A DNA stretch of 64,000 bases from an uncultured delta proteobacterium. GTDB taxonomy: Bacteria; Desulfobacterota; Binatia; UBA9968. The position numbers were made by a program, and so were the translations under genes. Of the stretch, positions 1 through 64,000 are shown in pieces. Within the stretch, counting starts at the first letter, position 1. Every line of letters begins with the position of its first letter. Below the pieces are notes generated by a model, which had not been told where the DNA came from, did no database searches, and saw nothing but the letters and a program-made list of their open reading frames with translations. The DNA lies in the NCBI GenBank assembly GCA_963745835.1, contig CAVUZH010000013.1:352001-416000 (forward strand). Reading direction: 5' to 3'.

Positions 1-157
1 GAAGTCTTTCCTGATCACGCATGTGTTCCGCCGTAAAAACAATCAGTGCCATATCAGCCTGCCTGATCTCTGCCTGGGCAAGAGCCGCGGCAAAAGCTTC
101 CTCGACGGCTTTCTCAGTGGAGGCTTCGGTGGACCGTCCTACTCCGGCGCGAATCAT
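1..157 (-). CDS. FIST N-terminal domain signal-transduction protein, 5' part (runs off the window start)
   Basis: Manual translation from ATG at 157: MIRAGVGRSTEASTEKAVEEAFAAALAQAEIRQADMALIVFTAEH..., resembling FIST N-termini (GVGxS...DxAxxFxT). Not in the ORF track. Confidence 0.6.
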   Translation of the reverse strand, partial: MIRAGVGRSTEASTEKAVEEAFAAALAQAEIRQADMALIVFTAEHMRDQERL

Positions 158-314
158 AATTGAGTATAGAGAGCTTGTGAAAGCAGGGTCAAGACAAGGA
201 CCATAGATTCTCCTGGCCTGCGGCTCCCTGGATGGCTCGGGAACGATTTGACCCCCTTGCTTGATTTCGCATAAGAATGAAATCAGTCATTTCAAATATA
301 AAAAGGATCTTCTC

Positions 315-1292
315 ATGCACATAATCGTAATCGGAGCTGGTCCCATCGGCGGAATTATCGGCGGCCGCTTAGCGCGCGCCGGCCATGACATCATGTTCGT
401 CGATGTTGATAAAGAACACGTCGAGGCCATTCGCGCCAATGGATTGCAGGTGGACGTGCCTGACGGCGCCTTCAACGTCAAAGTTAACATTGTTTTTCCG
501 CAAGAGATAAAGGGCAAGTTCGATATCGGCTTTATCGCCGTGCGTTCGAACTATACTCCTGATGCGCTTGCAACGGTCCTCCCTGCCCTTAACGATGATG
601 GGCTGCTGGTCTCGATGCAAAACGGCATCAATCCTCCCCTGCTCCAAGAAAAGGTCGGCGCCGACCGCACCGTGGGTATCGCCATCCGCATGGGTTGCCG
701 CAGGCTTGCTCCGGGTCATGTCCAAACTTCCACCCGCGGGCATCTGTATATCGGCCATTTGCACGGCAGGACCACGCCGCAGCTGAGTCGATTGCACAAG
801 CTGCTGGATTCAGTGATAGACACTGAGATTTCCGACAACATCCTCGGCGTGCTCTGGAGCAAGCTCACGTATACATGCCTTGGCTTCTTTGGGTCCCTTG
901 CCGATGTCGCGCTGGCGACCACTTGCGCCGGCGATGCTAACCGGCGGTTACTCGCCGATTTCTTAGCCGAAGTGGTCGCAGTAGGGACTGCCGCCGGGGC
1001 ACGCTTTATTCGGCTCGCAGAATACAACCCACCTGATCTTCACCCAAGTATTCCCATCGAAAGAAGGCTCGGTGTCATCAATGAAATGGCAAAGTCGTGG
1101 AAAGACGATGACCGCAAAGGGCCGCTGCGGCAGATTCAAAAAGGCGTCCCAACCGAAGTAGACTTCACATTGGGCTATGTGGTTCGCGAAGGCGAAAGGA
1201 TGAATCTCCATATCCCCTTATGCCGAAGAGTATTAACAATGATTCACGAGCTTGAATCGGGAGAAAGGCAACTTGGGATGGGAAATTATTAG
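315..1292 (+). CDS. Ketopantoate reductase (PanE/ApbA) family oxidoreductase
   Basis: Rossmann GAGPIGG motif, SMQNG, LWSKL and TEVDF motifs; start at ATG 315 after AAGGA. Confidence 0.85.
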   Translation: MHIIVIGAGPIGGIIGGRLARAGHDIMFVDVDKEHVEAIRANGLQVDVPDGAFNVKVNIVFPQEIKGKFDIGFIAVRSNYTPDALATVLPALNDDGLLVSMQNGINPPLLQEKVGADRTVGIAIRMGCRRLAPGHVQTSTRGHLYIGHLHGRTTPQLSRLHKLLDSVIDTEISDNILGVLWSKLTYTCLGFFGSLADVALATTCAGDANRRLLADFLAEVVAVGTAAGARFIRLAEYNPPDLHPSIPIERRLGVINEMAKSWKDDDRKGPLRQIQKGVPTEVDFTLGYVVREGERMNLHIPLCRRVLTMIHELESGERQLGMGNY

Positions 1293-1481
1293 AGCTTCAA
1301 GCAGGCCGGGAGTAGTTAGACCGTCCTCACTACGGGACAAGGTTTTAATAATAAGCAATACTCCCAAAAGTAACTATCAGCGATCATCAGTAGAGCGGCA
1401 TTCCCATTGCCCGGCGGGCGGCGCTGTGGCCATCCCGACCGCCGTGATCGCGAGAAGGCCGGTCTTAGCACACCAAACGAC

Positions 1482-1520
1482 AGTAACGGCGTTGACAGTG
1501 CGTCACCTTCGTTGACAGCG
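1482..1520. promoter_or_regulatory. Pair of imperfect palindromic sites (AAC-N3-GTTNAC-AGYG) upstream of the GAF sigma54 activator
   Basis: AGTAAC-GGC-GTTGAC-AGTG (1482-1500) and GTCACC-TTC-GTTGAC-AGCG (1502-1520); the same motif occurs twice at 25979-26021. Confidence 0.5.
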
Positions 1521-1548
1521 TTTTTGCTGATGTGTTACTCAGAATTAG

Positions 1549-3124
1549 ATGGACGAACCCGCCTCGCCCTCTTCCGAAACACGGGCGCCTCGCTTGAATC
1601 AGTTGCGGACGGTCCTCAACGCCTGCAAACGAATGACCTCCGTAGGGGATGTCATTTCTCTTTTGGAGCTGATCACCAATGAGGCCGCCGCGCTTCTTCA
1701 AGCCGACCGGGCAAGCATTTTCCTTCTCGATCGCGAGAAATGCGAGCTCTGGTCGGTCATCACCCATGAAAAAGAAAAAAGAATTCTGCTGTTCGATGCG
1801 CGGCTGGGGATCGCCGGCGCAGCGGCGATGACCGGCCAGACGATCAATGTCGCCGATGCTTACGAGCATCCGTTATTCTTCAAGGAAGTCGATCAAAAGA
1901 TCGGCTATCACACCAAGACACTGCTTGCCGTGCCGATCAGAAATTCCCTAGGTGAAATCATCGGTGTCGGCGAAGCCATCAACAAAAAGAGCGGCATGTT
2001 TACGAACGAGGATGCCGAGATCCTTCAGTCACTCGCCTCGCACATCTGCGATGCCATCGAGACTACACAGATCGATAGGGCAATACCGAATCCACAAGGC
2101 GCTGAGGCAGAGAAGGAAATCGGCGGGGAATTTTCGACCCGAAACATCATCGGCATGAGCCATCGCATTCAGTCGGTCGTGCGCCTCATCGATCAAATTC
2201 GCGACAGCTCGGTCGACGTGCTCATTCAGGGCGAGAGTGGAACCGGCAAAGAGTTGGTGGCCAAGGCCTTACACTACAACAGCCCGCGAGCAAAACATCC
2301 GTTTGTCGCTGTCAATTGTGCGGCTCTGCCTGAGAGCATCGTCGAAGCGGAATTGTTCGGCATCGAAAGGGGTGTTGCTACCGGCGTGGATCGACGCATG
2401 GGTAAATTTGAAGAGGCTCAAGGCGGCACATTATTCCTCGACGAAATCGGCGATCTCAGCCTGCCAGCGCAAGCCAAGATTCTGCGCGTCTTCCAGGAAC
2501 GTTCGGTGACCCGAGTTGGCGGGCGCACGACGCTGCCGCTGGATATGCGCATCATCGCCGCGACTAATAAAGACTTGGAAGCTGAAATCAAGGCCGGACA
2601 TTTTCGCGTCGATCTCTACTACCGCTTGAAAGTGATCCACATCGAAACCCCGGCTTTACGGGAAGTACCTGAAGACATTCAGCTTCTGGCAAACCATTTT
2701 CTAGCGAAGTACAGCAAATTGATGAAGACCGAGCCGAAGCAGTTTACTCCGGCGGCTTTGGAGTGTCTTACGAGCTATCAATGGCCGGGGAACGAGCGAG
2801 AGCTGGAAAACGAAATTAAACGCCTGGTCGCTTCGGTGCGAGGAAAAACTATTGCACGCGGAACATATCGATCCGTCGATTCGCAGTTCGGAAAAGACGC
2901 TTGCAAGCTCAACGATCCCAAGCGCATTGAAAACGCCGCAGACGGAAAACGCTCCCGAGACATCCAGGTCTCTTAAGTCGTTGCCCGACGCCGTCGAAGC
3001 GCTCGAGCGCCGCATGATCGCCGAAGCGCTGCGCGAATCGGGCGGCAACAAACAGAAAGCGGCCCAAGCCCTAGGCCTGAGCCGGCAAGGATTGATTAAG
3101 AAGTTGAAGAGGCTGGGGATGTAA
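1549..3124 (+). CDS. GAF-domain sigma54-dependent activator (GAF-AAA+-Fis HTH), frameshift near 2860
   Basis: GAF (ADRASIFLLD...NVADAYEHPLF), Walker A GESGTGKE, GVATGV variant of GAFTGA, LFLDEIGD, WPGNEREL; the HTH (ALRESGGNKQKAAQALGLSRQGLIKKLKRLG) continues in the 2852..3124 frame. Confidence 0.88.
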
Positions 3125-3886
3125 ACTCGCGAAAGGCTCTGTTTCGATTGTGGACCAAGTGATAGTGATGCACGATTCTGCTGATAACAAAGTTTCAGTC
3201 CGCCACTTATTCGCCTTTGGATTCTCTCCAGAGCTCAATTCCACCAGACGCCATCGGTACGCCTCAGAACATCGTGTAGAGAGCAACAGGTAGGACAAGA
3301 GCGCTACGCTCTTTAATTTCTCCTTTCCTATGTTTTTCATTCCACTCTGACTTCTTCTAAGGGCATCCGTCATGCCAAGAAGAAGGTTGTAAGCACTCGG
3401 ACCGAACCGGCAATCACGATCATCAAGAGCTGCGACAGCATGAGTTACGTCACAGATCGTCAAAGGTGGTAAAATGAATCGTGGACCATATCATTGGACG
3501 AGACATTGTGTCAGCTTCTTTGATGAAAAGCCTGGCTGTTGCGGCCTGATTTATGGGTTTGAAGGCAATTCTGAAAAACTCACTCTGACGGTTCGTCGCA
3601 CCGCAGTGGGAACAGACTCTTAAACCCAGACGCCGCAGCGTCGCAAAAGATCGAATCAGGCAAATTCACGGCCCCGAGATTGCGGGCAAATCATGACGGG
3701 GATCAATCCCCCGCAAGTTTGCATCGTATCCAATTGCATCAAGATGGACTTACGGTGGAAATGGAGGGGAGTAAGCGGCGGGGTGTAGTACCCGGCTATG
3801 CGGAAAGCAAGTTACAGCATTGTTTCATATTGATGCCGTGGGACGGAAAACGGCAGCATCCCCTGGATCGCTACCAGAGTAGTTTT

Positions 3887-4870
3887 TCAGCGTATTCCTC
3901 GATTTATTTTGTACAACCTATCGATGTAACCACTCTCGTCCAACTCGCGGATAAAGTAATTATCGATAAAGCTTGCCGGGTCAATGCCTTTTTGCGGTCC
4001 CAGGATCGTCTTAATCCCTTCAGATGAAGGGTATTGTTTTCGCGGCAAGATTCGCGCATCCGCCAGGTTCTTCCAAGTCGCCTCAAGTACTTCGCGATCA
4101 ATGTTTTTGCCAAAATATTTCACCAGGACTTTGACCGACGTTTCCTTGTCTGTGTAAATTCGGTGGACAGCTTCCACCTGCGACTTGACGTAGCGCCTGA
4201 CTATATCTGGACGCTCGCGGATATACTTCCTGGTCGTAGCGGCCCCGGTGTGTTGGTAAACAAGCCCTTGCTCCGCAAGATTGACCAGGCTCACCATGCC
4301 CTGTTTCTCCGCGATCACGTTGGCGGGAGGGTCTAACACTACACCTTGAATCTGGTTGGCCATTGCTGCTTCTATTCTTCGTGGCGCATCGCCCATCTGC
4401 ACGATCACTACGTCTTTCCCTGCTTTAAGGCCTATTCTTTCCAACGCCAATTGCGTGATAAAGTCACTTGCCGAACCGAACCGGCTTATCGCCACGATTT
4501 TCCGCTTGAGCTGCTCAGGGCTTTTGATTTCCGGTCGCACCATCAAGTAGTAATTGAGGGATGTCATGCCACCGGCAACATAGACGACATCGGAGCCTTT
4601 CAAGGCGCTGTTGACCACGGCTGGTCCCGCCACTTGGCTGATCGCGAAGTTGCCTGAAAGCAGGCCCATGACCGCAACGTTCCCATCCGCATTAACAAGC
4701 TCCACGTCGAGACCGTTTTTCTTGAAAATGCCAGCATCCTTGGCAACCCACGCCGGAAGCTGATTGCCAGCGATAGCGGAGTAGCCGACCTTGACCGTTT
4801 CAGCAAAAGCGAGTGCTGGCACGAATAAGATCAGCACTGAGAACAAAGAAGACTTTCCTAGTTTTTCCAT
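3887..4870 (-). CDS. NMT1/SsuA-like ABC-type periplasmic substrate-binding protein
   Basis: Signal peptide, WVAKDAGIFKKNGLDVELV and LKRKIVAISRFGSASD motifs; no permease adjacent. Confidence 0.85.
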   Translation of the reverse strand: MEKLGKSSLFSVLILFVPALAFAETVKVGYSAIAGNQLPAWVAKDAGIFKKNGLDVELVNADGNVAVMGLLSGNFAISQVAGPAVVNSALKGSDVVYVAGGMTSLNYYLMVRPEIKSPEQLKRKIVAISRFGSASDFITQLALERIGLKAGKDVVIVQMGDAPRRIEAAMANQIQGVVLDPPANVIAEKQGMVSLVNLAEQGLVYQHTGAATTRKYIRERPDIVRRYVKSQVEAVHRIYTDKETSVKVLVKYFGKNIDREVLEATWKNLADARILPRKQYPSSEGIKTILGPQKGIDPASFIDNYFIRELDESGYIDRLYKINRGIR

Positions 4871-5222
4871 TAGAGTCTCCCTTCTTTTCAATTTCTTTCG
4901 ACCCGATTCATAACTGTGCGCTGATCTTCGGCAGGACTGCGCTCTTTTGGAATTCAGAGTGACATTCTAAGCTACTGACAACCTCAGGCCCTACGGTCGC
5001 ACCAACATGAGCGCGATCGCTTTTCAAGGGCCGGCCACCCCAATCGCTCCCACTGGCGAATTGGACAGCCAGCTAGCCACCACCGCCCACGTCTAGGCAA
5101 TGCTCGTGAACAGTCTTTGATTAACGGTTCTCTGGAGAGTGCGACCAACGGCTAGCCGCTAGCTGAAGCGAAGCGACCCAAGAAACAAAACTCCCGCGGC
5201 CCATCGCGCACGCGCCGCAAAC

Positions 5223-5364
5223 CCATCCGCCACGGTGGAGGCCCTTAAGCGCCACGTGACCGAAGAAGCGCTACGCGCCTGCCACGGCAAGAAACAAAAA
5301 GCGGCCCAGAGTCTTAAGCCTGAGCCGTCAGAAGTTGATCAAGAAGTTAAAGAGGTTGGGAATT
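5223..5364 (+). pseudogene. Relic of the C-terminal Fis-HTH of a paralogous sigma54 activator
   Basis: Translates as PSATVEALKRHVTEEALRACHGKKQKAAQSL[+1]SLSRQKLIKKLKRLGI, colinear with the activator tail at 2981-3124; no upstream body. Confidence 0.75.
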
Positions 5365-5422
5365 GAGTGTCCCCCTCTTCTGTGTTCACTGTGCCGGTTC
5401 ACTAACAACAACACATAACCAA

Positions 5423-5716
5423 CTAATCGTTACGACGACGCTTGGTAGATGTAGTAGACTTTCGTTTTGAAGATGAACCGCTCGTCGCCTTGAATTTCCG
5501 AAGAACGTCTTTTTCAACCTGAACCGCGATCGCCGCAGTCACTGTATTTCGAACAGGTGCGATTTCGGACCCCTTAAAAATGACCTTGTTGATGGCCTTG
5601 CTCAGCGCATTGCGTAATTGCCTGCTTCTTTTCGGGTTTTTACTAGCAGCCCTGATAACTCTTCTTAACGCTGCACTGTCGTCGCGATCTGTAGTCGATT
5701 GAAGAGCCGTTCCCAT
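5423..5716 (-). CDS. Small, very basic hypothetical protein (97 aa)
   Basis: Strong RBS AAGGAGG 4 nt before ATG; same strand as, and last gene of, the NRPS run; rich in Lys, Arg and Ser. Confidence 0.6.
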   Translation of the reverse strand: MGTALQSTTDRDDSAALRRVIRAASKNPKRSRQLRNALSKAINKVIFKGSEIAPVRNTVTAAIAVQVEKDVLRKFKATSGSSSKRKSTTSTKRRRND

Positions 5717-5783
5717 ATTTCCTCCTTGCGTGCTAATACAATACTTATGTTTGACGTGAACCTAGGAAATTCTCGGAATTTAG

Positions 5784-7501
5784 TCAAGCCAATTGTGCAT
5801 GTGGGAGTTTCTGTTTACTGCCAACGCGTTTTTTAACTGCCTGTGTTGTTATAGTATCTTTTAACGACGGTCGGATTACCGTGTCAGTTGCCGCAGCCGT
5901 CTTCACAGTCATCGTTGTGTGGTCGTTAGCGTCTAGAAATCCAGATGGTAATTCCTTAATACGTGCCGCGAATGCTTTTTTCAGAGCGCGTACAATTGGA
6001 CGCCTTTGTAGCGAATCGACACTCTTGCCGCGCAGGAAATCATGTATTAATTTGTCTCTCGTGGATAGAGCCCGCTCTTCATACGCGAAGCTTGCTTTCC
6101 CAATCTTTTTCTTTTTTAATTGGACTTTCAGGATACCTTCCATAGACGTGGGCAGATATGGCAAAGCCATCGAATGCCCAATGCCAGGAAATTCGACGAG
6201 AGCGCGTTCGCCGGTTAGAGCTTCCTCGAAATAGTACTCTGCCTCACCTTCCTCAGTCACCGGATCAGCACCGCCCTTAAGTATTAGAGTTGGTTTACCA
6301 TGCTTGTAGGTGTTTGGATCCCAGGGTTTCGGTCTTTGTTCGTTTTGTGCCCCGACCAGGAAGGCGGCTGGAACCGTGCCTTTCACATGGCTCAGCCCGC
6401 GCACACCCGCAACACCGAAGAACCTGTCGTTCAGTCCATCGTAATAGGAAAAGATGTGATAAGCTCGGGCCGTATTTTGCGTGCTTTTGCCTCCCAGGAG
6501 TCGTTCACCATCCGCCAACTTACTTTTCACTACACCGTCTGTAAGGAGCTCCTCAACATCAACTCCTACTCTTCGCAGAATGGCTTTGGCAATAACAAGC
6601 CCACATTGGACCTGCGTGTCGTCAACTTTAGGCGTCTTGATGGGTCTCGCGTAAGGCACGTTTAGGGGAAGCCAACCGACGCTCTGCAAACGACGTACAG
6701 CGCCAAAAAAAGTTGGGCCACAATTCAAACCATCCTTCCGAAGCACTTGTTTCAACTTGTCGTAATTGTCACCTACCGACTGAACACTCCAATACTTGTC
6801 CTCCACTGCCTTCACAATTTTACGCACTTTCCCTAGTATATACTCCCTTGCATCACCCTTCACACGTTCGCGAACAGCTTGTCGATCGAAAAACTTAAAC
6901 TCCGGAAGTCTATATAGCTTTCGCAAAATGTCAAAAACCAACGCACCTTGAGTTTGTTCGTTGAGATTCGGTTCGCCTGTCGACGCGCGGAGAGCTCTCA
7001 TAGGCGCCATGGGAGCGGATAAAACAATTTTTCTCACATTGTCGGGGTACTGCCTCGCATAATCCTGAGCAACAACGCAGCCATAACTGTGTCCTATGAC
7101 TGCATCCCATCTTCTCAGGCCCAGATCCTGGCGGATCTTCTCCATGTCTTTAACTACGTACCGTGTTCGTAAGAATTGGTAGCGTCCACACCGTCAGGAA
7201 CTTGACTGAAGCCGGTACCGCGAAGGTGGAAATAGACGACCCTATAGCCAAACATGTCGACAAAATTTGTGGTGTCGGGTAGGATCATTTGGCCCGGACC
7301 TCCTGCGGCAAAGAGTATTGTCGGTTTCACTTTATTGTCGAATGTTTGGTCTTTGATAAAGTAATACAGCGAGAACTCCGGCGCCTTCTGCGAATATGGG
7401 TCCAAGTACTGTTGCACTAGGCGTTGTTCATAAAAACTACCATCGTCAAAGCGAAAGAGCATTCTGGCGGATCGTTCTTCAGCCGTCCAAATATTCGTCA
7501 T
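5784..7501 (-). CDS. Alpha/beta hydrolase, peptidase S33 (proline iminopeptidase/TAP-like), frameshift near 7160
   Basis: AGGPG oxyanion motif and HLRGTGFS in ORF 7154..7522; nucleophile GHSYG, acid GGADPVT and His GIGHS in ORF 5784..7145. Confidence 0.75.
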
Positions 7502-7564
7502 GGCTATTCTCCTTTTTTTCAACTATAGCGCGAGTATTACTGTACTGCCGATCTTGCAACCACC

Positions 7565-10500
7565 TCAAACATGCTTATTCGGTTTGAGAACAATGGAGGG
7601 AGCCAAGCTGCCGACCGCCACGGAAGACGAGATCGAAGATATTGAGATCATGACCTGCCTCAGACAGTCGACAACGTGAGCGGCTACTCCAAGATGAAAC
7701 ACATCGGTGCTATATGTTACGGATCCCGTCAAATTACTTGAGAACTCCTTGACCCGAAACGTGACATCGTACAGCGTAGGTGTGGATGCAACATGTTGTA
7801 TGGGCTCTTGCATACTCAGAGGCGCAATACTAATTGCATTCGGCGTGGGCGCTTGAGCCGTTGAACGCTCGTACATCACGATCACACGCGGGCGCCAGTT
7901 CCGGTCGGATACTATTTCTGCAGGCAATGTGCGAGCCAAAACCTCGAATGGGACGGCTTGATTGTGTTGCGCCGCAAGTATCGTCTCTCGAACTCGCTTA
8001 ATCGCTTCGTCAATAGACAGATCTCGCCGGATTCGCGTTCTCAAGAGCACTGTGTTGGCAAAGTTCCCGATTGTTGCGTGGCAGCTTAAAAAGCGCCGAT
8101 TTGAAACAATCGTGGCAACGCGTATGTCTTCCTTACCTGTAAGATAATGAATTAGAATCTTAAGAGCTGCAATGAACAGGATGAAAACCGTGCAGTTTTG
8201 ATTGTTAGCTCTTGATTTAAATAGTTCGAAGCGCCTCCCGTTCAGCTCGAACTGTTGCTGCGAATTGTAAACTTTACGATGAGTTATCCTTTTATGCCGT
8301 CCGGACGGGATTGCGCTCGGATGAGGATTGGCAAGTTGTTCTCTCCAGTATGAGAGTTGGTTGTCGAGCAATCCACTATTCAATATGTCTCTCTCCCAAA
8401 CGGCATAGTCTCCGTATTGTAAACTTGGATTCGAAAGAGGCGATGGCCGACCGACGATGAAGGCTTCATATAAGACAGTTAACTCCTGCCTGAATAACTG
8501 CATAGACCAAGCATCGCTGATGATGTGATGCACAGTGACAACCAGCAAACTCGCTGGAACACTCAGCCGAAGGAGGCATGTTCGTAGCAACGGACCAGTC
8601 GCGAGATCAAACGGACGCTCTCTCTCCTCTAGAATCAACTTCGCGGCACGTTGTGATAAGCTTTTTTTTGAGCTTTGGTGCAAATCGATATGGGCACAAT
8701 GAAAGTCGGTTTCATCCTTGATGATCTGAACAGGGCGCCCATCAACAACAGCAAAAACCGTTCGCAGTGCCTCATGACGCACAACGATTTCCTTCAGAGC
8801 TTTTTCGAGCATCTCAGAGTCGACTGCGCCGCTCAGGTGGTAAACGTATGGCATGTTGAACAAATCCGTGCCCGGAAACATTTGATCGATCTGCCAAATG
8901 AATTCCTGGTTAACTGATACGGGTGCAGGACCGCTACGCGGCGCTCGCACAATGGGCGGCAATTCGGGGACCCCGGTTTCGTTCAGCAGCATTTCAATCT
9001 TTCTGCTCAGTTCTGCAACTGTCGGCGAATCGAATAGCGCGCTGAATGGGACCTCTCGGTCAAAACATTCTTTCAATTTGGAAATGATCTGGATGGACAG
9101 CAGAGAGTGCCCCCCCAGATCAAAGAAGTTGTCGTGAATTCCAACACCTTCGTGCTGCAGCACGTCGCGCCAGATTTGCAGCATACACTGTTCTATTTCA
9201 TTTCTCGGCTCCACATCGGCATGGATCGGTTTAGGCACTTCGATGTTTGATAGGCGCAACGCGTTGCGGTCAACCTTGCCATTAAACGTAAATGGCATAT
9301 TAACGACAGGAACAAATTCCGATGGAATCATGTAAGTTGGGAGCTTTTTCTGAAGAAGGTTTCGCAATTCGGTTCCTGATGGCGCATCCGCTTCCGCCGT
9401 GTAGTAGGCAACTAACACGCCATCACAGTTTACCGTCGACCGCTGTTGAAGAATAACGGCGCACTCTTTGATACCCGGATTGGCGCTGAGGACCGCTTCA
9501 ATTTCGCCGAGCTCAAGGCGGTACCCGCGAACCTTCACCTGGTGGTCGATTCTGCCGAGGAACTCGATCTCACCGGTGCGCGTGTAACGGGCTCGGTCTC
9601 CTGTACGATACAGGCGCGCTTTTGGGCCGTCGACGAAAGATTCTTTAGGAAAATGCTCGGTTGTTAGTTCCGTTTTATTCCAGTAGCCGAGGGCGACACC
9701 AGCGCCTCCGATGTAAAGCTCGCCCGGAACTCCCACGGGTACGAGTTGCAAGAAATCGTCCAAGATATAAATCTGAGTGTTGGCGATAGGTCGGCCGATC
9801 GTAGTGGGACCGTCGGGAGTTCGGAGTGTAAACGTCGAGTACGTGGTTGTCTCAGATGGGCCGTACAGATCGTAAACCTTATTCACGGTTCCTAATTCAT
9901 GAATTCGCTTCACCAGTTCACGATGAAGCGGCTCGCCTGCCAGGTTGACGGTTCTGACGGAGCGCGGCAACGCGGCGACGGATAACAGCGCGGTCATCGC
10001 CGACGGGACGGTGTTAACCAACGTAATGCCGCTCGTATTTGCCAGATCTACGAGGCGCAGGATGTTGTCGATCAACACGATCTTCCCGCCCCAGCAGAGC
10101 GGCACGAACATTTCAAAGACAGAGAGGTCAAAGCAAATCGACGTCGAAGCCAAGACCCCTTCCAGGTCCTCATTGCCATAGACTGTTCTACCCCAGTATA
10201 GGAGATTCACCGTGTTTCTATGCTCGATGTTCACGCCTTTCGGCCGTCCCGTCGAGCCGGACGTGTAGATGACATAGGCCAAACTTCCTGAGCTGGCGTG
10301 AGGATGCGGGTTCGCCGGGCTCTCAAGCTCAATTACTGGCCAATCACGATCAATCCACACGTACTGAAGCTGATCGGTGAGCGCTGACAGCTGGCCGCCC
10401 TCAAAATATTTCTGCTGCGTTACGATCACGCTCGCCTGCGCATCCTCTAACATGAACCTCAACCGCTCTTTGGGATAGGTAGGATCCAGCGGAACGTAGG

Positions 10501-12322
10501 CGTTCCCCGCCTTGAGGACACCGAGGAGCGCGACAAGCATTTCCAAAGACCGGTCTACACAGACCCCCACCGACGTTTCGGGCCCTAGACCCAAACGAAT
10601 CAGGTAGTGGGCGAGTTGATTGGCCCGCTGATTGAGATCTCGGTAGGTGAGCTGCTCTCCCCTGAATTCAACCGCTATTACCGCCGGCGTACGTTCAACC
10701 TGTTCCTCGAATAACGTATGTATGCACTTGTCTATTGGATACTCTGCGGCTGTATCGTTCCATTCGATAAGCAATTGATGGCGCTCCGCTTCTGTAAGGA
10801 GCGGCAACGTAGAAATACCTTGATCTCTGTCTGTGACTACTGCCTTCAGGAGAGTTTGAAGGTGCCCCGTCATCCGTTGAATTGTGGAGCTATCGAAAAG
10901 ATCCGTGCTGTACTCGACATGTCCGATAAACTTGCCATCGCGCTCTCTGAGATAAAGCGATAAATCAAACAGCGATCGGCCGGTTTCGAATTCAATCGGC
11001 TCAATCTGCATGCCTTCGAGTGCTGATATGCCTCTGATTGCATTCTGCAGCGCGAACATGACTTGAAAGAGCGGATTGCGGCTCTGGTCACGTTCCGGCT
11101 GTAATTCTTGGACGAGCTTCTCGAAAGGAAGGTCTTGATGCTCTTGCGCATCAACACAAACCGCACGAACACGGGACAGCAATTCTCTAAAGGTCGGATT
11201 ACCTGATAGATCAGTCCGCAATACCAGCGTGTTCACAAGAAAGCCAATAAGAGGCTCCAGTTCAGGCCGGACGCGATTCGCGATCGGCGAACCAACAACG
11301 ATGTCCTCCTCTCCGGTATACCGGTAGAGCAAAAGTTGAAAGGCGGCGAGCAAGGTCATAAATGGCGTGACGCCGCATTCATTGCTCAATTCATTGATGG
11401 CCGCGGTTAGCGATTCCGGGAGGGTTATTGACAGTCTCGCGCCACGAAAGCTCTGTCTTAGCGGTCGTGAGCGGTCGGTGGAAAGATTAAGGATCGGCAG
11501 ATCGGCTAGCTGCTTTTTCCAATAGGAGATCTGCGAGTTAAGCACGGTTCCTTGCAACCATTCGCGTTGCCAGATGGCAAAATCCGCGTACTGGATCGGC
11601 AGTTCTTCGAGCTCAGACGATTTGTCCGCAGTGTACGTTTTATACAGAGACCAGAGTTCCCGTGACAGAATCCCCATCGACCACGCGTCGGATACGATAT
11701 GATGCGTGGCAAGAACCAGGATGTGCTCGTCATTGGCAACCCGAAGTACTTCGGCTCGAAGAAACATTCCTGCAGCAAAATCATAAGGGTTCTCGGCGGT
11801 TTCCTGAATTCGCCGTCGTATCTCTGCTTCACGATCAGCTTCAGGCGTTTGATGGAGGTCAACCACCGCGAGCTTAAAAGTAGCGGGAGGTTGGACAACT
11901 TGGAGAGGTCGCCCGTCTGCCAACTTGATCGTGGAACGCAGGACCTCGTGCCGCCGCAGGATCTCATTGAGGCTCCACTCCAACGCGGCGACATTGAGGC
12001 CTCCAGCGAGGCGCCAAGCACGGCACAGGTTGTAAATCGTGCCGCACGGGTCCAGTTGCTCCACGAACCAAAGCCGCTCCTGAGAGAATGATAACGGCGC
12101 AGGGCCGCCGTCAGTTCGCCTTGTGATAGGTGGAGGTATAAACCGGGCTGATGGTTGAAAACTGCGCAGGAACTCGAATAATTCCTGTTTGCGGGCCGCA
12201 ATTTGCGACCGGAGTTGTTTGGTCAGTTTGTTTTTCGGGGCGCTAACGCGTAGACGTTCACCTTTCGCGCTAAGCCTAACATCTTGAGTCTGAAGATAGG
12301 CGACGAACTCCGCAGTATTTAT
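7565..12322 (-). CDS. NRPS: TubC-type N-terminal docking domain-C-A(Ala)-T-terminal C; no TE
   Basis: The frame stays open 86 codons upstream of the listed start and encodes NTAEFVAYLQTQDVRLSAKGERLRVSAPKNKLTKQLRSQIAARKQELFEFL. C motif HHIVSDAWS; A code read manually as DLFNNALTYK (Ala-type); T motif FFDLGGHSLL; second C motif HHIISDAWS. Confidence 0.9.
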   Translation of the reverse strand: MNTAEFVAYLQTQDVRLSAKGERLRVSAPKNKLTKQLRSQIAARKQELFEFLRSFQPSARFIPPPITRRTDGGPAPLSFSQERLWFVEQLDPCGTIYNLCRAWRLAGGLNVAALEWSLNEILRRHEVLRSTIKLADGRPLQVVQPPATFKLAVVDLHQTPEADREAEIRRRIQETAENPYDFAAGMFLRAEVLRVANDEHILVLATHHIVSDAWSMGILSRELWSLYKTYTADKSSELEELPIQYADFAIWQREWLQGTVLNSQISYWKKQLADLPILNLSTDRSRPLRQSFRGARLSITLPESLTAAINELSNECGVTPFMTLLAAFQLLLYRYTGEEDIVVGSPIANRVRPELEPLIGFLVNTLVLRTDLSGNPTFRELLSRVRAVCVDAQEHQDLPFEKLVQELQPERDQSRNPLFQVMFALQNAIRGISALEGMQIEPIEFETGRSLFDLSLYLRERDGKFIGHVEYSTDLFDSSTIQRMTGHLQTLLKAVVTDRDQGISTLPLLTEAERHQLLIEWNDTAAEYPIDKCIHTLFEEQVERTPAVIAVEFRGEQLTYRDLNQRANQLAHYLIRLGLGPETSVGVCVDRSLEMLVALLGVLKAGNAYVPLDPTYPKERLRFMLEDAQASVIVTQQKYFEGGQLSALTDQLQYVWIDRDWPVIELESPANPHPHASSGSLAYVIYTSGSTGRPKGVNIEHRNTVNLLYWGRTVYGNEDLEGVLASTSICFDLSVFEMFVPLCWGGKIVLIDNILRLVDLANTSGITLVNTVPSAMTALLSVAALPRSVRTVNLAGEPLHRELVKRIHELGTVNKVYDLYGPSETTTYSTFTLRTPDGPTTIGRPIANTQIYILDDFLQLVPVGVPGELYIGGAGVALGYWNKTELTTEHFPKESFVDGPKARLYRTGDRARYTRTGEIEFLGRIDHQVKVRGYRLELGEIEAVLSANPGIKECAVILQQRSTVNCDGVLVAYYTAEADAPSGTELRNLLQKKLPTYMIPSEFVPVVNMPFTFNGKVDRNALRLSNIEVPKPIHADVEPRNEIEQCMLQIWRDVLQHEGVGIHDNFFDLGGHSLLSIQIISKLKECFDREVPFSALFDSPTVAELSRKIEMLLNETGVPELPPIVRAPRSGPAPVSVNQEFIWQIDQMFPGTDLFNMPYVYHLSGAVDSEMLEKALKEIVVRHEALRTVFAVVDGRPVQIIKDETDFHCAHIDLHQSSKKSLSQRAAKLILEERERPFDLATGPLLRTCLLRLSVPASLLVVTVHHIISDAWSMQLFRQELTVLYEAFIVGRPSPLSNPSLQYGDYAVWERDILNSGLLDNQLSYWREQLANPHPSAIPSGRHKRITHRKVYNSQQQFELNGRRFELFKSRANNQNCTVFILFIAALKILIHYLTGKEDIRVATIVSNRRFLSCHATIGNFANTVLLRTRIRRDLSIDEAIKRVRETILAAQHNQAVPFEVLARTLPAEIVSDRNWRPRVIVMYERSTAQAPTPNAISIAPLSMQEPIQHVASTPTLYDVTFRVKEFSSNLTGSVTYSTDVFHLGVAAHVVDCLRQVMISISSISSSVAVGSLAPSIVLKPNKHV

Positions 12323-15300
12323 ATCTCGATCTCCTCTCGGTCCGTATCCTCCGTGCCAGATGTCGTGTCTGATTGTTCTATTCGAACGTCGATCTCTTTT
12401 GCAAGACCGTCAATGGTGGGAGACTCAAAAAAAGTGTGCAATCCAAGCTCCACACCAAAAACGTCTCTGATACGCGATATTGCCTGCGCCGCCAACAACG
12501 AATGCCCTCCAAGCCGAAAGAAGTTCTCTTCTATACCGACCTGCTCCCGACCCAGGACCTGACATAAGATAACGGCGAGCTTTGCTTCGACTGCGGTTCT
12601 GGTAGCAGTTGTTGCGCTCGCCGGCAATTGTTGAAGTCGCCTAACAGGCGGCAGCGCTTGATAATCAATCTTTCCGTTAGGAGTCAGCGGCAGCTGTTCC
12701 AATATGACCATATGTGCCGGAAGCATGTAATCGGGAAGTCTGGTACTCAGATACCCGTGCAACAGGTCCGCCGTGCTGGAAATTGGGTCATCAGCAGCGA
12801 CATAGGCAACCAAACGCTTATCGGATTTTTGATTTTCGATTTTGGATTTTGAATTCTCGGATATGCACTCGTTGAATTCCCTTACAACCACGGCTCCGTT
12901 TTTAACTACTGGGTGCTTTTTGAGAACGGATTCAATCTCCTCTAGCTCGACGCGAAAGCCGCGGATGTTAACTCGGCGATCGGTTCGACCCGCCCACTCA
13001 ACGTTGCCATCGGGCAGATATCGGGCCAGCTCACCGGTCCGGTAGAGCCGGTCATTCGAATTACTCGTGAATGGATTCGCTAGAAATTTTTCGCTGGTGA
13101 GGTTTTCGTCTCCTACATAGCCGGCAGCTAAATGCGGGCTGCGAACGTGAAGCTCGCCGAGCTCGCCAACGCCGGCTAACTGCCAACTCTTGTTGAGCAG
13201 CAATAGCTGAACGTCTTTGATACCTTTGCCCAAAGGAACTGGCCGATTGGCATCGGTGTTGGTCAGGGTGAAATCCCTGGGAATTTCGTAGTAGCCCACC
13301 GCGCGTTGGGTCTCCGTCGCGCCGTAGAAACAGCCAATCGTTGCGTTGGGCACCAGTGCTCGGATGCGCGCCACTTCCCCGCGGGTTAAAACATCGCCTC
13401 CAAAGAAGACCCGACGTATCGCAACTAGCGGCTGGTCAGCGGCGGCCAACAAAAGTTGGCCAAGAGCAGGGGTGAGATGCAGGACTGAAATTCCGTTCAC
13501 CCTCAACCATGCGGTCAACTGCGCGGGTTCTCTGACAATGTTGGACGGCGGGACGTAGAGCGTGGCTCCAAGATAAAGCGCCGTGAAGATGTCACGATGG
13601 AGATGATTGTAGGCGAGCCCGGAGAGCAGGCAAAAGCGATCCGTTTCACACAGTTCGAACGCTTCCTTTTGCCACGACAAGAAATGCGTGATCGGCCCGT
13701 GCCTACCGCGCACGCCTTTCGGCTCTCCCGTCGAACCGGATGTAAAGGCGATATACGCGGGATCATCGGCACCGACAATGACCTCTGGCGCGACATTGGG
13801 CTGCTGACTGACAAGGTCGAGAAGCGCCCGTTTGCCTCTCGGTAATTTCAGACGGAACGAAAGATTGTGAGTGTCCAGATACGTCCCGAGCTCTTCTGGT
13901 AAATGCCCTGCCGCCTCCATTTGGATCCAGCCCCATGAATCCGAGATTCGTAAATAGGCAGTCAATCGGGCGGATGGGTATGCCGGATCGAGAATGACGA
14001 AAGCCGCGCCGGCTTTAATTATCCCGAGCAAGACTACGACGAGCTCAGAACTCCTTTGCGCATAAATGGCAACGACATCCCTCGGTTTAATCCCTTGCGC
14101 GACCATGTAGTTCGAAAGTTGGTTGCTGCAGATTTCTATCTCACGGTAAGTCCAAGTTTCTTCCCAATCGATTGCCGCCAGCCGATCCGGCGCGCGTTCA
14201 GCCCATTGCGCAACATACGCATAAATAGGTCCGTGCCAGGTATCATCAAGGGGCTCAGTCGGATCGGGAACCTGCGGCGGCATTGAGGGCAGCAATAGCG
14301 TATATTCGGCGATGCTCACTTGAGGCCTTTCTGCAAGTTGCGAGAGAAGATATCTGAGTTGCTCGAGCATTATGCAAATCCGAGATTCAGAGAACAGATC
14401 TGCGTTGTACACGATCGCGAGTTCTATCGCAGCGTCTTTTTCTGGCGCATAAAGAGTGATGTCAAATTTGGCCTCTGGATCGATAAACGATTCCTTTTTT
14501 ACTTCGCAGCCAGCAAGTTGCAGCACCCGTTCCGTCACGTCGGCCATGTTGAACATGATCTGGAACAAGGGATTACGGCTCAAATCACGGTTTGGATTAA
14601 TCGCCTCGACGATTCGTTCAAAGGGCGCATCCTGATGCGTGTACGCGCCTAAGCAGACTTCGTGGACACGCTTCAATAGTTCCAAAAAGCTCGGGTCGCC
14701 CCAGAGATCGGTGCGCAAAGGCAGCGCGTTGATGAAGAACCCGATGAGCCCCTCGGTTTCAGCACGGCTGCGCCCCGCGATGGTTGATCCAATGACCACA
14801 TCATCTTGTCCGGAGTAACGCGAGAGCAGAAGTTGGAATGCGGCGAGCAGTGTCATGAAAACAGTGATACCTTCCCGCCGGCTTAGCTGTTTGAGTGAGT
14901 CAGTCAATTCCTTCGAAAGAGACAGACATTTGCGAACTCCACGAGAGGTTTGCATCGCCGGTCGCGGGTAATCTGCCGGAATGCAAAGTGGCGTCAGGTC
15001 AGCAAGTTGCCGTTCCCAGTACTCCAGTTCTGTCCCTAATACGGCGCCATGGAGCACGTCCCTTTGCCATATTGCATAGTCAGCGTACTGGACTAGCAGT
15101 GGCGGTAACGGATTCGCTTGACCGCTGATGAAAGCCTGGTACAAAGTTCCAAGTTCCTTATAGAGCACGGCCATAGACGAGCCGTCGAGGACTGTATGAT
15201 CAAAGTTCAAAAGCAAGTAGTGTTTGTCTTGATCGACTCTTATTATCTTTGCCCTGACGAGTGGCCCGTTTCGAAGATCGAAAGGCTTACGTGCCTCTTG

Positions 15301-18300
15301 TAATAAGATTTCGCGCACCGCCACGTGCCGTGAATCCGGGCTGAGTTCTGCAACCTCGGAACTCGACAACTCTAATCTAAGAGAAGGCCTAATCTTCTGA
15401 ATCAGGCTGCCATCTACCAAATCAAATGTCGTTCGCAGAATCTCATGGCGAGCGACAATGGTATTGAGAGCAGCTTCAAGAGCGGGAACGTCGAAGGGCC
15501 CGCGGATGGAGAATGCGGCAGGGATATTGTAAGCGGTTGAACCAGGATCCACCTCGCGTAAAAGCCACAGGCGCTGCTGCGCAAACGAAGCAGGGATCGG
15601 ACGATCCCGAGAAACCGCGACGATGGGCGAGATCCTCGTGCCACTCTGATCCTGAAGCAGGATTTTGAGATGATTGGCCAATCCAGCAACCGTCGGCGAT
15701 TCAAAGAGTTGTCGCAGGGGAAGGTCCACCGCAAAATTATTCCGTAATCTCGCGACCACTCTAGTTGCAAGCAATGAGTGACCGCCCAAATCGAAGAAAT
15801 TGTCGTGCACGCCGACCAGATCCAGCCTTAAGAGGTCGCGCCACACCTGAGCCACCATTTCCTCGATCTCAGTCCGAGGCGTAACAAGCTCACGATCTAG
15901 TTCAGGCCGTATGCCGTCTGGTGGTGTCAATGCAGTTCGGTTTACTTTGCCATTGGGCGTGAGCGGCAGGTTGTCAACGATTATGAATGTTGATGGAACC
16001 ATGTATTCGGGCAGTTTTTCTTTCAGGTAGCCACGCAATTCACCAACAGAAGGTGCCGCTTGCTGCTTTGCCACGACATACGCAATCAACGATTTTGGAT
16101 TTTTGATTTTGAATTTTGGATTCTCGAAAAGATCCGAATGCGCAATGACTACACTGGTTTTCACAGCCGGATGTTGATTCAGTGCCGCTTCGATTTCGCC
16201 CAGCTCTACGCGATGACCGCGGATCTTGACCTGGTTGTCGAGCCGACCGAGAAATTCAATATTACCGTCGGCGAGATAACGCGCACGATCCCCCGTGTTG
16301 TACAATCGTTCTCCTTGTACGAACGGATTTGGTACAAACTTCTCCTCGGTCAACTCCGGTCGATTCCAGTAGCCTCGCGCTAAGCCACCGCCGCCGATAT
16401 AAAGCTCGCCTTGAACACCAGAGGGCACCAGCTCTAAGTGGGTATCCAAAATATAGCTCTGCGTATTTGCTATCGGACGGCCGATGGGAACTGCGACGCC
16501 GCCGCTTTTGACCTTGTGAATCGTACACCAGATGGTACTTTCGGTTGGCCCATACAGGTTCCAGACATTGCCGCGCACAAGCAGCGCATCCGCCAATTCT
16601 CTGGACATCGGCTCACCGCCGCAGAGTATTTTGAAGGTCTGGGAACCTCTCCATCCCGCTTCAATTAATAGGTCCCAGGTGGACGGTGTCGCTTGCATGG
16701 TTGTGGCCGAAGTTTCTCTAAGGCGATGCAGCAACTCACTTCCGTCGCCCGCTTCTTCACGCGCCGCCACGGCGACGGTGCCTCCAAAAAGCAGCGGTAA
16801 ATAGATTTCCAATGCAGCTATATCGAAAGAAATCGTGGTGACCGCTAATAGCACGTCCCTCTTCGTAAACCCGAGCCGCTCGGCCATTGAATGGAGACAG
16901 TTGACTATGGACCGGTGTAATACCTGAACGCCCTTTGGTTTCCCCCTCGATCCGGAAGTATAGATCACGTAAGCGAGATTATCCGAAGTAAGCGGCACGT
17001 TTGGATTCTGGTTGCTGCACGCTTCTATTGACGCGCAATCACGATCCAAGCACACATAGACAGGCTCCGCGCTGATGCCTGATAGCTCACAGCTCCTTAT
17101 CAGCTTTTCTTGTGTCACCACCACGGAGACGTTGGCATCCTCCAACATGAAAGCCAGGCGCTCTTTCGGATAGGCCGGGTCTAGCGGCACATAACCAGCA
17201 CCCGCCTTGAGAATTGCCAATAATCCAACAACCATGTCCACTGATCGATCGAAGTAGATCCCAACCAGCCTCTCTGGGCCCATCCCTAAACTGATCAGGT
17301 GCCATGCGAGCTGGTTGGCGCGAGCATTCAGTTCTCGGTAAGTCAGCTGTTGCTCTTGGAAGGTGACCGCAATTGCATCAGCAGAATTCTCGGTTTGCTC
17401 TTCGATTAGCTCGTGGATGCATTTGCTTTTCGGATACTCCCGGCCGTGTCATTCCACTCAATGAGGAGTTGTTTCCTCTCCGCTGCAGTAAGAATAGGAT
17501 AGTCCGAGATTCGTCGATCTGGATTGTCGCTTACTTCCTTGAGCAGGGTTTGATAGTGGCCTACCATCCGTTCGATCGTATCGGGCTTGAACAAATCAGT
17601 GCTGTATTCAATCGAGCCAACTAGATGTTGATTTGATTCTTGCAACGATAAGGTCAGGTCAAATTTGGCCGTTCCGTTTTCTAGCTCTAAAGCTTCAGTT
17701 CGGACGCCATCAAGGCATAGCTCTTCAGCACCTGGTTCCTGCATTGCAAACATCACGTGAAATAAGGGGTTCCGGCCCAGATCCCGCGTTTGTACTGTTG
17801 CCTCCACGAGTTTCTCAAACGGGAGATCTCCATGCGCAAATGCCTCATGGCAGATGTTGCGAACCCGCAGGACTAAATCTCTAAACGAAGGATTTCCAGT
17901 CAGGTCCAGCCGTAGGGCCAGCGTCTTTACGAAAAATCCTATTAACTGCTGCAATTCTGGCTGGTATCGATTGGCAACCGGAGAGCCCACCACGATATCT
18001 TCTTGTTCGCTATAGCGTCGCAACAGTGTCGCAAATGTTGCGAGCAAAATAACAAAAAGAGAAACATTTTCTTTTCGGCTAAATTCTTTCAGGGCTGTGG
18101 TTAGACGACGATCGATGGCCAGTGACCACCTGGAACCTCGGAAGGATTGAACTTTCGATCGCGCTCGATCTGTCGGCAGGTTTAGCAGCAAAGGCGGTGC
18201 AGCAAATCGAGGTTGCCAATAATCGAGCAATGATCTAAGTCGGTCCCCCTGCAGCTCATTCCTCTGCCACCAAGCGTAATCACCGTACTGAATCGTCAAT

Positions 18301-18929
18301 TTGGCTAGAGTAGGTTCTTGACCCATGTGAAATCGGCCGTACAGCGCCTCTAACTCTCGGTACAAGAGGCTGACAGACTGTCCATCACAAACAATCTGAT
18401 GCAGCGAAAGAAAAATGAGCCACTCTTCGTCGTCCATTCGTAGCAAAACGACTCTGATTAGGGGCCCATCGAGTAAGTCGAACGGTTTGTGTGCTGCGCA
18501 GTAGCGATGCGTGAGCCTTCGGTTTTAAGATCCTGCACAGGAAGTTCCGGAGATCGAGCACGGAAACATCCAAATGGACGCTTGGTCAATTACCTGTACA
18601 GGTTTTTCGCTGGCGCTGGAAAGTGTCGTTCGCAGGACACGTGATGGCGAATGATTTCGTTGAGACTTTGAGTGAGCGCATCGACGTCACGGTACCTTCG
18701 CAAGCAATGGAATTTTGGAAATATTGTAGACGGGACCGCCTGGCTGTAGTTGAAAAGAAACCACAGTTGTTGGTGACGAAAGGTAAGATGCTGGGTCATC
18801 CCCTAGCGATGTTGTCTCTATTTTTCTGGGCTGCTGCTCCGTGAAGAACCCGTGTTCCTGTTGCAGCAAGATGAATAGAGTTCGCGTCCGGCGAGACGAT
18901 GTTCTTTCGAACATTGTCCGACGAGTCAT
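12319..18929 (-). CDS. NRPS: C-A(Gly)-T-C-A(atypical)-T with acidic docking tail; 5' part broken by several frameshifts, start approximate
   Basis: Fragments at 18385-18929 give QQLWFL/QLQPGGPVYNI. ORF 17406..18446 is a C domain with HQIVCDG. ORF 12319..17283 has A code DILQLGLIWK (Gly-type), T GGHSL, C DHTVLDG, A code NHRHFGFRAK, T GGHSL and the tail DREEIEI. Confidence 0.85.
12824..12858. repeat. Five tandem heptamers (GATTTTG-type) inside the A domain coding sequence
   Basis: GATTTTT GATTTTC GATTTTG GATTTTG AATTCTC; encodes ENSKSKIENQKS. Confidence 0.8.
16091..16125. repeat. Five tandem heptamers (GATTTTG-type) inside the A domain coding sequence
   Basis: GATTTTG GATTTTT GATTTTG AATTTTG GATTCTC; encodes ENPKFKIKNPKS. 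Confidence 0.8.
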
Positions 18930-18975
18930 CAGGCACGACCTCCAAGCATCCCTCTCCGCTCCTCCAGTGGTTTCT

Positions 18976-20907
18976 CTATCTCGTTGGAGTCAGCCACCCT
19001 CGCATCCCGGAGCAAAATCCGAGGCTGCCAGAGTCCGCCGCTTCAACCGGTTGGACTTCATGCATGCTGAGAAACTCCGCAAGCTGACTAACGGTCGGCA
19101 GTTCATAGGTGTTCACCGGCCGTCTCGGCGCGAACTTTTCTATGATCTCAGATGCGAGCTGCGTTGCTAGCAGCGAGTCGCTACCGAGCTCGAAAAAGCT
19201 ATCGTTAATGCCGACCCCATCGATTCCAAGGACCTCGGCGCAGAGGTTGCAAAGCGCCTTTTCCAGATCCGTCCCGGGCTGAACGTAAGGCGTTGCTAAC
19301 TCCGGACGAGAAATTCCCGGTGAAGGAAGGGCGCGGCGATCTATCTTCCCACCGGGTGTGAGCGGTAGTGAATCGACGGCAACATACCAAGAAGGCAGCA
19401 TGTACGGCGCCAATTTGGCTTGTAGCAGACCGCGCAAATCTCCGGTACTAAAGATCCCGCCATCCTGAGGCACAACATAAGCAACCAACCGATTGGCGCC
19501 GCGGCTGTCTCGCCAAGGCACAATGACGCCTTCTTTCACCTGTGGGATCTCCAATAACGCCCTCTCGACCGCTGAAACTTCGACGCGGTGCCCCCGCACC
19601 TTAACCTGGAAGTCTCTTCGCCCGACATGGAAGAGACAGCCGTCGGACGTCCGGTATCCCAAATCTCCGGTGAAATACGTGCGTCTGGTTTCGTCTCTCG
19701 GGTCGAACACAAACTTCGACCGCGTCAGTTCCGGCTGATGCCAATAGCCGACCGAAAGATAGCGGCTTCGAACCGCAATCTCGCCAACCTGATTGGCACC
19801 AACGTCATTTCCATCCTCATCGACTATCAAAATTTCATTGCCTTCGAGCGGATATCCCACGGGAACGTGTTCGCCGATGATCTCAGTATGCTTACGTATG
19901 AAAAGAGAACGCGATAGTTTACTCTTGCTTAGACCCAGACGAGTAACAAAAAGACATGAGTCAGAAAAATGGTTTTTGAGGAGGACAATGTTGTTTTTGG
20001 ATATCGGCTCTCCACCCACGTGTATCAAACGCAACTGGGGAAAAGAATTTTAATCCCCTTGACGTTCTTGACCGCCAGACGAAAGACCGACGTCACACAC
20101 GTAAAAGCAGTGATGTTTTCTTCCGCGAGCCAACGCCCCAAATCGGTTGATCCATCTTTCAGGTCAAGAGGTAATAAAGTAGCGCCGTTGAGTAAGCCGA
20201 GCAACGCATCGCGCGTGGCTCCGACATTGTTGGAACGAACCAAACTGATTCGGTCATCGGGCGTAATGTGTAACGCATTCGTGTTCGTCATGATGTTATG
20301 AATCTCGTTTCGATGATTCGCCATGACACCCTTCGGCTCGCCGGTAGATCCCGAGGTGTAGTGAATATACGCAAGATCACTTGCAGCGATCGCCGGTACC
20401 AGGATTGGCCTCCGAGAGCCCTGTGTCCAAATTGTCGATATTGACAACCGTCGTGGACTGCGCAGCTAGCTGATTTGCCAAAGCCAGATTGGCCTGATCG
20501 CAAAGAGACCATTTTTGTTAGGCGCAAAATCTTGAAGTATCCGAGTCAGTCTTGCCGGGGGAATCGAGTATTCGATGAACGAAGGGGCGGCGCGACTTCA
20601 GCACCGCGAAGCTGGCTATTATGGATGACACTCCCGGTTGACAGAGCACCGCCACCGGATCGTTGCTCATCGGATGAATAGGCAAAATCGCGTGAGCTGC
20701 TCTATTCACCGCCCGATTCAGCACCTCATAAGTAAGCTGCCGATCGCGAGTTCTTAAAGCTAGCCTCTGACCGTGCTCGCGTGCTCGTTGTTCAAAGCAA
20801 TCTGCAATGGCTCCCTCGAGATAATCCTTTTTGAATTCTACAAACGGATTGGCTGGACCAATGCGCCCATCGGCAATTATCGGCAATTCCGTTTTTGTGT
20901 TACTCAT
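18976..20907 (-). CDS. NRPS starter A-T didomain, multiple frameshifts
   Basis: Starts MSNTKTELP at 20907; LTYEVLN (A1), AYIHYTSGSTGEPKG (A3), YFTGDLG, GRRDFQVKVRGHRVE, PGGKIDR and T motif FFELGSDSLL are spread over ORFs 20518..20964, 20025..20447 and 18976..20034. Confidence 0.8.
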
Positions 20908-23900
20908 GACACCATCGATGAGTTTGCGATTTTTGCGAGGCTTGCTTGGGCCGGAACAGACCAATGTGTCATTTTCATCGTATCGTAAAGCTCAATTGCC
21001 GCGCACAACTCCTCGCGCGCGAGTCGGGGCTGACCTTGGCCTAGTTTAAGATTACTCAACCCGGCGTGACAATGCGCCTCCAGTGGACTCATGCCCAATT
21101 CGTCAGCGAACGCTAAGGCACGCCGATAGTAGAGTCGCTTCATCGTCGCAGGCCGGGTGCGAACGCGCGGCAATATCGCCAAGAACTTTTAACGCCCATG
21201 CTTCGTGTCCTCGCTCCTTATGGGTTTGCGCAAACTCGAGCGCACGTCGCGCAACATCACCTGCCTCTGTAATTCGTCCTGACAACAAATACCCTTCACT
21301 TAGCCACACCATGCTAAGCGAAAGAAATCCGACCCTCCCCACCGAAGCGGAATTACTTACCCCCTGTTCCAGATAGGGTAGAGCCTCGGCAATTCGTCCC
21401 CCGGTGGCGTAGGCGGCTCCCAAACGGGAGGCGACGAAGGGCACGTACACAGGAACTCCTGCCGATTGGCAAATTTTCAAACTGAGTTCGAGTAATCGGA
21501 CGGCCTTTTCGCATTCACCGCGCAAGAGGAAAAGAAATCCAGGCTCAATTCGCATATATCCGGCTGACAGGATGTTCGACTTCATTAGCAATGCGGATAC
21601 CCTCCTCTCCGTCACGCATGCCTTGATCAAACTCACCGGTCGCAGCAAGGCATTGAACTAAATGGCTCCGGCACACAACGGAGATCACAAGCGTTGTTCC
21701 GAATCGTTCATGCCTTAGCTCCGCTTTAATCCCTTGCAGACCTCGCTTGAGGACGTCAATCGCTTCTCTGTAACTTCCCATCTTGTTATAGGCAGCGCCC
21801 AAGTAATAATGCGCCACCGCACCAATAGACGGATCAACGCCCACGATCGGCAAAGCCAGAGCGCGCCGCCCGTATGATACTGCCCCATCAGGATCGCCAG
21901 CGATGCCCGCATAACTACACAAGAAATTAAGAACTCGCCCGATTCTGGGTTCGTCGCCGAGTGTTTGAGCGAGCGTTTCCGCTTCTTTTAGATATTGATG
22001 GAGCTTCCTAGAGTCGCCTAACAAGAATAGTGCGTTACGTAACTGTAAACGCAAATCGATAGCCCATTCCAGTTTTGACCGCGAATCATTCACATGATCC
22101 AAAGCCTCTAGGCCTCGCTCTAGGAACGATACGGCTTCTTTGCACGCAGAACATGCTAGAGCCTTTGCCGCAGCTTGACTCAAGTATGGGACTGCCTTAT
22201 CCCACAACTCCCCGCGAAAAGCATGACGCGCAAGCGTCTCAACATAGTCCTGCAGATTGGTATCTTGGATCGCTTCGAGCGCGCTCACAACCCGTGCGTG
22301 GAGAGCAACCCTTCGGTCGTGGAGCAACGCGCCATACGCAACTTCGTTGGTGAGAGCATGCTTGAACGTATACTCTAGTTTTGGAAAAAGATTCGTTTCA
22401 TAAATAAATTCAGCGGACCTGAGATGGGCTAGATATTCAAAAAGCTGGTCGTCTGGTAGCTCCGAGACCGCCTGGAGCAGATCAAAAGGAATGATTACTC
22501 CGATCACAGCGGCAGTCTGAAGAAGATGTTTCTCTTCGACGGGCAGACGATCGATACGATCCGCTACAACGTTTTGCACCGTGCTTGGGATAATGAAATC
22601 ATCAATTTTCAGTCCAGGCCGGTAAGCCCCTTTCTCTCCGGTCAAAACCCCGGTTTCCAGCAAAGACCTCACGCTTTCTTCAGCAAAGAAGGGATTTCCT
22701 TCAGTGCGCTTGATTAATAGTTGTTTGAGGGACAAAAGGTCAGGATTATCTCCGAGTAGCTTTGATAAGAATTCTTCGACGCTACTCGTCTGGAGCGGAT
22801 CAACGCGAAGTTGAGTGTAATAGCTTTTTTCCGACCATCCGTGATTATACTCGGGCCGATAATTAACGAGGAGCAAGAGGTGGGCCATGGGAAGACTATC
22901 AACCAGACCGTCAAGAAACGATTGGGTTTCATGATCGATCCAGTGGAGGTCTTCGAAAACCAGCAGCAGATTTTGTCTTTGGCTTTCCCGGAGACACATC
23001 CGTTTGAGTGCATCTAAAGTTTGACGGCGACGCTGCTGCGGATCCATGGAGTTAAAGCGTCGGATGGACTCCTCGATATCTTGGAGCGGTACTAGCCAGT
23101 CACGCTCCTGCCCGGGGTCGGTAGTACCTGCATCCGGATAGGCGCCGAGCAATGAGAGGACTGGCGGGATTGCATCTTTGAGTGTGCTGTCCAGTTCTAA
23201 TATACGCGTCACAACTTGGCTTCGGATGTTCTCGCTCGATTCCCCACCGTTAATTCCGAAATAGCGCCGCAACATCTCGGTCAGTGGGAAATACGGCGTT
23301 GCCTTACCGTAAGAAACTGATGTGCCTTCGAGCACCAGCCACCCTGTGGGCAGCTGGTGACGAGTAAACTCGTGCACCAAGCGCGACTTACCGATACCGG
23401 GTTCGCCAATCATCGCCAATACTTGACCGCTGCCAGCGCTCACACGCTGGACCAGTTTGTTGAAGATGTCGATTTCTGCGTTGCGTCCCACTAGTGGCGT
23501 CAACCCGCGAGTAGCGCCAGCTTGGACGCGCGTCCGTGCTGAAGTGGCACTGACGAGATCGTATGCTTCCACAGGCTGCGAAAGCCCTTTGGCTTGGACC
23601 CCGCCGAGTGATTTCACTTCGACAAAACCTTCGACCTGCCGCAAAGTAGAGGCCGTCATCAGTATTGAGCCGCGACCTGCAAGCCCCTGCATCCTGGCTG
23701 CCAAATTCGACGTGTGGCCTAAAGCCGAGTATTCGATATTGAGATCATTGTCGATGGACCGGACCACGACCTCCCCGGAATTCATTCCAACACCGATTTG
23801 TAATCCCGATTCTTCCGCTTGGCCGAGCCTCTGGCGGTAGCGTCGCATGTCTTCTTGCATAGCCAATGCCGCATAACACGCGCGCAACTGCATGATCCTC

Positions 23901-24362
23901 ATGAGCCAACGGTGCGCCAAACAGCGCCATGATGCCGTCGCCCAGATATGATTGACGGTTCCTTCATAACGATGCACCGCGTCCATCATGGCTTTTAGGA
24001 TTGGATCTAGTAGCTTCTGTGCCTCCTCGGGATCGAGCCCTTCCACGAGGCGTGTGGAATCTTTAATGTCGGCAAATAAGATCGTCACCTGCTTTCGCTC
24101 ACCTTCTAAAGTGTGGCGCTCAGCGAGGATTTTTTCGGCAAGGTGTTTGGGAATAGGTGGCTGGCGTGCTGAAGTGTTCTGCGATGAAGTCTGAGTTGCA
24201 ATCGCTGGTCGGCTAAGTCGACTGGCCGCATTTTTTACAAAACTTTGCCCCCCGGCGATTAGCCTCACCGCAGCTTGAACACGCGGTTTCCAGCGGCGTG
24301 CCGCACTCATCGCAAAACGCCGCGGTGTCAGGATTCTGATTCTTACAACGAGGGCAATTCAA
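20904..24362 (-). CDS. Double zinc ribbon-class III nucleotide cyclase-AAA ATPase-TPR protein, several frameshifts
   Basis: TTG start at 24362 gives CPRC..FCDECG..CSSC..FCKKCG; cyclase ERKQVTILFADIKDST, GDGIMALFGAP, NLAARMQ; Walker A GEPGIGKS, VFEDLHW, GNPFF; TPR-like helices continue in 21103..21648 and 20904..21182. Confidence 0.85.
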
Positions 24363-24452
24363 CTTCAGCTTCTCCGTGCTTCAGCTAGACCGTTGTGTCA
24401 GATCGCGCGGTAGTTCGGTAGGCCTAAAGAAGAAGCTGTACGATCTTTTAAT

Positions 24453-25226
24453 CTATTCCCTATTCAATATTCCGACAACTGGTTCATTTCCATTCCCGCT
24501 GTTTGAGTCCCATTGGCTAACATGCATCCGGCACTGCGAGCCAGAGAAAACAATGGCGGCAGCGTAGCCTGCTACAGATTCTATATCCTCCATGTACCAG
24601 CGGGACGCTTCTTCTGAAGCCCCTCTGACGTGTAACAATCTTGCCGGCTGCCCCGGCACTAGCGAAACATCAAAATCCGATAAAGGACAACTCAGTCCAT
24701 CGCCAAGAGCCTTTATGAAGGCTTCCTTTCGGGTCCAACACTTAAAGAAGGCAATTCTCTGCATGTCTCGCGGCAAGCTGCGGAATGCTGCCACCTCAAC
24801 CTTAGAAAAAAAACGTTCGGCAACACTCTCGATCGGAAATTCATGATTTACCAACTCAATGTCTATGCCAACAGGACGATCTCGTGTGATCGCGTAAATT
24901 GCCGTTCCGGCCGAATGAGCCAAGTTGAATTGAATCGCCGGTCGACCTTCCTGTCTTCGTATGCCGGGTTTGCCGTGGCTGCCATAGGTGAAGATAATTT
25001 CATTAGCTGGCAGTCCAAGGTAAGGGCTCAAGATTACCCGCAACAGGCCTCGTCCAGCGACAAACCGTTCGCGGTCCTTATGAAAGCGAAAGCGGTTCGC
25101 TCTGTTGGTTTCAGCCTCGGCAAGAATGCTTTCAAAAAACCTGAGTTCCGATTCCCGCCGGTCCAAAGAAGCGATGCGGACATGTACCTCACCTTGGCCC
25201 AAGGGCGCCACTTCAATGCCTGTCAT
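24453..25226 (-). CDS. Sfp-type 4'-phosphopantetheinyl transferase
   Basis: HGKP, FNLAHS, VGIDIE and WTRKEAFIKA motifs. Confidence 0.92.
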   Translation of the reverse strand: MTGIEVAPLGQGEVHVRIASLDRRESELRFFESILAEAETNRANRFRFHKDRERFVAGRGLLRVILSPYLGLPANEIIFTYGSHGKPGIRRQEGRPAIQFNLAHSAGTAIYAITRDRPVGIDIELVNHEFPIESVAERFFSKVEVAAFRSLPRDMQRIAFFKCWTRKEAFIKALGDGLSCPLSDFDVSLVPGQPARLLHVRGASEEASRWYMEDIESVAGYAAAIVFSGSQCRMHVSQWDSNSGNGNEPVVGILNRE

Positions 25227-25457
25227 GTTGTCCTGAGATTGCCGCCGATCGTAGTATTCTCGCCAGGGGACTGGCCTCTCCTAACATAATCCCAGGCAAC
25301 CAATCAAACGAAATGTTTTGCTCTATCATGGTGTTAGAGCTGCGATAAAACGAGCGCAATCGCAGCAGCATCAACTCGAACCCTTCGGACATAACGACGG
25401 GCACAAATACCATTTGAACCGAGAAATGATCGTTGAAGAAAAGAAGACTGCGAATAA

Positions 25458-25486
25458 TTCAGGGGAGGGCTTTTCCCTCCCCTGAA
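25458..25486 (-). terminator. GC-rich hairpin, probable terminator after the small secreted protein
   Basis: TTCAGGGGAGGG-CTTTT-CCCTCCCCTGAA, a perfect 12-bp stem, followed on the minus strand by TTATT. Confidence 0.65.
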
Positions 25487-25501
25487 CTGCGACTCATCGT
25501 T

Positions 25502-25798
25502 TCAATCACCGTCAGCGAACCCGCGCATAAGCAGCTGTCTCTGAAAGCGGATCTCATCTAATCCCAACGGGTCGTGATCGCACGAGCCGTAGAAATCAAT
25601 GCTGTTGCCGGCACTCTCGTTCAGCACCGGGTTACCGGAGAATAGTGACTCTTCGCTGATCGGGGGGAACTTCATGTGGCAGTAGCTGGTGGTCTCGGCA
25701 GGCACCGTGAGCATTACTTCCTGGCTGCCCACTGTCGTCACTCCCCAGAACAATGTCGAAGAGATAATCAAGTTGGTTAGAAGCGATATAGTTTTCAT
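25502..25798 (-). CDS. Small secreted hypothetical protein with two Cys (YCHMKFP...FYGSCDHDP)
   Basis: RBS AGGAGGTG before ATG 25798; N-terminal signal-peptide-like stretch. Confidence 0.75.
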   Translation of the reverse strand: MKTISLLTNLIISSTLFWGVTTVGSQEVMLTVPAETTSYCHMKFPPISEESLFSGNPVLNESAGNSIDFYGSCDHDPLGLDEIRFQRQLLMRGFADGD

Positions 25799-25848
25799 CT
25801 TTCTCACCTCCTTTCTCATCTAAATTTCACTTGCTGCATCATCTTCAT

Positions 25849-25864
25849 TGCATCGCTTGTGCCA
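25849..25864 (-). promoter_or_regulatory. Sigma54 (-24/-12) promoter
   Basis: Minus strand TGGCACAAGCGATGCA, exact GG-N10-GC spacing, about 50 nt upstream of the 25798 start. Confidence 0.75.
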
Positions 25865-25978
25865 ATGGCGGAAAGCTTCTGTGACCATCATAGCCGGCCC
25901 GTTTGGTTGAGCTTTCATTCAACCCGCGCCCTAAACGGCTACCGCAGAGCATCGGTCAGAATGCTATCAATCAAAAGT

Positions 25979-26021
25979 AGCAACATAGTTCACAGTGAGA
26001 CCCGGAACTTGGTTAACAGTG
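25979..26021. promoter_or_regulatory. Candidate enhancer (UAS) pair for a sigma54 activator
   Basis: AGCAAC-ATA-GTTCAC-AGTG (25979-25997) and CGGAAC-TTG-GTTAAC-AGTG (26003-26021), about 115-155 bp upstream of the -24 element. Confidence 0.5.
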
Positions 26022-26196
26022 GGTTATTCACAGTTCATCCAATTGAGATGATCAGACAGGTAGTGATGGTTGCGGTGAGGCGGAATTGATCCTTTTTGGT
26101 CTGCGAGTCCGAAAACAGCGGCAGTTGACATTGAAGACCGTAGTAAATTACGTTCCCGGAGGACAAAGTGCTAATCAGATCCATGGAAGGATACAT

Positions 26197-27057
26197 ATGA
26201 TTGACACCGGATATAGGGGATTCCGCCTTGAGGAAATGGAATATCAATATAATCCGCGCGAATCGGTGCCGGAGTATCCGCAGCTGGCGCAGAAGCGCGC
26301 CGAAGAAGCGCGCAAGGTACGCGAAAGCGCGAAATCTTGGTTGGGGGTGCCTTACGGCAGTTCGCCGCGTGAGAAGCTGGACATTTACCCCGCAGATCAG
26401 CCGGGTGGCCCAGTTCTAATCTACATTCACGGCGGCTATTGGCGCAGCGGCAGCAAAGAGGATAACTGCAATTTCGTCCCTGTATTCACCAAAGGCGGCG
26501 CATCGGTCGTCCTGATCGAGTACGATCTCTGTCCTGCCGTGACCGTTTCAGACATCGTCCGCCAGATGCGCTCTGCCATCGCCTGGGTTTACAGGAATAT
26601 TTTACGCTACAGCGGCAATCCTGCGAGAATTTATCTCTCGGGTCATTCCGCGGGCGGGCATCTAACGGCGATGGCGCTGGCGCACGATTGGGCGAGCGAA
26701 GGTCTCCCTAGAAACCTCATCAAAGGTGCTGTCGCGACTTCCGGCGTCTATGACCTCGATATGGTGATGCGCATCAGCGTCCAGGAACAGGTCAGGCTCA
26801 CGCCCGAATTGGCGAAAAGGAACAGCCCATTTCATCATCCGCCGCTATCCATTTGTCCGGTCATTGTGGCGGTCGGCGGCGCCGAACCCAAAGGCTGGCA
26901 GCAAATGTCAGAGGATTTTTTCAACCTTTGCAAAGAGCGCGGCGTAAATTGTGAATATCTCATCATCCCCGGCGCCAATCATTACACCATGTCGGAGCAT
27001 TTAGCCGATGCCGATAGCCCGCTGGCGCAAGCCATGCTGAGACAGATGGAACTCTAA
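26197..27057 (+). CDS. Arylformamidase-like alpha/beta hydrolase (HSL-type)
   Basis: IHGGYW, GHSAGGHL, SGVYDL and GANHY motifs. Confidence 0.85.
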   Translation: MIDTGYRGFRLEEMEYQYNPRESVPEYPQLAQKRAEEARKVRESAKSWLGVPYGSSPREKLDIYPADQPGGPVLIYIHGGYWRSGSKEDNCNFVPVFTKGGASVVLIEYDLCPAVTVSDIVRQMRSAIAWVYRNILRYSGNPARIYLSGHSAGGHLTAMALAHDWASEGLPRNLIKGAVATSGVYDLDMVMRISVQEQVRLTPELAKRNSPFHHPPLSICPVIVAVGGAEPKGWQQMSEDFFNLCKERGVNCEYLIIPGANHYTMSEHLADADSPLAQAMLRQMEL

Positions 27058-27065
27058 GTTCCGTT

Positions 27066-27101
27066 GTTCAAAAGGTTCAAATCGTTCGATACGTTCAAGC
27101 C
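27066..27101. repeat. Four GTTCAA-core tandem units (9-nt period)
   Basis: GTTCAAAAG GTTCAAATC GTTCGATAC GTTCAAGCC, just after the stop codon. Confidence 0.6.
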
Positions 27102-27509
27102 GGTGGAGATCACCCTAAAGATGCACCCGGTAGGCTGATCCCGGCGGGATGTGGGAAAAATGCTTCAGCAGTCTAATAGGTGATATTCATGCCCAGAGGG
27201 AAAGCTACGAACTGTGTCGTCGAGGGATGAGCCTAGAGAAGTGAACGCATGGCAACGAACAGCTTCAAGGTTATCGTTGATGTTTGGATTCAGGATATCT
27301 TTCAAATTGCCGAACAACGACTAGTATGCACAAGCGCACTTTGTAGCAGCTCTCAAAGTGGACCCTAAGGCAATGGAGGCTTAGCAGCGCACTTAAGGAA
27401 GACTCATGGTTCCAGTGCGATCGTGGAAACGGCGTTAGCAGTGCTTTTTGGGACGTGGGGCTCTCTGCGTCTCGTTTTTAAGCTGCCGGTTAATCATGAA
27501 CAATCCGCC

Positions 27510-28030
27510 TTAGATCACCGCGTCATCGTAACCGGCATCGCCGGTCTGCTCCGGCCGAAAAAGATTCCACGACTCGATCCACCTGCGTGTGCGCTCGAAA
27601 GCATCTTGCGGATAAGGCTCGAATACCAGGCGCTCACCAGGACCGAACCTACGAACATCCACCAGCGGGTGATATCTCTCCGGCAGCTCACGCAAAAAAT
27701 AGTGCTTATAGAGCTCCGGCGATAGATCGATATCACGCTGCGCCCGGCGCAGAGCCTTGAAGTATTTCTCGACGTTCTCGCGATCGGCACTCTCGGTAGC
27801 CAAATGGCCGATCATGAAAGTGGTGTGGACAAGCTTACGAAAACCAAGCTGTTCCACGACATAGAAGGGCACGCCAAAGAGGCTGGCCGCCGGCACAAGG
27901 CGATCAACAAGCAATGCCAGCCGATCGAGAAGCAAGCCGGCAAAGTGGAATTTGATCTGGTCGCGCCGAAGAAACGTCTCAAGACCCTGAAGAGTCGAGA
28001 AATGGCTACCCGAGTGATAGCCGAGGTCAA
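27510..28030 (-). pseudogene. 5'-truncated substrate-binding-protein-like gene (C-terminal half only)
   Basis: The frame extends to GYHSGSHFSTLQGLE, then meets a TGA near 28040 with no start; the C-terminal part (EKYFKALRRAQRDID) resembles NMT1-like binding proteins. Confidence 0.6.
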
Positions 28031-28104
28031 GGGGTGCATGTCAGGTCTAAAGCAAGTGGACACCCGCGCCGCGATTCGTTAAGTGTAGCTGTCAAGAGAA
28101 TACC

Positions 28105-28995
28105 ATGCCCTACTGCTATCCACCGGATCCAAATACCAAAAAGCCGCACTTCACTCCGCCAGCCGAAGCCTGCGATACTCATTTCCACGTCTTTGGCCCG
28201 CCGGAAAACTTCCCGTTCGTTTCGACCCACGAGTACACTCCCCCGGCGGCGCCGCTGGAGCATTATCAAAAAATGGCCTCGATCATCGGCATCCAGCGGG
28301 CCGTGGTCGTGCAACCAAGCGTGCACGGGCTCGACAACTCGGCGACACTCGATGCGATTGCCAATTCACGCGGACGCTTCCGCGGCGTCGGCCGTATCGA
28401 CGACAAAACCTCCAAGGCCGAGTTGCAAAAGCTGCATGACGGCGGCATACGCGGCGTCCGTTTCAATTTGCTCGACCGTCCGCGCGGTAACATATCACTC
28501 GATGTCTTCGATCGCTGTGTGGAGCACATCGTCGCGTTGGGCTGGTCGGTGGATCTGCACATCGATACCAAGAATTTACTGGAACAGGAGAAGCGGATTC
28601 GCGCACTGCCTTTGCCGGTTGTTATCGACCATATCGCCCGGATCAAACCGGCCGAAGGTTTGAATCAGCCGGCTTTTCAGCTGCTGCTGGATCTAATGAG
28701 AGAAAAACACGTCTGGGTAAAGGTCAGCGGCGCCGACAAAATCTGCAATAGCCTAGTTCACGACTACTTCGGACTGCCGTTTGTCGAAGTGATTCCGTAT
28801 GCGCGAGCGGTGATCGCTGCGGCGCCGGATCGTGTCATCTGGGGTACCGATTGGCCCCATTCCAACAATTTCGTGCCGGGCCACACGCCTAACGATGGCG
28901 ACCTGGTGGATCTGCTGGCTGAATTCGCGCCGGATGAGCAAACGAGAAGAAAAATTCTTGTCGCGAATCCGGCAAAATTATACGGCTTCGAGTAG
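28105..28995 (+). CDS. Amidohydrolase family protein, LigI (2-pyrone-4,6-dicarboxylate lactonase)-like
   Basis: ACDTHFHVFGP, VQPSVHGLDN, GIRGVRFN, VIDHIA, WVKVSG and WGTDWPH motifs. Confidence 0.85.
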   Translation: MPYCYPPDPNTKKPHFTPPAEACDTHFHVFGPPENFPFVSTHEYTPPAAPLEHYQKMASIIGIQRAVVVQPSVHGLDNSATLDAIANSRGRFRGVGRIDDKTSKAELQKLHDGGIRGVRFNLLDRPRGNISLDVFDRCVEHIVALGWSVDLHIDTKNLLEQEKRIRALPLPVVIDHIARIKPAEGLNQPAFQLLLDLMREKHVWVKVSGADKICNSLVHDYFGLPFVEVIPYARAVIAAAPDRVIWGTDWPHSNNFVPGHTPNDGDLVDLLAEFAPDEQTRRKILVANPAKLYGFE

Positions 28996-29033
28996 TTTTG
29001 AAAACGACAGCCGCCTTCCAGGAGGAATTCGCC

Positions 29034-29456
29034 ATGATTAAAATAACCGACGACATGAAGGACCGAATCAACAAGGCCTTCGATGAAAAAAAGTACTGCG
29101 TCTGGGCAACGACGTCCAGCGATGGGTATCCGGATCTCAGTTTCCGAGGCAGCACTCATGTATTCGACGACGAGCATATCGCCTTCTGGGATCGTTCATT
29201 GGGTACCAGCAGCACCAATCTCGAAAACAATCCTCATGTCTGCATGCTCTACTATGACTCCGCCGCGCGCATCGGCTGGCGTTTTTATGGCACCGCGACA
29301 GTCTATAAGGAAGGTGACTTGCGACAGCAGATCATGAAGCGTGTCGTGAAAGGCGAGATCGACAAGGATCCCGAGCGCAAAGGCTATGGCGTGCTCGTTC
29401 GCATCGACAAGATCCGCGGCTACAGCGGCTTCAACATCGTTCAAGAACGTGAATAA
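29034..29456 (+). CDS. Pyridoxamine 5'-phosphate oxidase-like FMN-binding split-barrel protein
   Basis: ATTSSDGYPDLSFRGS and NLENNPHV motifs; RBS AGGAGG. Confidence 0.8.
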   Translation: MIKITDDMKDRINKAFDEKKYCVWATTSSDGYPDLSFRGSTHVFDDEHIAFWDRSLGTSSTNLENNPHVCMLYYDSAARIGWRFYGTATVYKEGDLRQQIMKRVVKGEIDKDPERKGYGVLVRIDKIRGYSGFNIVQERE

Positions 29457-29481
29457 CAACGATGAGAGCAGCAAGCGAAAG

Positions 29482-30495
29482 ATGAAGTTTTCGCCTGCCG
29501 GCGCCGCTGACGTACCGAGTCTCTTTGGCCTTCTTACGGCTAACATATGCCTTGTAGCCTTGCTCGCTTCCGGCCTGGTGATTTCAGAAGTAGAAGCTCT
29601 GGACAAAGTTCGTATCGCGGTGTCGAACCCAAACATGCCGAACTTGACCGTCGCCATGGCGCAGCAAAAGGGGCTCTTCAAGGATGAAAACATCGAGGCT
29701 GAAATTATCCGGATGAACCCCAATGTCGCCGTTACGGCGCTGGCCACCGGTGATGTCGACTATTGCCAACTGTTCGGAGCGGTTGTCGGCGGAGCTATCG
29801 CCGGCTTGCCGATCAGAATCGTTGCCGGCTACTTGGACAACTGGCCAATGACACTGATCGCGCAGCCGGAATTCAGAACGCTTAAGGATGTCAAGGGTAA
29901 GACACTCGGCATCAGCAGCTTTGGCGCGACCCCGGACCTTGCGGCGCGCTTGATGCTTAAGCAAGTCGGGATTGATCCGGAGAAAGAGATCAAGATTCTC
30001 GCATTGGGGTCCGATGCGGCAAGACTTACCGCGCTGAAACAGAGGGTAGTGGATCTCATCGTAATTTCGCCACCTGCGGACACCCAGATGGAAAAACAAG
30101 GCTATAAGATTATGGCACGAGCTTACGAGCTATTTAGCTTTCCCTACCTCGGGCTCGGCACGCACACAAGAAAAATCCAAGAGAGACCCGATGAGATCCG
30201 GCGGACTATTAAGGCAACCATTCGCGCCAATCGCTTTATCAGGGATAATCGAGATGAAGCCGTGCGCGTCCTGGTCGGGTGGGGCAAAGTCGAGCGTGAC
30301 TTCGCCTACGCCTCGTATGATGCGTTGCGCAATCTCTTCAATGCCGACGGCGCCGTTCCGGAAGACGGACTCAAGCTGGTCATCGACCAAGCTCGGCGCA
30401 GCGCAAAGATCGCTCGTGAAGTTGCATCCGCCGATGTCGCTGACCTGAGTTTCTTGCGAGAGGCGCAAAGCGAGCTCGGCATCAAAGGACGTTGA
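29482..30495 (+). CDS. NMT1/SsuA-like substrate-binding protein
   Basis: AQQKGLFKDENIEAEII and DVKGKTLGISSFG motifs; start uncertain. Confidence 0.82.
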   Translation: MKFSPAGAADVPSLFGLLTANICLVALLASGLVISEVEALDKVRIAVSNPNMPNLTVAMAQQKGLFKDENIEAEIIRMNPNVAVTALATGDVDYCQLFGAVVGGAIAGLPIRIVAGYLDNWPMTLIAQPEFRTLKDVKGKTLGISSFGATPDLAARLMLKQVGIDPEKEIKILALGSDAARLTALKQRVVDLIVISPPADTQMEKQGYKIMARAYELFSFPYLGLGTHTRKIQERPDEIRRTIKATIRANRFIRDNRDEAVRVLVGWGKVERDFAYASYDALRNLFNADGAVPEDGLKLVIDQARRSAKIAREVASADVADLSFLREAQSELGIKGR

Positions 30496-30743
30496 ATTTT
30501 ATTGGACATGAGGCGTGGGCCGCTTAGGATCTGTTCCTGATGCGCTGTCATTCCAATTCACCGGTCTCCAACCCCCCCTTCTTGACAGGCAAGCTCCGCG
30601 TTGGCTGGTGAGGACTCGCGTCGATCTGAACCCAACACACGATATTTTAAAGGCGTTTTGAGCTGCTTGCCGCACCCGAGTTGACAGTCTTCATGGCAGG
30701 GAATATTGTTCATCTCCTGCAAGCAGCTCTGAAAGGAAACGTT

Positions 30744-31016
30744 ATGGCCCTGTCGTACGAGGATCTCATCGAACCGGCAATCGTCAAGCAAGTGTCCAAA
30801 ACCGTGGCCTATTGCCGCTGCACCCGGACCAAAACCCCGCCTTTCTGCGACGGTTCGCATGCCGCGACAAACATAGAACCGCACATACTGGAATTCGCGG
30901 AGCCGACGACCATTGCCATCTGCCGCTGCTGGAGGTCAAAGGATCACCCTTACTGTGACGGCACTCACGGCCGGCTGGTGAAACCCAAAGAACGTCCACA
31001 AAAGCAGCACGTTTAG
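30744..31016 (+). CDS. CDGSH iron-sulfur protein with two CDGSH domains (MiNT/CISD3-like)
   Basis: CRCTRTKTPPFCDGSH and CRCWRSKDHPYCDGTH. Confidence 0.9.
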   Translation: MALSYEDLIEPAIVKQVSKTVAYCRCTRTKTPPFCDGSHAATNIEPHILEFAEPTTIAICRCWRSKDHPYCDGTHGRLVKPKERPQKQHV

Positions 31017-31172
31017 AAACCATGTCCTAGCAGGTTGATCAAAACGTTGCAGCTACCAGGCGGGCGATAATCGATGAGCCGAACGTACTCGGCGCAAATT
31101 GGAGTGAATCGGACAAACAAAACGAATTAAAACGAGCGTTTCATCGGTCTGTAAATTTACGGGAGGGACGAT

Positions 31173-31559
31173 ATGGTCGAGATGAAAAATCTGGTAAAAG
31201 AAGCCGACGCCAACCCGGGCATCAATCACCTGAGCCTATGGCGAACCGATCTGGCTTACTTCTGGGTAATCAACTGCGAACCCAAGGTTCAAGACGACAT
31301 GCACTATCATGAAAACGACGATCATATATTCATGGTGATCGAAGGCGAATGCACCGTGCGCACACCGCGTAAAGAGTTCGTTTTGAAACAATTCGATACA
31401 GTGCTGTTAAAATCCGGCGAATCTTATCAACTCTGCAACACCGGAACCGGCAGAATGCTTCTCCTGGGAGCGGGCAATGCCGGCGTCAACGGCCAACCGC
31501 GCACGCGCGTCCCAAAAATTCCCAGCCATATCCCGCTGCGCGAACCCATCGTCGCCTAA
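31173..31559 (+). CDS. Cupin-domain protein
   Basis: MHYHENDDHIFMVIEG motif; RBS GGAGG. Confidence 0.8.
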   Translation: MVEMKNLVKEADANPGINHLSLWRTDLAYFWVINCEPKVQDDMHYHENDDHIFMVIEGECTVRTPRKEFVLKQFDTVLLKSGESYQLCNTGTGRMLLLGAGNAGVNGQPRTRVPKIPSHIPLREPIVA

Positions 31560-31579
31560 ACGCTAGCGATCGCTCTTCC

Positions 31580-31607
31580 CCCTCCCCTCCGTTATCGGGG
31601 GGGAGGG
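31580..31607. repeat. GC-rich hairpin between convergent genes (REP-like or terminator)
   Basis: CCCTCCCCTCC-GTTATC-GGGGGGGAGGG. Confidence 0.45.
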
Positions 31608-31658
31608 AGCACTCCTGGTTCTTGTAACACCTCACGCCGCCGATATGTCGCATCAGGG

Positions 31659-32919
31659 CTAAGGAGACGGGACGTTAGACACCGGCCCTCGGCGGGTGAC
31701 GAACAGCAATGCGGATGCGGCAATCGCGCAGACAGCGCCGCAAACGCCAAAGCTCCAATTGACGCCGATCACCGAGGCGGCTGTACCGATAATAACACTA
31801 CCCAGAGACCACAAGCCGCGATCCATAAAGAACAAACTTAAGACTCGCCCCAGCAGATGCGGCGGCGTGGCAACTTGTATAGCCGTGTTGGACAGGGCGC
31901 GTTCGGCTATCTGGCTAAAACCTACCATCGCTAGAAAAATCAGTGACAAGACAAATGACTGAGAAAAGGCGAACAGAATCAGGGAAAACGCAAACCCCAG
32001 AACACAGTAACAGATCGCGTGAACGCCAACACGCAGCTTCTTCACCGTAGCAAGACTCAACGATGCTACGGTGGCGCCAAGTCCAGGCGCAGCCATCAGG
32101 AGACCGAATCCGCGTCGGCCCGACTTGGAGTATGTTGGTGGCAAACACTGGGACAAAGCGATTATATGGCGCACCGAACAGAGCCACTACATAAGAGATA
32201 CCGACAATGTAGAGGATTCGGCGATTGTCCCTGACATACCGGAATCCTTCTCCGATATCCTCCAACAAGCTTTGCTTATCCTTGCGTTTCTCCCACGGCG
32301 GCAGATCCAATAGATAGAGATTGAACAGAAGCGCGACGAAGCTCAGCGCATTGATCAAAAAACAGCCGGCTACGCCGATGAACGAGATGATCACGCCTCC
32401 GACGGAGGGCCCTAAAATTTTGGAGAAATTGAAAACCGATGATTGCAGGCCGATGGCATTGAGCAACTCCTCCTTCGGCACCAGACTGTTGACCAGCGAC
32501 TGCCGCGCCGTCTGATTTATCGTATTGACCACTCCCAAAAAGAACGCCAGGCCTGCGATGTGCCAAAACTCAATGAATTCGAACTCCACCGCGAGCCAGT
32601 AGATAATCGCCTGCATCATCGCCAGCGCTTGAGTAACTTGCAGGACCCGGCGACGATCGAAGCGGTCCGCAATCGCGCCACCGACCGCGCCAACCAGAAG
32701 GCGGGGAAGGGTATCGAAAAAAGCGATCACCCCGAGCGCGACCGGCGAACGCGTCAGCTCCCAGACGAGCCAGCTCTGGGCGATGTTCTGCATAAAATCG
32801 CCGGAACTCGAGATCAAGGCGCCTTCCATGAGCAGACGGAAGTTACGATGTCTGAGCGAGCGCAGGGTTCTAAAATTCCAAAGGCGTTGCACGGTAATTC
32901 TATCAGTAAAAAGTTTTAC
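31659..32919 (-). CDS. MFS transporter (MFS_3/DHA3-like), frameshift near 32120
   Basis: GGAIADRFDRRR motif A and repeated hydrophobic helices across ORFs 31915..32949 and 31659..32174. Confidence 0.85.
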
Positions 32920-33071
32920 CAGTTTGACGCCTTCGTGGATGCAATGCAAAGACTCGGTTCAAATCTGCTTCAGCCGCTTCGCAGCACTCAACACGGATGC
33001 GGTTGCAAATTGTATCGGGCCGGCGATAGGCCTATGATACTTTCTGTGACCGCCGCCAAAGGAGAACACCG

Positions 33072-33587
33072 ATGGAGAAGATGCCGATTGTGAATTTACT
33101 TGAGCAGACACGGCAGCTGTCGGAAAGCGGCCAACGCGTTCGAGTTCTTTGGCAGCATCCGGACACGTTGGTCTTCATCGCGCGGGGCCGGGAGTACCGC
33201 AGCGAGTTTCACATCAATCCGAGTGACGAAACAATGTACATGATCAAAGGTGAAATGCGATTACATTACCGCACGCCGGAGGGCAAAGAAGAAGTTGCCG
33301 TGATCCCGGAAGGAGCGATGATCTATACTCCTGCCGGCACGCCGCATTCTCCCCGGTTTGCCGCCGATGCCTTTGCGTTGATTTCAGAACGGAAGAGGCG
33401 CGAGAGTGAGACTGACCGCTTTCACTGGTACTGCCAGAAATGCGATGCTTTGCTCCACGAAGAAACGTTCACCGTGAAGGACTATGCCGACGACCCGGTC
33501 TCCAAAGCGTACGATAAATTCTTCGGCAGCAAAGAATTTAGAACCTGCAGATGCGGCGAGATCATGGCAGTACCGGGGTCGATCTGA
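33072..33587 (+). CDS. 3-hydroxyanthranilate 3,4-dioxygenase-like cupin dioxygenase
   Basis: FHINPSDE, PHSPR, ERKR, WYCQKC and RTCRCG follow the NbaC/HAO pattern; the N-terminus is divergent. Confidence 0.78.
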   Translation: MEKMPIVNLLEQTRQLSESGQRVRVLWQHPDTLVFIARGREYRSEFHINPSDETMYMIKGEMRLHYRTPEGKEEVAVIPEGAMIYTPAGTPHSPRFAADAFALISERKRRESETDRFHWYCQKCDALLHEETFTVKDYADDPVSKAYDKFFGSKEFRTCRCGEIMAVPGSI

Positions 33588-33595
33588 TCTCGATC

Positions 33596-33770
33596 GTTCA
33601 ACAGTTCAACAGTTCAAAGGTTCAACGTTCAACGCCTTAATCCGAATTAGATCTCAGGACAGCTTCTCTTTCTTGCAGCGTTGTGAAAGGCGGAGCCGCC
33701 GGGCTGCCCATGCGCCGAATAGAGTCGCGAAAGGAGCCTTTTCTAACGTTGAACATTGAACTGTTGAACT
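33596..33770. repeat. About 175-bp intergenic element bounded by inverted GTTCAA arrays
   Basis: Left: GTTCAACA GTTCAACA GTTCAAAG GTTCAAC GTTCAAC (33596-33633); right: CGTTGAAC ATTGAAC TGTTGAACT (33747-33770). Confidence 0.7.
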
Positions 33771-33784
33771 ACTTTACCAATCTT

Positions 33785-34774
33785 TCAGATATTCAGTTCT
33801 TTCGAGCGATCATAATCATGACGCGCGCCCCTGACGGCGCCTTTTCGCGGGAACAGCTTGTCGATTTCAGCTATCTCATCGGATGTTAATACGACCTCTG
33901 CCGCAGCAGCATTTTCTTCTAAATGCGCGATCCGGCGCGTTCCCGGAATCGGCACGAAATTATCTCCCTGATGCAGAGTCCATGCGAGAGATAGCTGTGC
34001 CAAGGTGCATTTCTTGGCATCGGCAACTTGTTGTAGACGACTGAGCAAGCGAGCATTGTGTTGGAAATTCTCCTCGTGGAACCGCGGCGCTTTGCGCCGG
34101 CTATCTTTCGGGTCTAAGTCAGACACGCTGTTGACTGCGCCAGCGAAAAAGCCCCGGCCAAGTGCATAGTACGAAACAAACCCGATGCCGAGCTCCTTAA
34201 CGACTGGAATCGTGTCGGTCTCATAATCGCGAGTCCATAGAGAATACTCGCTTTGCAGAGCGGCAATTGGATGAACCCCATTGGCTCGGCGAATCGTGTG
34301 CGGTCCGGCTTCGCTCAGCCCTATGTGGCGAATCTTTCCTTGCTCGATTAATCGAACCATGGCGCCGATCGTTTCTTCGATCGGAACCCGCGGATCGACC
34401 CGATGCAAATAGTAAAGATCAATGGTTTCCATCTGCAGCCGTCGCAAGGAGGCTTCACAGGCTACCGACACATACTCGGCGCTAGCATTGACGTCGCGTC
34501 CCTTTGCCCAGGGCTGCCCGCGCAAATTGCCGAACTTCGACGCAAGCACGACCTGATCGCGCTTGCCTTTGAGGGCTTTGGCTAGGAGTTCTTCATTGTT
34601 ACCGTTGTTGTGATCGGCTGTGTCGATAAAGTTGATGCCCAGATCGATGGCCCGATGGAGCACATCGATGTCTCGCCTTTCATCAGCGGCGCTGAGCTTT
34701 CCTTGAAATGTTGGACAGCCATAACCGATGGCGGATACTTTCAATCGCTGCTTGCCCAGATACCGATACTGCAT
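33785..34774 (-). CDS. Aldo/keto reductase (AKR13-like)
   Basis: GINFIDTAD, SLRRLQMETIDLYYLHRVD, IGLSE, QSEYSLW and PIPGT motifs. Confidence 0.9.
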   Translation of the reverse strand: MQYRYLGKQRLKVSAIGYGCPTFQGKLSAADERRDIDVLHRAIDLGINFIDTADHNNGNNEELLAKALKGKRDQVVLASKFGNLRGQPWAKGRDVNASAEYVSVACEASLRRLQMETIDLYYLHRVDPRVPIEETIGAMVRLIEQGKIRHIGLSEAGPHTIRRANGVHPIAALQSEYSLWTRDYETDTIPVVKELGIGFVSYYALGRGFFAGAVNSVSDLDPKDSRRKAPRFHEENFQHNARLLSRLQQVADAKKCTLAQLSLAWTLHQGDNFVPIPGTRRIAHLEENAAAAEVVLTSDEIAEIDKLFPRKGAVRGARHDYDRSKELNI

Positions 34775-34937
34775 ACGACGATGCTCCTTCCTTCTGCGCA
34801 ACTATTGTCCTTGCCGGCGCTGCAATGCAAGTTGCAGCGGGAAGAATATTTCTGCTAATAATCCGAGATTGTACGGACGCTTGCGAAATTTCACTGAAGG
34901 CCAACTGCGTCGATCGAAAATGCACAAAGGAGATCTC

Positions 34938-35972
34938 ATGATCCACAGGCACGTTCTCTGGACCGCGATATCGGCGACGTGGTTTCTCATATTTACACCG
35001 GCGACGTCAGCGACGACGCAGGAGTCATTTTATCAAGGCAAGACAGTCAGAGTCATCGTCGGCGGTTCCGCCGGCGGCGGCTATGACACCTACACTCGCC
35101 TGATCGCGCGCCATCTCGGCAAGCACGTCCCCGGCAATCCGAACTTTGTCGTTGAAAACATGACCGGCGCAGGAACTTTGATTTCGGCGAATCACGTCTA
35201 CAAAGTCGCCAAACCGGACGGTCTGACGATCGGCCATTTCATCGGCGGTTTGCTTCTCCAGCAGGTGCTTGGCAAGCCAGGCATCGAATTCGACGGGCAG
35301 AAATTCGAATATCTCGGTGTCCCGGCGCAAGACAACACGGTGATCGGCATCAGCAAAGCGAGCGGCGTAAGCAGCATCGAAAACTGGTTGGCAACCAAGA
35401 CCAGCCTGAAATTCGGCGGCGTCGGGCCGGGATCTGCCACCGATGACATCGCCAAGGTTGTGCGCGCCACCGTGGGCGTGCCGATGCAGTTAGTAAGCGG
35501 CTATAAAGGCACCGCCGATATTCGATTGGCGATCAACAGCGGCGAGTTGCAAGGCGTCGCCAACTCCTGGGAATCGTTTAAATCCGGCTGGGTCCAGGAG
35601 ATTCAGTCCGGCTCGGTTATGATTGTCTTACAGATGATACCCGAGCGGCGCCATCCGGATTTACCCAAGGTGCCCATGATTACCGATATCGTTAAGAGCG
35701 AAGACGCGCGAAAAATCATCCAAGCAGGAATTTACGATTACGCGGCGATTGCTCGTCCCTACGTCTTTCCGCCGAACACACCCAAAGATCGCGTGCTCAT
35801 GCTTCGCAAGGGTCTCGTTGAAACCTATAAAGATCCCGAGTTTATCGCGGATGCGCAAAAGGCACGACTGGACATGAGTCCGCTTACCGGCGAAGAGTTG
35901 GAGAAAGTGGTCGCTCGCACTTATAAACTCGAGAAGTCGATTATCGAGAAGTTAAAAGAAATCTTGAAGTAG
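34938..35972 (+). CDS. TctC/Bug family tripartite tricarboxylate transporter binding protein
   Basis: GGGYDTYTR, VVENMTGAG, AKPDGLTIG and GYKG motifs. Confidence 0.88.
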   Translation: MIHRHVLWTAISATWFLIFTPATSATTQESFYQGKTVRVIVGGSAGGGYDTYTRLIARHLGKHVPGNPNFVVENMTGAGTLISANHVYKVAKPDGLTIGHFIGGLLLQQVLGKPGIEFDGQKFEYLGVPAQDNTVIGISKASGVSSIENWLATKTSLKFGGVGPGSATDDIAKVVRATVGVPMQLVSGYKGTADIRLAINSGELQGVANSWESFKSGWVQEIQSGSVMIVLQMIPERRHPDLPKVPMITDIVKSEDARKIIQAGIYDYAAIARPYVFPPNTPKDRVLMLRKGLVETYKDPEFIADAQKARLDMSPLTGEELEKVVARTYKLEKSIIEKLKEILK

Positions 35973-36013
35973 TTTTCTCGCATCTAAGGGCGCGACCAAA
36001 ATTGGAGGTGGCC

Positions 36014-36712
36014 ATGGAAGACATATTGACGACACTGAAACAGAAGGTAAATCCAGAGCATGCTGCCGTGCTCGTGATCGATATTCAGAACGATTTTTGC
36101 CATGAGGACGGCTATCTGCGCAAACTCGGTTTGGACATCTCTGCCACACAGTCGATGGTGCCGCGCCTCGTGCGCTTCATTGATGAAGCACGGAAAGCTA
36201 ACGTCAAGATAATTTTCGTTCAGGGAATCTACAACAACCGATATCTTTCCGGACCATTTGTTGAAAAGGACAGAAAACACGGCCTCAACAATGAAAGATG
36301 CCTGGAGGGGAGCTGGGGGGCCGATTTTTATAAAGTGACGCCGCTCGCAACCGAACCAGTGATCCGAAAGCATCGCTACAGTGCTTTTGTCAGGACGGAA
36401 CTGGATCAGATTCTGCGAGAGGCAGGCATCAAAACTCTGATTCTAACGGGCGTTACGACCAACGTGTGCGTCGAGTCGACGGCGAGAGACGGCTTCATGC
36501 GTGACTACTACATCGTTTTTCTCAGCGACTGCACCGCCACATTCAGCCAAGAGGTTCATGAGACAACCCTTGGCAATATAACAAGACACTTCGGCACGGT
36601 TGCCACATCGTCCGAGACCGTCGGGGTTTGGCAGGGATATCAGGGGAGGTCACGGTCAAACCGGGACAGGCATATAGCCGAAGTACAGGTCATCGGTAAA
36701 GCTTGTCGATAA
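36014..36712 (+). CDS. Isochorismatase/cysteine hydrolase (RutB-like)
   Basis: VIDIQNDF, KHRYSAF and GVTTNVCVESTARD motifs. Confidence 0.88.
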   Translation: MEDILTTLKQKVNPEHAAVLVIDIQNDFCHEDGYLRKLGLDISATQSMVPRLVRFIDEARKANVKIIFVQGIYNNRYLSGPFVEKDRKHGLNNERCLEGSWGADFYKVTPLATEPVIRKHRYSAFVRTELDQILREAGIKTLILTGVTTNVCVESTARDGFMRDYYIVFLSDCTATFSQEVHETTLGNITRHFGTVATSSETVGVWQGYQGRSRSNRDRHIAEVQVIGKACR

Positions 36713-37673
36713 AGCCGCTTTGATCGATTTCGCGTAGGTATTGCATGTCGTAAAAGTCCGCGGGCTTGAATTTTTTGATCGCAATATTTTTTTCGCCCAG
36801 CACTTCGAGTACGGCTCTCACCGCGTCGTCGTCACTAAATGGCTTGGCTGGATAAAGACGGAGAAAGAAATCATAGGTGTCTTCCAAAGACTCGCGGTCC
36901 GAGTTCCGAGTCCACTTACTGAGAACGCTCAGAGTCTCTTCCTTGTTTTTGCGGAGAAAGGCAATGGCTTCGGAAAATCCCCGCATAAAGTTGAGGACAC
37001 TGGTCCGATTTTTCCGTCCATAATCGCTAGTGATAAAAATCGATCCGTAGGCAAACTTAATCCCCGCGTCTTGAAAACTCGTCAAAAGATTGAAGCCAAG
37101 TTTTCTGGCGGTCAGGGTGTCCGGCGGCGAAATTACCGTCGCATCGACGCTGCCGACCTTTAACGCGGCAAAACGCGCGGCGGCGTCACCAATCCCGAGG
37201 ATCACGGCGTCCTTAGCCGGATCCACTCCGAGATTCTTCAGTGCAAGCCTTAGCGCGATATCCGATATTGCACCAAGCCGGCTGACGGCAAACCGCTTGC
37301 CCTTAAGTTGATTGGCGGATTTGATCCGGTCGGAAGTCACCAGCGTGTATGGCAGCGTGTTCATGTAGTCCGTAATCGAGATCATGTCCGCTCCAGCTAG
37401 TTTCGCTTCAATACCGGAGGAGGTTCCCGATGCCGCGTATTGAATCTCACCTGCCAGAAGTGATTGAATCGCCACAGACCCGGAACGGACCATGATCAGT
37501 TCGGAATCCAGACCATATTTTTTAAATAGCCTTTTCTCCTGTCCAACATAGAGCGGCAACAACGTTCCGCTGATGCCTGGGATAGCAATTCGTATCGACT
37601 GCGCCGATGCTGTCCCGCTAGAAAATACGGTTAGCAATATGAAGATTAGAATAGCGGCTGACTTAAGTGTCAT
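36690..37673 (-). CDS. NMT1/SsuA-like substrate-binding protein
   Basis: Signal peptide, LFKKYGLDSEL and LKGKRFAVSRLG motifs. Confidence 0.85.
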   Translation of the reverse strand: MTLKSAAILIFILLTVFSSGTASAQSIRIAIPGISGTLLPLYVGQEKRLFKKYGLDSELIMVRSGSVAIQSLLAGEIQYAASGTSSGIEAKLAGADMISITDYMNTLPYTLVTSDRIKSANQLKGKRFAVSRLGAISDIALRLALKNLGVDPAKDAVILGIGDAAARFAALKVGSVDATVISPPDTLTARKLGFNLLTSFQDAGIKFAYGSIFITSDYGRKNRTSVLNFMRGFSEAIAFLRKNKEETLSVLSKWTRNSDRESLEDTYDFFLRLYPAKPFSDDDAVRAVLEVLGEKNIAIKKFKPADFYDMQYLREIDQSGFIDKLYR

Positions 37674-38051
37674 GTCGAATGCCTCCTAGCTTTGTGCCGT
37701 TGCATCGGCAAACCATCACGTCAGAGTGGCCGGATCACAATCGAGCGCAATCCTTCAACCCAACTATCTATACTTCATGTACAATCCGCTTCAAAACGGC
37801 GTGCGATACCTGGTGATATAGTTCATCGCGCAAACAATCTCATTGGTCAAACAAGAGTTTGAGGAATCAAGGGGCGAGAATTTAGGGCAACTGAGTTTAT
37901 CCGGGATCTTGCCCATGAAGCAATTGACAAATAGCTCGGACTAATCGGCGTGATGATGCACGTTTTCTGCAATCTATTGATCCAGAGCTTCACGCCTTCT
38001 TTGTCGATATGTATCGTCAGGTAAGCACCTGAACCGTTCGGCAAATAGCGA

Positions 38052-38255
38052 GGTCGCATTGTAATTCGTAATGCAGTCGGCCTCGCGCAGGTTGCGCGGC
38101 TGCAGCTCGACGAATGCGTGAGACCGGCTCCTTGATCCAACGGCGCCCACACAGTTGACGAGAAGGATTGGAAGTGGCGGTAGGGCGAACGCTGGCACCC
38201 CGGGGTGAGGTCTACCTGATTCAGCTTGATTCCGAGGCAGGGCAGTGAGATCTGA
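38052..38255 (+). pseudogene. Decayed mazEF-type (AbrB/MazE plus PemK/MazF) toxin-antitoxin relic
   Basis: Allowing indels: GRIVIR..PRAG.AAAARRMRE..RLLDPTAPTQ.DEKDWKWR* (antitoxin end), overlapping a GTG start at 38174 for ...RGEVYLIQLD[fs]PRQGSEI* (toxin start). Confidence 0.65.
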
Positions 38256-38659
38256 ATGAACATCTGCGCACAATTATCGTCGCGCCAATGACGACTGGAC
38301 GGCAACTGCCCATGGCGCGTCCCATGTCGCTTTGGAGGCCGCAGTGGATTTGTTGCCACGGACCAACTTCGTACGGTTAATATCGAGCCGCTAGCGAGGC
38401 GACTCGGGCGCTGGCTCCCAGCTCTGTGACTGCGGTATTGACGGTTCTGCAGGAGATGTTTGCGCCTTGATCAAAGTGAGGGGTATCTGACCGCTTCAAT
38501 CAATCCCCGAAAAGCGAGCGGCTGAGAATGAGCGTTAGCGTCGCTACGCATATTGAATATAAACACTTCGGTTTAAGGTGGTCTCTGGCACCATTACCAT
38601 GCATTGGCCAAACTATTAGATGAATAGATGAACGAGCTGACTGCAGTCGCACAGGGGCG

Positions 38660-40126
38660 CTATTTCAGCAGATAGCCAAATTTCTCACGAGCCATCCTTA
38701 CTACTTCCTGGCTCGGCGTGTTGACCATGGGAAACTTATCCTTCCATTCGTAGGGTCGGGTCGCATCGACTACCATTCGGGAGTTGGTAAAGTCTCTTTT
38801 CTTGCGCTGTTCGGGAGTAAGTCGAGGATCGGCAGGAGTGCTGCGCATGCGGCGCAAAATGTCTACGGAGGTTTCCGGATCGTAGCGCGACAGCATTGCC
38901 CACATCAGCTGGTCCAAATTCGATACGTCGATATCATCGTCCACCACGATCACCATCTTGCAACCGTAAACGCTGGCGCCGCAACTTGCCGCCAAGGCGC
39001 CAACCTGTTTGGCGTGACCCGGATATCGCTGTTGAATGGCCAGCGCGATCAGCATTCGAGATGCGCCGATCTCATGGGCCCATACCTGCCTTACGTCGGG
39101 AACGCCGGCGCTCTGGAGTTGTTGTTTGAGCATGGCCGAACGCATGATCGCGCGATAACGCGCCATTTCGTCCGAGCCGCCGCCGATCGGCGGCACACCG
39201 AGAATGATCGGGTCGTTGCGGTGATAAACGGATTCAATCTCCAGCACCGGCTGCGCGCTTTCATCCGATGCATAATAGCCGGTCCACTCCCCGAACGGGC
39301 CCTCGTTCTTGCGATTGTCGTTGTTTAAGTATCCTTCGAACACAATTTCCGCACTGGCGGGAAACGGTAAGCCGGTGAGCGGGCCGCGCACGACCTCTAC
39401 CGGTTTGCCTCTCATTCCGCCGACGATGTCATACTCGCAGAGGCCGTACGGATGTTCGGTGCCTGCCATGAAGAAAAACAGCGGATCACCGCCAATAACC
39501 AACGCCAATGGCATCTTCTGACCGCGCTTGAAATATTTCTCGCGATGCATGTAGCCATGCTTGCCTGGCACCATCAGCAGGCTGACGGTTTTTGCGTCCT
39601 GGATCATCGCACGGTAGCAACCGACGTTAATCCACTTCTCGTCCGGGTCGATGGTCACTGAGTAACAACCTGTGCCGATATACCGGCCGCCGTCATTCAC
39701 ATGCCACACCGGGGTTGGAAACTTCATGATATCGACATCGCCGCCCTTGACGACATTTTCGAAAATCGGCCCATCCTTTACAAAGACAGGCGGCATATGA
39801 TTGGGAGTTTTCTGAAAATGATCGAAGTAGGCTTGGCTCAATTCCTGTTTGGACAATCCTTGGGGAAAGCCGAAGGTCATGGCGCGACGTTTGCCGGCAA
39901 AAGCGTTGATCAAGATGCGGAACCCTTTGGGACAGCCGGGCACCTCGTCGAAAACCACTGCAGGTCCATCGTCGGGAGGAACAACGACATCCGTGGCCAA
40001 GCCGATGTCCTTCTGCCAGGACGCGCCAAAAACGGTTTTCAACTCACCCAGCTTTTCAGCTTCGCGCATCCATTCGCGCAGGTCGGTAAAAGCAATATGC
40101 GGCTGAATCTTTGAGCTGTCAAACAT
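38660..40126 (-). CDS. UbiD family prFMN-dependent (de)carboxylase
   Basis: DLREW, DGGRYIGT, NVGCYR, EGPFGEWTGYY and VVDDDID motifs. Confidence 0.92.
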   Translation of the reverse strand: MFDSSKIQPHIAFTDLREWMREAEKLGELKTVFGASWQKDIGLATDVVVPPDDGPAVVFDEVPGCPKGFRILINAFAGKRRAMTFGFPQGLSKQELSQAYFDHFQKTPNHMPPVFVKDGPIFENVVKGGDVDIMKFPTPVWHVNDGGRYIGTGCYSVTIDPDEKWINVGCYRAMIQDAKTVSLLMVPGKHGYMHREKYFKRGQKMPLALVIGGDPLFFFMAGTEHPYGLCEYDIVGGMRGKPVEVVRGPLTGLPFPASAEIVFEGYLNNDNRKNEGPFGEWTGYYASDESAQPVLEIESVYHRNDPIILGVPPIGGGSDEMARYRAIMRSAMLKQQLQSAGVPDVRQVWAHEIGASRMLIALAIQQRYPGHAKQVGALAASCGASVYGCKMVIVVDDDIDVSNLDQLMWAMLSRYDPETSVDILRRMRSTPADPRLTPEQRKKRDFTNSRMVVDATRPYEWKDKFPMVNTPSQEVVRMAREKFGYLLK

Positions 40127-40368
40127 TATCGCTCCTTGCAAAGGTTTGAATCACGCTCAATCTAACATAGTTGTCGTACCCAATGGAACGGCTCTGGCGG
40201 AGAGAAAATACCAATGATTTCACCGTGTATTGTTCCACTGAAGGAAGTGCGGCATTGGTTCTTCATATCCGAAACTCTCATCGCGGCGTTGCTTGAGGAT
40301 GGAACGAAGCACGAACGCGGAGCCTCCGGATATATTTGCAGACTAACCAACCCCGTGAAGCAAGCGCA

Positions 40369-41196
40369 TTAGTGCCGGTCGACCCAATCCCCGATAATCT
40401 TGTTAGTCTCCTCCGGCTTGTGCCAGAAAAAACCGTGGCCACAGCCCTCCACCACCGCGAATTCGGCATTGCGAATATTATCGCGCAGATGCTCCGAGGT
40501 GATGACATGGTTGCCGGTATCGGCATCGGCCTTATCTTCGCCGCCCACTAAAACTAGAGTCGGCGTGGTAATCTTGTTCAGTAATTCACCGGTCTCATGC
40601 TGGTTGCGGGCGATGACATGGCGTAAATAGGGATCGAGCTGCGGCCGATTGTCCCAGAAACTTTTAAACAATATTTCCAAGACTTCCGGTTGCGCTTTCA
40701 CAAACTCCGGCGGAAAGAAAAACTGGCTCTTGAAGTGGCTCAACATGTATTCCCTATAGCCCTTCTCGATCATGCTCTTCAGACTATCGACCGTCAGCCA
40801 GCGCGGGTACTCGGGATTGCCCATCGAACCTGAGCCGGACGCCGCTTGAATCATGCTGCGCACCTTGCGCGGATAATCGATGGCAAGCCACTGGCATACT
40901 CGCCCGCCCATCGAGTGACCGATGATATGAGCCGACTCATTGATGCCAAGTGCGTCGAGCAAGTTAGCCGCATCTTGAGCAAACTGCCGCGTCGAGTAAT
41001 ATCCCGCAGGCGCATCCGACTTTCCCACTCCACGATGGTCATAGACGATTACCTGATAACGATCTATGAACGCCGGCACTTGTTTAAGCTTCCACGGCTC
41101 ACCCGGCCACCCAGTGCCGGAGACGAAAAGAAACGGCACTCCGCGGCCGAAGCTTTCATAATACAAACGAACATCACCTGCTTGGGCGTACGGCAT
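40369..41196 (-). CDS. Alpha/beta hydrolase (enol-lactonase-like)
   Basis: YDHRGVGKSD, GHSMGG and GCGHG motifs. Confidence 0.87.
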   Translation of the reverse strand: MPYAQAGDVRLYYESFGRGVPFLFVSGTGWPGEPWKLKQVPAFIDRYQVIVYDHRGVGKSDAPAGYYSTRQFAQDAANLLDALGINESAHIIGHSMGGRVCQWLAIDYPRKVRSMIQAASGSGSMGNPEYPRWLTVDSLKSMIEKGYREYMLSHFKSQFFFPPEFVKAQPEVLEILFKSFWDNRPQLDPYLRHVIARNQHETGELLNKITTPTLVLVGGEDKADADTGNHVITSEHLRDNIRNAEFAVVEGCGHGFFWHKPEETNKIIGDWVDRH

Positions 41197-41523
41197 CTAG
41201 GATCTCCATTGCATACGAGGTGTCATTGGATTATCCCAATGTTTTCGATGGTTCAAACGGTTTATGACATACGCGATAAATCAACCCGTTCGGTCGGCGG
41301 CTACTCTGCGCTTATTGGTTGGTTTTGCACATCTTAGGATCGGCTGGAGTCTAGTGGTCGATATTGCTTTGACTCTAGCGCACGGCTTAGGTGCGGCCCC
41401 TCTTGACGAGGCAGCTCAGGTTGATGTGACCGACTCCGATCAGCTAATCTCCGGCAGAATAGCGGATTGACTGAAATACGCGTTCAGAGGCTTATGATAT
41501 GCAAGGAAAAGAGGACATGTGAA

Positions 41524-42534
41524 ATGAAGACCCTGAGTGTCGTGATTGCATTACTGCTGGGATTCGCTGAGTTGGCGGTTGCCCAAGATTCGTTCTTCAA
41601 AGGCAAGACCGTGCGGATCGTGGTGCCGTTCGCTGCTGGGGGCGGCTACGATATCTATTCCCGGATTATGGGCCGGCACATGAGTAAATACATTCCCGGC
41701 AACCCGGTTTTCGTGGTTGAAAACATGACCGGCGCGGGCGGCCTGATCGGCATTAACCACGTCTATAAAGCCGCCAAACCGGACGGCCTCACCATCGGCA
41801 CGCCGATTGGCACTATGTTTGTCGATCAACTCATCGGCAAACCTGGTATAGAATTCGACGGCCGCAAGTTCGAGTATATCGGCGCGCCGGCGCAGGACAC
41901 GCAACTGCTGATCGTGCACAAGCGCACCGGCATCAACAGCGTCGAACAATGGTTATCGCATCCAACACCGGTGAAATTCGGCAGCACCGGGCCGGGATCA
42001 GCCAACGAATCGATTCCGAAGATTGTCAAAGAGGCGCTAAACCTGCCGCTACAAGTTGTTTCCGGCTATAAAGGCAGCTCGGTCATCCGTCTGGCATTTA
42101 CCGGAGGCGAGGTCGACGGCGTCGCCAATGCCTGGGAATCAATGGTCTCGACCTGGCCCCAAGAACTTGAGAGCGGCGACGCAGTCATCTTGTTGCAGGC
42201 GTCCGGAAAACGCCACCCGGATTTAACCAAAGTTCCATTGGTTATGGATTACGCAAAAACGGAGATGGCTAAAAAGCTGGTGCGCGGCGTCATCAACAAT
42301 TTCGGCGCTACGGCACGGCCCTATGTAGTGACGCCGGGCACACCGAAAGCGCGTGTGGAAATATTGCGCAAAGCGTTCATGGATACCATGAAAGATCCGG
42401 ACTTTGGAGCTGAGCTTAAAAAGGCGAAATTGGATCTGAATCCACTCGACGGAGCAACCTTGGAGAACAATATCAAAGAGCTGTTCGCATTGGATCAAGC
42501 GCTCATCCCTAAGTTGACAGAGATCTTAAAATAA
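41524..42534 (+). CDS. TctC/Bug family binding protein (paralog of 34938..35972)
   Basis: GGGYDIYSR, VVENMTGAGG and AKPDGLTIG motifs. Confidence 0.88.
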   Translation: MKTLSVVIALLLGFAELAVAQDSFFKGKTVRIVVPFAAGGGYDIYSRIMGRHMSKYIPGNPVFVVENMTGAGGLIGINHVYKAAKPDGLTIGTPIGTMFVDQLIGKPGIEFDGRKFEYIGAPAQDTQLLIVHKRTGINSVEQWLSHPTPVKFGSTGPGSANESIPKIVKEALNLPLQVVSGYKGSSVIRLAFTGGEVDGVANAWESMVSTWPQELESGDAVILLQASGKRHPDLTKVPLVMDYAKTEMAKKLVRGVINNFGATARPYVVTPGTPKARVEILRKAFMDTMKDPDFGAELKKAKLDLNPLDGATLENNIKELFALDQALIPKLTEILK

Positions 42535-42589
42535 GAAAGGATCGACACCGGGTTTGCATCATTTGGAGCCACAGTAGAAGGAGCCAACC

Positions 42590-43657
42590 ATGATTGTCGA
42601 TGCTGATGCCCATGTGGTCGAGACCGAACACACCTGGGATTATCTCGATGCTTCCGAAAAGAAATTCCGGCCTCAACTGTTTCAATCGGCCGACAATCCC
42701 AATGCGCAGTATTGGTTCGTCGAGGGCAAATCGATCGGCTTTCGCCCCCCGACCTTGACCGAACAAGAGCTGATCGCGCTTTCCAAGTCTACCGGCCGCG
42801 AACTCAAAACAGCCCCGGAGGCCCGTGAGCTCCGCGATGTCGAGCTGCGCTTGAACCACATGGACAAGCTGGGCATCGATGTTCAGATCCTGTTCAACAC
42901 CATGTGGATTGCCCGCGTTGCCGACAAGGCTGAAGCAGAGATTGCACTTTGCAAATCCTGGAATCATTGGATGGCCGATCTCTGGAAGCAAGGTAAAAAC
43001 CGTCTGCGCTGGTCGTGCGTCGTCCCGGCAATGACCATTAACGAGGCGATCCAGCAGATGCGCTTTGCTAAAGAGAACGGCGCGGTTGCGGTGAGCCTGC
43101 GCCCTTTCGAAGACGATAGGCACCTCGTCGATCCCTACTTCTATCCGATCTACGAGGAAGCGACCCGTTTGAATTTTGCGGTCGCGGTTCACATCGCCAA
43201 TGGGAGCCCGCAGCTCCTGGACCAGTTTAAACCGCGTTATGACAGAATGGGCGGCTTCGCGCAATTTCGTATCCCTACGGTAATCACCTGTTTGTCTTTG
43301 ATGATGAGCGAACTGCCGCAGCAATTTCCGAAACTGCGCTGGGCTTTCGTCGAAGCCTCGGCTCAATGGGTGCCGTGGGTTGTCAAGGAAGCGATCCGTC
43401 GGACCGGCACCAAAGGATTTCCCGATCTGCCTTTCAAGGAATTTCGGATCTACGTCACTACAGAAACAAATGATGACTTCGATTTCGTGCTGCGCTACGC
43501 CGGCGAAGATAACCTCGTCATAGGCACCGATTACGGCCATACCGATGCGTCGAGCGAAGTGGACGCCCTCGATATTTTCCGGGCAAATGATTCATTGCCA
43601 GAGACGATCAAGAAGAAGATCCTAGACGATAATCCGCGCGCGCTATACACCTTGTAG
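42590..43657 (+). CDS. Amidohydrolase_2 family protein (ACMSD/LigW-like fold)
   Basis: DADAHV, PIYEEA..VAVH, FVEA..W.P, GTDYGHTD and NPRALY motifs. Confidence 0.88.
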   Translation: MIVDADAHVVETEHTWDYLDASEKKFRPQLFQSADNPNAQYWFVEGKSIGFRPPTLTEQELIALSKSTGRELKTAPEARELRDVELRLNHMDKLGIDVQILFNTMWIARVADKAEAEIALCKSWNHWMADLWKQGKNRLRWSCVVPAMTINEAIQQMRFAKENGAVAVSLRPFEDDRHLVDPYFYPIYEEATRLNFAVAVHIANGSPQLLDQFKPRYDRMGGFAQFRIPTVITCLSLMMSELPQQFPKLRWAFVEASAQWVPWVVKEAIRRTGTKGFPDLPFKEFRIYVTTETNDDFDFVLRYAGEDNLVIGTDYGHTDASSEVDALDIFRANDSLPETIKKKILDDNPRALYTL

Positions 43658-43705
43658 ATCTTTTCGAAGGTCCGCACCGGCCGTCGCGATTAACCACACC
43701 GATTG

Positions 43706-45076
43706 ATGCCCAAGGATCTACGCAGCTTTATCGCTGAATTAGACGCTACTTCACCCGAAGATGTAGCGCGGGTTACCAAACCGGTCTCGCCGCGCTATGA
43801 GATGTCCGCGATTCTCACCCATCTGGAAAAGCGCAAACGCTTTCCACTGCTGTTTTTAAAAAATTCCAATAATGGACAGGCGCCGGTTGTGATCAACGCT
43901 CAGGCTAGCCGCCGGCTCATGTCCATCGCCTTAGAATGTAAGCCGGAAGACTTAGCGCGCGCATTTAGCGAGCGACAATCAAAACCTTTAGCGCCGGTGG
44001 AGATGATCAACGCGCCGGTGCACGAAATCTCCAGAACCGGCGATGAAATCGATTTAAACGAAGTGCCGCTGCTGACCCACTATGACGTCAATGTCGCTCC
44101 TTACATCACCGCCGGTATCGTCGTAGCAGTCGATCCGGATACGGGAGTGCGCAATACGAGCTATAACCGGCTAATGATGGCAGGCAAACGCGAGCTGAGA
44201 ATCTTCATGGCCGTCGGCAGGCATCTGTGGACGCTGCACAACAAGCTTGAGCGCCGCAACCAATCGCTGCCCATCGCCATCATCATTGGTGTTCACCCTC
44301 TTTTTTCTCTGGGAGCACAAGCGCTCACGCCAGCGGATGAAGACGAGTACGCCGTCATCGGCGGCATGATGAACGAACCACTTCGTCTCGCACGAGCGAA
44401 AACGGTTCCGATTCTCGTGCCCGCGGATGCTGAGATGATTATAGAAGGCCAGATCATGCCGAACCTGCGTCGTCTCGAGGGCCCATTTGGCGAGTTTACC
44501 GGTCATGCCGTGCCGCAGGACCAACGGCAAGTCATTGAAGTCACCGCTATTACCCACCGCGACAATTACATTTTTCAGGACATTCATGCCGGGTATACCG
44601 AGCATAAATTGATGGGCGCGGTGCCGCGCGAAGCGGCTCTGTTGAAAGCGGTTCGCCTGACGGTTCCTACAGTCACGAATGTGTGCATGCCGGTGTCGGG
44701 TAATTGCCGCTTTCACGCGTACATTTCGATCGCTAAACGAACGCCGGGTCAAGCCAAAAACGCCATATGCGCGGCGTTCGCTGCCGATATGCTGCTTAAA
44801 CACGTGGTGGTGGTCGATGACGACATCGACGTCTTCGACGAGGAACGGGTTCTGTGGGCAATCTCCAATCGCTTTCAGGCGGATCGCGGGCTGGTGGTCA
44901 TTGCAAATGCTCAGGGCAGCGAACTTGATCCCTCCGCTAACCCGGGAGGTGTTAACGCCAAAATGGGTCTGGACGCAACCAAACCGCTCACTGGATTTCC
45001 GCCGGAACTCAGAGTGCCGGAAGAAGTTTTAGAAAAGATCAGCCTCGACGACTTCCTTCCTGATTTCGCAAAATGA
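43706..45076 (+). CDS. UbiD family (de)carboxylase
   Basis: DLRSFI, YITAG, NTSYNR, EGPFGEFTGH, VVDDDID and KMGLDAT motifs. Confidence 0.92.
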   Translation: MPKDLRSFIAELDATSPEDVARVTKPVSPRYEMSAILTHLEKRKRFPLLFLKNSNNGQAPVVINAQASRRLMSIALECKPEDLARAFSERQSKPLAPVEMINAPVHEISRTGDEIDLNEVPLLTHYDVNVAPYITAGIVVAVDPDTGVRNTSYNRLMMAGKRELRIFMAVGRHLWTLHNKLERRNQSLPIAIIIGVHPLFSLGAQALTPADEDEYAVIGGMMNEPLRLARAKTVPILVPADAEMIIEGQIMPNLRRLEGPFGEFTGHAVPQDQRQVIEVTAITHRDNYIFQDIHAGYTEHKLMGAVPREAALLKAVRLTVPTVTNVCMPVSGNCRFHAYISIAKRTPGQAKNAICAAFAADMLLKHVVVVDDDIDVFDEERVLWAISNRFQADRGLVVIANAQGSELDPSANPGGVNAKMGLDATKPLTGFPPELRVPEEVLEKISLDDFLPDFAK

Positions 45077-45107
45077 TGACTCCGCGGTTGCTCTATAGCT
45101 CATGAAC

Positions 45108-45130
45108 TAACCCCGGTTCGGCTGGGGTTA
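45108..45130 (+). terminator. Probable terminator after the UbiD gene
   Basis: TAACCCC...GGGGTTA stem followed by the AT-rich AAATTTTAATTT. Confidence 0.5.
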
Positions 45131-45190
45131 AAATTTTAATTTACCGCCCGGCTATCCGTATGCCCTTCTCCCCCTCGCATGCGCTAGCAT

Positions 45191-45220
45191 TTGACAGGGC
45201 GATTCATCATCGGCTAACCT
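45191..45220 (+). promoter_or_regulatory. Sigma70-type promoter of the amidase-actin unit
   Basis: TTGACA-18 nt-TAACCT, about 20 nt before the ORF. Confidence 0.6.
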
Positions 45221-45241
45221 TGCACATCTTCGATCCTTTCT

Positions 45242-46282
45242 TTGAATGATCAGTCAAGCTACCTCAGTCGAATGGCCAGCATAGAGCAGGACAAACTCCG
45301 CCTCCTCAGGGGCGCAGTCCAAGACAACGTTGACCTGCTGCGCGGAATCCGAACCCATACTCGGAGCCGCCATCGAAAAATCGAAGGACCCTGGATATGG
45401 AGTCCGTTTTTACTAGCCGTTCTCGCAATTCTCTGGCAGGCTTCGCCGGTCATCTCGACCAGGCCCACGGCTACACCACAGGATGCCAAAGCGGACACCA
45501 AACAGGCTCAAGCGATGGCTCAATTCGGTGCGCTGGAAGTTCAAACACCGGCACTCACGCCGCATCCGCTCGATCGCGCGGTTATTCCGCTCGGGGTTAA
45601 GAGAATCGTCATCGATGCCGGTCACGGCGGCAAGCAGCCGGGGGCGATATCCGAATCCGGTGTCTCCGAGAAGGACATCACCTTGGACATTGCGCTCCGT
45701 GTGCACCGCCTCCTTGACAACGCGCCATTCGAAGTCTTGATGACGCGTCAAGATGACCGAACTATGACGCTGGAGAAAAGAGTCGCGTTCGCTAACTCGA
45801 ACCGAGCGGATCTTTTTATTTCAATCCATATCAACTGGACCGAACCGCGCGAGATTCGTCCGTTGGAAACCTACTTCGTCGGGCCCAGTGACGACCCGGC
45901 AACGATTAAATTGGCGAGCATGGAAAACCAGGAATCCGGCTATTCATTATCGGAGTACCGACGGGTGTTGGAAAAAATCTATATCGATACGCGACGCGAT
46001 GAATCTCGCAGTCTGGCCAAGAACATCCATGCAGAATTGTACCAAGCCCTCAAAGCGGTAAATCCGACGCTGGACAATCGAGGTGTTAGAACGGCGCCCT
46101 TTTTAGTTCTCGTCGGCACGGAGATGCCGGCTATACTCCTCGAAGTCTCGAGCCTGTCAAACGAAGAAGAAGTAGAGTTGTTGATAGACCCCGATTACCG
46201 GGAAAAAATCGCGCTGGCGGTATCCAGAGGAATTGGCAGCTACGCGAGCAATCTTAATAGGTCAGCTGAGAAAGGTAGCTAA
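45242..46282 (+). CDS. N-acetylmuramoyl-L-alanine amidase (Amidase_3) with N-terminal membrane anchor
   Basis: Zn-binding and catalytic motifs IDAGHGG, EKDITL, SIHIN and LLEVS; hydrophobic WIWSPFLLAVLAILW after a charged leader. Start is TTG 45242 or ATG 45272. Confidence 0.9.
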   Translation: MNDQSSYLSRMASIEQDKLRLLRGAVQDNVDLLRGIRTHTRSRHRKIEGPWIWSPFLLAVLAILWQASPVISTRPTATPQDAKADTKQAQAMAQFGALEVQTPALTPHPLDRAVIPLGVKRIVIDAGHGGKQPGAISESGVSEKDITLDIALRVHRLLDNAPFEVLMTRQDDRTMTLEKRVAFANSNRADLFISIHINWTEPREIRPLETYFVGPSDDPATIKLASMENQESGYSLSEYRRVLEKIYIDTRRDESRSLAKNIHAELYQALKAVNPTLDNRGVRTAPFLVLVGTEMPAILLEVSSLSNEEEVELLIDPDYREKIALAVSRGIGSYASNLNRSAEKGS

Positions 46283-46288
46283 ACGTCA

Positions 46289-47320
46289 ATGGAAGAAACA
46301 AATGATACACTTTGCGTCGGAATCGATCTCGGCACCTCGCGGAGTTCCATTTCGGCATCCAACGGCGAGCGCCACGTAATCGACAGTTATGTCGGTTGGC
46401 CGCTCGATATGGTCGCGCGCAAGCTGATCCAAAAACCGATTCTTGTCGGTCGTGAAGCATTGGATAGTCGTTCGATGCTGGATCTTCGCCGTCCCATGGA
46501 GCGCGGCTTGATCAAGGATGGATCAAAAAAGGACGAAGAAGCCGTCCAGGAGATCCTCCGGCATTTGATCACGCAGACCGGCTTGAAACAGAAAAATAAG
46601 ACGCGTTCAAAGGTTCGCGCCGTGGTCGGCGTGCCCGCGGAGGCTTTCAGGAATAGCAAACAGCGCTTGCGTAGTGCCATGGAGGGGGTGGCCGACAGCG
46701 TCATGTTGGTGTCCGAACCCTTCGCTGTAGCGTACGGATTAGAAGCTTTACTGCACGCCCTTATTATTGATATCGGTGCGGGAACGGCTGACTTTTGCGT
46801 GATGCAAGGGCGTTATCCGACCGAGGAAGACCAAAGAACCTTACCCAATGCCGGCGACTCGATTGACGAACAACTGCTGAAATTAGTGCGCGAGCACCAT
46901 CCCGAAGCGCAAACTTCGATTCATATGATTCGTGAATGGAAGGAGAAATGGAGCTTTGTCGGTGAGGCGAAACAACCGGTTTTAGTTTCTGTTCCGGTCA
47001 AGGGGAAGGCCACCGATTTGGATGTCACCGCGGAGATGCGCGCCGCCTGCGAAAGCATCTTAGCGCCCGTTTGTGAAACCATGTTGGACCTGCTCACCAG
47101 AGTCGAGCCCGAATACCAAGCGAAGGTTCGCAATAATGTTATTCTCGCCGGCGGCACTTCGCTCATCGTTGGACTGAGCCAAGCAATTGAGCAGGCGCTG
47201 GCCGAGCTCGGTGGCGGCCACGCCACGGTTGTTAAAGATCCGGTTTTCGCGGGTTCCGATGGCGGCCTGGCGATCGCCCAGGATGCATCGAGCTCGGATT
47301 GGGAAAAGTTGTCACTTTAG
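46289..47320 (+). CDS. MamK-like actin-family ATPase
   Basis: Phosphate-1 GIDLGTS, SYVGWP.D, VVGVPA, VSEPFAVAYG, phosphate-2 IDIGAGTADFC, P..EDQ.TL..AG, KEKWSFVG, PEYQ, adenosine LAGG, VKDPVF. The pattern matches MamK (VSEPFMVGYG, PEDQVTL, PEYQ, VKDPTF, recalled from memory) rather than MreB. Confidence 0.88.
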   Translation: MEETNDTLCVGIDLGTSRSSISASNGERHVIDSYVGWPLDMVARKLIQKPILVGREALDSRSMLDLRRPMERGLIKDGSKKDEEAVQEILRHLITQTGLKQKNKTRSKVRAVVGVPAEAFRNSKQRLRSAMEGVADSVMLVSEPFAVAYGLEALLHALIIDIGAGTADFCVMQGRYPTEEDQRTLPNAGDSIDEQLLKLVREHHPEAQTSIHMIREWKEKWSFVGEAKQPVLVSVPVKGKATDLDVTAEMRAACESILAPVCETMLDLLTRVEPEYQAKVRNNVILAGGTSLIVGLSQAIEQALAELGGGHATVVKDPVFAGSDGGLAIAQDASSSDWEKLSL

Positions 47321-47471
47321 ATAATCCCGCCGCTCCGATGCCGGCTTCTTGGATGCATCACTTGCCGATAAACGCCTGATGGAATGTCAGTGATGACTGC
47401 TCTTTAAGGTTCTTCTCGAACCGTCGACGTTTTCTAGGCGTCAGGCAAACGATGGCGCGACAGCGAAAAAG

Positions 47472-48218
47472 CTAATCGCGAATTGCCAGCGCGCCGCCAT
47501 CGACAGGCAGGTCGATGGCGTAGATGAACTCGGACTCATCTGAGGCAAGAAATACTACGGCTTTGGCAATATCCATCGGAACGCCGCGCCGGCCAGCCAA
47601 GTTTTTGACGAAGCGATTTTCCGGAACTTCTTCCTGACCAACAGGCGAGCCGATTCGATTCGGCGATACCGAATTTACGCGAATGCCTTCCGGCGCCAAT
47701 TGCACCGCGATCGATCGGGTGAGATTAAGCACACCCGCTTTGGCGGTGGTGTAGGCCGTCGCTTCCTTACGTCCCCAATGGCCTGAGGTCGAAGCGATGT
47801 TGATGATCTTGCCTTTGCGCTTGTGATCGATCATCACCTTGGCAGCCGATCGCGTACAGTACCACACGCTCCTAAGGCACACGTTCATGACACGGTCCCA
47901 CTCTTCTTCGGTAATATCGAACAAGGTTTTGTGATCGGTCCAAGCGGCGTTGTTGACCAAGATGTCGATAGCGCCAAATTGCTTCACTACCGTCTGAACC
48001 ATTTGATCTACCGAATCAGCCGATGCGACATCGCATACGACCGAGATAGCCGACCCTGGCTTGGTCGCGTTGATTTCACTAGCCACACGGCTGCCTCTTC
48101 CCTGATCGAGATCGACTACCGCCACCTTGGCGCCTTCATGAGCAAAAAGCTTGGAGACGTCTTCACCGATATTGCGCCCTGCGCCGGTAACCACCGCGAC
48201 TTGATTCTGCAGTCTCAT
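47472..48218 (-). CDS. Short-chain dehydrogenase/reductase
   Basis: TGAGRNIG, LVNNAA, YTTAK and IRVNSVSP motifs. Confidence 0.92.
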   Translation of the reverse strand: MRLQNQVAVVTGAGRNIGEDVSKLFAHEGAKVAVVDLDQGRGSRVASEINATKPGSAISVVCDVASADSVDQMVQTVVKQFGAIDILVNNAAWTDHKTLFDITEEEWDRVMNVCLRSVWYCTRSAAKVMIDHKRKGKIINIASTSGHWGRKEATAYTTAKAGVLNLTRSIAVQLAPEGIRVNSVSPNRIGSPVGQEEVPENRFVKNLAGRRGVPMDIAKAVVFLASDESEFIYAIDLPVDGGALAIRD

Positions 48219-48326
48219 CGTTTCCTCCATCATCAATTTTTCTGCTGAATAACAGAACCTAGATTAAAGGTCCAGCTACCGGGAGGGACTACCGACTAAA
48301 GAAGAGCTAAGGGAGGAGCGATCTGG

Positions 48327-49349
48327 TTAAAGACTGACTTTCTCGACGTACAGATCTTTCAAAAACTTGCTATTTTTGAGCTCCTCAAGGAAGCGCGGTT
48401 CGATGACGTCGTTCGGCTTTATCGATCCAGTACGCTTATCGACAACAGCGCCGACATCAACCAGCGCTTGAAGCGACTCGGAATTGAGCTCCGGGAGCGG
48501 CCGAAGCTGGGAGGAGAAACTATCGTACATCGACTGAACAGATCCCGCCTGGGTATCCGGAAAATACTTCTTGATGATTGCCAGGCTCTCCTCACGACGG
48601 GTCACCAGGTGATTAATCGCCGCGGCATAGCCCTTCATAAAGCGCCGGATCGTTTCCTCGTCTTTCTTGATAAACGAGCGGGTCGTTACCAGCAAATCTG
48701 TCACCACAGGCACCGCCTTTACTTCAAGGGTCTTGATGCCTAACTTTTTCGCTTCTGCGGCAAGTTCTTCGCTCAACGGCGCGCCTTGCACAAGGTTCTT
48801 GGAAATTGCCAAAGCTCGCGCCGGTGCGAGCCCGGCGGCGACGATTTCAACATCTCTTACCGGGTCTAGCCCGGCGCGCCTAAGTATGACCCGTGCAATC
48901 AGGTCCGATCTCGAACCTAGTGCAGAAACAGCAACTTTCTTACCCTTCAAATCCTTAACCGAACCGATGGATGACGCGACTCCCATTCCATAGTGGTCCA
49001 GTCTCACGTGAGAGCCGATTACGGTAATATCGGCGCCGTTAGCCATCGGTTGAAGAATCGCCAATGGACTGCCGGAGCCTATCAGAAGGTCAACTCCCAG
49101 GAGCGCCTGTATTCCGGCAGACATGTTGTCCCTGATTGGAATCTCCTCGACCTCGATATCATATTTTTTAAAGAGCCCGGCATCCACCCCGACATAAGCA
49201 ACTGCAGTCCCCAATTCCCATCCGGCATAGGCGAGGCGTATTTTCTTGGCGCCATCAGCGGCAAAAGCAAGGCCCGCCAGAGTAGTGACAAACCAAAAGA
49301 CCACAATGAAACCCAACGCTCGCAAATTGAAAGACTTTCGCTTGCTCAT
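48327..49349 (-). CDS. NMT1/SsuA-like substrate-binding protein
   Basis: Signal peptide, AGLFKKYDIEVE and DLKGKKVAVSALGS motifs. Confidence 0.85.
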   Translation of the reverse strand: MSKRKSFNLRALGFIVVFWFVTTLAGLAFAADGAKKIRLAYAGWELGTAVAYVGVDAGLFKKYDIEVEEIPIRDNMSAGIQALLGVDLLIGSGSPLAILQPMANGADITVIGSHVRLDHYGMGVASSIGSVKDLKGKKVAVSALGSRSDLIARVILRRAGLDPVRDVEIVAAGLAPARALAISKNLVQGAPLSEELAAEAKKLGIKTLEVKAVPVVTDLLVTTRSFIKKDEETIRRFMKGYAAAINHLVTRREESLAIIKKYFPDTQAGSVQSMYDSFSSQLRPLPELNSESLQALVDVGAVVDKRTGSIKPNDVIEPRFLEELKNSKFLKDLYVEKVSL

Positions 49350-49487
49350 ATTTTGACTATAGCTCACCGCTCCAGCGCTTCCAAGTGGAACGTAACGGGA
49401 CCACGCGTTCGGCTCTCGAAGCGATTGATGCCTCGATTTCATGTTGATATCTTCAGCGTAAGCCCATCGCGAGTCTTGGAGGCGCTA

Positions 49488-49888
49488 ATGAGATTTCTCC
49501 ACACGATGATCGAGTTAATAATTTAGATGAGTCCCTAAGGTTCTACTGTGATGTCTTAGGTATGAAGCTGATTCGACAAAGAGATTACCCGTCCGGCAAG
49601 TTCACCCTCGCTTTGGTGGGATTCGGTCATGAGGTACAAAACACGGTCATCGAATTGACATACAACTGGGAGACTCATCAGTATGACCTCGGTAATGCCT
49701 TCGGACATCTGGCGCTGGGGGAGTGGAAGACATCTATAAAACCTGCGACGACCTATGGAGAAAAGGCGCAAAAATTGTTCGCGAACCTGGTCCGATTGAA
49801 GCAGGCGGAACCGAGATCGCGTTCATCGAAGATCACAATGGGATATAAAATCGAGCTGATTGACCTAAGCCGGCGCGGGCAAGCCTAA
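49488..49888 (+). CDS. gloA: Lactoylglutathione lyase (glyoxalase I), frameshifted
   Basis: MRFLHTMI[fs]VNNLDESLRFYCDVLGMKL...GKFTLA..G...IELTYNW...YDLGNAFGHLA[fs]...GYKIELI. Confidence 0.85.
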
Positions 49889-50028
49889 CCGCCCGATGCG
49901 CTATGCAAAGTGCCAGCCGGAGAGCTAGATTAGTGCGGCGAGCAAGATTGCAACCGCGTCAGATTTAATTTACGATCATGTGATTTTCACTCCAGTCCAA
50001 ACCCGCTACATCTAGGAGGATTGCTGTC

Positions 50029-50853
50029 ATGGCTACGATGATTACTAATGAGTGTATAAACTGCGGCGCATGCGAGCCGGAGTGCCCCAACAACGCTATT
50101 TCACAGGGTGAAACCATCTTTGTCATCGATCCTCAGCTTTGCACCGAATGCGTCGGCTTCCATGATTTCGAGGCTTGCGCCGCGGTTTGCCCGGTTGATT
50201 GCTGTGTAACCGACCCGAATAACATCGAAACGGAAGAAGCGCTGATCGCACGAGCTCGCGCGCTTCATCCTGAGACCGACATCGGCGACAACTTCGAATC
50301 CCGCTTCCGCAAAGGCGAAGGGAAATCAGCCGCTCCAACTGCACAGAAACCCGCCCCGGCGGCAGCTTCGGCGGACTCAAGCGTCGCTGCAGCACCGCTT
50401 ACCACCGCAACCGCACCGCAGACGTCAGGTTACGCCGAACCGGCTGACAATTTCATTTCTTTACCCCCGATTGATGCTTGGGAGATTCCGCTTCGCTGCT
50501 TTAAATGCGGGCAAACACATCCAGAGCCCGTGCGTAACTTCATGATCGGCAATGTCATCTTCTGCCCTCAATGCCACAAATCAATGGTCGTGCGCGACAA
50601 TCTTAATTATCACATTCGAACACTGCTAACCGATTCTTATGACAAGTGGCAAAAGGAGCAGGAAGCCTACGTCAACCGGAGAGAAACCGAGCTGGCGGAG
50701 TTTATGGAGAAGCGCGCCAAAGACGCCCAAGGGTTCGAATCACATCAGCAGCGACAGCTAGAACACATTCGCGAGCAGTTAGCCGGGCTGGGGGAAAATT
50801 ATGACGCGCCCGGGAAACCGATCAAGAAGGGCTCGCGTTTTGGTTGGGGATGA
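50029..50853 (+). CDS. YfhL-type 2x[4Fe-4S] ferredoxin with linker, zinc ribbon and coiled-coil extension
   Basis: CINCGACEPECP and CTECVG...CAAVCPVDC; then an Ala/Pro-rich linker, CFKC...CPQC and a charged helix. Confidence 0.85.
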   Translation: MATMITNECINCGACEPECPNNAISQGETIFVIDPQLCTECVGFHDFEACAAVCPVDCCVTDPNNIETEEALIARARALHPETDIGDNFESRFRKGEGKSAAPTAQKPAPAAASADSSVAAAPLTTATAPQTSGYAEPADNFISLPPIDAWEIPLRCFKCGQTHPEPVRNFMIGNVIFCPQCHKSMVVRDNLNYHIRTLLTDSYDKWQKEQEAYVNRRETELAEFMEKRAKDAQGFESHQQRQLEHIREQLAGLGENYDAPGKPIKKGSRFGWG

Positions 50854-50865
50854 TTCCGGCCGATT

Positions 50866-51348
50866 TTGACTCTGATGCTCAATTCATGGCTTCACATTGT
50901 CGCTTTAGTTGCTTACCTCGGCGCCATTCTCGGTCTCGGGTTTATGCTTTTGCCTTCTTTGTCCTCCGTTGAAGAACACGAGGACAGGGTTCATTTCCTT
51001 GCTCGGGGTCTAAAGTTCTACAATCCTTTACAAGTAGGCGCGTTGGGTCTCGTGCTATTTAGCGGCGCATTCGAGTTAACCCATCTCAAAGCGATCTATC
51101 GTGAAATGTTTTTGAAGCAGTTGGGCTACAATCTGGCAATGAAGCTCACCTTCGCTTTCCTGCTGGTCTTCTTTAGCGTCTACCAAGCCATGGGAATTGG
51201 CCACCGTTTCGTCAAACGTCGCGAGCTCGGTGAATCCATTACACCGACTGAGCTCGATTCAGTCGTGCGGCGCCTAAGCGGGGCAAACTGGCTCATCTTA
51301 TTTCTCGCCGTCATTACCATTTGGTTGGGGCTGCAGCTCCAATCCTGA
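50866..51348 (+). CDS. Four-helix membrane protein (CopD-like)
   Basis: Four hydrophobic segments, WLHIVA and LAMKL motifs. Confidence 0.7.
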   Translation: MTLMLNSWLHIVALVAYLGAILGLGFMLLPSLSSVEEHEDRVHFLARGLKFYNPLQVGALGLVLFSGAFELTHLKAIYREMFLKQLGYNLAMKLTFAFLLVFFSVYQAMGIGHRFVKRRELGESITPTELDSVVRRLSGANWLILFLAVITIWLGLQLQS

Positions 51349-51561
51349 GAAACACACACGATGCGCTCTTAAATATGGCTACCCCTGGCCGCCCCCGGGG
51401 TCGGATCGAAGAATTACTGCGCCATACGTACATCAAGAAACTTTCGTCGATGTTCCCGGAGAGCTTGGCAGCTCGTGGCGCTGTGTCTCGAAATGGATTC
51501 GGACCTGTCACCCGTTCAACGGGAGACTCTTAGGAGCATAGCTGCTGGAGGCGGGCAATAA

Positions 51562-51591
51562 AAAAGGCGGGGTATCTCTACCCCGCCTTTT
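51562..51591. terminator. Bidirectional intrinsic terminator
   Basis: AAAAGGCGGGGTA-TCTC-TACCCCGCCTTTT between convergent genes. Confidence 0.85.
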
Positions 51592-51609
51592 GACACTCAC
51601 AGGTAGTTT

Positions 51610-52359
51610 TTACTGCCGTTTGCTCAAGGTCTCCGATTGTGGTGCCGGTGAATTCGTTTGGGGCGTCGCCGCAACGGCCTCCGAAGTAATACCCTCACGG
51701 TAGACCAAGATTTCAACGCGACGATTCTTGGCCCGGTTTTGTGCATTGTTGTTTTCCGTTAGCGGAGCGCTTTCTCCATAAGAAACGGACATAACTTTGA
51801 GCGGATCCATTTTCTTCTGCGTGATCAGATAACGACTAACCGCGTCGGCTCGTCGCTTTCCGAGTTCATAGTTAATGTCGTCGGTTCCAACGTTATCCGT
51901 ATGACCGGCGACAACAAAAACCGTGTTACCGGCGCCTGACGGATCGCCCTTGAGATCGCTGAGGAAGCCATCGATCTCTTTTTGAGCTTGATTCGGCAAG
52001 TTCGATGAACCAAAGGCGAAGTTAGCACCCTCTTTCATATCAATCACAAACCGCCGCTCAAGTCTCAGGTTCGAGAGAGCTTTCAATGCCTTATCTGCCT
52101 TAATATCTACCTGCCCCAGTCGTCCTTCGAATTGGCCGAGTTTGCCTTCGATTCCCGTGATCCGGTTGTCGATCGCGCCGATCTGCTTCTCGCTCTGAGT
52201 CAACCGTCCTTCACCCTGTGTCAAACGGTCCTCGCTCTGCGATACCCGATTGGTTACTGGGTCCATTTGTTCCTTGACCCAGTCGCGAGTCGCGATACAT
52301 CCCTGTGCTAACAGTAGAGAACCTAAGGCACCCACACTCAAAATCGTATTAAACCTCAT
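51610..52359 (-). CDS. OmpA-C/Pal-like peptidoglycan-binding lipoprotein with N-terminal coiled coil
   Basis: Lipobox LAQGC, heptads EDRLTQGEGRLTQSE, GHTDNVG..NYELGKRRA..SYGE..NRRVEI. Confidence 0.88.
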   Translation of the reverse strand: MRFNTILSVGALGSLLLAQGCIATRDWVKEQMDPVTNRVSQSEDRLTQGEGRLTQSEKQIGAIDNRITGIEGKLGQFEGRLGQVDIKADKALKALSNLRLERRFVIDMKEGANFAFGSSNLPNQAQKEIDGFLSDLKGDPSGAGNTVFVVAGHTDNVGTDDINYELGKRRADAVSRYLITQKKMDPLKVMSVSYGESAPLTENNNAQNRAKNRRVEILVYREGITSEAVAATPQTNSPAPQSETLSKRQ

Positions 52360-52444
52360 GACCAATCCTCCTTCTTGACTACCACCTTGTTATTATATCA
52401 GTCCGTTTGTTTTAAAATCGCTCGAAATTTGCTACTAGCCACCA

Positions 52445-52460
52445 AGCGAATCGTGTGCCA
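52445..52460 (-). promoter_or_regulatory. Sigma54 promoter of the OmpA-like lipoprotein gene
   Basis: Minus strand TGGCACACGATTCGCT, GG-N10-GC. Confidence 0.65.
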
Positions 52461-52509
52461 ACGAAACGAGGCAATCTTTTCAGGAACTTGCAATTCTATA
52501 GATGTTGTT

Positions 52510-52526
52510 TGCAGGAAATTCCTACA
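52510..52526. promoter_or_regulatory. Candidate activator site TGYAGG-N5-CCTACA
   Basis: TGCAGG-AAATT-CCTACA, with extra TGTAGG half-sites at about 52534 and 52562. Confidence 0.55.
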
Positions 52527-52597
52527 TCTTCTTTGTAGGCGTTACGCCACGGCAAGCAATCTGTAGGGATAGCAACCCGTATTCCTATCTAGCACTC

Positions 52598-53017
52598 TTA
52601 CACGATGCGATCGGCGGTCTTTGGCCGCGGATTAACCTCGCGATCGTCACTCACCCAACCATTCATTGACGCAAGCAAGTCGTTTCGCGAAAATGGCTTG
52701 GTTAACACCAGTGCCCCGTATTCTTTTCCTTCGCTTATGAGAGCTTCCCGATACTGGTTGATTGCCCCGCTAATGTAGATTGCCTTAACGTTTGGGTTGA
52801 TGGTTCGAATACAGCGGATCATTTCTAACCCATCTAACTCCGGCATCTGGATATCTGTAAGAACGATTTCCGGCTGCTGGTCGAGATATCTCAGATAGCC
52901 ATGCAAGCCGTCATCTGCGGTTTGCACTTCATAGCCAGCCGCAATTAGTGTTTCCGCCATGATTTGACCGAAGTTCTCATCGTCGTCCACAACTAAAACT
53001 CTGTAAGGAGCAGTCAT
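52598..53017 (-). CDS. Single-domain response regulator (CheY-like)
   Basis: VLVVDDD, LTDIQMPELDG, ISG and TKPF motifs. Confidence 0.9.
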   Translation of the reverse strand: MTAPYRVLVVDDDENFGQIMAETLIAAGYEVQTADDGLHGYLRYLDQQPEIVLTDIQMPELDGLEMIRCIRTINPNVKAIYISGAINQYREALISEGKEYGALVLTKPFSRNDLLASMNGWVSDDREVNPRPKTADRIV

Positions 53018-53081
53018 AAAATTCTCCCAACTTTGTTCGCTGCGCTTTGTTGATGATCCACTCGCCTGCTAATAGTGCAAA

Positions 53082-53097
53082 CGCAAATCACATACCA
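53082..53097 (-). promoter_or_regulatory. Sigma54 promoter of the single-domain response regulator gene
   Basis: Minus strand TGGTATGTGATTTGCG, GG-N10-GC. Confidence 0.65.
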
Positions 53098-53161
53098 GCC
53101 ACTTGGAAGGGCAGACCATTGGCCCGATTTGGTTTGTCCGTGAAGCTTTAAAGAAGGTTGT

Positions 53162-53178
53162 CGCAGGGATTCCCTACA
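53162..53178. promoter_or_regulatory. Candidate activator site, same motif as 52510-52526
   Basis: CGCAGG-GATTC-CCTACA, with a further CGTAGG half-site at about 53196. Confidence 0.55.
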
Positions 53179-53313
53179 ATGAGGAGAGTCATACGCGTAG
53201 GGATTTCAGGGGAATGTACAAAGTAGATGAAGACGCCTTTAGCTACCAAGTAGCATAGAGCCAACTCGCGGTCGAATTTGAAATTTAGCCTGCGCGAACG
53301 AATGAAGTCTGCT

Positions 53314-54744
53314 TTAGCTGGATGCGCTCGCGGCAGACTTGGTCTTTTTAAAATCGTCCGCTTTGAGGTCGTGCTTTTTCAGCAAGTCGTAAAAATCGGC
53401 TCTGTATTTGCCGGCCAGCTTCGCGGCTTGACTTACGTTGCCATCGGTCATCGAAAGCACCTGCACTAAATAGTCTCTTTCGAAGGCATCGCGGGCATCT
53501 TTTAAGGGCCTCAGCGCATCATCGGAGGCGGTTTGTTTATCATTGACGCCGGCCTGCGCACCGTCTGAGGATGAGATCTTTCCTTGGAGGATATATTCCT
53601 CAGTAACAAACTCCTTCTGCGTCATGGCCACGCTATATTCAATTGTATTTTCCAGTTCGCGCACGTTTCCCGGCCAATCGTGCAGCATCAGCTTGCGCAA
53701 TGCCTCTGGGGTTATCCCTTTAACGTCCTTCTTCATTTGTTGACTGCACTTCTTTAAAAAATGCTCGACCAGCGGAACGATGTCCTCTTTGTGGTCACGT
53801 AAGGGTGGTAGATAAATTGGGATAACATGGATTCGGTAGAACAGATCGTCCCGAAAAGTGCCCTTCTTCACGAGTTCTTCCAAATCTTTGTTGGTGGCGG
53901 CGATGACTCGGACATCGACCTCTATGGGGATCTCGCTCCCGACCGGATAGAATTGCCGCTCCTGCAAGACACGCAACAGTTTCGACTGAGTCGAGACCGG
54001 CATGTCGCCGATCTCATCGAGAAAGAGTGTCCCGCCGTGAGCTTGAGTAAAAAGTCCCCTAGTGCTTTTAACAGCGCCGGTGAAAGCCCCTTTCTCATGG
54101 CCGAAGAGTTCGCTCTCCAGCAATGTTTCGGGTAATGCGGCGCAATTCAAAGCAATAAACGGTTTATCTTTTCTATCACTGGCGAGATGGATGGCTTTGG
54201 CAATGAGTTCTTTTCCAGTGCCGCTTTCGCCGTGGAGATGGACTGTCGAGTCGAGTCTCGCAATGCGCATCACAACATCCAACACCGATCGCATCTTGGC
54301 GCTGCGGGCGATGATATTGGCGAAATCGAACTGCTCGTGCAAAAGCCCCTTGAGACGCTTGATCTCGGAGTTGAGCTTGCGATTCTCCAAAGCTCTTTCG
54401 ATCTGCAGCAACAGATCGCCTGGCTCGAACGGTTTGGTAAGATAGCTGTAGGCGCCGCGGCGCATCGCCTCCACGGCATTTTGAATGCTGCCGTGCGCCG
54501 TCAGAATGATCGTCGGCACTTCAGGGTTGACCGCGCGGAACTCTTCCATCAGCGTTATGCCGTCACGGTTGGCGAGCATCAAATCAACGATGCAAAGATC
54601 GAAGTTCCCCGCCTTGAGCTCGACGACCGCATTATCCTCTTCACGCGCAGCAGTCACCTCGTAATCCGCCGATTCCAGCCGCATTTTTATCAGCTCAAGG
54701 AGATTTGCGTCATCGTCGACGATCAATATTTTGCCTAATGACAT
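53314..54744 (-). CDS. NtrC-family sigma54 response regulator (GlrR/QseF-like)
   Basis: REC domain, GESGTGKE, GAFTGA, LDEIGD, and HTH GNVSQAAKLAGKYRADFYDLLKKH typical of GlrR. Confidence 0.92.
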   Translation of the reverse strand: MSLGKILIVDDDANLLELIKMRLESADYEVTAAREEDNAVVELKAGNFDLCIVDLMLANRDGITLMEEFRAVNPEVPTIILTAHGSIQNAVEAMRRGAYSYLTKPFEPGDLLLQIERALENRKLNSEIKRLKGLLHEQFDFANIIARSAKMRSVLDVVMRIARLDSTVHLHGESGTGKELIAKAIHLASDRKDKPFIALNCAALPETLLESELFGHEKGAFTGAVKSTRGLFTQAHGGTLFLDEIGDMPVSTQSKLLRVLQERQFYPVGSEIPIEVDVRVIAATNKDLEELVKKGTFRDDLFYRIHVIPIYLPPLRDHKEDIVPLVEHFLKKCSQQMKKDVKGITPEALRKLMLHDWPGNVRELENTIEYSVAMTQKEFVTEEYILQGKISSSDGAQAGVNDKQTASDDALRPLKDARDAFERDYLVQVLSMTDGNVSQAAKLAGKYRADFYDLLKKHDLKADDFKKTKSAASASS

Positions 54745-54756
54745 GGTGCCCGTTCT

Positions 54757-55368
54757 CTACTTCCCTCGGTCGCGCTTCTTTTGTTCGATTTCAAGGTCGA
54801 TCTGGTTGGCTCTCTCCAGAGCTTGCCGAGATTTCTCCATCTCCTGTCTCGTTCTATCAACTTCCTGCTTGGATTTCTCAGCAGCCAACCTAAACCTTTC
54901 CGCGTCCTCTCGCGATTTTTCGACATCTTGTTTAGATTGTTCCATAGCTTCCCGGGTTCTTTCCGCTTCTTGTTTTGAATTTTCCACCTGCTGTAGCAGG
55001 CCCACCCACATTCTTGCCTGCTCCGCCCAGGTGCTTTGCGCGTAGTCGCCGATCACCTTGCTGAACGCTTCGATCGCTTTGCGATGATCGCGTTTAGGAT
55101 TGCTGGGATGCGCATAAATCAGGCCGATGTTGTAAACGGCTGCATCCCCGGGAGGATGATCCCCGGCCAACACTAAGGCCTCGCGATATTTAGCAAACGC
55201 TCCGTCGTAGTCGCCGTCAACAAACAAACTATGGCCCTGGAGCATCGAATCGCGAATCTGGCGCTGCTCGCGCCAATCTCTTAGAAGGCTACAGCCGGAC
55301 GAAAGTACAACTAACAGCGCAAGACAAACACAAAGGTGCTTCCCCGCCCTACCTGACTCTCTGCCCAT
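54757..55368 (-). CDS. TPR lipoprotein with coiled-coil tail (positional equivalent of QseG)
   Basis: Lipobox LSSGC, TPR-like helices with HPSNPKRD, E/K/R-rich heptad tail; lies between the kinase and regulator genes. Confidence 0.75.
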   Translation of the reverse strand: MGRESGRAGKHLCVCLALLVVLSSGCSLLRDWREQRQIRDSMLQGHSLFVDGDYDGAFAKYREALVLAGDHPPGDAAVYNIGLIYAHPSNPKRDHRKAIEAFSKVIGDYAQSTWAEQARMWVGLLQQVENSKQEAERTREAMEQSKQDVEKSREDAERFRLAAEKSKQEVDRTRQEMEKSRQALERANQIDLEIEQKKRDRGK

Positions 55369-56753
55369 ATTTCTCCACCATGGGACTTGATGATATTCTT
55401 GGCGATTGCCAAGCCTAAGCCCGTGCCATTTCTGGTATGTGCGCCCTTGTGGCTCCCCTGACTAAACTTTTCAAAAATGGTAGTCAAGCTCTCGGCCGGC
55501 ACTCCAGGTCCAGAGTCTGTCACAGAAACTTGCAAGTTGCCATTTACAGATGCCGCAACAACGCTAACCCGGCCCCCTTTCGGAGTAAACTTAACGGCGT
55601 TACCGAGCAGATTGCGCAGCACTTGCAAAATTCTCTCGGGGTCCAGCCTGAGCGCCGGCAGCGACGGATTCACGTTGCTCTCAAGTTCAATTTGCTTGGC
55701 CTCCACCAGCGGCGTAATCTCGGCAATGGCGCGGCGAATTAGCGGATCGATAGTGACCAGATCGAATTCATAGCTCATCATACCGGCTTCCATTTTGGAC
55801 AGGTCGAGCAGGGAATTAACGACAGCGATGAGGCGATTGCTTTCCTCGGCAAGAATGGCCAGAAGTTTCCGTTGTTTGTCCGTGGTCTGACCGCCGACGC
55901 CGTCGAGAAGCAGTCCCGTGCCCTCTTTGATGGAAGTCAAAGGCGTGCGCAGCTCGTGCGACATCGATGAAAAAAAGTCGGCCTTCATGCGCTCAAGCTC
56001 TTTCAATCGCTCGCACATCAAATTGAACGCTGCCGCCAACTCACCGAGTTCGGGCGGCGATTTTATGTTTAGTCCTCCTTCGAAACGGCCCTGCGCGATC
56101 TCTCGTGTCTTGGTCTTTAAGATCGCAATCGGTCGAGTAATACTCCGGGTTACAATCAGCGACATCGCAACAATCGAGATCAGACACGCCACGGTGATGC
56201 TAACTGAAACCTCACGGGCGTGTTCGGCGGCTTCCGCCAGCTCTCTCACTTTAGTAGACATGGCATGTTGCTGATCAGCTCTAAGCTTTTCCAGTGAAAC
56301 CAGTATTCGATCGACGATTTCGTCTTTTTCTTGCTTGAATTGCGCCTCAGGATAGCGCTTTTTCGCGCGCAGTAGCGCAGATTCTTCCACCACCAACTCC
56401 TCGTAGTTGCGGTAATCCTGTTGAACTTTGCTTAAAATCGCTCCCGCCGCGCTGTCTCCGATGGTAATGGCGGTTGCAAGTTGAAGGTTGAAGTCGCGCC
56501 TTAGACGGAGAAACTCGTTATATAGCGCCTCATCTCTGCTGATGGCAAATTTCTGCTCATAACGACTCTGAGATAGTAGCAGATCGGCGAGGATCTTTTC
56601 GTAATCGAGAATTCGGTTATCGACCTTGAGTACAGAATCGGTAAGCTCATCAAAACGATGAAGCTGGAAAACAGCGTACGCGCTCACCGCCGTCACCAGA
56701 AGGAAGATGGCGAGGTAGCCAAGAGCCAACCGCGAAAACAAACTTAACCGCAT
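55311..56753 (-). CDS. HAMP sensor histidine kinase (GlrK/QseE-like)
   Basis: Two TM helices, HAMP, SHELRTPL, NLLGNAVKF, DSGPG and GTGLGL motifs. Confidence 0.92.
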   Translation of the reverse strand: MRLSLFSRLALGYLAIFLLVTAVSAYAVFQLHRFDELTDSVLKVDNRILDYEKILADLLLSQSRYEQKFAISRDEALYNEFLRLRRDFNLQLATAITIGDSAAGAILSKVQQDYRNYEELVVEESALLRAKKRYPEAQFKQEKDEIVDRILVSLEKLRADQQHAMSTKVRELAEAAEHAREVSVSITVACLISIVAMSLIVTRSITRPIAILKTKTREIAQGRFEGGLNIKSPPELGELAAAFNLMCERLKELERMKADFFSSMSHELRTPLTSIKEGTGLLLDGVGGQTTDKQRKLLAILAEESNRLIAVVNSLLDLSKMEAGMMSYEFDLVTIDPLIRRAIAEITPLVEAKQIELESNVNPSLPALRLDPERILQVLRNLLGNAVKFTPKGGRVSVVAASVNGNLQVSVTDSGPGVPAESLTTIFEKFSQGSHKGAHTRNGTGLGLAIAKNIIKSHGGEIWAESQVGRGSTFVFVLRC

Positions 56754-56785
56754 GTCGAGACGTCGCCCCTGTAGAAACCAAACAG

Positions 56786-57913
56786 CTAGACAGGTTTTTG
56801 ATCGCCCGGCCCAGTTTGCAACAATTCGCTCTGCCCGGCGTTTGCCGACACCAGTTTCTGCCCCAACTGCTCGACCCGTTTCTCAGCACTTTGGTAGCTG
56901 GATTGGGCGTGTCCTAGATGTTTGCCGAGCACACCAAACTCATCGCGAAGACGAGTAAAGTCGCCTTGCAACCGGCTCAAGCATTCGATGATTTCTTTCG
57001 CTCGCTGTTCTATTGTCATGCCTTTAAGGCCGAGCACAATCGCCTGCAGGTATGCGTAAAAGCAATTAGGCGAAACCGGTACGACGCGTTTGCTCATCGC
57101 ATAAAAGCTTAGGCTTTTCTCTTCTGTGGAATCGTCTTTTATAATAATCTCGTAATAGACATTCTCGGCCGGAATATACATAAGCGCAAAATCGTAGGTT
57201 CCTTCGTCGGGCAGAATGTATTTTGTCGCGATGGCGTCGATATGCTTCTTAACGTCCACAGCAAACTGTCTCTTCGCCCGAGCTCGATCCTCCTCGACAG
57301 TGGTGTCTATGATTCTTTTGAAATTCTCCAGCGGGAACTTGGAGTCCACCGGCACCAGCGAGCTGCCCAGCTTAATCACCGCGTCAACTTTCTCGCCGCT
57401 GCGAAAACAGTATTGCGTCGCGAAGTGCTGTGGCGGCAGGATTTGCGCTAACAAGTCCTCGAGAAAGAACTCGCCTAATCCGCCGCGCAGCTTGGGTGAG
57501 CGGAGAATTTCCTGCAGTGAAGCGATGTCCTTGCCGACTTCGTAAATTTTTCTGTTGGCTTCCTCGAGTCCGCCGAGGCTTTTCTGCACATCGCCAACCA
57601 CTCTGGCCGCATTGTCCAGCCTTTGGCCAACGCTCTGATGTGTTTGCTGCAAAATTTCAGAATTCTCGCGCAAACGCTCGTTGACGTGGCCGATCATTTG
57701 TCCCAGCTGTTGCTGGATTAGCTGTGTGCTGTTATCCAGCACCTGTCCGAACTGCACGCGAAGTTGGTCAATTTGTTGCTGCATTAATAACCAGGCCTGA
57801 TCGTTTTGTGTTGCTCGTAGAATGGCGCGCATGCGGCAGAGAAAAAACCAGCCGAGAATCGTCAAGCCGGCGAGTAACAGCAAGACCAGCGACAGGGACT
57901 TTGTAAGTTCCAC
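56786..57913 (-). CDS. rmuC: DNA recombination protein RmuC
   Basis: N-terminal TM plus coiled coil, RGGLGE, VDSKFP, KYI....T.DFALMYIPAE and VSP motifs. Confidence 0.9.
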   Translation of the reverse strand: MELTKSLSLVLLLLAGLTILGWFFLCRMRAILRATQNDQAWLLMQQQIDQLRVQFGQVLDNSTQLIQQQLGQMIGHVNERLRENSEILQQTHQSVGQRLDNAARVVGDVQKSLGGLEEANRKIYEVGKDIASLQEILRSPKLRGGLGEFFLEDLLAQILPPQHFATQYCFRSGEKVDAVIKLGSSLVPVDSKFPLENFKRIIDTTVEEDRARAKRQFAVDVKKHIDAIATKYILPDEGTYDFALMYIPAENVYYEIIIKDDSTEEKSLSFYAMSKRVVPVSPNCFYAYLQAIVLGLKGMTIEQRAKEIIECLSRLQGDFTRLRDEFGVLGKHLGHAQSSYQSAEKRVEQLGQKLVSANAGQSELLQTGPGDQKPV

Positions 57914-57929
57914 GGATCGGGGTTTGGAG

Positions 57930-58142
57930 TTAGAGAAGCCTCAGAGCGTATTCAAGAATCTCGCTGAGTTTGCGAATTTGCGTTGCTCTCATCGAACGCT
58001 CTTCGCGAGGCGAAGAGAAATAATCATCGAGGCTCTTTTTCAAGTTCCACTCAAGCAGCTCAACGCATTGCTCCATGCTGACCTTTTCGGAGCGACGACG
58101 TCGCGCCTGATGCAGGTCTCGGATTTGGATGAGTCGCCCCAT
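57930..58142 (-). CDS. Small hypothetical protein (70 aa)
   Basis: Fills the gap between aguA and rmuC on the same strand; helical, charged composition. Confidence 0.6.
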   Translation of the reverse strand: MGRLIQIRDLHQARRRRSEKVSMEQCVELLEWNLKKSLDDYFSSPREERSMRATQIRKLSEILEYALRLL

Positions 58143-58178
58143 AGCAAAGCTAAGAATAAGTTCGGGATGAAGAAATTG

Positions 58179-59255
58179 TCAAGCCCTGGACGTAGCGATC
58201 AGCGGCTCTTGCTGCGTCACACAATGGATGGCGCCGAGACCTGCAACGACGTCGGTGCAACGAATTCCGACGACTTTTCGGCTCGGAAACAACTCACCTA
58301 AAATTCCCAGCGCTTTGTGATCACCAGGGTCATCGAAAACAGGCACGAGAACTACTTCATTGGCGATGTAGAAATTGGCATAGCTCGCAGGTAAGCGAGA
58401 TCCCTGGTAAAGGACAGGACGCGGAGACGGCAAAGTGACCAGATCGAACCTACTGCCAAGGGCATCGCGTGCTCCCTGGAGACGCTGAAGATTCTCTTGC
58501 AGAGGAGCATAATTCGCATCTTTCGGGTTTTCTTCAACAGCGCAGAGAATGGTCGTGGCGTCGACGAAGCGAGCGATATCATCAATGTGGCCGTCGGTAT
58601 CATCGCCCGCAACTCCCTCACCCAGCCAGATGATTTGACTGACCCCAAGCGAGTCTCGCAAAAACTGCTCTAACTCAGCTCGGCCCAGATGCGGGTTACG
58701 ATTCTTATTGAGCAGACACTGCTCGGTGGTGAGACAAATCCCCGCGCCATTGACCTCTATGGCGCCACCTTCAAGGACAAGCGCGTGGACGAAGACCGGC
58801 ACACCGAGCAACTCGGCAATACTCTTGGCCACCTGATCGTCCCGTTCATAAGCTTTATACTTGCCGCCCCAGCCGTTGAAGATCCAGTCGTTGAACGCCA
58901 GTGGGTCATCCGGTCCGTTGCGCACTACAAACGTCGGGCCGTAATCGCGCATCCAAACATCGATGGTGGGAATTTGGATGACTTTGACATTTTCAATCAC
59001 CGCACCGGCCGTTTTCAGACGGAGGGTGACATCCTGTCGCATCGGATCATCATTGACCAGAAGATAAACCTTCTCGTGCGGCGACAACGCCAGAATCATC
59101 TGGACCCAAGCCTCCCTGACGCGCTCGAGTTGAACGGGCCAGGTTTCCAGGTTGTGCGGCCAAGATAGCCAAGTGGCCCGGTGCGGCGCCCACTCCGCGG
59201 GCATCGAATACCCTAGTTCGCGCGGCATCGGCGAGCGGTTGTTCTGGTCCGGCAT
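58179..59255 (-). CDS. aguA: Agmatine deiminase
   Basis: MPAEW, WMRDYGP, LEGG, DDTDGHID, ASYANF and GAIHCVTQQEP motifs. Confidence 0.92.
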   Translation of the reverse strand: MPDQNNRSPMPRELGYSMPAEWAPHRATWLSWPHNLETWPVQLERVREAWVQMILALSPHEKVYLLVNDDPMRQDVTLRLKTAGAVIENVKVIQIPTIDVWMRDYGPTFVVRNGPDDPLAFNDWIFNGWGGKYKAYERDDQVAKSIAELLGVPVFVHALVLEGGAIEVNGAGICLTTEQCLLNKNRNPHLGRAELEQFLRDSLGVSQIIWLGEGVAGDDTDGHIDDIARFVDATTILCAVEENPKDANYAPLQENLQRLQGARDALGSRFDLVTLPSPRPVLYQGSRLPASYANFYIANEVVLVPVFDDPGDHKALGILGELFPSRKVVGIRCTDVVAGLGAIHCVTQQEPLIATSRA

Positions 59256-59269
59256 GAGATGGAGTGAAA

Positions 59270-60160
59270 CTAGGTGCCGCCGGGCGAATCGATGAATCGC
59301 GATTGCAAAGAACTATAGGCATCGATTCGCCGGTCTCGAAAGAAGGGCCAGCTCTCGCGAATATCATCGATCTTGCGCAGATCGCATTTGGCAATGAGAA
59401 TCTCTTCACGGTCGCCAGCAGCGACGCTCAAGATTTCTCCAGATGGGCCGGCGACGAACGAATGTCCCCAAAATTTTAAATTTCCTTCCCTGCCGACGCG
59501 ATTGACAGAGGCCACAAAGACACCATTCGCAATGGCGTGGGCGCGCTGAATCAGCTCCCAGGCGTCACGCTGTTTTTGCGCCACCGGGCGGGGTTCCTTG
59601 GGTATCCAGCCGATCGCTGTTGGATAGACCAGAATCTCCGCGCCGGACAACGACGCCAGGCGAGCGGCTTCTGGAAACCATTGATCCCAACAAACCAGAG
59701 CGCCGATTCTCGCATAACGGGTTTGAAAGCTTGGAAAGCCCAGATCACCCGGTGTGAAGTAAAACTTTTCGAAATAGAGGGGATCGTCCGGAATATGCAT
59801 CTTGCGATATTTTCCGGCGATCGAACCATCCGCATCGAGCACCACGGCAGTGTTGTGATAGATGCCCGCCGACCGCTTCTCGAATAGCGAGGACACGATG
59901 ACGATCTGCAGTTCGCGCGCTAGGGCGCCCAAACGATCCGTGCTTGGGCCGGGAATAGTTTCAGCCAGGTTGAACCATCGCTGATCCTCGCTCTGGCAAA
60001 AATAGCGAGAGCGAAACAATTCCTGCAGGCAGACAATCTGGACGCCTTTCTTCGCCGCCTCGCGTATGCGCACCTCAGCCTTTGAGAGATTGGCTTCCGG
60101 GTCTTCGCCGGCGCTCATCTGCACCAAGCCAAGAGTTACGATGTCTTTATTTTTCTTCAA
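59270..60160 (-). CDS. aguB: N-carbamoylputrescine amidase (nitrilase family)
   Basis: LQELF, YRKMHIPDDP, CWDQWFPE and RDRR motifs; adjacent to aguA. Confidence 0.9.
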   Translation of the reverse strand: MKKNKDIVTLGLVQMSAGEDPEANLSKAEVRIREAAKKGVQIVCLQELFRSRYFCQSEDQRWFNLAETIPGPSTDRLGALARELQIVIVSSLFEKRSAGIYHNTAVVLDADGSIAGKYRKMHIPDDPLYFEKFYFTPGDLGFPSFQTRYARIGALVCWDQWFPEAARLASLSGAEILVYPTAIGWIPKEPRPVAQKQRDAWELIQRAHAIANGVFVASVNRVGREGNLKFWGHSFVAGPSGEILSVAAGDREEILIAKCDLRKIDDIRESWPFFRDRRIDAYSSLQSRFIDSPGGT

Positions 60161-60262
60161 TCGAAGTGCCGACAGGATTGATTGCGACTTTTAATATTCA
60201 GCGCAAAAGGATCCGGACGTCCTCGCCGCTGGGCCATTTAGTTCTTCGCTACTTTAGCTTCG

Positions 60263-60982
60263 CTACTTTAAATGTTGAGCAAAAAATGTTTTCAGTTTTT
60301 CCCACGAATCTTTCGCGGCGCTCTCATTATAGCTCGGCCGCTCATCGCAGAAGAACCCGTGCGTTGCATCCGGATAAACCTTCATCGAGAAGTTCACTTT
60401 TTTATGAGTTAGCTCTGTGTTGATCTGCCCGACTTGATCCATTGGGATCAACGGATCTTTGGCTCCGAAAAAGAGATAAATCGGACAGGTGATTTCACCC
60501 GTGCGCGACAACGGGCTCGGATCTCCCATCGGAATGCCACCGCCATAAAAGCACACCGCCGCTTTGACGTCCTTGTTATGATGCGCCGCCGCAAGATAAG
60601 TATAACGGCCGCCCATACAAAAACCGGTGACGCCGATGGCGGCAGATTTGAGGTTGCTCTGCCCCTTCAAATGCGCGATGGCCGCGCCCACGTCATCCAT
60701 CACTTTGGGATCCTGCAAGCGGTTCATAGTGCCGATTGCCTTTTTCATGTCACTGTACGGAATGATGCGCTCGGATTCTCGATGATAGAGATCCGGGGCA
60801 ATCGCAACGTAGCCTTCTTGGGCAATCCGCTCGGTCACTTTCTTGATGTGATCGTTAAGACCGAAAGCTTCCATCAAAACAACGATGCCGGGATAGGACC
60901 CGCCATCTTTGGGCCGCGCTTCGAACGCGTCCATGTTGCCATCGGGCATACTCAATTGAAGAGTTGATGTGGTAACGTCCAT
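60263..60982 (-). CDS. Dienelactone hydrolase family protein
   Basis: EAFGLN, GFCMGG and HGFFCDER motifs. Confidence 0.92.
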   Translation of the reverse strand: MDVTTSTLQLSMPDGNMDAFEARPKDGGSYPGIVVLMEAFGLNDHIKKVTERIAQEGYVAIAPDLYHRESERIIPYSDMKKAIGTMNRLQDPKVMDDVGAAIAHLKGQSNLKSAAIGVTGFCMGGRYTYLAAAHHNKDVKAAVCFYGGGIPMGDPSPLSRTGEITCPIYLFFGAKDPLIPMDQVGQINTELTHKKVNFSMKVYPDATHGFFCDERPSYNESAAKDSWEKLKTFFAQHLK

Positions 60983-61098
60983 GACGAGCCTCCCTGCGAA
61001 TATTTATCGTATGAAACCGGAGTCTTCCTACAAGATTTTCTATATCGGTCCATCCGCACGAGGTCAAACTCCGAACCTATCGGACCGACTGTGCCGGC

Positions 61099-61947
61099 TC
61101 ATGACTGTTGGCGAGAAAACTCGATTATTCTGTCGCAAACTTCACGGGTGGTCTGCTCCAATGGCGACACATTCCAAAAGCTCCCATTCGACAACAACTC
61201 GCGGAGATAATGCGCCGCAGAAGTGGCGTGGGACGCGTCGTCACCGGGAATGATGAGAGCCGGCGCGCTAATGCCAATAATCTCCTCGGGTGCCGCGCCG
61301 GTGGCAGTGTCGCGATCGAACAAGCCTCTGCCGCTGACAGCAATAAGTCCGAGGTAACGATTCAAATCCGGACGGACAAAGTCCTCGGCAAATGATGGGT
61401 CGCGAGCAATCACGGAAGCCCAGGGACCGGCTTCGGGATCCATCCAAAAGCTTTTGCCGATTCTCGCGCGCTCGACAACGCCGGGCAGACCATGGCTGCT
61501 GGCGTAGCGGTAATGGCGCTCAAATCGATCGCGACCGGTGGCTTTCCACCGAAAACCACCGACCGGCCAGTGCAGCAAGAGCGCGCGGGTCGCCTCCGGG
61601 TAATCAACCGCGAATGCCAGTGCCACCGAACAACCCAAACACCCGCCCAGGACGAGCGCAGATTCAATCTTGAGCTGATCCAGTAACGCTTTTGCCTGCC
61701 GCGCATAGGTGCGCCAGCTGAGGTGTTCGACTCTTCCTCCGGATTGTCCGGATTCGCGCCGATCGTAGACAATCACTTGAAATTGAGTTGCCAGCGCATC
61801 CAGGGCATCGATGCCGGTCCAGGCGCTGGCGGCGCGCCATTTCTCTATCGTTGCATCAAATCCGCCGGGGGCAAACAATAACAGCGGAGCACCGGACCCG
61901 GAGACTTCGTAACGAACCTCCAATCCATCGATGGTTGCAGTTGACAT
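61099..61947 (-). CDS. Alpha/beta hydrolase with Cys at the nucleophile elbow
   Basis: YDRRESGQS; GGCLG in place of GxSxG. Confidence 0.82.
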   Translation of the reverse strand: MSTATIDGLEVRYEVSGSGAPLLLFAPGGFDATIEKWRAASAWTGIDALDALATQFQVIVYDRRESGQSGGRVEHLSWRTYARQAKALLDQLKIESALVLGGCLGCSVALAFAVDYPEATRALLLHWPVGGFRWKATGRDRFERHYRYASSHGLPGVVERARIGKSFWMDPEAGPWASVIARDPSFAEDFVRPDLNRYLGLIAVSGRGLFDRDTATGAAPEEIIGISAPALIIPGDDASHATSAAHYLRELLSNGSFWNVSPLEQTTREVCDRIIEFSRQQS

Positions 61948-62081
61948 TGATTCACTCCTTCGATTAAGGCTCTATTTGTATTAACCCGGCATTGCCACCG
62001 GAATCATTGCTTAGCAACGTAAGATCTAACACGCTGCTTCAAGCAATAAAATTCCGTGCCGCTCCGCTTCTCGGGGAGGTT

Positions 62082-62897
62082 ATGTCCGACGACAAAAAAG
62101 CTGGAGAAAAGTTTTCCGAGCTCTTGGAATTGATGGCCCAATTGCGCGGAGAGAACGGCTGCCCGTGGGATCGAGAGCAGACGCACCAAACATTGAAGTC
62201 GTTTTTGTTGGAAGAGACCCATGAGCTTCTCGATGCGCTTGCCGGCAACGATCCCGCCAAAATTGCCGAAGAATTATCCGACCTGCTGCATCAGATCGTC
62301 TTTCATTGTCAGATCGGCACCGAAAACGGCACATTTACCGCCAATCAAGTGATTAGCAACTTAGCGGCGAAGCTTATCCGGCGTCATCCACACGTCTTCG
62401 GCGGTGACGCCTTGCCTGATGCGGACGCCGTGACAAAACAGTGGACACAAATCAAAGCGCAAGAAAACCTTAGCGGCACGGCCAATTCAGCATTGGGCAG
62501 CCTGCCGAAATCCATGCCGGCGTTGGCACGTGCTCAAACTATTTCGGAGCGCGCCGCGCGGGTTGGTTTCGATTGGCCCAAGATAGAACCGGTGTGGCAA
62601 AAGGTGGAGGAGGAATTAAGTGAACTCAAATCCGCCTGTGCCTCCGGCGATCATCAACGAACCGGAGAGGAATTGGGCGATGTGTTTTTCTCATTGGTTA
62701 ATCTTGCGCGCTTTCTCGGGGTTCAGGCAGAAGAGGTTGCCAGTCAAACCACCGATAAATTCATTGAGAGGTTCAATTACCTAGAGGATCAGCTGCGGCA
62801 AGCGGGGAAATCCCCAAATCAATCCAGCCTGGAAGAAATGGATCAGTTGTGGGATGAAGCAAAAGCGCTCGAGCGGCGCGGGCGGCTTCGACGATGA
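62082..62897 (+). CDS. mazG: Nucleoside triphosphate pyrophosphohydrolase MazG
   Basis: GCPWDREQT, EETHE, KLIRRHPHVFG, GFDW and EELGD motifs. Confidence 0.93.
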   Translation: MSDDKKAGEKFSELLELMAQLRGENGCPWDREQTHQTLKSFLLEETHELLDALAGNDPAKIAEELSDLLHQIVFHCQIGTENGTFTANQVISNLAAKLIRRHPHVFGGDALPDADAVTKQWTQIKAQENLSGTANSALGSLPKSMPALARAQTISERAARVGFDWPKIEPVWQKVEEELSELKSACASGDHQRTGEELGDVFFSLVNLARFLGVQAEEVASQTTDKFIERFNYLEDQLRQAGKSPNQSSLEEMDQLWDEAKALERRGRLRR

Positions 62898-63865
62898 CTT
62901 TGCCCAAGATTGTTTTCCTCGATGCCGCCACGTTCGGCGATGTTTCACTGGAACGCTTCGGCGAGATCGGCGATTGCAAAATTTACCAAGTCACCAAGCC
63001 AAGTGAGACCATTGGTCGATTGGCCGGTCAAGACATAGTGGTCACCAACAAACAACCCATCTCTGAGGCGGCTCTCGCCGCGCCGGAGTCGCAGAACTTG
63101 TCGTTGATCGCAGTGGCCGCTACGGGTACCGATATTATCGATCACACGGCAGCCCGTAAACGTAAGGTCAAGGTCTGCAATGTCCCGGGCTATGCCGCGC
63201 AGTCCGTGGCGCAGTTCACGATGGCGTTGATCTTAGAACTGGCTACTCACGCGGGCCGGTACGCTGCTGACGTCAAGGCCGGGATGTGGCAAAAAAGTCC
63301 GGTCTTCTCACTGCTGACGTATCCGAGTATCGAGCTCAGCGGCAGGACATTAGCTATCATTGGCTACGGTAATATCGGCCGCGAGGTTGCCCGGATGGCA
63401 CGGGGATTTGGTATGGAAGTGCTGGTGGCCGCTCGCCCGGGAGCAGCCAAACCGCCTGCCTCGCATCGAGTTCCCCTAGAGCAGTTGCTGCCGCAAGCTG
63501 ACATTGTATCACTGCACTGCGCACTAACGCCCCAGACAAAAAACCTGATCAATAATGAGACGCTTAGGTTGATGAAACCATCGGCAATCCTGATCAATAC
63601 CGCGCGCGGCGCTTTGGTTGAAGAAACAGCACTGATTCAGGCGCTGCGCGAGCAGCGCCTGGCCGCAGCTGCCTTGGATGTGATCACTGAGGAACCTCCA
63701 GCCGCGGATCACCCGATCATCGTGGCAGCGAGCGCACTGGACAATCTGCTGGTGACCCCGCACACGGCGTGGAGCGCCCGTCAAGCGCGAGAGCGGCTGC
63801 TAAGCGAGGTGGCCGAGAACATCTCGGCCTTTTTAGCTGGTAAAGATAGGAATCTGATCGGATAG
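62894..63865 (+). CDS. D-2-hydroxyacid dehydrogenase (glycerate dehydrogenase/hydroxypyruvate reductase-like)
   Basis: GYGNIG, INTARG, LDV...EP and TPHTAW motifs; ATGA overlap with mazG. Confidence 0.9.
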   Translation: MTLPKIVFLDAATFGDVSLERFGEIGDCKIYQVTKPSETIGRLAGQDIVVTNKQPISEAALAAPESQNLSLIAVAATGTDIIDHTAARKRKVKVCNVPGYAAQSVAQFTMALILELATHAGRYAADVKAGMWQKSPVFSLLTYPSIELSGRTLAIIGYGNIGREVARMARGFGMEVLVAARPGAAKPPASHRVPLEQLLPQADIVSLHCALTPQTKNLINNETLRLMKPSAILINTARGALVEETALIQALREQRLAAAALDVITEEPPAADHPIIVAASALDNLLVTPHTAWSARQARERLLSEVAENISAFLAGKDRNLIG

Positions 63866-63875
63866 GGACGAATCC

Positions 63876-64000
63876 TCAAAACGGTATGTCGTCATCGAAA
63901 GGTGGCTGTCCACCGCCAGTTGATATTTCCTCGGTGCCGCCACCTTCGACCTCCGGCGCCATTCGCGTGCCACCGCCGCCGCCAAGAAATCTAATGCGTT
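63876..64000 (-). CDS. ssb: Single-stranded DNA-binding protein, 3' end
   Basis: Manual translation RIRFLGGGGG...GGGQPPFDDDIPF*, the diagnostic SSB acidic tail. Confidence 0.88.
   Translation of the reverse strand, partial: RIRFLGGGGGTRMAPEVEGGGTEEISTGGGQPPFDDDIPF

Follow-up and report, generated by a model that had tools for sequence, protein, structure and literature searches.

The window analysed here, a stretch of 64,000 nucleotides on contig CAVUZH010000013.1 of an uncultured delta proteobacterium (Binatia), carries two adjacent genes on its forward strand, the first encoding a cell wall amidase and the second an actin-like ATPase. The features of the locus are listed below, with amidase residues counted from the ATG.

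45108..45130, + strand: terminator-like hairpin of 10 pairs followed by AAATTTTAAT, 3′ of the upstream UbiD-like gene and between the pair and upstream transcription
45186..45224, + strand: conserved upstream block that holds TTGACA-N18-TAACCT, a candidate promoter or operator
45242..46282, + strand: longest form of the amidase ORF, 346 aa from an in-frame TTG at 45242, an alternative start
45272..46282, + strand: amidase gene, 336 aa from the ATG, encoding a probably bitopic N-acetylmuramoyl-L-alanine amidase of the AmiA/B/C type
45293..45331, + strand: tail motif KLRLLRGAVQDNV, residues 8-20, in the N-terminal helix predicted for residues 2-23; predicted to dock on the actin
45392..45454, + strand: residues 41-61, forming hydrophobic helix WIWSPFLLAVLAILWQASPVI after a basic stretch; helix 44-56 in the structure model
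45455..45589, + strand: linker between the hydrophobic helix and the catalytic domain, residues 62-106, poorly conserved and of low confidence
45590..46270, + strand: Amidase_3 catalytic domain, residues 107-333
45881-46054, + strand: insert within the catalytic domain, residues 204-261, placed where the regulatory segment of AmiA/B/C lies
46283..46288, no strand: spacer of six bases between the amidase and actin genes
46289..47320, + strand: MamK-family actin-like ATPase of an amidase-linked subfamily, 343 aa

An earlier reading of the bare letters (the first-pass annotation) had described a two-gene unit with its own promoter, insulated by a hairpin upstream and by a convergent SDR gene downstream. 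The spacing of 6 bp that it gave for the two genes is correct, and the convergent downstream neighbour was indeed identified as an SDR; the upstream neighbour is a UbiD-like gene, and the genes flanking the pair are metabolic. The hairpin was detected by our scan, but terminator-like sites are no commoner here than in shuffled sequences (4 vs 3.4). The proposed promoter sequence is present, with TTGACA starting at 45191, and the block that holds it is kept in 6/6 relatives with diverged flanks, but the scan made no sigma-70 call because the −10 hexamer TAACCT matches at only three of six positions. Contigs from four RNA libraries, in which DNA carry-over is possible, cover parts of both genes, and none of them bridges the junction with 31 nt on each side; gaps in this coverage carry no information.

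Translation of the amidase more likely starts at the ATG at 45272 than at the TTG at 45242, because the relatives begin there and because, in most of the window's clade, the tail motif lies seven residues past that methionine. The product was confirmed as an intact Amidase_3 protein free of AMIN and LysM: a Pfam profile search returned PF01520 as its sole domain (166 bits against a cut-off of 27) and neither of the other two. Its catalytic residues are intact, since H118, E133, H186 and E291, which we take to be the zinc ligands and the catalytic glutamate, were invariant among 68 amidase sequences. AmiA was the top fold match (TM 0.82-0.87, according to the target), and the domain aligned end to end with AmiA (8c2o) and AmiB (3ne8) but in two pieces only with CwlV. 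The insert at residues 204-261, modelled with helices at 209-219 and 226-235, aligns with AmiA and AmiB and is skipped by CwlV. In autoinhibited amidases of the AmiA/B/C type, a regulatory insert between the second His and the catalytic Glu blocks the active site. With this putative counterpart retained, the catalytic domain probably still requires release of autoinhibition. With the model of the spore-cortex amidase CwlD (TIGR02883) the protein scored 118.4 bits, below the cut-off of 221.55. In the structure model, pLDDT was below 50 over residues 59-95 of the linker region, and the length of the linker among amidase relatives ranged from 30 to 124 aa. The same genome also encodes a separate amidase with an AMIN domain (on C14), eight M23/LytM-domain proteins, and MreB and MreC, whose genes lie together on contig C19, away from the pair.

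The second gene had been read as an actin with all the actin motifs, and the data agree. D13, G15, T16, D161, G163-T166 and G288, presumably together with E143 the actin nucleotide-binding motifs, were invariant in 69 actin relatives, E143 being nearly so, and the nucleotide-binding residues of the window actin are intact. The nearest solved structure was that of MamK (5jyg/5ljv, E ~1e-73), and residues 6-341 aligned with 5jyg. Against the NCBIfam MamK model NF040964 the window actin scored 373.6 bits, under the cut-off of 400, compared with 417-431 for members of a sister clade, which exceed the cut-off, and ~546 for MamK proteins encoded in magnetosome clusters. It was also under the cut-offs of the BeeR model NF053558 (215.2 bits vs 530) and of the MreB model (69.3 bits vs 293). 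The source records list the amidase-linked actins as 'rod shape-determining protein MreB'. In a tree obtained by a quick search with SH-aLRT support and without bootstrap, a branch with SH-aLRT 93.7 set off the 39 rows of the amidase-linked clades A and B together, and five cluster-encoded MamK proteins fell in a different clade of 19 rows (SH-aLRT 98); BeeR-like proteins formed a separate clade with a long stem. An identity as MreB or as a plasmid Alp was rejected on the MreB score, the tree placement and the closeness to the MamK structure. The phylogeny put the window actin outside MreB, and no relative was found at E <= 1e-10 among 72,556 plasmid and 50,697 phage records. By these sequence comparisons, the window actin is a member of a distinct, amidase-linked sister subfamily and is not a magnetosome-type MamK. 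Because of this placement the locus tells little about MamK proper, although the first-pass annotation had seen in it a clue to non-magnetosome functions of MamK.

The pairing of the two genes was conserved. Of 131 related loci, 128 had the amidase gene directly upstream of the actin gene (50/51 in the window's clade and 78/80 in the sister clade), with a spacing mostly of −14 to +39; the three exceptions lack upstream DNA. The window's actin clade comprises Binatia, Methylomirabilota and Acidobacteriota, and the sister clade Desulfobulbaceae, Nitrospirota, Aminicenantes and Gammaproteobacteria; in the neighbouring clade from Planctomycetota, amidase neighbours numbered 0/80. Identities of the actins and of the amidases were correlated over 68 loci (r = 0.92), a value reached by none of 2000 Mantel permutations. 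No third gene was conserved across the 131 loci. SPOR domains bind amidase-processed glycan, and at loci L091, L099 and L104 the pair is followed by a further gene, whose product has receiver and SPOR domains; a narrow SPOR profile built from three sequences, too insensitive for absences to be counted, qualified loci L091, L099 and L118. When 401 genomes of the class were sampled, 39 carried the module (the unpublished G937 and G947 included), in 2 of 20 families, and this patchy occurrence implies that it is dispensable. A search at phylum level, in a sample poor in near kin and hence less informative than that of the class, recovered it in 4 of 301 genomes. The carriers include records without a metagenome-assembled label, such as Delta proteobacterium NaphS2 and Thermodesulfobacteriota bacterium B35. 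Many non-magnetic bacteria keep the amidase and actin genes together as one tightly conserved unit.

Conservation extended to the N-terminal tail of the amidase. Of 116 complete leaders, 98 matched the tail motif, a 13-residue pattern K-x-x-[ILV]-L-x-x-[AV]-x-x-x-N, and the other 18 were mostly near-misses; the asparagine of the motif (N19) was invariant in 69/69 sequences; both the neighbour and the leader motif are thus kept in homologues. When the leader was co-folded with the actin, the ipSAE values were 0.85, 0.86 and 0.85, whereas the best of three controls reached 0.00, so that the contact proposed by the first-pass annotation passed as predicted binding. The mark used is attained by 58 of 80 solved complexes and by 2 of 110 mismatched pairs, counts that hold only roughly here because our own alignments were used. 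The runs shared at least 77% of their contacts, with a partner pLDDT of 67-68, and placed the tail helix in the groove between actin subdomains IA and IIA, on the barbed-end side. Contacts on the amidase comprised residues 4, 7-20, 22-23 and 25, including the invariant asparagine. The tail helix is therefore predicted by the models to dock on the IA/IIA groove. Co-fold models easily place amphipathic helices in hydrophobic grooves, and conservation at the predicted interface did not exceed that elsewhere in the actin, with values as low in 2051 of 10000 random sets. Because the conservation of the interface is ordinary and the core of the groove (V141, F145, Y149, L154 and G174) is common to canonical MamK, co-variation specific to the partner is absent. 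From its conservation, the groove may also be a filament contact.

Taken together, we propose that the two genes would form an operon-like module in which an actin-like filament in the cytoplasm is coupled to an amidase that acts on peptidoglycan in the periplasm. The amidase would sit in the membrane with its N-terminus in the cytoplasm, and its first ~23 residues would form an amphipathic helix that docks between actin subdomains IA and IIA. Through this contact an ATP-dependent polymer could gather, place or move the amidase, and the site of wall cleavage would then be dictated by the cytoskeleton, the cytoplasmic tail standing in for AMIN, the domain by which ordinary amidases of the AmiB/AmiC type bind the wall and are targeted. 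The reading we lean towards, and consider somewhat more likely than not, is that the filament uses the tail to hold, place or move the amidase. The first-pass annotation had put it that a MamK-family filament positions a bitopic hydrolase through its leader; pairing, motif and co-fold support the connection, and positioning itself is what we infer, end-binding or control of polymerisation being just as plausible at a barbed-end groove. Likewise, what we say of actin polymerisation, of the topology and localisation of the amidase, and of tail binding along the filament or solely at its barbed end, we infer. A bolder version, to which we give somewhat less than even chances, is a minimal cytomotive wall machine in which a MamK-type polymer grips the amidase tail at the barbed-end groove in a ParM-ParR-like manner and carries or confines the hydrolase in the plane of the membrane. 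The position of the cut would thereby be set from inside the cell without a wall-binding targeting domain. The module would then rank with MreB and FtsA as a third wall system based on actin, and gene transfer would have carried it into at least eight named phylum-level lineages.

The direction of control might instead be reversed. Clustered amidase tails could bind actin monomers or barbed ends and so nucleate or cap the polymer or anchor it at the membrane, as ParR does on ParM, the real task of the filament being cell shape or another cargo, or insertional growth could push the amidase cluster. The predicted site on the barbed-end side of the IA/IIA groove suits such an action; the conservation of the groove core over the whole MamK family fits a polymer contact too. 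We nevertheless hold this reading to be unlikely, at about one chance in five. No other conserved cargo gene stands beside the pair, the monomer co-fold is blind to side- versus end-binding, and the invariant catalytic residues imply that the amidase is more than a mere anchor.

Still less probable, in our judgement, is that the two proteins make no contact and are merely co-expressed for a common process such as division or daughter-cell separation, the N-terminal helix having another binding partner, such as a regulator, the membrane or a protein of the divisome. Adjacency of genes alone is not proof of binding, a passing co-fold supports but does not prove it, and the interface lacks partner-specific conservation. 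Against this, the two genes are almost always found together, overlapping or a very short distance apart, the amidase and the actin diverge in step, and the amidase is lost exactly at the change of actin clade. The co-fold score also stood far from the controls, with contacts falling on the conserved motif and its invariant asparagine.

Contact between the tail and the actin depends on a leader that stays in the cytoplasm. As the first-pass annotation had it, a charged leader (IEQDKLRLLRGAVQDNVDLLRG in the window protein) lies upstream of the hydrophobic stretch WIWSPFLLAVLAILWQASPVI. Topology was judged by heuristics (charge, A-x-A and Tat motif) on 98 relatives. The leaders carried a net charge of +4 ahead of the helix and 0 behind it. 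By these heuristics, which upheld the earlier view of the helix as an anchor, it is probably an uncleaved signal anchor with the N-terminus inside. Were the N-terminal region instead a lengthy signal peptide of the Sec or Tat type that is cleaved off, the mature amidase would be soluble in the periplasm and unable to reach a cytoplasmic filament. E. coli AmiA and AmiC are exported through Tat, and 56 of the 98 relatives have RR within 15 residues ahead of the helix. However, the window amidase has no RR, a strict Tat-like motif occurred in 1/98 relatives and A-x-A after the helix in 15/98, the region ahead of the helix spans 36-112 residues, and, the catalytic domain aside, nothing in the amidase is better conserved than the motif at its far N-terminus. 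We regard cleavage as very improbable.

Finally, the first-pass annotation had placed the actin outside any magnetosome cluster, and this held genome-wide. In its own genome, which is 97.1% complete, MamA, MamE, MamI, MamP and MamQ had no match over the cut-off, and tblastn with the 21 ORFs of a verified mamAB operon gave only MamK (37% identity) and generic partial domain matches. Relatives of P0153, a protein taken as a lead to canonical MamK, lay at two loci, with a magnetosome cluster at neither. Membership of the MamK family and a patchy distribution that does not follow taxonomy would suit an actin that lies beside the amidase by chance, either a stray or left-over mamK of magnetosome origin or a segregation actin from a plasmid or phage, but we give this next to no credence in view of these searches, the clade distinct from cluster-encoded MamK, the plasmid and phage records without a match and the metabolic genes on both flanks.

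Where a bacterial actin is known to direct wall synthesis (MreB) or division (FtsA), it does so only via chains of adaptor proteins, and the known targeting of amidases is from outside, through AMIN domains and LytM activators. We found no published description of an amidase-actin pair. The conserved pairing and the predicted docking suggest an undescribed route for steering wall cleavage from inside the cell. If true, wall cleavage would be under direct inside-to-outside control through a hydrolase that an actin filament can grip by the enzyme's own cytoplasmic part, and a large, widespread branch of the MamK family would gain a function. Because the module consists of just two genes and a 13-residue motif and some of the carrier records are not labelled as metagenome-assembled, the idea is directly testable.

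Among known systems, MamK/MamJ of Magnetospirillum (5jyg, 5ljv) is the closest characterised one in sequence and structure, with ATPase motifs and groove residues in common. MamK is, however, encoded within mamH-I-E-J-K-L-M-N-O-P-A-Q-R-B, whereas the genome of the window actin has no mam genes over the cut-off; the partner of MamK is the acidic adaptor MamJ and that of the window actin a wall amidase, and the clades are separate. BeeR, the three-stranded tubular actin of Verrucomicrobiota, is a MamK relative in non-magnetotactic bacteria (PMC11929497; PDB 8r2n), and the text of that paper does not contain the word 'amidase'. The hallmark of BeeR is a disordered N-terminal extension of 30-50 residues (PMC11929497); this is absent from the window actin, in which model matches begin at residue 8, and BeeR is much more distant. 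The predicted mode of contact resembles that of ParM-ParR-parC. The ParM polymer is recognised at its barbed-end side by a short helical peptide of its partner ParR (PMC6599009), and the co-fold predicts the same kind of site for the amidase tail on the window actin. There, the partner is a DNA-binding adaptor; here, it is a membrane enzyme, both genes lie on the chromosome, and another sequence family is involved.

In MreB-RodZ and FtsA-FtsN, the cytoplasmic N-terminal part of a bitopic protein contacts a submembrane actin homologue and steers peptidoglycan enzymes outside. The link of MreB and FtsA to hydrolases is indirect, via synthases, SPOR/FtsN and FtsEX-EnvC, whereas in the window pair the hydrolase itself would bear the cytoplasmic tail. 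With AmiA, AmiB and AmiC and their LytM activators (8c2o, 3ne8, 4bin, 8c0j), the window amidase has the catalytic fold in common, with an insert where their regulatory segment lies; it differs from them in having no AMIN domain and no convincing Tat signal and, in their place, a conserved, predicted cytoplasmic helix, a probable membrane anchor and an obligatory actin neighbour.

The amidase and actin genes lie in the window among these features:

45108-45130: terminator-like hairpin, after a UbiD-like gene
45186-45224: conserved upstream block, kept in 6 of 6 relatives
45242..46282: amidase ORF, same strand as the actin ORF; Amidase_3 (PF01520), 166 bits
46289..47320: actin-fold ORF, same strand as the amidase ORF; best family NCBIfam MamK

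Both ORFs of the two-gene unit described in the first-pass annotation were found, 6 bp apart, together with the upstream hairpin and the convergent downstream SDR that it had reported. The flanking genes, an amidohydrolase and the UbiD-like decarboxylase on the upstream side and the SDR on the other, are metabolic and unrelated to the pair. The proposed promoter TTGACA-N18-TAACCT is present as a sequence; it is weak at the -10 element and was not called by a promoter scan. The block at 45186-45224 (GCATTTGACAG..C..TT.ATCATCGGCTAAC.TTGC), spacer included, is kept in all six relatives while its flanks have diverged, which makes it a credible regulatory site. Because this conservation exceeds the needs of a plain sigma-70 promoter, the block may double as an operator. 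For the amidase, ATG 45272 is a more probable start than TTG 45242: relatives begin there, and most members of the window's clade have a conserved N-terminal motif 7 residues past this Met. Residue numbers count from this ATG. Contigs from RNA libraries of four soil/sediment studies covered both genes in part at 95-99% identity, DNA carry-over being possible, and under the bridging rule applied none of them bridged the amidase-actin junction.

Homologs in the window's clade and in a sister family keep the amidase neighbour. It was found directly upstream in 50 of 51 loci of the window's clade (actins 61-100% identical; records titled Binatia, Rokubacteria/Methylomirabilota, Acidobacteriota/Thermoanaerobaculia and a few others), the 51st beginning at the actin itself. 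The same was true of 78 of 80 loci in the sister family, which was reached through P0124, the nearest other representative, and spread over Desulfobulbaceae, Nitrospirota, Aminicenantes, Chrysiogenales, Alpha- and Gammaproteobacteria; the other two loci have no upstream DNA. Spacing among relatives was mostly -14 to +39 bases. Pairwise identities of the actin and of the amidase catalytic domain were strongly correlated over 68 loci (r = 0.92, a value matched in 0 of 2000 Mantel permutations), also within each clade (0.89 and 0.91). The two genes have travelled together. No third gene conserved over 131 loci was found. In two relatives the reading frames are interrupted: the actin is split in two pieces at L050:6001-7010, and both genes are split at L053:5251-7032, which may reflect frameshifts, decay or assembly indels.

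A Pfam search of the amidase returned no AMIN, LysM or further domain besides Amidase_3, as had been noticed from the sequence. All relatives share one plan, consisting of an N-terminal motif helix, a basic stretch, one hydrophobic helix (residues 41-61 in the window), an unconserved linker of 30-124 residues and the catalytic domain. The AlphaFold model (mean pLDDT 80.5) comprises a helix at 2-23, a low-confidence basic segment and a helix at 44-56; a disordered linker joins this helix to the catalytic domain, which is modelled with confidence at 111-333. The tail motif K-x-x-[ILV]-L-[RKQ]-[GE]-[AV]-[VY]-x-[DE]-N-[LVI] (KLRLLRGAVQDNV in the window, residues 8-20) is kept among homologs: the pattern matches 98 of 116 complete leaders, the 18 others being mostly near-misses by eye with two truncated or broken rows, and Asn19 is present in every one of the 69 leaders aligned. 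H118, E133, H186 and E291 are invariant in 68 amidase sequences. The catalytic domain aligns unbroken to E. coli AmiA and Bartonella AmiB, residues 204-261 included. CwlV has no such segment, and the alignment to it is interrupted there. By fold, AmiA 8c2o is the closest match. On these grounds the enzyme is classed as AmiA/B/C-type, and it probably keeps the autoinhibitory insert. The host genome carries eight M23/LytM-domain genes, none beside the pair.

The actin was co-folded with tail residues 1-40 in a single co-fold using alignments of our own (69 rows each). The ipSAE values were 0.85, 0.86 and 0.85, against 0.00 for the best of three controls; the runs agreed in at least 77% of contacts and the partner pLDDT was 67-68. 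Of 80 solved complexes 58 pass the threshold applied, and so do 2 of 110 mismatched pairs, counts that are rough with user alignments. Predicted contacts involve tail residues 4, 7-20, 22-23 and 25, exactly the conserved motif, with Asn19 placed against actin residues 139-140. The actin side (residues 121-128, 139-155, 174-176 and 329-341) corresponds, in terms of actin anatomy, to the groove between subdomains IA and IIA on the barbed-end side. This model supports binding of the tail to the actin, the contact that the first-pass annotation had proposed. Conservation at the predicted interface does not exceed that of the remaining actin (2051 of 10000 random sets as low) and the groove core is common to the window actin and canonical MamK, so the groove is a family feature rather than a partner-specific surface; possibly it is a polymer contact. 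R1 ParR offers an analogy, under which the tail may attach to monomers or to the ends of filaments instead of their sides.

The reading we favour, and hold to be reasonably probable, is that an actin filament gathers, places or moves the amidase through the bound N-terminal helix. The actin would polymerise beneath the membrane, the polymer would bind the helix, and the bound polymer would then gather, place or move an enzyme that has no wall-binding targeting domain; activation would probably still depend on relieving the AmiA/B/C-type insert. The chief rival keeps the same predicted contact and reverses the logic, with the tails nucleating, capping or anchoring the filament as ParR does. Binding at filament ends would suit it and the invariant catalytic residues sit more easily with the favoured reading; we regard it as a minority possibility, worth keeping in mind. 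Co-expression of the pair with no contact is rather unlikely given the close spacing, the parallel divergence of the two genes, the co-fold scores and the placement of the contacts on the motif.

Topology bears on the filament-guided reading as well. The region before the hydrophobic helix spans 36-112 residues (median 44), the median net charge is +4 before the helix and 0 after it, an A-x-A follows in 15 of 98 sequences and a strict Tat-like motif occurs in 1 of 98. These heuristics favour an uncleaved N-in signal anchor, in line with the membrane-anchored enzyme first annotated; a cleaved signal peptide is improbable.

The actin scored 373.6 bits on the NCBIfam MamK model, below the cut-off of 400, 215 on BeeR (cut-off 530) and 69 on MreB (cut-off 293). 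Among solved structures it is closest to MamK 5jyg/5ljv (E about 1e-73), with BeeR 8r2n (5e-39) next and then MreB (1e-10), so that the initial MamK-like assignment holds. The host genome (7.28 Mb, 25 contigs, 97.1% complete, 9.3% contamination) contains one MamK-like gene and one mreB, the latter adjoined by mreC on contig C19. Family searches of this genome for MamA, MamE, MamI, MamP and MamQ gave nothing over cut-off; weak matches were generic TPR, HtrA, PDZ and LemA proteins, also seen in control genomes, and MamI lacked even these. As a positive control we used a canonical MamK (about 546 bits) from a genome of another order, whose neighbours MamH, I, E, J, K, L, M, O, Q and B were confirmed. 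All 21 same-strand ORFs of its 20-kb stretch were searched against the host genome, and only MamK (37% identity) and partial generic matches were returned (MamE protease domain, CDF transporter at 26%, MamO, a TPR protein and a LemA-like protein at 23.5%). Plasmid and phage records held no match to the actin at E <= 1e-10. The mam searches, the separate mreB, the model scores and the plasmid and phage result argue against a magnetosome gene, MreB or a plasmid actin, and a stray mamK or mobile-element actin, whatever the MamK resemblance might suggest, is the least credible explanation of all.

Near relatives of the window actin are named 'rod shape-determining protein MreB' in their source records, and sister-clade actins score above the MamK cut-off. 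One actin over that cut-off (L056:6859-7896, 495.6 bits) has as neighbours ATP synthase a and c subunits, hemL and rimO, showing that high-scoring 'MamK' also occurs outside magnetosome clusters; an adjoining TPR protein is weakly MamA-like (92.7 vs 200). Many MamK-family representatives (P0136-P0168) are 523-1232 aa long with the actin domain C-terminal behind long N-terminal extensions, ten of which were scanned and lack any Pfam match; those representatives that were retained in the tree group together with good support. A relative, P0001 (455 aa, 79% identical over 75% of the query), has an extra FtsA-type Pfam match, which could mean an extended or fused version of the protein or an assembly error.

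A tree of 98 rows (IQ-TREE quick search, SH-aLRT support only) set the actin apart from magnetosome MamK: two amidase-linked clades (100 and 98) were joined as one side of a branch (93.7), away from the cluster-encoded MamK clade (98) and a long-stemmed BeeR-like clade (100). The next clade out, the P0130 family of Planctomycetota (L170-L249), had the amidase neighbour in 0 of 80 loci and a different conserved upstream ORF in its place. Upstream same-strand ORFs of this family fell into one cluster in 57 of 77 loci, mixing a coiled-coil family, whose members begin with a short helix M..L...L..hR that differs in pattern from the amidase tail motif, with a second kind of sequence; of two scanned, one had no Pfam match and the other a sub-threshold spectrin-repeat only. 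Possibly this ORF encodes a further actin partner. In the class to which the window belongs, 39 of 401 sampled genomes carry the module, a count that takes in the unpublished G937 and G947: 4 of 4 in the genus, 33 of 63 in the family, 5 of 55 in one other family and none in 18 families. A phylum-level sample gave 4 of 301. In the tree, some rows with Rokubacteria or Syntrophobacteraceae in their titles lie nested within Binatia, and this nesting and the patchy distribution point to an accessory module passed on by horizontal transfer. Two actin copies occur on different contigs of G918, a genome of the window's family, 79% and 77% identical to the window protein.

Some lineages add a gene after the actin, directly adjoining it in the first four loci listed:

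L091:7052-8023: receiver domain and C-terminal SPOR
L099:7034-8284: receiver domain and C-terminal SPOR
L104:4652-5818: receiver domain and C-terminal SPOR
L118:7038-8246: SPOR-like ORF, narrow SPOR profile only
L007:2156-2515, L010:2301-2612, L011:6743-7090 and L039:7071-7445: small ORF

SPOR domains bind glycan strands stripped by amidases. The SPOR gene agrees with the amidase being truly active at the place where it acts and links the module to amidase-processed peptidoglycan in the first four lineages. The small ORF, seen after the actin in part of the Binatia relatives, encodes about 103-124 aa with a single hydrophobic helix and a helical tail rich in charge; an added membrane/coiled-coil ORF in some Binatia loci has 119 aa. 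The small ORF is absent from the window, where the convergent SDR stands instead.

No description of an amidase paired with a MamK-like actin was found in the literature searched, which lay largely outside subscription journals, nor anything on such a pair in work on MamK in non-magnetotactic bacteria. Papers that mention both MamK and an amidase were judged unrelated. Reports found on actin-like filaments, amidases and operons all concern ParM; in the one checked, the amidase is just a neighbour in a figure legend. MamK relatives do occur in non-magnetotactic bacteria according to the BeeR paper (PMC11929497), in whose text the word 'amidase' is absent. We class the pair under cytoskeleton-guided wall remodelling; an ordinary 528-aa amidase of the same genome has an AMIN domain, whereas the window amidase has none.
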